IMG/VR virus record: IMGVR_UViG_638341082_000009
Location: 1 to 10,666 of that record
Strand: one strand, 5' to 3'
DNA: 10,666 nucleotides
Source of the DNA: a virus
Lineage: Duplodnaviria; Heunggongvirae; Uroviricota; Caudoviricetes
The notes beneath the pieces were generated by a model. That model was not told where the DNA came from. It saw nothing but the letters and a program-made list of their open reading frames with translations, and ran no database searches. The first letter of the stretch is position 1, and each line of letters starts with the position of its first letter. Positions 1-10,666 of the stretch are shown one piece after another. The translations under genes were made by a program, and so were the position numbers.

Positions 1-1053
1 TTACGGGGTAATGCCAACCGCTGCCGCCACTTTGTCGCCACTTGGCAGCGTTGCCAGAGGATTGAAACGGAGCGCCGTTTCTAGATGATCCGGTGCCAGA
101 TGTGCGTAACGCATAGTCATTTTTATATCGTGGTGTCCGAGAATTTTTTGTAAGGCCAGAATGTTTCCACCCGACATCATGAAGTGCGCCGCAAACGTAT
201 GGCGCAGAACGTGTGTGAGTTGACCGCGAGGGAGCACGATAGACGTTTTTTCCATCACGGATAAAAATTGAAAATAGCAGTCTGTGAAGAAATTGAACCC
301 ATCAAGCGCCATGATCTCTTCATAAAGCTCTTTACTGATAGGGATGCTTCTGTTTTTCTTCCCCTTCGTTCTTACAAAGGTAATTCGGTATTTAGTCACC
401 TGTGATCGGGTAAGGTTTATTGCTTCTCGCCAGCGTGCGCCTGTGCTTAAGCATATCTTGACTACCAGTGCCAGAATTGGGTCCTGACGTTTGCAATCAG
501 CCAGCAGTTCAACAATCTGCTCATGGGTAAGCCATGCCATCTCTTTTTCTGCGATGGTGAATTTTCGCATGTTCTCCAGTGGGTTTGGATACGACCATTC
601 GCCCAGGCGGGATAGTTCGCTAAAAACACTACTTAGATAGCTTTGCTCCAGGTTAATGGTGACCGGGCTGGCTCCTTTCTTCCATTTCTCGCTGAAGTAG
701 ATCTCACCTGTCAGGCGTTTATCTCGATAGTGGGCAAACATTTTAGAGGTGAGATTGGTTGCAAGAGGATTGCCTAGAGCGTCAACCATCAGCAGCAATT
801 TGTCATAGACATGCTGCCCAGCAGTCAGAGATTTACCATGTAATTTGAACCATAGCTCAACCACGTCTTTCAGGGTTCGACGATCCACTGATTCGCCCAG
901 CCAGGGCTTTGATTCGGTTTCTTCCATCGTGTGACGCTCAAAAGCCAGAGCTTCGCCTTTGGTGGCGAATTGTTTACGCACACGACGCCCACTTCGTCCG
1001 GCGGGGTAACATTCGCAAAGCCATTTCCCTGTGGTGAGTTTTCGTACTGCCAT
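1..1053 (-). CDS. int: Phage integrase (tyrosine recombinase, P2/186-like)
   Basis: 350-aa ORF with stop at 1-3. C-terminal region (HTFAAHFMMSGGNILALQKILGHHDIKMTMRYAHL) is typical of the tyrosine recombinase catalytic domain. Minus-strand RBS GGAGGG about 9 nt upstream of the ATG at 1053. Lies downstream of the repressor in the same orientation, as in the P2/186 lysogenic operon. Confidence 0.9.
   Translation of the reverse strand: MAVRKLTTGKWLCECYPAGRSGRRVRKQFATKGEALAFERHTMEETESKPWLGESVDRRTLKDVVELWFKLHGKSLTAGQHVYDKLLLMVDALGNPLATNLTSKMFAHYRDKRLTGEIYFSEKWKKGASPVTINLEQSYLSSVFSELSRLGEWSYPNPLENMRKFTIAEKEMAWLTHEQIVELLADCKRQDPILALVVKICLSTGARWREAINLTRSQVTKYRITFVRTKGKKNRSIPISKELYEEIMALDGFNFFTDCYFQFLSVMEKTSIVLPRGQLTHVLRHTFAAHFMMSGGNILALQKILGHHDIKMTMRYAHLAPDHLETALRFNPLATLPSGDKVAAAVGITP
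19..40. repeat. Left copy of 22-bp imperfect direct repeat (candidate attL core), inside the 3' end of int
   Basis: CGCTGCCGCCACTTTGTCGCCA at 19..40 matches CGCTGCCGCCATTTTGTCGCCA at 7812..7833 at 21 of 22 positions. Similarity ends on both sides of the 22 bp. The two copies bracket all phage-like genes. Confidence 0.5.
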
Positions 1054-1143
1054 AAAAAATGCCCTCCAGTGGAGAGCATTTATACTGTTTTTTTATACAG
1101 TGTCAATGTATGATGATTGGATAACTATACATATGTTATGTGT

Positions 1144-1824
1144 TTAATGCATTTTAGTTACATCTATGTTTTTATTGATTGTCTCTTTGTTACTGGAAAG
1201 TCTTTGTTCTTTTCTTTTAATGTATAACTCCCAACGAATATTATTCATTATGATAGCGTAGATATTAAAAATAAATGTCTTTACTACTAACACTAAGTAA
1301 ATAAGGCTAGTCCCTATAACACAGTATCCAAATTTAATAATTAATTCTTTTATCGATTTTGAATATGGAAATAAATCAATTATATTGCCAATTATTCCAT
1401 CTTTTTGACAAAAGAGAATTATTATTAGATAAATGAAAGTAAACGTAATAAATGAAATGAAAACTTTCATAAATGCCATAAAGTTATATTTTAACGTGGG
1501 CATCTGTGTTTTTTTATGTTGTATTGACATCATCTGAAGAAACATCTCGGGTTTGGATAGTGTTGCAAATATTGTGAAACCAGCAATGAGAAAACCTAAG
1601 GTTGTCACTGCAAAGTTAAAACCAATCAAAGCCCAGTTTCTAATGTCAGATACTAAATGAGACATATCCTTCTCAATAAAAAAAGAGTTTGTTAATAAAA
1701 AAATAGATGCTGTGAGCAAAATGCAAATATGGAATGTACTAATAGTAATCCGTTTGCAGAGCAAGTAAACATCCCAAAGGTTTTTCTCTTTGGTTATTTC
1801 TTTAGCATCTATTTTATTTATCAT
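1144..1824 (-). CDS. Hypothetical membrane protein, about 4 predicted TM helices; candidate effector of a two-gene prophage cargo module
   Basis: 226-aa ORF with four long hydrophobic runs (e.g. ISTFHICILLTASIFLLTNSFFI, WALIGFNFAVTTLGFLIAGFTIFATL, FMAFMKVFISFITFTFIYLIIILFC, LIYLVLVVKTFIFNIYAIIM). Its ATG overlaps the upstream gene's stop as ATGA at 1821-1824. Strongly AT-rich, roughly 30% G+C by manual count of sampled stretches. No family recognised. Confidence 0.6.
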   Translation of the reverse strand: MINKIDAKEITKEKNLWDVYLLCKRITISTFHICILLTASIFLLTNSFFIEKDMSHLVSDIRNWALIGFNFAVTTLGFLIAGFTIFATLSKPEMFLQMMSIQHKKTQMPTLKYNFMAFMKVFISFITFTFIYLIIILFCQKDGIIGNIIDLFPYSKSIKELIIKFGYCVIGTSLIYLVLVVKTFIFNIYAIIMNNIRWELYIKRKEQRLSSNKETINKNIDVTKMH

Positions 1825-2849
1825 CGACCAAACCTTTCATATATATTGCTAATAATTCTAATCGTCTTTTGTGAAAGAGAACGGGGTAGAGATATCTTAC
1901 CTTCTTCTACAAGATTTTCATACCGCTCATAACTTTCATTTGCAGCTACTACCGTATCCTTTGATAATTCATTCATCTCACTTAACAAAACAAAGTCATC
2001 ATTGCTACCTTTGATTATATCACCATTGTCATCATATCCTTTAATATTTATTCCTGAATTAGCCAATCTGGTTGCTGATGTGAGTTGTTCTAAAACAGCA
2101 CCATGATTCAAGCCTGAATCGGTGTTTGAAAAGCGAATAGATGTAGAAATACTTCCCATTTCGTCTCCGGCACTTTCAAGTGACTCCCAAAATTCGTCGT
2201 TATCAATTTCTTCTTGATTTGTAGGGAGAAGTTTTACTGAGACATTTTGGATTTTATTAAAATTATCAATAAATTGCTCTAGGCTTTGTTTGTCAGTTAA
2301 CGGCGTTATTCTTAGCTTCGGGCGTTTGATTTCGTTCCGTAAGCTTTTTTTAGTGACTCGAGGTAAGTCAGGGTTTTCTTTGCGTTCTTCTTGTGCGGTT
2401 TCGTATAAATGAGATATGTATTTTTCATATTCTATGTTTAAGAAGCACTGACTTGTTGACTGAAAGTTTTGAATTGTGGGAGCACCACTAACTTCCTTGC
2501 AAAGAATTAATCTGTGAGTGTTTAATATTAGAAGAAAGAAAGAGCTCGGGGCTGTTTCAAGCTCTTTATGATCTTCAACCAAATCAGCACCATCAAATAC
2601 TTGTTCTCTGGTTAATAATGTATTCTTAATAATCCGACCTTTAATTCCGAGTACTGGGGGTGTTGCTTCTTCGTCAAGTATGACGCATTCAGTATCAATG
2701 AAAAAGAACTCTGATTTGTCAGATATTCTGCGGATGTTTGCCATCTCCAAAAAAGAGGGGAAAACAATTTCATCATAATAGTCTAGCAAAACATCATCAC
2801 CAAAACGGAGAGTATAATTTCCAAATTCGAGTTTTTTTATAAAATCCAT
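1821..2849 (-). CDS. Hypothetical soluble protein (342 aa), first gene of the two-gene cargo module; function unknown
   Basis: 342-aa ORF starting 15 nt after the repressor stop codon, with minus-strand GAGG about 9 nt upstream of the ATG. Strongly AT-rich. Contains acidic stretches; I see no Walker A, HxD or other recognisable catalytic motif. Stop overlaps the start of the downstream membrane-protein gene. Confidence 0.6.
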   Translation of the reverse strand: MDFIKKLEFGNYTLRFGDDVLLDYYDEIVFPSFLEMANIRRISDKSEFFFIDTECVILDEEATPPVLGIKGRIIKNTLLTREQVFDGADLVEDHKELETAPSSFFLLILNTHRLILCKEVSGAPTIQNFQSTSQCFLNIEYEKYISHLYETAQEERKENPDLPRVTKKSLRNEIKRPKLRITPLTDKQSLEQFIDNFNKIQNVSVKLLPTNQEEIDNDEFWESLESAGDEMGSISTSIRFSNTDSGLNHGAVLEQLTSATRLANSGINIKGYDDNGDIIKGSNDDFVLLSEMNELSKDTVVAANESYERYENLVEEGKISLPRSLSQKTIRIISNIYERFGR

Positions 2850-2864
2850 TACTATGCCTCAAGA

Positions 2865-3743
2865 TTAAATAGTACGGTACTGTGAGAAAATTTTGGCAAC
2901 TAATTTTATATCTTCTTTTTCACAATCAAATGTTAAATCATCGTCTGTTACTCGAAGATTGCCTCCAGGTAATAGAAAAATTTGTTTTAACTTGAAATTA
3001 TTTTGGTATTGAACAATCCATCTTCCGTCTTCAACATTAGCTTTATTCATGTGTGCAATATTTATGCAATGTTCGTCTTCAATTGCGAGTAAATCATTAA
3101 AATGAGGAAGCAGGGACTTATCTATCAATAAATGACCAGCATCGAAAATTTGATTGTCAATAAGTTTTACTTTAGGAATTTCTAAAGCTTCACTTTCTTC
3201 GCTTCCAAGTTTTTGCCCGCGCCCAGTTGCTAACCATAAAAGAGAAGTTCTTGTTTCCAACGAGCATCTTATGATCCAGTCAGCTGGGAATGTGTCTCGC
3301 AAGTATCTATTCGCCATTGTGCTTTTAGACACATTCAAATGGTCGGCAAGTTCTTGTCTTGTTTTAAAGCCATACGCTTCCATTAGCCTGTTTATCGCAT
3401 TACGTCCACCTGAATCCAGATTTGGATGGTTCACAATTGGGTTCTCGTTGGTGGTGGCTTTGGGAACATATTGAACCAATGATGCTGGTTCCTCTAATTT
3501 AGCGGGAACTTCGGTATTCTTAGGAAATGGCACGCCTTTTCCGAATGAGAGCCACTCTATAGATGCTCCTGTTTCAATTGCACACTGAATTACCCAGTCA
3601 GCAGGAAATGCGTCACGCATCCAGCGCGTTCCCATAGTACTTGCAGATACATTGAACTGTTCACATAGGGCTTGCCGCGTCTTGAATCCATACGCTTCAA
3701 GCATGCGCGTTATGACTGCCTGTCCTCCGTTTTTGAAATTCAT
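2865..3743 (-). CDS. cI: Phage 186 CI-like immunity repressor with tandemly duplicated N-terminal HTH domain
   Basis: 292 aa. Two paralogous roughly 60-aa segments (ITRMLEAYGFKTRQALCEQFNVSASTMGTRWMRDAFPADWVIQCAIETGASIEWLSFGKG and INRLMEAYGFKTRQELADHLNVSKSTMANRYLRDTFPADWIIRCSLETRTSLLWLATGRG) match the pattern of the 186 CI DNA-binding domain as I recall it. The C-terminal part (GRWIVQYQNNFKLKQIFLLPGGNLRVTDDDLTFDCEKEDIKLVAKIF) resembles the 186 CI C-terminal domain. Divergent from an Apl/Cox-like gene. Confidence 0.8.
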   Translation of the reverse strand: MNFKNGGQAVITRMLEAYGFKTRQALCEQFNVSASTMGTRWMRDAFPADWVIQCAIETGASIEWLSFGKGVPFPKNTEVPAKLEEPASLVQYVPKATTNENPIVNHPNLDSGGRNAINRLMEAYGFKTRQELADHLNVSKSTMANRYLRDTFPADWIIRCSLETRTSLLWLATGRGQKLGSEESEALEIPKVKLIDNQIFDAGHLLIDKSLLPHFNDLLAIEDEHCINIAHMNKANVEDGRWIVQYQNNFKLKQIFLLPGGNLRVTDDDLTFDCEKEDIKLVAKIFSQYRTI

Positions 3744-3769
3744 CTAGTACGCCTTTGAGTAATATTGAG

Positions 3770-3798
3770 TTGACACTTCTCAAATGAAGAATTAATGT
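3770..3798 (+). promoter_or_regulatory. Candidate sigma70 early lytic promoter (pR/Pe-like) in the repressor-apl switch region
   Basis: TTGACA at 3770-3775, 17-bp spacer, TAATGT at 3793-3798, reading rightward toward the Apl-like gene. Sits in the 125-bp divergent intergenic region between the cI start (3743) and the apl start (3869). Confidence 0.45.
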
Positions 3799-3868
3799 GT
3801 GCGAAAGTGAACTTGACGGTGTTAATCACCAGTTACCACACATCATGTTAATCGAGGAATCTTGCATC

Positions 3869-4090
3869 ATGACTCCACATATTTCAATCACCTTAGCTGT
3901 TCCATCTGTTTCTATTGAGAAATACAGCGAACTGACTGGCTTATCTATCGACACCATCAATGACATGCTGGCTGATGGACGTCTTATTCGCCATCGTCTC
4001 CGTAAGGATAAAAAGCGAGAAAAGGTGATGATCAATATCGCAGCAATGACTGTTGATGCACTCGCTGAATGCAATTTGAGCATTAACTAG
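3869..4090 (+). CDS. apl: Apl/Cox-like excisionase and transcriptional regulator (small HTH protein)
   Basis: Start chosen at the ATG at 3869 because GAGGAA lies 9 nt upstream and the longer ORF start at 3797 would fall inside the predicted promoter. Contains an HTH-like segment (YSELTGLSIDTINDMLADGRLIR). First rightward gene, divergent from the repressor, as in the 186/P2 switch. Confidence 0.5.
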   Translation: MTPHISITLAVPSVSIEKYSELTGLSIDTINDMLADGRLIRHRLRKDKKREKVMINIAAMTVDALAECNLSIN

Positions 4091-4104
4091 TTCCATTTTG
4101 GGTT

Positions 4105-4485
4105 ATGTCAGAGATGTCGAATATGTTTGATTACCAAGTTTCCAAACATCCACATTTTGATGAAGCCTGTCGTGCATTCGCATTGCGCCACAACCTGGTG
4201 CAACTGGCAGAACGTGCTGGCATGAATGTGCAGATTCTGCGGAACAAGCTGAACCCAGCTCAACCTCATTTATTAACCGCACCAGAAATCTGGCTGCTTA
4301 CCGATCTGACTGAAGATTCAACGCTGGTAGATGGTTTTCTGGCGCAGATTCATTGTCTGCCATGTGTACCGATTAATGAGGTGGCAAAAGAGAAACTGCC
4401 ACATTACGTCATGAGTGCAACCGCAGAGATCGGGCGTGTTGCTGCAGGTGCGGTATCTGATGAAAGTGCGTGCGCATCAGTATGA
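4105..4485 (+). CDS. cII: CII-like phage regulatory protein (186 CII/CP76-like), probably 3'-truncated or chimeric at a deletion junction
   Basis: 126-aa ORF after apl with an HTH-like segment ([19 protein letters not shown]). Its 3' end runs 26 nt into the X start at 4460, where the gene neighbourhood switches abruptly from early-region to late-region genes. Start codon uncertain (ATG at 4105, 4114 or 4123). Confidence 0.5.
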
Positions 4486-4663
4486 CACGGTGGACGCGCT
4501 TTGCTGGCGTCATTACGGGCGCACGCAGGGTGTCACGGAGCAGGTACTGAAGGCAAATCCGGGGCTTGCCGAATACGGCCCCTTTTTACCTCACGGGCTA
4601 CAGGTGGAGCTGCCGGACATTCCGACAACCACCACCGTGCAGACCGTCCAGCTATGGGACTGA
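4460..4663 (+). CDS. X: P2 gpX-like tail protein X (LysM-like)
   Basis: 67-aa product from the internal ATG at 4460 ([54 protein letters not shown]...), matching the length and sequence pattern of P2 gpX. Followed by holin and endolysin genes as in the P2 X-Y-K order. Confidence 0.8.
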   Translation: MKVRAHQYDTVDALCWRHYGRTQGVTEQVLKANPGLAEYGPFLPHGLQVELPDIPTTTTVQTVQLWD

Positions 4664-4666
4664 ATT

Positions 4667-4882
4667 ATGACGCTTGAGCGAATCAGCGCCTTTATCACGT
4701 ATTGCATCGCCGTCGTGCTAGCCTGGCTGGGCGATTTGTCCATCAAGGATGCCTCAACGCTGGGCGGCCTGATGATCGGTGTGCTGATGCTGGCTATCAA
4801 CTGGTACTACAAACACAAAGCCTACCAGCTTCTGCGCGACGGGCAGATCTCGCGGGAGGACTATGAATCCATCAATCGTTAA
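4667..4882 (+). CDS. Y: Phage holin (P2 gpY position)
   Basis: 71-aa small membrane protein with two hydrophobic helices and a charged C-terminus (KHKAYQLLRDGQISREDYESINR). Sits between X and the endolysin start, and its 3' end overlaps the endolysin ATG at 4863. Confidence 0.65.
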   Translation: MTLERISAFITYCIAVVLAWLGDLSIKDASTLGGLMIGVLMLAINWYYKHKAYQLLRDGQISREDYESINR

Positions 4883-5006
4883 ACGCTGCCTTGTCGGGGT
4901 TGTGCTGGCTATTGCTGCCACGCTGCCGGGTTTTCAGCAGCTTCACACCTCCGTGGAGGGACTGAAACTGATCGCCGATTACGAAGGCTGTCGTCTGCAG
5001 CCGTAG
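4863..5006 (+). pseudogene. K: N-terminal fragment of a SAR-type endolysin (gpK position), truncated after about 47 codons
   Basis: MNPSIVKRCLVGVVLAIAATLPGFQQLHTSVEGLKLIADYEGCRLQP then stop. This is the hydrophobic signal-arrest-release segment and the start of the lysozyme catalytic motif (EGC...). The rest of the catalytic domain is absent and the sequence continues directly into tape-measure C-terminal coding sequence. Confidence 0.6.
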
Positions 5007-5032
5007 GTGCTCTGCTTAGTCCGATAGGTCTT

Positions 5033-5923
5033 GTGGTTACTGCACTGGCGGGCGTGGCACTGGTTGTCTGGAAATACTGGCAACCCATCACTGCATTTCT
5101 CGGTGGCGTGGTGGAAGGATTCAAAGCGGCGGCAGGTCCCGTCAGTGCTGCGTTTGAACCACTTAAGCCTGTGTTCCAGTGGATTGGCGACAAAGTGCAG
5201 GCGTTGTGGGGCAGGTTTACTGATCTGCTGACGCCAGTTAAGTCGACCTCTGCAGAACTGCAGAGTGCAGCGGCAATGGGGCGACGATTCGGGGAGGCAC
5301 TGGCGGAAGGGCTGAATATGGTCATGCATCCGCTGGACTCCCTGAAATCCGGCGTTTCCTGGTTGCTGGAGAAGCTCGGCATTGTCAGTAAAGAGGCCGC
5401 AAAGGCAAAACTGCCGGAAAGCGTGACGCGTCAGCAACCTGCGACGGTGAATGCCGACGGTAAAGTGATGATGCCATCGGGTGGTTTTCCATCATGGGGA
5501 TATGGCTTTGCGGGGATGTATGACAGCGGCGGCTATATCCCGCGCGGGCAGTTTGGCATTGTCGGTGAAAACGGGCCTGAAATTGTCAACGGCCCGGCAA
5601 ACGTGACCAGCCGGAGAAATACCGCTGCACTGGCTGCGGTTGTCGCCGGAATGATGGGCGTTGCTGCCGCGCCTGCAGAGCTTCCACCGTTGCATCCTTT
5701 GGCACTTCCCGCGAAAGGCGGCGAAGCGATGGTGAGTCGTGCAGCCACTGTGCCGCCCGTTCAACGGATTGAGGCACCGACGCAGATCATCATTCAGACG
5801 CAGCCAGGACAAAGTGCGCAGGATATTGCGCGGGAGGTGGCCCGCCAGCTTGATGAACGTGAACGCAGGCTGAAGGCAAAGGCCAGGAGTAACTACAGCG
5901 ATCAGGGGGGATACGACGCATGA
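5033..5923 (+). pseudogene. T: C-terminal remnant of tail tape-measure protein (gpT position), no credible native start
   Basis: Reading frame is open from 4883 with no ATG or RBS of its own; 5033 is merely the first GTG. The product ends ...KAKARSNYSDQGGYDA and overlaps the U start as ATGA at 5920-5923. Position immediately upstream of U and D matches the P2 order T-U-D. High G+C, unlike the lysogeny module. Confidence 0.7.
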
Positions 5924-6405
5924 TGATGGTACTGGGATTGTACGTGTTTATGCTGCGCACCGTGCCGTATCAGGAACTGCAGTATCAACGTAGCTGGCGA
6001 CATGCGGCAAACAGTCGGGTAAACCGTCGTCCGTCCACGCAGTTTCTGGGACCGGACAACGACATGCTGACGCTTTCCGGTGTTCTTATGCCGGAGATAA
6101 CAGGCGGCAGGCTGTCGTTGCTGGCTCTGGAGCAGATGGCAGAACAGGGGAAAGCATGGCCCCTGATTGAAGGTAGCGGCACGATTTACGGCATGTATGT
6201 GATTGAGGGACTGAATCAGACTAAAACGGAGTTTTTCCGCGACGGTATGCCGCGCCGGATTGAGTTCACCCTGTCGCTCAAACGGGTGGATGAATCCCTG
6301 TCCGATATGTTCGGTGATCTCAGTTCGCAGCTGAATAATCTGCAGGACACGGCAACATCTGCATTAAGCGATATCAGTAAAACTGTGGGAGGGCTGCTGT
6401 CGTGA
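5920..6405 (+). CDS. U: P2 gpU-like tail protein
   Basis: 161 aa starting MMMVLGLYVFMLRTVPYQELQYQRSWRH..., closely matching P2 gpU as I recall it. Overlaps T (ATGA) and D (GTGA). Confidence 0.85.
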   Translation: MMMVLGLYVFMLRTVPYQELQYQRSWRHAANSRVNRRPSTQFLGPDNDMLTLSGVLMPEITGGRLSLLALEQMAEQGKAWPLIEGSGTIYGMYVIEGLNQTKTEFFRDGMPRRIEFTLSLKRVDESLSDMFGDLSSQLNNLQDTATSALSDISKTVGGLLS

Positions 6406-7502
6406 ATTTCAGCTCTGAACTGCTTAACAAAGGCAACAAAACTCCCGCATTCAGCATCAGTATTGAAGGCAAGGATATCACCACTGTGCTGGATAACCGC
6501 CTGATGGGGCTTACGCTGACGGATAACCGGGGCTTTGAAGCGGACCAGCTTGATCTGGAGCTGGACGACGCCGACGGAAAAATCGTGCTGCCGCGCCGTG
6601 GTGCGGTCATTACGCTGGCGCTGGGCTGGAAGGGGCAGCCGCTTTTCCCGAAAGGGGCATTCACGGTGGACGAGATTGAACACACTGGCGCACCGGACCG
6701 CCTGACTATCCGGGCGCGAAGTGCTGATTTTCGGGAAACGCTGAATACCCGCCGTGAAAAATCGTGGCACAAGACCACTGTCGGGGAAGTGGTGAAGGAA
6801 ATAGCTGCGCGTCACAAACTGAAGATGGCACTGGGTAAAGACCTGTCGGATAAACCCGTGGCTCATATAGACCAGACTAATGAGAGTGACGGCAGTTTTT
6901 TGATGCGGCTGGCGCGCCAGTACGGTGCCATTGCATCGGTGAAAAATGGCAATCTGTTATTCATCCGGCAGGGACAGGGCAAAAGCGCCAGCGGTAAACC
7001 ACTGCCGGTGATCACTATCACACGTAAGGACGGCGACAGTCACCGCTTTACCCTGGCAGATCGCGGAGCTTACACGGGGGTAATTGCCAGCTGGTTGCAT
7101 ACCCGTGAACCCGCGAAGAAAGAAAGCACTACGGTGAAGCGTAAGCGCAGGACTAAGAAGCAGAAGAAAGAGCCGGAAGCGAAGCAGGGCGATTACCTGG
7201 TGGGGACGGATGAAAACGTGCTGGTACTTAATCGCACTTATGCCAACCGGAGTAACGCCGAACGAGCGGCAAAAATGCAGTGGGAACGCCTGCAACGCGG
7301 CGTTGCGTCATTCTCGCTACAACTGGCGGAAGGGCGGGCAGATCTCTACACGGAAATGCCAGTGAAAGTCAGTGGCTTTAAACAGCCGATAGATGATGCG
7401 GAATGGACCATTACGACTCTGACACATACCGTCAGCCCGGATAATGGTTTTACGACCAGTCTGGAGCTTGAAGTGAGGATTGATGATTTCGAAATGGAAT
7501 GA
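6402..7502 (+). CDS. D: P2 gpD-like tail protein (late control gene D)
   Basis: 366 aa with a GTG start overlapping the U stop. Lies between U and ogr as in P2. Lysine/arginine-rich internal segment (KRKRRTKKQKKEPEAK). Confidence 0.85.
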   Translation: MNFSSELLNKGNKTPAFSISIEGKDITTVLDNRLMGLTLTDNRGFEADQLDLELDDADGKIVLPRRGAVITLALGWKGQPLFPKGAFTVDEIEHTGAPDRLTIRARSADFRETLNTRREKSWHKTTVGEVVKEIAARHKLKMALGKDLSDKPVAHIDQTNESDGSFLMRLARQYGAIASVKNGNLLFIRQGQGKSASGKPLPVITITRKDGDSHRFTLADRGAYTGVIASWLHTREPAKKESTTVKRKRRTKKQKKEPEAKQGDYLVGTDENVLVLNRTYANRSNAERAAKMQWERLQRGVASFSLQLAEGRADLYTEMPVKVSGFKQPIDDAEWTITTLTHTVSPDNGFTTSLELEVRIDDFEME

Positions 7503-7592
7503 TTCTTCGCAATGGAGAACTTTTAAGTTTGCAAAATGGAATAATGCGGTATCATTATTGTGAATTTAGCAAAAATGGGGAGAACTCGAAAA

Positions 7593-7811
7593 ATGATGAT
7601 TTGCCCACTGTGTGGAAGTGCCGCCCATACTCGCAGCAGTTTTCAGGTATCTTCATTGACCAAAGAGCGTTACAACCAGTGCCAGAACATTAACTGCAGC
7701 CATACTTTTGTTACCCATGAAACTTTTGTTCGTTCGATTGCAACGCCAAAAGAGTCAAATCCGGTTCAGCCGCATCCAATGAAATCAGGACAGGTGGCGC
7801 TCTCTCTTTGA
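7593..7811 (+). CDS. ogr: Ogr-family zinc-finger late-gene transcriptional activator
   Basis: 72-aa product from the ATG at 7593 (MMICPLCGSAAHTRSSFQVSSLTKERYNQCQNINCSHTF...) with the Cys-x2-Cys...Cys-x4-Cys arrangement typical of Ogr/Delta. GGAG upstream. Sits at the prophage right end next to the att candidate, as in P2. Confidence 0.85.
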   Translation: MMICPLCGSAAHTRSSFQVSSLTKERYNQCQNINCSHTFVTHETFVRSIATPKESNPVQPHPMKSGQVALSL

Positions 7812-7833
7812 CGCTGCCGCCATTTTGTCGCCA
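7812..7833. repeat. Right copy of 22-bp imperfect direct repeat (candidate attR core)
   Basis: CGCTGCCGCCATTTTGTCGCCA, immediately after the ogr stop codon (7809-7811); 21/22 identical to 19..40. Confidence 0.5.
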
Positions 7834-7891
7834 TCGTTAAAAAACAGTGCTTCTAACATCATGATTTTAAAAGGCATAAATTTCAGGCAAC

Positions 7892-7934
7892 AAAAAACCC
7901 ATCAACCTTGAACCGAAATGGCGGGGTTGATGGG
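7892..7934 (-). terminator. Candidate rho-independent terminator downstream of ybjL
   Basis: Perfect 10-bp inverted repeat CCCATCAACC (7898-7907) and GGTTGATGGG (7925-7934) with a 17-nt loop. Plus-strand AAAAAA at 7892-7897 gives a U-tract immediately after the hairpin on the minus-strand transcript. The loop is long, so confidence is moderate. Confidence 0.5.
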
Positions 7935-8046
7935 CTCCACAAAATGGGGACATCAAAGAAAAGCAGTGGCACTAATTAAGACTGATGCCCTGCGGAAAAG
8001 TTCTGCGGTTGTGCAAAAAAATTTCATTTTCAGGGCAACTTCAGTT

Positions 8047-9732
8047 TTATCCTAATCCTGGCCATACCATGACGATGATTGTCCCTGCCAGCGTCAGCAG
8101 GACGTTGGCGATTGCATAGGTGCCCGCATAGCCCAGCGCCGGGATGTTACTGCGAGCTGTATCACTGATGATCTCCATTGCCGGCGCGCAGGTACGTGCG
8201 CCCATCATTGCGCCGAACAACAGCGCGCGGTTCATTCGCAATACATAAGCACCGAACAAGAAACAGATAACCACGGGCACCAGACTGACAATCAATCCGG
8301 CAATCAACATCTGACCGCCAATCGCGCCCAGGCCGTTATTAATACCGCTACCGGCGCTCAGACCAACGCCTGCCATAAACACCATCAAGCCGAACTCTTT
8401 CACCATGCTTAATGCACCCTGCGGAATGTAACCGAAGGTCGGGTGGTTAGCACGCATAAAGCCCAGCATAATTCCGGCGAATAACAACCCGGCAGCGTTC
8501 CCCATGCCGAAACTGAATGTGCTGAACTGGAAGGTGATCATCCCGATCATCAGCCCAATAACAAAGAAGGCGCAGAATGCCAGCAGGTCAGTGACCTGGC
8601 TGTGAATCGAGATAAAGCCGATGCGATCGGCGATGGTTTTTACGCGGCGGGCATCGCCGCTGACTTGTAAAACGTCACCTTTGTTAAGCACGACGTTGTC
8701 ATCTATCGGCATCTCAATCTGGCTACGAATGACGCGGTTAAGGAAGCAACCGTGATCGGTCAACTTCAGTTGTGCGAGACGTTTACCTACAGCGTTATGG
8801 TTTTTAACGACCACTTCTTCAGTGACGATACGCATGTCGAGAAGGTCACGATCGAAAACTTCTTTACCGTTACGGAAGCTGGGATCGAGTCGGGCATGGG
8901 CGTCGGGATAGCCTACCAACGCTATTTCATCGCCCATTTGTAGCACGGCATCACCGTCTGGATTTGCCAGAATCCCGTTACGTCGAATACGTTCAATGTA
9001 GCAGCCGGTTTGTCGATAAATACCCAGTTCACGCAGATTTTTGCCGTCGGTCCAGGCCACCAGTTCCGGGCCGACGCGATAGGCGCGGATCACCGGTAAA
9101 TAAACCTTACGGTTGGCATCAGTGTCCAGGCCACGTTCGCGGGCGATTTGCTGGGCGCTGGTCTGTAAGTCCTGATGCTGCAATTTCGGCAAGTAACGCG
9201 CACCAACAATCAAACTCACCAGACCGATTAAATAGGTTAAGGCATACCCGAGGCTCAGATTATCCAGTGCCAGTGAGAGCTGCCTGCTTTCCATGCCGGA
9301 ATGACGCAGTGTATCGCCAGCACCGACCAGAACCGGTGTCGACGTCATAGAGCCTGCTAACATACCGGCCGTCAGGCCAATATCCCAGCCAAACAGCTTA
9401 CCTAACCCTAAGGCGATCACCAGCGCACTGCCAACCATCACCAGTGCTAACATTAGGTAATTTTTCCCATCGCGAAAAAAAATGGAAAAAAAGTTCGGTC
9501 CGGCTTCGACCCCGACGCAGAAAATAAACAGCATAAAGCCAAGATTAAGCGCATCGGTGTTAATGCTGAAATGTTGTTGGCCTAATAACAGCGATACGAC
9601 TAAAACGCCAATGGAATTACCCAGTTGGATCGAACCAAGTCGTAACTTTCCGAGACATAGCCCAAGCGCGAGGACCACAAATAATAACAGAATGTAATTC
9701 CCATTTAACAATTCGGCGACGTTTATATTCAC
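8047..9732 (-). CDS. ybjL: Putative transport protein YbjL (AAE-family transporter with internal TrkA-C-type cytoplasmic domains)
   Basis: 561-aa product with hydrophobic N- and C-terminal transporter halves around a soluble central region, GTG start. Length and the ybjL-ybjM-grxA neighbourhood match E. coli. Confidence 0.9.
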
Positions 9733-10001
9733 GGAGGCTAACTTCTTGTTTACTAGTAAGCTGTTGAAAGAAATGGTAATTTACGATAATGTTTTTTACC
9801 AGAATTCAGGGCGCAGATTCATTCAGCGCACCTAAACGATAGTAAAGTAACAATATATTTTACTAGTGTAATCACATTAGGTATCAACGGCTATATGAAT
9901 TGCGTTGGCCTATATTAGCATGGAATGCGAAGCGGCTTTATCTTACTGAACGCCACACTGGCGAAAAATGTGTTCGATAGACGCAGTGTCAGGAGGAACG
10001 A

Positions 10002-10379
10002 GTGAAACATAAACAACGTTGGGCGGGGGCAATCTGCTGTTTTGTCCTCTTCATTGTGGTGTGCCTTTTTCTGGCGACGCACATGAAAGGCGCTTTTCGG
10101 GCTGCCGGGCATCCTGAAATCGGCTTGCTATTTTTCATTCTTCCTGGAGCAGTCGCCAGCTTCTTTTCACAGCGTAGAGAAGTCCTGAAACCTCTGTTTG
10201 GCGCAATGCTGGCGGCACCCTGTTCGATGCTCATTATGCGGCTGTTTTTTTCACCGACGCGCTCATTCTGGCAAGAGCTGGCATGGTTACTAAGCGCGGT
10301 GTTCTGGTGTGCGCTGGGGGCACTGTGTTTCTTATTTATCAGTAGTTTGTTTAAACCACAGCACAGAAAAAATCAGTAA
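10002..10379 (+). CDS. ybjM: Inner membrane protein YbjM
   Basis: 125-aa hydrophobic protein with a GTG start and AGGAGG 5 nt upstream. Divergent from ybjL and convergent with grxA, as in E. coli. Confidence 0.85.
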   Translation: MKHKQRWAGAICCFVLFIVVCLFLATHMKGAFRAAGHPEIGLLFFILPGAVASFFSQRREVLKPLFGAMLAAPCSMLIMRLFFSPTRSFWQELAWLLSAVFWCALGALCFLFISSLFKPQHRKNQ

Positions 10380-10398
10380 AGCCCTCAACGCGAGGGCT
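10380..10398. terminator. Candidate bidirectional terminator hairpin between convergent ybjM and grxA
   Basis: 7-bp stem AGCCCTC / GAGGGCT with a 5-nt loop, lying between the ybjM stop (10377-10379) and the grxA stop (10409-10411). An A-run at 10367-10372 would give a U-run on the grxA transcript, but it is 7 nt from the stem. Confidence 0.4.
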
Positions 10399-10408
10399 TG
10401 TCAGACGA

Positions 10409-10666
10409 TCAGGCGTCCAGATTTTCTTTCACCCATGCAGCAAAATCGGTATAGCCGCCGATATGTTGCTGATCGACAAAAATCTGCGGCACGGTTTCTA
10501 CGGGTTTACCTGCCTTTTGTTGTAGATCTTCTTTAGTGATCCCTTCCGCACGAATATCTACATACTGATACTGAAAATCATCGCGTTCATTGCTCAATTT
10601 CTCAGCCAGATCTTTTGCACGCACACAGTAAGGGCAACCCGAACGACCAAAAATAACGGTTTGCAT
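10409..10666 (-). CDS. grxA: Glutaredoxin 1
   Basis: 85 aa, MQTVIFGRSGCPYCVRAKDLAEKL..., with the CPYC active site characteristic of Grx1 rather than NrdH (CVQC). Start codon at the window end, so the gene is complete. Confidence 0.92.
   Translation of the reverse strand: MQTVIFGRSGCPYCVRAKDLAEKLSNERDDFQYQYVDIRAEGITKEDLQQKAGKPVETVPQIFVDQQHIGGYTDFAAWVKENLDA

Follow-up and report, generated by a model that had tools for sequence, protein, structure and literature searches.

The window analyzed here, a stretch of 10,666 nucleotides, carries at the rcdA-rybB-ybjL site what is left of a 186-like prophage of the P2 family, a decayed element represented by its lysogeny end. From its anatomy, folds, conservation, and motif statistics, we infer how it would be transcribed, which regulators would bind it, and which phenotype it would confer. 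We favor, with moderate confidence, a reading in which a RexAB-type cargo pair belongs to the cI operon and int is insulated under a LexA/CII-type promoter of its own.

The lysogeny region and its exchangeable slot

Four co-oriented ORFs on the minus strand, cI, cargo-1, cargo-2, and int, lie where an earlier note on this DNA had placed them and with the spacing that it gave: 15 nt from the cI stop at 2865 to the cargo-1 ATG at 2849, a 4-nt overlap of the two cargo genes (ATGA, 1824..1821), and 90 nt from the cargo-2 stop at 1144 to the int ATG at 1053. The int gene (1..1053, minus strand) encodes an intact P2/186-type tyrosine integrase of 350 aa (Pfam Int_N, E 2e-32; Phage_integrase, E 7e-22), and its nucleotide sequence is 95-97% identical to the int genes of Klebsiella phage 4LV2017 and Escherichia phage vB_EcoM-813R9. 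The cI repressor (2865..3743, minus strand; 292 aa) combines a tandem-duplicated HTH domain with a 186-type C-terminal domain (Pfam Phage_CI_repr twice plus Phage_CI_C), and its two HTH domains set it apart from the repressor of phage 186. Beyond cI, a putative pR (3770..3798, plus strand; TTGACA, 17-nt spacer, TAATGT) has the top plus-strand position weight matrix (PWM) score within 3701-4000 (10.9), at a position analogous to the annotated pR of phage 186. It faces a putative pL, the lysogenic promoter (3859..3887, minus strand; TTGAAA, 17-nt spacer, CAAGAT; weak PWM score of 6.6), which overlaps the apl start, as in the 186 record, where the pL -10 lies just upstream of the apl ATG and the -35 within apl. 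The apl/cox-type excisionase-repressor gene itself (3869..4090, plus strand; 73 aa) matches PHROG 575, Cox-like excisionase and repressor (E 2e-28).

The adjoining cII gene (4123..4485, plus strand; Pfam Phage_CP76) is truncated: In all matches, its likeness to intact relatives stops at ~4459 (112 of 169 codons) and gives way to fused tail-gene X DNA, while cII of the intact relative L001 measures 510 nt. A search of 5,426 complete E. coli genomes turned up no genome with this deletion junction. At the cII start, a CII binding-site motif (4123..4149, plus strand; ATGTTTG-N13-CAAACAT) matches the annotated 186 CII site in sequence class and position, and it is presumed to be the activator site of pE, for leftward transcription into cI and the cargo. 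The region thus shares with phage 186 the convergent pR/pL layout, apl, cII, the 186-type cI domain set, and the class of CII motif at the cII start.

The two cargo genes are inserted at the cI-int position, which is a recombination-exchangeable defense hotspot. Related prophages carry 40 cargo protein clusters in this slot, and 8 of 10 tested clusters matched PADLOC models at E <= 1e-5 (the weakest of the eight only at E 4e-7), including Old (E 2e-234), PD-Lambda-1 (E 5e-118), and HEC-01 (E 6e-208); PDC-S20 is also among the known defense systems of the slot. The G+C content is 0.27-0.37 in the cargo block versus 0.43-0.59 in the flanks, and the variable low-GC block includes the cI C-terminal domain (2865..3222). 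In blastn comparisons to loci with other cargo, homology ends at 3221-3223 and picks up again at 1112-1116; the cI C-terminal domain is exchanged along with the cargo, and from the breakpoint at 1112-1116, the block between the -35 element and int is 94-98% conserved beside unrelated cargo. A cI-int hotspot with variable defense cargo between conserved repressor and integrase was described for K139-like, P2-related vibriophages (Rousset et al. 2022, PMC9122126), whereas the present one belongs to 186-type phages of Enterobacterales. P2-like prophages also have a minor "integrase-primase" hotspot, which accounts for 8% of P2 systems (PMC13586616). The literature that we found on P2-related hotspots holds no description of an int-leader regulatory module or of an exchanged block that starts inside cI.

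A RexAB-type cargo pair

The cargo pair is of the RexAB type, with a predicted function in phage exclusion or abortive infection. Cargo-1 (1821..2849, minus strand) encodes a RexA-like cytoplasmic protein of 342 aa, for whose predicted fold the best solved match is lambda RexA, at a low global TM-score of 0.32-0.38. Cargo-2 (1144..1824, minus strand) encodes a RexB-like membrane protein of 226 aa; its hydropathy profile shows four hydrophobic helices, and its AF2 model (pLDDT 82) has four long ones. Cargo-2 homologues in other genomes always adjoin cargo-1 homologues. Searches with cargo-2 gave no match in Pfam, PADLOC, PHROGs, or NCBIfam and no fold match in the PDB, and neither cargo protein detectably resembles lambda RexA or RexB in sequence. 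The order is that of lambda cI-rexA-rexB: Immediately behind the repressor gene and on its strand come the gene for a cytoplasmic RexA-fold protein and then that for a membrane protein with four passes. The proteins differ in size from RexA and RexB (342 versus 279 aa and 226 versus 144 aa), and the cassette lies between cI and int of a P2/186-type phage, whereas lambda rexAB lies between cI and N of a lambdoid one.

By their descriptions, CarolAnn (gp44/43), Sbash (gp30/31), and Pseudomonas putida prophage P1 (RexABpp) likewise carry prophage-borne two-gene modules of a sensor plus a membrane protein. These pairs were recognized only via DUF4747 or structural similarity to RexA, and experiments have validated RexAB-type pairs as defenses even where their sequences are little alike (PMC6426606, PMC6426596, PMC12894663). 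Those systems were examined by experiment; the present pair is a candidate from sequence and predicted structure. By analogy, cargo-1, with its RexA fold, would act in the cytoplasm as a sensor or DNA binder and cargo-2 as a four-helix membrane effector, such that the RexA-like protein, upon activating its membrane partner, would cause a loss of membrane integrity and thereby abortive infection.

The proposal in the earlier note that the cassette is a defense module is thus probably right, given the RexAB type of the pair and the known defense systems held by the cI-int slot. It is, by comparison, quite improbable that the pair instead tunes the lysis-lysogeny switch of the prophage, or is a silent leftover in the remnant, and is not primarily a defense. 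The exchange of the cI C-terminal domain together with the cargo and the defective state of the prophage would fit such a role, but the other occupants of the slot are recognized defense systems, and the pair also occurs outside prophage switch regions: It is kept in Pseudomonas and in Vibrio, there once beside a Druantia gene. Moreover, neither cargo ORF is disrupted, and copies with 100% identity abound (162 and 150 member sequences).

Probable transcription of the cargo with the repressor

The cargo is probably expressed together with cI and would form the distal end of the repressor operon, in agreement with what the earlier note had supposed. Across 108 distinct cI-int gaps of related prophages, 125 of 128 cargo ORFs share the orientation of cI, and the first cargo ORF starts a median of 20 nt behind the cI stop; this co-orientation and tight packing support co-transcription. 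The 15-nt gap between cI and cargo-1 contains a GAGG Shine-Dalgarno and no hairpin, and neither a scan nor reading by eye revealed anything terminator-like at the cI/cargo-1 and cargo-1/cargo-2 junctions, so that for these two junctions the absence of a convincing terminator stands. Documented precedents for such an arrangement are lambda cI-rexA-rexB and the Gordonia phage CarolAnn genes 45-44-43 (PMC6426606, PMC6426596); in CarolAnn, repressor and pair are expressed together, and the gene preceding RexABpp encodes a CI-like repressor (PMC6426606, PMC6426596, PMC12894663). In a lysogen, the cargo would be transcribed from pL, and during establishment from the CII-dependent pE, and it would consequently be on whenever cI is made, as is rexAB in lambda. 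The repressor operon would end at a hairpin and T6 run directly before int.

Alternatively, the cargo could have a promoter of its own, located either around the 15-nt gap or within the AT-rich 3' portion of cI, and be largely independent of cI transcription, which we consider unlikely. Lambda has an internal promoter for rexB, and the swapped block, which starts inside cI at 3222, could bring its own signals. A weak promoter-like site just upstream of cargo-1 (TTGCCA-19-TACTAT, 2899..2869) would start transcription just before the cargo-1 Shine-Dalgarno, and genes 30/31 of mycobacteriophage Sbash do have their own promoter (PMC6426606). This site, however, scores below chance and has a poor 19-nt spacer; the top PWM score on the minus strand was 8.5, versus a median best of 10.4 in shuffles, and a consensus promoter scan yielded fewer matches (8) than the shuffles did (11.2). 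Furthermore, the co-orientation of 125 of 128 ORFs at a median spacing of 20 nt, across 40 unrelated families, is what dependence on the cI promoter predicts; the cargo of the P4 hotspot, by contrast, occurs in either orientation (PMC9122126).

A putative separate promoter and a leader hairpin for int

Co-transcription with cI does not appear to extend to int, which, judging from the features of the 90-nt gap, appears to be a separate unit, set off by a terminator hairpin and driven by a promoter under SOS and CII control. The earlier note had reported no convincing terminator between the genes and no independent promoter ahead of the cargo and had proposed that int is expressed by read-through; at this junction, the reported absence did not hold and read-through is not supported, for the gap contains an 11-bp hairpin with a T6 run as well as TTGACA, a LexA box in the spacer, and TATAAA before int. 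Promoter and terminator features, a type of evidence that the note itself had named as telling against its reading, hence lie between cargo and int.

The putative promoter P_int (1079..1106, minus strand) consists of a -35 TTGACA (1106..1101), a 16-nt spacer, and a -10 TATAAA (1084..1079). Its PWM score of 7.4 is, like all minus-strand candidates, under the shuffle level (median best 10.4), so its support comes from conservation: P_int is conserved beside different cargo, and an int-like start codon follows 136 of 146 motif matches (98 unique variants). The spacer (1100..1085) is the LexA box CTGTATAAAAAAACAG, and the near-consensus LexA (SOS) box that fills it (1083..1102, minus strand; CACTGTATAAAAAAACAGTA), for which binding is predicted, contains the sole CTGT-N8-ACAG in the 10.7-kb window. 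As a 20-mer, it has 2 mismatches to the SOS-box query, which none of 200 shuffles matched. Since the IMG/VR set was recruited by the motif itself, the -35 and the LexA box are overrepresented in it by selection; in the unbiased but small set recruited by Int homology alone (>=70% identity), a LexA-like box lies <=110 nt upstream of int in 22 of 24 loci. The 16 Fels-2-type loci, in which only 5-7 nt lie between the abutting cI and int, are all without the box. A second LexA box lies upstream of a DinI-like operon in the intact relative L001.

Abutting the -35 is a CII-type 27-nt inverted repeat (1106..1132, minus strand; ATGTATA-N13-CATACAT), which shares its motif and spacing with the CII site of phage 186; there, ATGTTTG-N13-CAAACAT stands immediately before the -35 of pE. 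A perfect ATGTWT-N15-AWACAT occurs only twice in the window, at 1106..1132 and at the cII start (expectation 0.15 at <=1 mismatch), so that the 27-mer is confined to pE and P_int, and the motif was found in 56 of 90 unique int-upstream sequences (fixed 26-27 nt; shuffle rate 0.001). The half-sites differ, with ATGTAT/ATACAT at P_int versus ATGTTT/AAACAT at pE, and the affinity of CII for P_int may therefore be low or absent.

The int leader hairpin (1054..1081, minus strand; AAATGCTCTCC-ACT-GGAGGGCATTT) has an 11-bp stem (1081..1057) that overlaps the T6 run (1059..1054), directly followed by the int ATG. It folds at -16 kcal/mol (z = -5.3; 0 of 200 shuffles as stable), and its 3' arm contains the int Shine-Dalgarno GGAGG; it is shaped like an intrinsic terminator and buries the int ribosome-binding site. 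Among 82 unique leaders of related loci, the Shine-Dalgarno is paired in 77, and 72 beat 95% of their own shuffles in folding (median z -4.5); stem sequences vary, with pairing retained. A T tract is present in 34 of the 82. The consensus terminator scan did not report the hairpin, likely because its A/T extension takes up part of the T run.

Against this, one can set a single lysogenic operon cI-cargo-int, in which int is expressed mainly by pL/pE read-through and the int-proximal motifs are decorative or minor, a reading that we regard as clearly improbable. All four genes are co-oriented, and the lysogenic operon of phage 186 is cI-int-orf69, in which cI overlaps int and transcription meets no terminator until orf69 has been passed. 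Few intrinsic terminators reach 100% efficiency, and a leaky terminator, if that is the case here, would let some read-through reach int; in the 48 of 82 leaders without a T tract, the hairpin is not an intrinsic terminator, so polymerase would enter int there and read-through may occur. The stable hairpin with its T6 run ending at the int ATG speaks against a single operon, however, as do the buried Shine-Dalgarno in 77 of 82 leaders and the conservation of a consensus -35, LexA box, and CII-type site exactly where an independent promoter is needed. Moreover, the very clade in which cI and int are adjacent is the one that lacks the module: In 186 and Fels-2, cI abuts or overlaps int and an int promoter is absent, whereas here cargo, hairpin/terminator, and a putative separate promoter intervene.

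With int as a separate unit, transcripts that enter from the cI-cargo side would either stop at the hairpin or have their int ribosome-binding site occluded. The predicted P_int start, near 1072-1070 as judged by spacing only, falls within or at the end of the hairpin 5' arm, and RNA started there would consequently be free of the hairpin, with an accessible ribosome-binding site. Accordingly regulated, int would be off in a quiescent lysogen, on with CII during establishment, analogous to lambda pI, and on after LexA cleavage during induction; in the remnant, only the LexA arm could still work, because cII is truncated. The hairpin logic resembles IS10 "fold-back inhibition," where the 5' arm of a hairpin is encoded ahead of the start site used by the element itself, and transposase translation is blocked only on read-through RNA from outside. 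Lambda pI, a CII-activated int promoter, shares the logic of an establishment activator driving int, and LexA-repressed integron integrase promoters likewise place a LexA box at the promoter of a tyrosine recombinase (PMC3108266). Lambda pI, the integron, and IS10 are three separate precedents in unrelated elements, and their features are predicted to be combined here within ~80 nt.

Lysogenic genes of the prophage remnant

The window holds a remnant of a P2/186-family prophage beside the E. coli genes ybjL, ybjM, and grxA. On the minus strand lie int (1-1053), cargo-2, which encodes a 226-aa hydrophobic protein (1144-1824), cargo-1, which encodes a 342-aa protein (1821-2849), and cI, 292 aa (2865-3743); the plus strand carries apl/cox (3869-4090) and cII, whose match to intact relatives ends at ~4459. 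Internal deletions were found at ~4453-4460 and 4863-5033: cII is cut after ~112 codons and fused to tail gene X/holin DNA, and a lysozyme N-terminal piece precedes what is left of a tape-measure-like open reading frame (ORF), its C-terminal 296 aa. These pieces of tail and lysis genes 3' of cII are followed by ogr (7560-7811). The cII/tail deletion junction was absent from all 5,426 complete E. coli genomes of the collection. Between ogr and ybjL sits the full-length gene of the RybB sRNA (7889-7967, minus strand; 105 bits against a gathering score of 40), so that the prophage fills the rcdA-rybB interval, and the right attachment site is expected at the rybB 3' end or next to it. Intact relatives occupy the same rcdA-side position and possess a complete 186-like early region (fil, a DksA/TraR-like gene, dam, and a replication endonuclease).

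The gene spacing from which an earlier note had argued for one lysogenic operon proved exact, with 15 nt between cI and cargo-1, a 4-nt ATGA overlap between cargo-1 and cargo-2, and 90 nt before int; low G+C marks the cargo and extends over the 3' third of cI. That note saw no convincing terminator among these genes, which holds for the cI/cargo-1 and cargo-1/cargo-2 junctions, where we observed nothing terminator-like, but not for the 90-nt gap, where a hairpin is followed by a run of six T's (T6). The same gap contains a promoter-like module. Ahead of the cargo, where the note likewise found no independent promoter, single-sequence scores were uninformative: The sigma-70 position weight matrix had no discriminating power on the AT-rich DNA of the window (on the minus strand the top score was 8.5, and shuffles had a median of 10.4), and we therefore drew no conclusion from such scores. 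A separate cargo promoter is possible. The close packing and almost complete co-orientation seen with unrelated cargo families, the lack of a hairpin, a Shine-Dalgarno (SD) sequence in the 15-nt gap between cI and cargo-1, and the precedents of lambda and CarolAnn argue that the cargo is probably co-transcribed with cI, as the note had proposed. By analogy with the annotated record of phage 186, we predict the early promoter pR at 3770-3798 (plus strand), a weak convergent lysogenic promoter pL at 3887..3859 (minus strand) that overlaps the apl start, and a CII site for the establishment promoter pE at 4123-4149, at the start of cII.

The putative control region ahead of int

The window does not have the single lysogenic operon of the 186 type, in which int abuts or overlaps the preceding gene with no signals between: cI and int overlap in 186 and are 3 nt apart in Fels-2, whereas here they are set apart by a 90-nt gap with hairpin, T6, and promoter-like module. 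On the minus strand this gap reads ATGTATAGTTATCCAATCATCATACAT-TGACA-CTGTATAAAAAAACAG-TATAAA-TGCTCTCCACTGGAGGGCATTTTTT-ATG, with a predicted promoter core (TTGACA, the 16-nt spacer CTGTATAAAAAAACAG, and TATAAA) directly upstream of the hairpin. The hairpin (1081..1057; −16 kcal/mol, z = −5.3) has a stem of 11 bp, seven of them forming a GC-rich core, is followed by T6, ends at the int ATG, and holds the int SD sequence GGAGG within its 3' arm. In shape it is a predicted Rho-independent terminator, a G+C-rich stem-loop directly before a U run. The built-in terminator scan gave no report of this leader hairpin (1054-1081) even though its listed criteria were satisfied, probably because A-T stem pairs reach into the T run and leave too few T's; its silence is no evidence of absence. 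An Rfam search of the gap returned only Phe_leader, whose 25.5 bits fell short of the gathering score (55) and which we took as a chance match.

At normal spacing, the predicted transcription start falls at ~1072-1070, the end of the hairpin 5' arm, so that RNA from the int promoter would be unable to form the hairpin, whereas RNA arriving from cI and the cargo would be able to do so. The same hairpin logic against outside transcripts is known from the IS10 transposase. The block from the −35 element to int was conserved beside unrelated cargo, and an int-like start followed 136 of 146 motif matches (98 unique versions). Across 82 unique leaders, the stem sequence was highly variable (GCTCTCC/GGAGGGC, GCCCTC/GAGGGC, GTCCTC/GAGGAC, CCCCCTT/AAGGGGG, CTCTCCTAAA/TTTAGGAGAG, and GTAGCCC/GGGCTAC, for example), and in 77 of them the SD sequence was paired; in 72 of the 82, the fold was more stable than in 95% of the shuffled versions (median z of −4.5). 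These per-sequence folds with shuffles replaced RNAalifold, which found no more than a 3-pair CCC/GGG core in 42 leaders aligned by MAFFT, as stems of unequal length had fallen out of register. The T run was kept in only 34 of the 82 variants, which indicates that SD occlusion is the universal feature and that termination would be an addition of the types found in E. coli and Klebsiella, the window included; in lineages without the T run, RNA polymerase must enter int. Given the hairpin with T6, the conserved promoter module, and the occluded SD sequence, the expression of int by read-through across the cargo, as the earlier note had it, is unlikely.

Exactly between the −35 and −10 elements, at 1100..1085, lies the LexA box CTGTATAAAAAAACAG, the sole CTGT-N8-ACAG in the window, an arrangement over core promoter elements that by its sequence is that of a LexA-regulated promoter. 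A strong SOS-box query differs from its 20-mer at two positions and matched none of 200 shuffles. In the set of loci that was recruited without the motif, a LexA-like box stood within 110 nt of int in 22 of 24 loci at Int identity of at least 70%, in both loci at 58-70% identity, and in 15 of 45 more distant ones; the IMG/VR loci were recruited by the −35/LexA motif itself. None of the Fels-2-type loci, where cI abuts int by 5-7 nt, had the box. L001, an intact relative in E. coli ETEC4091 (NZ_CP122617), has another LexA box, CTGTAAATATAAACAG, at 21880-21915, with a second half-site-like repeat after it; a 62-aa ORF and a DinI-like gene lie downstream. The box occupies the p95-tum/orf97 position of phage 186 (PMC7708051), which suggests that the family is SOS-inducible via an antirepressor.

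Abutting the −35 of the int promoter, at 1106-1132, we found the 27-mer ATGTATA-N13-CATACAT. The annotated CII site of 186 pE is ATGTTTG-N13-CAAACAT with the −35 directly after, and its counterpart in the window is the 4123-4149 site; half-sites at int and pE differ at one position. Taking a pE-type site to be inverted 7-bp half-sites, ~20 bp apart from centre to centre, directly upstream of a −35, the int site has the spacing and position seen in 186 but the half-sites ATGTATA/CATACAT instead of ATGTTTG/CAAACAT. The pattern ATGTWT-N15-AWACAT has two perfect matches in the window, at these same two places, where a count of 0.15 is expected at up to one mismatch. Among relatives, the motif was present in 56 of 90 distinct int-upstream sequences at a fixed length of 26-27 nt (shuffle rate, 0.001). 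A third CII-type 27-mer with one mismatch (TTGTAT...AAACAT), at 1519-1545 within cargo-2, is probably a chance match in AT-rich DNA.

We considered two other roles for the ATGTAT...ATACAT repeat. As an RNA hairpin or operon terminator it was rejected on account of its weak folding (median z of −0.6), its fixed 26-27-nt length, and the same motif at the 186 CII site. An integron-like capture of cassettes by Int at the repeat is disfavoured by the location of the copies further upstream: Among the 40 listed out of 54, 35 were 27-mers 1.2-3.0 kb upstream, which is the pE/cII-start distance, and the remaining five were scattered in the cargo region. It is also disfavoured by the other boundary of the swapped block, which lies inside the cI coding sequence.

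The cI-int junction and its cargo

Where E. coli genomes have int and the 5' two-thirds of cI in common (91-96% identity), the genes in between differ, and homology breaks off sharply at 1112-1116, at the −35 of the int promoter, and at 3221-3223, the end of the second helix-turn-helix (HTH) domain of cI. Pooling loci recruited by Int homology from a single genome of each species with promoter-motif matches in IMG/VR yielded 108 distinct cI-int gaps, 78-3228 nt long; cargo was present in 91 of them. The cargo ORFs were almost always co-oriented with cI and int (125 of 128); the first began a median of 20 nt after the cI stop (at most 30 nt in 64 of 91), and the last ended a median of 28 nt before the int promoter motif. 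Cargo-free relatives (L007, L008, L101, L116, L118, and others) have 78-340 nt from cI to the int promoter. They keep the complete promoter/LexA/hairpin module, which is hence not a by-product of cargo insertion.

In 113 loci, the cargo fell into 40 protein clusters, and 8 of 10 cluster representatives scanned matched PADLOC models at E ≤ 1e-5, among them P2 Old (E = 2e-234), PD-Lambda-1 (5e-118), HEC-01 (6e-208), PDC-S20/KAP NTPase, AriA- or PtuA-like ATPases, and, as the weakest of the eight, PDC-M34B (4e-7). The junction thus has what defines a repressor-integrase hotspot, namely, conserved flanks and many unrelated gene sets with known defence systems among them. A cI-int hotspot was already described in K139-like vibriophages (PMC9122126), as was a minor "integrase-primase" hotspot in P2-like prophages (PMC13586616). 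At 23973-25959, L001 carries a pair of an AAA ATPase and an RloB-family (AbiL-like) protein in the classical P2 hotspot between replication and portal genes, so that a single phage can hold defence cargo at two hotspots.

The repressor of the window has two tandem Phage_CI_repr HTH domains (residues ~9-70 and ~116-177) and then a 186-type C-terminal domain, 292 aa in all against 192-198 aa in 186-type relatives. Of the related loci, L002, L003, and L005 have the two-HTH form (293-313 aa), and L006 and L009 have the single-HTH form. The exchanged low-GC block begins within cI (C-terminal domain, 2865-3222, minus strand), and a cargo type therefore tends to bring its own repressor C-terminal domain. 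Across the 113 loci, cI formed ~40 C-terminal clusters (70% identity) but only ~10 N-terminal ones. The association of C-terminal domain with cargo is partial; cargo cluster 2, for instance, always came with C-terminal cluster 1. The exchange may reflect nothing beyond the points of recombination, or repressor and cargo may be linked in function.

Scans of cargo-1 and cargo-2 with Pfam, PADLOC (at E ≤ 0.1), PHROGs, and NCBIfam gave no matches. Both families are common in Gammaproteobacteria, and their homologues are always neighbours of each other, a partnership kept in Pseudomonas sp. and Vibrio harveyi. The V. harveyi pair (L085, CP125875, 3240-6649) stands beside Druantia druA and an AlpA-type regulator, in a defence-island or mobile-element setting and not at any cI-int junction. 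The AlphaFold model of cargo-1 (pLDDT of 84.5) had lambda RexA (PDB 8TWQ) as its top Foldseek match, with E = 9e-7, a probability of 1.0, and an alignment over the whole length, at a TM score of only 0.32-0.38; the predicted model is thus RexA-like in fold. At the sequence level, cargo-1 belongs to neither DUF4747 nor a PADLOC/DefenseFinder Rex model: DUF4747 was matched weakly by 3 of 42 cargo-1 homologues (best E of 1.7e-4), with the window protein itself lacking a Pfam match, and a profile of the 42 homologues found nothing at E ≤ 10 among all PDB sequences. DUF4747 has been described both for lambda RexA and for the sensors of three prophage defences, those of Sbash, CarolAnn, and Butters (PMC6426596, PMC6426606, PMC7542560). 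In hhalign comparisons with the lambda sequences, the cargo-1 profile reached a probability of 1.3% with RexA and the cargo-2 profile 0.4% with RexB, so that the Rex link is one of fold and architecture only. Cargo-2, the small membrane partner overlapping cargo-1 by 4 nt, has four hydrophobic segments and four long helices in its AF2 model, which gave no significant Foldseek match in the PDB. We accordingly file the pair as putatively RexAB-type by modeled fold and architecture, not by sequence family: a new member of that type in an already known sort of hotspot. By analogy, the RexA-like protein would sense infection and activate its membrane partner, upon which the infected cell would stop growing.

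Proposed regulation and its bearing

From sequence and comparison, we infer the following scheme at every step. During establishment, CII would turn on pE, and with it repressor and cargo, together with the int promoter, as lambda CII likewise activates pRE and pI. In the lysogen, which would lack CII, LexA would occupy the int promoter, and cI and the RexAB-like pair would be expressed from pL transcripts that end at, or are silenced by, the hairpin. Upon DNA damage, the removal of LexA would release Int along with the antirepressor. Since cII is truncated in the remnant, only the LexA arm could remain there.

A joint reading of these parts, which we offer tentatively and judge somewhat improbable as a whole, takes the ~80-nt module to be a general insulator, assembled from a CII site, a LexA operator, and a hairpin that stops only upstream RNA; across a large clade of P2/186-like phages in Enterobacterales, it would have uncoupled int from the repressor operon. 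This uncoupling would have made the cI-int junction a slot for any promoterless defence cassette behind cI, where cassettes would be expressed in lysogens with integrase control undisturbed, and Int supply would act as a second, LexA-gated checkpoint of excision beside the Tum antirepressor. In the literature searched, we found nothing on LexA-controlled int in P2-like phages and no description of the int promoter module itself, which proves neither absence nor undescribed status. The proposed int promoter, insulated and under both CII and LexA, would be a new arrangement of regulatory motifs that were already known. What had been observed earlier is thus partly confirmed, and its interpretation partly supported.

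These findings point to RexAB-type abortive infection as the likely function of a widespread "hypothetical" pair that current defence-finder models miss, and they mark the cI-int junction of 186-like prophages, in E. coli and Klebsiella as well as their relatives, as a rich hotspot of defence that is probably promoter-sharing. They suggest that the textbook 186 layout, with int on the repressor transcript, does not hold in a large sister clade, where int seems to be under lambda-like (CII) and integron-like (LexA) control and shielded from outside transcription. In these prophages and their remnants, excision competence would be gated by SOS at the level of Int, and cargo expression would track cI, which bears on predicting which prophage-borne defences are constitutively on.

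Follow-up and report, generated by a model that had tools for sequence, protein, structure and literature searches.

What is carried in the AT-rich interval between the repressor and integrase genes of a P2/186-type prophage, and is it a known or a new kind of anti-phage system? We address this for a stretch of 10,666 nucleotides, called the window here (IMG/VR virus record IMGVR_UViG_638341082_000009). The window is a segment of an E. coli chromosome, in which the prophage is a deletion remnant and adjoins ybjL, ybjM and grxA. The original prediction, made from the letters with no database search, had taken two genes in this interval for an uncharacterised lysogen-expressed exclusion or abortive-infection module resembling lambda RexA/RexB.

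Layout of the locus

The features of the locus are as follows, all on the minus strand and in window coordinates.

1..1053 (-), P2/186-type tyrosine integrase with Pfam Int_N and Phage_integrase, bounding the cargo slot downstream
1057..1081 (-), 11-bp hairpin followed by U6 directly ahead of the int AUG, by RNA folding
1144..1824 (-), open reading frame of a 226-aa four-TM inner-membrane protein, proposed RexB-like effector
1821..1824 (-), ATGA stop/start overlap of the pair for translational coupling, read directly in the sequence
1821..2849 (-), open reading frame of a 342-aa cytosolic protein with a predicted RexA fold, proposed sensor and activator
2850..2864 (-), 15-nt spacer from the cI stop to the start of the 342-aa gene, read in the sequence
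2865..3743 (-), 186-type CI repressor of 292 aa with two tandem N-terminal HTH domains, by Pfam

Two minus-strand genes coupled by an ATGA overlap, 15 nt after the repressor stop and 90 bp before int, with a strikingly low G+C content, were what the original prediction had described, and the layout holds in every part. In the minus-strand GGTCGATGATAAAT, the TGA of the 342-aa gene overlaps the ATG of the 226-aa gene at 1821-1824, and a GAGG ribosome-binding site lies ahead of the 342-aa gene at 2857-2860. At the other end, 90 bp separate the 226-aa stop from the int start codon at 1053. The G+C contents of the pair's two genes are 27.8% and 35.4%, against 48.5% in int, 56% in the tail genes and 51.5% in ybjL.

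The CI repressor matches PF07022 in two stretches (E 4e-59) and the C-terminal domain PF16452, and its gene is the first of a putative lysogenic operon bearing the pair. A terminator scan between cI and the pair detected none, from which we infer that the pair is co-transcribed with cI. The integrase gene is named phage integrase in RefSeq. Its Shine-Dalgarno sequence GGAGG (1063-1067) sits within the 3′ arm of the hairpin at 1057-1081, and a 101-nt segment with this hairpin folds at -21.5 kcal/mol with a z of -2.97. The int-side hairpin segment is about 85% conserved in prophages with other cargo. The hairpin is likely a terminator or a translational brake that separates the pair from int.

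The soluble protein and its modelled fold

The first product had been called soluble and free of recognisable motifs, and both points are borne out. The 342-aa protein has no hydrophobic TM segment (maximum 19-residue Kyte-Doolittle score of 1.16), and no model of PADLOC-DB 2.0 (2023), Pfam-A, PHROGs or NCBIfam 20.0 matches it or its partner. RefSeq names both proteins, WP_000345586 and WP_000608638, hypothetical.

Its AlphaFold2 model, for which 51 sequences were aligned, is confident with a mean pLDDT of 87 and a pTM of 0.84. An N-terminal domain of antiparallel β-sheet (about 5-118) is followed by a long helix (126-158), a second α/β domain (178-292) and C-terminal helices (299-341). When the model was compared with 350,542 PDB chains by Foldseek, lambda RexA was the only significant fold match (8TWQ chain B, E 1.3e-6; chain A, E 7.4e-6; probability 1.00). 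These two chains were the only ones below E 0.001, the next best standing at E 0.16. The global TM-score to RexA is low at 0.30-0.35, which may be due to the hinge and swivel loops that lie between the domains of RexA. As modelled, the protein has the two-domain RexA/RdgC fold with a split globular domain and a dimerisation domain.

Sequence comparison gives no such signal, and the original prediction had asserted no sequence homology to Rex. Pfam RexA (PF15969) does not match the 342-aa protein at E≤1. When the family alignments are compared by hhalign with lambda RexA, the probability stays below 2% whether RexA is entered alone or as an alignment of 29 sequences, with an E of 0.026 in the latter case. 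Searching PDB sequences with narrow and broad family profiles did not find the RexA chain 8TWQ. Hence sequence-level homology of the pair to lambda RexA or RexB could not be shown, and the RexA kinship suggested by the model is one of fold.

The three hhalign runs against RexA all aligned overlapping parts of one C-terminal region, in the widest case residues 248-314 of the 342-aa protein with 198-264 of RexA. This stretch covers the last strands of the second domain and the returning helix, with a shared kG-D-x-x-GD motif. It fits the structural correspondence, while alone it is not significant.

The soluble protein also borders on another family. DUF4747 (Pfam PF15931) does not match the 342-aa protein of the window, whereas its best-scoring relative, P0097, reaches 21.5 bits (E 1.7e-4) under a gathering threshold of 27 bits. 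Matches at E<0.01 were found in 3 of 123 scanned family members, and precomputed PF15931.11 marks are on about 20 among the 120 homologues listed. Judged on these profile scores, the soluble family is a neighbour of DUF4747 and not a member under the Pfam model that was run. DUF4747 is also what published HHpred searches report in lambda RexA and the cytosolic Sbash, CarolAnn and Butters proteins (PMC6426596, PMC6426606, PMC7542560). Within the soluble family, H112, N211 and G271 are conserved.

The membrane partner

The second product had been taken for an integral membrane protein with about four helices, as it proves to be. Four hydrophobic segments lie along the 226-aa protein, at about 30-50, 64-89, 114-140 and 161-196, and the K+R distribution of the protein predicts a cytoplasmic N-terminus, central loop (90-113) and C-tail. 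It is a four-pass inner-membrane protein, with both termini cytoplasmic in the predicted topology. Its AF2 model is all-helical with a pLDDT of 82.

Conservation in the 226-aa family is maximal in TM2 (GFLIAGFTIFATL) and the central cytoplasmic loop (SKP-x-MM...TLKYN). [quoted passage not shown]

The RexB Pfam model PF15968 has no match in the 226-aa protein, hhalign of the membrane family alignment against RexB gives a probability of 0.6%, and Foldseek of the 226-aa model against BFVD returned no significant match. Thus the RexB-likeness is architectural only and consists in the four-TM topology. P. putida RexBpp is likewise without detectable relationship to RexB (PMC12894663).

Four-helix membrane proteins are generic, and this counts against a RexB-type identity of the 226-aa protein. 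A holin or lysis role was considered too and rejected, as the gene is part of the lysogenic operon, at a distance from any lysis cassette, and is found outside prophages as well.

With a RexA fold in the model and a four-helix membrane partner, the pair is most likely a new member of the RexAB type and not a new kind of system. The resemblance could in principle mislead. The RexA-like model would then reflect an RdgC-type DNA-binding scaffold, and the pair would serve another membrane-linked prophage function, such as superinfection exclusion at DNA entry or a toxin/antitoxin-like addiction module. We hold this to be improbable, as Foldseek sets RexA (E 1e-6) five orders of magnitude apart from every other PDB chain. 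Moreover, RdgC (2OWL) is a housekeeping, stand-alone, ring-forming dimer without a membrane partner, and we know of no RdgC gene paired with a membrane protein. In addition, the RexAB-like systems tested experimentally are those of lambda, Sbash, CarolAnn, Butters, P. putida and V. cholerae (Sucellos), and all the tested pairs of a RexA-fold and a four-TM protein gave anti-phage protection (PMC6426596, PMC6426606, PMC7542560, PMC12894663, 10.1101/2024.07.02.601686).

Co-occurrence and genomic contexts

A RexAB-type module should travel as a pair, and a survey of co-occurrence, along with one of the cI-int interval, had been suggested in the original prediction. The membrane gene lies directly downstream on the same strand in 42 of the 43 loci where the soluble gene is complete and enough sequence follows it, taken from GTDB genomes, IMG/VR and NCBI/Logan contigs, and with all 28 distinct soluble sequences. 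The sole exception is a frameshifted copy on a draft contig of Dickeya, and there the sister genome is intact. Translational coupling joins the two genes, which hardly ever occur apart, and their order and coupling are kept across the Gamma- and Betaproteobacteria.

The contexts of the pair are listed below, with identities where given.

E. coli, Serratia (59% identity) and other enterobacterial viral contigs (60-95%), cI-pair-int in 186/P2-like prophages
Klebsiella phage 4LV2017, an isolated Peduoviridae phage (42% identity), cI-pair-int, the membrane gene unannotated in the record
Plesiomonas, lambdoid prophage left arm near cI/cro, adjoining a phage rdgC
V. parahaemolyticus and V. vulnificus, terminal position in PM2-like (corticovirus-type) prophages
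V. harveyi, directly adjoining a DruA...DruE Druantia cluster and an AlpA gene
Pseudomonas and Pseudoalteromonas, free-standing chromosomal copies
Dickeya, all that is left, together with a CI fragment, of a decayed prophage at smpB

The slot between cI and int is thus occupied by the pair in Serratia, Klebsiella and other enterobacterial prophages, and the cI-pair-int order is retained from 100% down to 42% identity (E. coli, Serratia and phage 4LV2017). The same slot accepts other genes. The E. coli CI5 prophage at the same rcdA-side site holds a KAP NTPase and a small ORF there, and about 100 genomes have only the 81-bp int-proximal segment in common. The cI-int interval of P2/186-like prophages is a variable cargo slot, where unrelated genes stand between conserved flanks. 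The corresponding interval of the P2-related K139-like Vibrio phages has already been noted as a defence hotspot (Rousset et al.).

Being found in prophage slots, beside Druantia, free-standing and in a decayed prophage, the pair behaves as an autonomous mobile cargo module of the defence-island type. It passes between the lysogeny modules of prophages and defence islands with both genes together. Co-occurrence, the cI-int slot and the Druantia neighbour all favour the predicted RexA/RexB-like exclusion or abortive infection as a putative function.

The enterobacterial pair directly follows cI in the same apparent operon, which also suits a reading in which the pair mainly serves the prophage's own lysis-lysogeny switch and exclusion is secondary or absent. 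A RexA-like DNA binder would bias CI/Apl, as lambda RexA pushes the lambda switch towards lysis independently of RexB. This is weakened by the contexts above and seems slightly more improbable still than the other membrane-linked functions. At about 50% identity, the pair has no repressor nearby in V. harveyi beside Druantia, in Pseudomonas and Pseudoalteromonas and at the corticovirus-like prophage ends. Furthermore, it survives in remnants with no switch left to regulate, in the window and in Dickeya, and the obligate membrane partner goes unexplained.

Homologues and selection

How widespread and how well kept are the two genes? A word-indexed search found 167 clusters of the 342-aa protein and 280 of the 226-aa protein. 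An exhaustive profile search for the soluble protein yielded 692 cluster representatives at E≤1e-3 and 353 at E≤1e-30, with one representative per 50%-identity cluster. The identity of homologues extends down to about 27%, and they span Enterobacterales, Vibrio, Shewanella, Pseudoalteromonas, Pseudomonas, Alcanivorax, Nitrosomonas and Rhodocyclales.

One E. coli variant is on record on at least 1000 contigs. Close variants occur on hundreds of Salmonella contigs and in Klebsiella aerogenes and Cronobacter, and every one of these entries is named hypothetical protein. Among complete E. coli genomes, 13 of 5426 have the cassette at ≥99% identity.

In comparison with alleles whose amino-acid identity is 90-95%, the soluble gene has a dN/dS of 0.05-0.08 and the membrane gene one of 0.10-0.11, values that indicate strong purifying selection on both. 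Given the homologues and these ratios, both open reading frames are judged to be real genes. The window prophage is a deletion remnant and both genes bear only a hypothetical annotation, so it might be argued that the pair is an inert AT-rich passenger of a dead prophage and does nothing in the strain at present, but this is very improbable against open reading frames that are intact and have the same sequence as the commonest alleles in E. coli, one of them on those many contigs, a dN/dS of 0.05-0.11, and an order and coupling conserved across two proteobacterial classes.

Proposed mode of action

As a whole and with its mechanism included, the reading that we consider quite probable is a two-component anti-phage module of the RexAB type, which a 186/P2-like prophage carries as cargo within its lysogenic operon. 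The pair is most likely of the RexAB type among the systems of suicide on infection, acting by abortive infection or exclusion.

The mechanism below is drawn by analogy with lambda RexAB, Sbash gp30/31, CarolAnn gp44/43, P. putida RexABpp and V. cholerae Sucellos. The pair would be transcribed with cI in the lysogen. The RexA-like protein would be a dimeric, non-specific DNA binder and would detect a product of the infecting phage, either a protein or a DNA-protein intermediate of replication or recombination. Once activated, it may engage the conserved cytoplasmic loop of the membrane protein, which would form an oligomeric channel or pore. The cell would then depolarise, lose ATP and cease to grow or die, and the infection would be aborted. 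In Butters, the effector is the RexA-like protein and not the membrane protein, so the roles could be reversed here.

Comparison with known systems

The original prediction had called the module uncharacterised. This stands for the proteins themselves, which are hypothetical in the databases, and we found no experimental work on the E. coli variant of the pair in the literature. It does not stand for the class, as RexAB-like systems have already been tested experimentally. The class, the architecture and the genomic logic are already in the literature and probably so is the family itself.

By the count of the 2026 P. putida paper, descriptions exist for only five RexAB-like systems (PMC12894663). 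A sixth, as far as its description in a V. cholerae integron study goes, is Sucellos, VCA0367/0368 (bioRxiv 10.1101/2024.07.02.601686). In that study, SclA/SclB are described as RexAB-like by predicted structure and have no Pfam Rex match, like the present pair; both genes are required, and SclB is a predicted pore-former (10.1101/2024.07.02.601686). Sucellos homologues are described there as mostly in prophages and often in Salmonella, and the present family is abundant in Salmonella, E. coli and Vibrio. The cassette size, as given, fits a pair of about 1.6 kb. Unlike the present pair, Sucellos is presented as an integron cassette with its own promoter and not in a cI operon. Since the description fits the present family in its abundance in these genera, we lean towards placing the pair in the Sucellos (SclAB) family, a comparison made by description only.

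It is possible, though rather doubtful, that the family is instead a distinct and widespread clade of the Gamma- and Betaproteobacteria, apart from lambda RexAB, RexABpp and Sucellos, the latter two again by description. If so, it would have been recruited repeatedly into the repressor operons of unrelated temperate phages (186/P2-like, lambdoid and corticovirus-like). Such recurrence would imply a conserved coupling of the Rex sensor with the lysogeny switch, beyond a convenient insertion site.

Two families of hypothetical proteins become annotatable, and the cI-int slot of the 186-like coliphages joins the list of prophage defence hotspots. The family occurs in E. coli, Salmonella, Vibrio, Shewanella, Pseudomonas, Nitrosomonas and an isolated Klebsiella phage. 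It offers a large and diverse alignment for locating the sensor-effector interface, with H112, N211 and G271 on one side and TM2 and the central loop on the other.

P. putida RexABpp (PP_5643/PP_5644) differs in its position, two other genes separating it from the repressor (PMC12894663). The seven published RexBpp mutation positions found no match among the pair loci examined. The actinophage pairs Sbash gp30/gp31, CarolAnn gp44/gp43 and Butters gp30/gp31 are alike in joining a cytosolic protein with a DUF4747-type HHpred signal to a four-TM protein. They are prophage-expressed and give heterotypic defence, but belong to actinobacterial hosts and have smaller membrane proteins of 165-178 aa. 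Butters also differs from the roles proposed here in that its cytosolic protein is the effector.

Kiwa consists of a four-TM KwaA and a DUF4868 KwaB, with the membrane gene first. It was rejected for the present pair, which has no PADLOC match, no DUF4868 Pfam match and the opposite order of soluble then membrane gene.

RexAB of lambda was the first abortive-infection system described. It differs from the present pair in having no detectable sequence similarity, in its carrier (lambdoid against 186/P2-type) and in its sizes, RexA being 279 against 342 aa and RexB 144 against 226 aa. The canonical RexA is limited to a handful of enterobacterial lambdoid phages, and the present family is far commoner, larger and taxonomically wider, with 692 representatives at 50% identity against 36 clusters of RexA proper at 90% identity, the latter count coming from a word-indexed search less sensitive than the profile search behind the former. 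The likeness lies in the build and the place. As in lambda RexA/RexB (PF15969/PF15968; 8TWQ), a cytosolic protein with a two-domain RexA fold, here a modelled one, is followed by a small four-TM protein, and the two genes come straight after the immunity repressor in the lysogenic transcript, here a putative one, in the order of sensor then membrane protein.

Pair retention in a decayed prophage

The prophage in the window is a remnant left by deletion. Its collinearity with the intact sister prophage of ETEC4091 (L001) ends at base 4459, and from the junction (4459/4460) onward the late genes are fused directly to a shortened cII.

4105-4485: truncated cII, 126 aa vs 169 aa at full length, by comparison with the ETEC4091 prophage
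4460 onward: late genes, namely a LysM gpX-like ORF, the C-terminal part of the tape measure, gpU, gpD and ogr

The replication, head and lysis genes are missing from the window prophage. Despite the deletion, int, cI and the Rex-like pair (the genes of the soluble RexA-like protein and its membrane partner) are all intact. This exact junction was found in none of the complete E. coli genomes of the collection.

Hairpin before int

The pair is separated from int by a structured segment.

1057-1081, minus strand: 11-bp hairpin followed by U6 (U-tract 1054-1059), directly 5′ of the int AUG

The int Shine-Dalgarno sequence GGAGG sits within the 3′ arm of this hairpin. The hairpin looks like an intrinsic terminator of the cI-pair transcript that would at the same time brake translation of int. 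In prophages with different cargo, the 81 bp adjoining int are about 85% conserved.

Other cargo in E. coli prophages

The interval between cI and int can be occupied differently, and putative further cargo lies elsewhere in the ETEC4091 prophage.

L002 (E. coli CI5) 6080-7607: KAP-family P-loop NTPase (443 aa) and a 60-aa ORF, in the cI-int slot
L001 (ETEC4091 prophage) 22920-24906: AAA-family ATPase and RloB-family protein, immediately upstream of the portal gene

In E. coli CI5, and likewise in about 100 further E. coli genomes, the KAP NTPase and the 60-aa ORF replace the Rex-like pair; they are candidates for further defence cargo. The position before the portal gene is that of the classic P2 old/tin hotspot, so the ETEC4091 prophage would bear two cargo loci.

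The pair beyond E. coli

The pair is carried by various elements in other genera.

L023 (Klebsiella phage 4LV2017, NC_047818) 1247-1850, minus strand: membrane partner gene, ~201 aa, matching the family profile at E 1.3e-68
L041 (Plesiomonas shigelloides) 10139-11053, minus strand: phage-borne rdgC (PF04381) in a lambdoid prophage
L043/L044 (Dickeya) 7419-9685: CI C-terminal fragment and Rex-like pair, adjoining smpB
L045-L048 (V. parahaemolyticus, V. vulnificus): Rex-like pair as terminal cargo of small elements

The 4LV2017 membrane gene is unannotated in the RefSeq record, which has an empty 770-bp gap there between int and a hypothetical protein. The Plesiomonas rdgC is found some 0.4 kb downstream from the pair, and among the structural relatives of the RexA-like protein RdgC ranks second.

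The Dickeya prophage by smpB is reduced to the CI fragment and the pair only, and a frameshift splits the membrane gene in one draft genome. The genes of the Vibrio elements include those for a Phage_GPA replication protein and for a P2 spike protein of PM2 type (PF18628/PF25513), and the elements look like corticovirus-like prophages.

Throughout the soluble family, H112, N211 and G271 are the only invariant positions (alignments A4/A5, 150 sequences, down to 27% identity). H112 lies within N-x-H-R-L and G271 within kG-D-x-x-G. All three are candidate functional residues.

CI repressor

The repressor gene next to the pair encodes a long protein.

2865-3743, minus strand: CI repressor, 292 aa, PF07022 HTH domain present twice in tandem

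The doubled DNA-binding domain may alter operator recognition or immunity specificity. The CI proteins of the Serratia prophage and E. coli CI5 are 189 aa with a single PF07022 copy, whereas a long CI is found also in Klebsiella phage 4LV2017 (313 aa).

Follow-up and report, generated by a model that had tools for sequence, protein, structure and literature searches.

The DNA analysed here, a stretch of 10,666 nucleotides that we call the window, carries a prophage gene coding for an immunity repressor of 292 residues with two CI-type HTH DNA-binding domains in tandem. The first of these domains, D1, appears to come from another immunity lineage, and the second, D2, forms a complete 186-type CI together with the C-terminal domain. 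The features of the repressor gene and of the two genes that face it are the following.

2865..3743, minus strand: cI, two-HTH immunity repressor of the 186 type, 292 residues, WP_001009712.1 (open reading frame list; Pfam, PF07022 twice and PF16452)
3528..3731, minus strand: D1, first HTH, residues 5-72, apparently from the lineage of 206-residue-type CIs (HMM; AlphaFold2 helices; identity to P0054/P0069; dN/dS)
3417..3521, minus strand: inter-domain linker, residues 75-109, predicted to be disordered (pLDDT; dN/dS; homology breakpoints at 3445 and 3535)
3210..3413, minus strand: D2, second HTH, residues 111-178, counterpart of the one HTH in 186 CI (HMM; alignment with the N-terminal domain of 2FJR; pLDDT; dN/dS)
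2889..3182, minus strand: C-terminal oligomerisation domain, Phage_CI_C, residues 188-285 (Pfam; Foldseek against 2FKD)
3869..4090, plus strand: apl/cox-like gene, 73 residues, divergent from cI (open reading frame; all related loci have a 73-residue homologue in this place)
4105..4485, plus strand: cII (Phage_CP76), cut by the prophage deletion (Pfam E 2.3e-38, profile positions 1-115 of 146)

A gene identical to 2865..3743 is labelled 'phage repressor protein CI' in 13 complete Escherichia coli genomes. Pfam predicted two Phage_CI_repr domains (PF07022, whole-protein E 4.1e-59) and one Phage_CI_C domain (PF16452, residues 188-285, E 2.2e-16) in the protein, and an HMM built from the HTH domain placed the HTH borders at residues 5-72 and 111-178. 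When the N-terminal 100 residues were compared with the rest by BLASTP, 38 of 69 positions of the D1 and D2 regions were identical (55%) in a gap-free alignment (E 2e-31), with the same consensus string that an earlier, sequence-only reading of this DNA had reported. The corresponding DNA repeats, 3537..3716 and 3219..3398, are 60% identical over 180 nt without gaps, and BLASTN aligned them at 68.6% identity over 105 nt (E 1.4e-8). They are genuine yet strongly diverged. Thus, the tandem of CI-type HTHs proposed in that reading, in the form of paralogous segments of about 60 residues encoded by diverged repeats, was recovered by Pfam, by the HMM and by self-comparison of both protein and DNA. 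Its description of 186 CI as a single-HTH protein was also correct, since the 186 CI structure 2FJR (189 residues) aligns to residues 115-290 only of the 292-residue CI (E 1.3e-23). D2 and the C-terminal domain therefore make up a whole 186-type CI, and residues 1-110 are an extra HTH followed by a linker.

The 292-residue protein is a genuine member of the 186 CI family. PF07022 is present in two copies, each with five helices in the predicted structure, and the protein aligns with the N-terminal domain of 2FJR. The Phage_CI_C beta domain, which forms dimers and a 14-mer wheel assembly in this family, is present both as a Pfam domain and as a predicted fold. The gene order is that of the 186 type, with int (1..1053, minus strand), cI, divergent apl (3869..4090, plus strand) and cII (from 4105, plus strand), an order common to the window, the intact prophage of E. 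coli SF-173 and 186. Window CI and 186 CI (2FJR, 2FKD) thus share their Pfam families, PF07022 and PF16452, the fold of the C-terminal domain and the gene neighbourhood. In contrast with 186 CI, which has the canonical single HTH per monomer, window CI has two, with an N-terminal HTH and a 35-residue tether added, a sub-architecture also found in the CI of phage PSP3. Other repressor types did not fit. Pfam gave no Peptidase_S24 match in the 292-residue CI, unlike the self-cleaving LexA/lambda CI type, and LexA and lambda CI were only distant fold matches to its C-terminal domain in Foldseek (E 1e-6 to 1e-3, 9-15% identity). The P2 C type (~99 residues, single domain, direct repeats), which is distinct from the 186 CI type (PMC3448106), was rejected because the protein has 292 residues and the 186 CI Pfam families.

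We predicted the structure of the monomer with AlphaFold2, using an alignment of 44 two-HTH homologues as input. The model has two five-helix HTHs (pLDDT 81-90; 81-90 for D1, 81-89 for D2) and a beta-rich C-terminal domain (pLDDT ~90), joined by a linker (residues 75-109) whose pLDDT is 28-41; the pTM is 0.40. These last two values suggest an arrangement of beads on a string, in which the packing of D1 and D2 against each other is probably not fixed. In Foldseek searches against the PDB, the top match for the model was the 186 CI structure 2FJR (E 4e-17), and its C-terminal domain superposed on 2FKD with a TM-score of 0.91 and an rmsd of 1.5 Å. The monomer prediction proposed as a check in the sequence-only reading thus returned two folded HTHs and a disordered linker of ~35 residues.

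That reading had also taken the second HTH to be the product of a tandem duplication, and here it did not hold up. The single-HTH, 206-residue CI P0069 matches residues 1-77 of window CI with its N-terminus, at 81% identity. D1 shares 89% of its residues with the HTH of P0054, a 206-residue CI of E. coli, compared with 70% for the best foreign D2 and only 56% for the D2 of the same protein. In contrast, residues ~99-292, i.e. D2 and the C-terminal domain, match the single-HTH CIs P0007 and P0004 (195-197 residues) from about residue 8 of the latter onwards, at 75-81% identity. A neighbour-joining tree of HTH domains nested D1 in the large clade of single-domain 206-residue proteins, apart from the clade formed by the D1s of most two-HTH proteins. 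The DNA is mosaic in the same way. Window positions 367-3445, with int, two cargo genes, the C-terminal domain and D2, are colinear with prophage L006 at 85.8% identity. The CI of L006 is the single-HTH protein P0007, and the homology ends at codon 5 of its cI gene, corresponding to codon ~100 of window cI. Positions 3535-4268, with D1, the switch region, apl and cII, match the 206-type prophage L004 (69%), and the 89 nt in between (3446-3534) match neither L006 nor L004, which sets the breakpoints at 3445 and 3535. The greater closeness of D1 to a foreign HTH, the mosaic with its breakpoint in the linker and the nesting in the tree together argue against a local duplication.

On these alignments, D1 and the pR/pL switch DNA next to it appear to have arrived jointly from a heteroimmune, single-HTH lineage of the 206-residue type. 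Most simply, two parent cI genes would have been joined in frame, by fusion or recombination in the linker. The first parent, a 206-type cI, would have given the switch region, the HTH and the start of the linker, and the second a near-complete P0007-type cI. P0054 and P0069 (206 residues) apparently represent the parent type for D1 and the switch region, and P0004 and P0007 that for D2, the C-terminal domain, the downstream cargo genes and int; all four have one HTH each. A different event, the replacement of D1 inside an older two-HTH gene, could also account for the mosaic. That an HTH segment was copied in place in an ancestral cI and the copies later diverged is highly improbable for this gene: D1 and D2 are adjacent paralogues, and the N-terminal tail MSTxK... 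of the main clade of two-HTH proteins resembles the tail that precedes D2, but the 89% identity to a foreign single-domain HTH, the breakpoints and the position of D1 within the 206-residue clade all speak against it.

Elsewhere in the family, the picture may differ. Three distant members (P0227, P0264 and P0209) have a D1 that most resembles the D2 of the same protein (67-70% identity, with 45-71% to single-domain HTHs), as a local duplication would predict, and these may be true intragenic duplications judging from such identities. The two-HTH form thus probably arose by more than one route. The D1s of PSP3, of Klebsiella phage 4LV2017 and of the main clade belong to other clades than window D1, and those of the main clade are 84-100% identical to one another. 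Since window D1 lies outside the main clade and is closest to a single-domain HTH (89%), a separate origin is indicated, and the second HTH seems to have been gained several times across the family.

We compared window cI with the genes of two relatives that have the same D1-D2 combination, L003 and L012. The dN/dS values were 0.02-0.06 for D1, 0.02-0.14 for D2 and 0.35-0.66 for the linker, and the low values in the two domains indicate that both HTHs are kept by purifying selection. D1 and D2 differ by one to nine residues each between window CI and these relatives, and the C-terminal domains differ at 74-78 of ~100-105 residues. The latter therefore behaves as a separately exchangeable module. 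The cargo downstream also differs between the window and L003/L012. A related case, which came up among the PDB matches, is the engineered lambda-186 hybrid repressor (7JVT), in which a foreign HTH on a 186-type C-terminal domain replaces the native one, which indicates that this domain tolerates heterologous DNA-binding modules. Window CI differs from it in being a natural chimera that has kept both HTHs.

The window prophage is a deletion remnant. It is inserted between ybjL and rcdA, a site at which the prophage of E. coli SF-173 is intact, and its identity to the latter, 99.8%, ends at 4459. The cII gene codes for 126 residues in the window versus 169 residues (510 nt) in the intact SF-173 prophage, and its truncated frame overlaps a tail-protein-X gene (4415..4663, PF05489) across the junction at 4459/4460. 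The remnant is devoid of replication, capsid and most tail genes; besides a few late genes, it retains only int, cI, apl, the two cargo genes and the shortened cII. In E. coli HS, PhiECO1 occupies the same att site, with a 125-nt spacer (PMC3448106). It was ruled out as an already described equivalent of the window prophage, since its CI is a 189-residue, single-HTH protein of another immunity type.

The cargo genes lie between cI and int (1144-2849, minus strand), are co-oriented and overlapping, and code for proteins of 342 and 226 residues, the latter of which looks hydrophobic or membrane-bound by eye. Neither Pfam nor PADLOC gave a match for the two genes. L006 and L007 carry this pair as well. 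In L003, the same slot holds genes for an AAA ATPase and a DUF4276 protein, which we take to be a PARIS-like pair in a known P2-type defence hotspot. Because of this slot, the window pair is a candidate anti-phage system.

We determined how common two-HTH CIs are. Among the best 120 clusters at 90% identity, 45 contain proteins of 290-330 residues with two HTHs, from Escherichia, Klebsiella, Salmonella, Citrobacter, Enterobacter, Edwardsiella and Kosakonia. When 1.84 billion cluster representatives at 50% identity were searched exhaustively with HMMER, only 218 family members came up. Of these, 82 are 180 residues or longer, 21 with two HTHs and 61 with one. Pfam also found PF07022 twice, followed by PF16452, in the CIs of Salmonella phage PSP3 (NP_958086.1, 286 residues; L091, 859-1719) and Klebsiella phage 4LV2017 (ARB15674.1, 313 residues). 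Single-piece tblastn matches over 97-99% of a two-HTH query were obtained for Salmonella phages SEN1, SW9 and SI22 and for Escherichia phage Midge. In 5426 complete E. coli genomes, the exact window gene occurs in 13 and a close variant in 18, and the D1 region of the main two-HTH clade in a further 239; in total, ~270 genomes (~5%) have a two-HTH CI. The objection, raised with the sequence-only reading, that the two-domain form might be the common one in this phage group is thus half right: two-HTH CIs are a common minority that includes those of PSP3 and 4LV2017, but single-HTH proteins are still the majority.

PSP3, which belongs like 186 to the genus Eganvirus, 4LV2017 and the main clade all share the layout of two Phage_CI_repr domains and one Phage_CI_C domain at the same position of P2/186-like genomes. 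A 2011 survey of P2-like regulatory regions noted the PsP3 CI merely as having 'a longer C-terminal domain' (PMC3448106), and the two-HTH architecture of the CI of this classical phage seems to have been overlooked there. In the literature searched, with most subscription journals outside the reach of the search, we found no description of two-HTH 186-type CIs, nor any functional characterisation of those of PSP3, 4LV2017 or the main clade. The two-HTH sub-architecture is therefore widespread and abundant in databases, yet without a description in that literature.

The sites of the switch region and of the linker-coding DNA that may serve CI are the following.

3770..3798, plus strand: candidate pR for apl, with TTGACA (3770-3775), a 17-nt spacer and TAATGT (3793-3798) (by eye; homologous to the annotated 186 pR)
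3776..3791, no strand assigned: imperfect palindrome CTTCTCAAATGAAGAA in the pR spacer, candidate primary D1-type operator (resemblance and position)
3429..3444, no strand assigned: palindrome GAACCCAATTGTGAAC, at cI +307, candidate distal (FL-like) D2-type operator (resemblance and position)

A consensus promoter/terminator scanner made no call within 3600-4150, so the putative pR was assigned manually and by homology. The palindrome CTTCTCAAATGAAGAA in its spacer aligns with CTTTCCATTTGGAAAG, found at the same place in the 206-aa-type prophages L092 and L004, and is placed like the central 186 pR operator. It is identical in all three switch sequences of the lineage, namely those of the window, L003 and L012. 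Two other operator types did not fit the switch region. The 186 record annotates three CI sites at pR plus the distal sites FL and FR (ATTCAC-N5-GTGAAT) ~300 bp away, which 186 CI uses (PMC3675496). A-type operators of 186 (TTCAC-N5-GTGAA) gave four matches in the window versus 5.1 expected, with none in the switch region, and we infer that the A-type specificity of 186 is not used here. The pR palindrome GTACCCAATTGGGAAC of P0007-type phages is likewise absent from the window switch region.

Between 3650 and 4150, a generic search found only short two-copy repeats (TGTTAATC twice, 26 nt apart) and several inverted pairs of 8-12 nt. The stretch from the presumed pR to the start of apl contains both copies of TGTTAATC, at 3820 and 3846, as well as an inverted pair 42 bp apart, ATGTGTG (3796-3802) and CACACAT (3838-3844). 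In L003 and L012, conservation extends to the blocks with ATGTGTG, CACACAT and the first TGTTAATC, but not to the second copy (3846). All these repeats may be Apl sites or additional CI sites. The apl stop codon is directly followed by GTTCCATTTTGGGTT (4090-4104), where 186 has its FR site. It is conserved among phages of different CI types and missing from L006-type loci, and it was therefore set aside as an FR-like CI operator; it may belong to CI, to CII/pE or to Apl. In the main two-HTH clade (L002 and L018-L038), a conserved (T/A)TCACAWWWCGGAGA is found ~20-45 nt upstream of cI, where it replaces the palindrome CCCAAWTGGG of related single-HTH phages. Its half-sites, TTCAC and TTCTC, are unlike, and a second TTCAC/ATCNC lies ~21 bp away. 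Such sites hint at a different operator architecture in two-HTH phages.

A second candidate operator lies within cI itself. In single-HTH phages of the P0007 type, GTACCCAATTGGGAAC precedes cI by 37 nt, and the gene itself contains GTACCCAAATGAGATC at +22. The palindrome GAACCCAATTGTGAAC (3429-3444) is the positional homologue of this +22 site and lies just upstream of D2. It is identical to the L006 pR palindrome GTACCCAATTGGGAAC at 14 of 16 positions, the sole such match in the window, and is also the sole exact CNCAWWTGNG in these 10.7 kb. Relatives have GAACCCTATTGGGAAC and the perfect GTCCCCAATTGGGAAC at this position, and L012 has a perfect CCCCAATTGGG at its D2-type palindrome. A DNA motif, AAG..C..AWTG.GA, is conserved there over 19 two-HTH loci, and the surrounding linker is variable. 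However, this conservation could act at the protein level, as the DNA also codes for some of the tail at the N-terminal end of D2. We further asked whether a single-HTH isoform might start from an internal GTG, at codon 105, and ruled this out, since L003 and L012 have GGG there. With the +22 site now at cI +307, the insertion of D1 would have shifted an ancestral operator-like site to ~350 bp from pR, a distance comparable to that of the FL site in 186. By sequence and position, the candidate operators for CI are thus 3776-3791, in the pR spacer, and 3429-3444, ~350 bp away.

To our mind, the chances are about even that window CI combines the HTH of a heteroimmune repressor with a complete 186-type CI in an oligomer that bridges two classes of operators. 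The C-terminal domain would assemble dimers and higher oligomers, as in 186. D1 would bind the pR-overlapping operator inherited alongside it, and D2 its own ancestral-type palindrome, displaced to ~350 bp from pR in the linker-coding DNA. With both domains so engaged, the oligomer would bridge the two operator classes, which would yield a new immunity specificity put together from two older ones. The operators are assigned to D1 and D2 by resemblance and position, and several observations call for caution. The co-inheritance of D1 and the switch could reflect linkage and not function, as D1 adjoins the switch DNA. The recognition helices are alike family-wide (STM.TRW.RD versus STMANRYLRD), so D1 and D2 may share or overlap in specificity. 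Lastly, since the window prophage is a deletion remnant, the current function of CI in the strain is uncertain. The earlier suggestion that a second HTH might alter operator architecture or immunity is nevertheless plausible and fits the layout of the switch region.

It is possible, if rather doubtful, that only one HTH binds operators, the other being a spacer, a decoy for a Tum-like antirepressor or a binder of heteroimmune operators that confers dual immunity. The switch is indeed of the D1-donor type and its pR is devoid of the P0007-type palindrome, as expected if D2 had lost its targets at pR, and the 89% identity of D1 to the P0054 HTH makes cross-recognition of 206-type phages conceivable. 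However, purifying selection is strong on both domains, including their recognition helices, and a good D2-type palindrome has been kept and even improved in the lineage, as in L012. The pR half-sites, CTTCTC/TTCTTC in the window versus CTTTCC for P0054, argue against a simple shared immunity.

We consider it unlikely that the tethered D1 and D2 act as a single-chain dimer, filling both half-sites of one operator and altering its symmetry and spacing. A flexible tether of 35 residues would be long enough for this, and the pR-proximal site of the main clade, TTCAC-N6-GAGAA, has unlike half-sites. Bipartite binding of the POU type offers an analogy: the eukaryotic POU domain has two HTH-type domains on a flexible linker, is unrelated in sequence and resembles D1/D2 in function only. 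In contrast, the window pR palindrome is roughly symmetric and homologous to a symmetric site of 206-type single-HTH phages, and the AlphaFold2 model is devoid of contacts between D1 and D2.

Bridging of two operator classes, our preferred reading, can be taken further, although only tentatively. Window CI would then be a natural dual-specificity repressor, with D1 reading the pR operator and D2 the distal operator in the linker DNA, and a single recombination step would have created both a new immunity and a looped or wrapped complex. The two-HTH class might then represent a general route to new immunities in P2/186-like phages.

186 CI serves as a model of cooperative gene regulation with DNA wrapping, and the mechanistic work has all been done on this single-HTH protein. 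A second, tethered HTH is present in about a quarter of the sequence diversity of the family, PSP3 included, and is not discussed in the literature searched. As window CI took its extra HTH from another immunity group, the specificities of D1 and D2 can be predicted and tested separately. Should one domain alone matter, window CI is an unremarkable version of a known repressor. Should D1 and D2 each read a separate class of operators, it would provide a natural design for synthetic repressors of composite specificity and would show phages building new immunity types by module shuffling.
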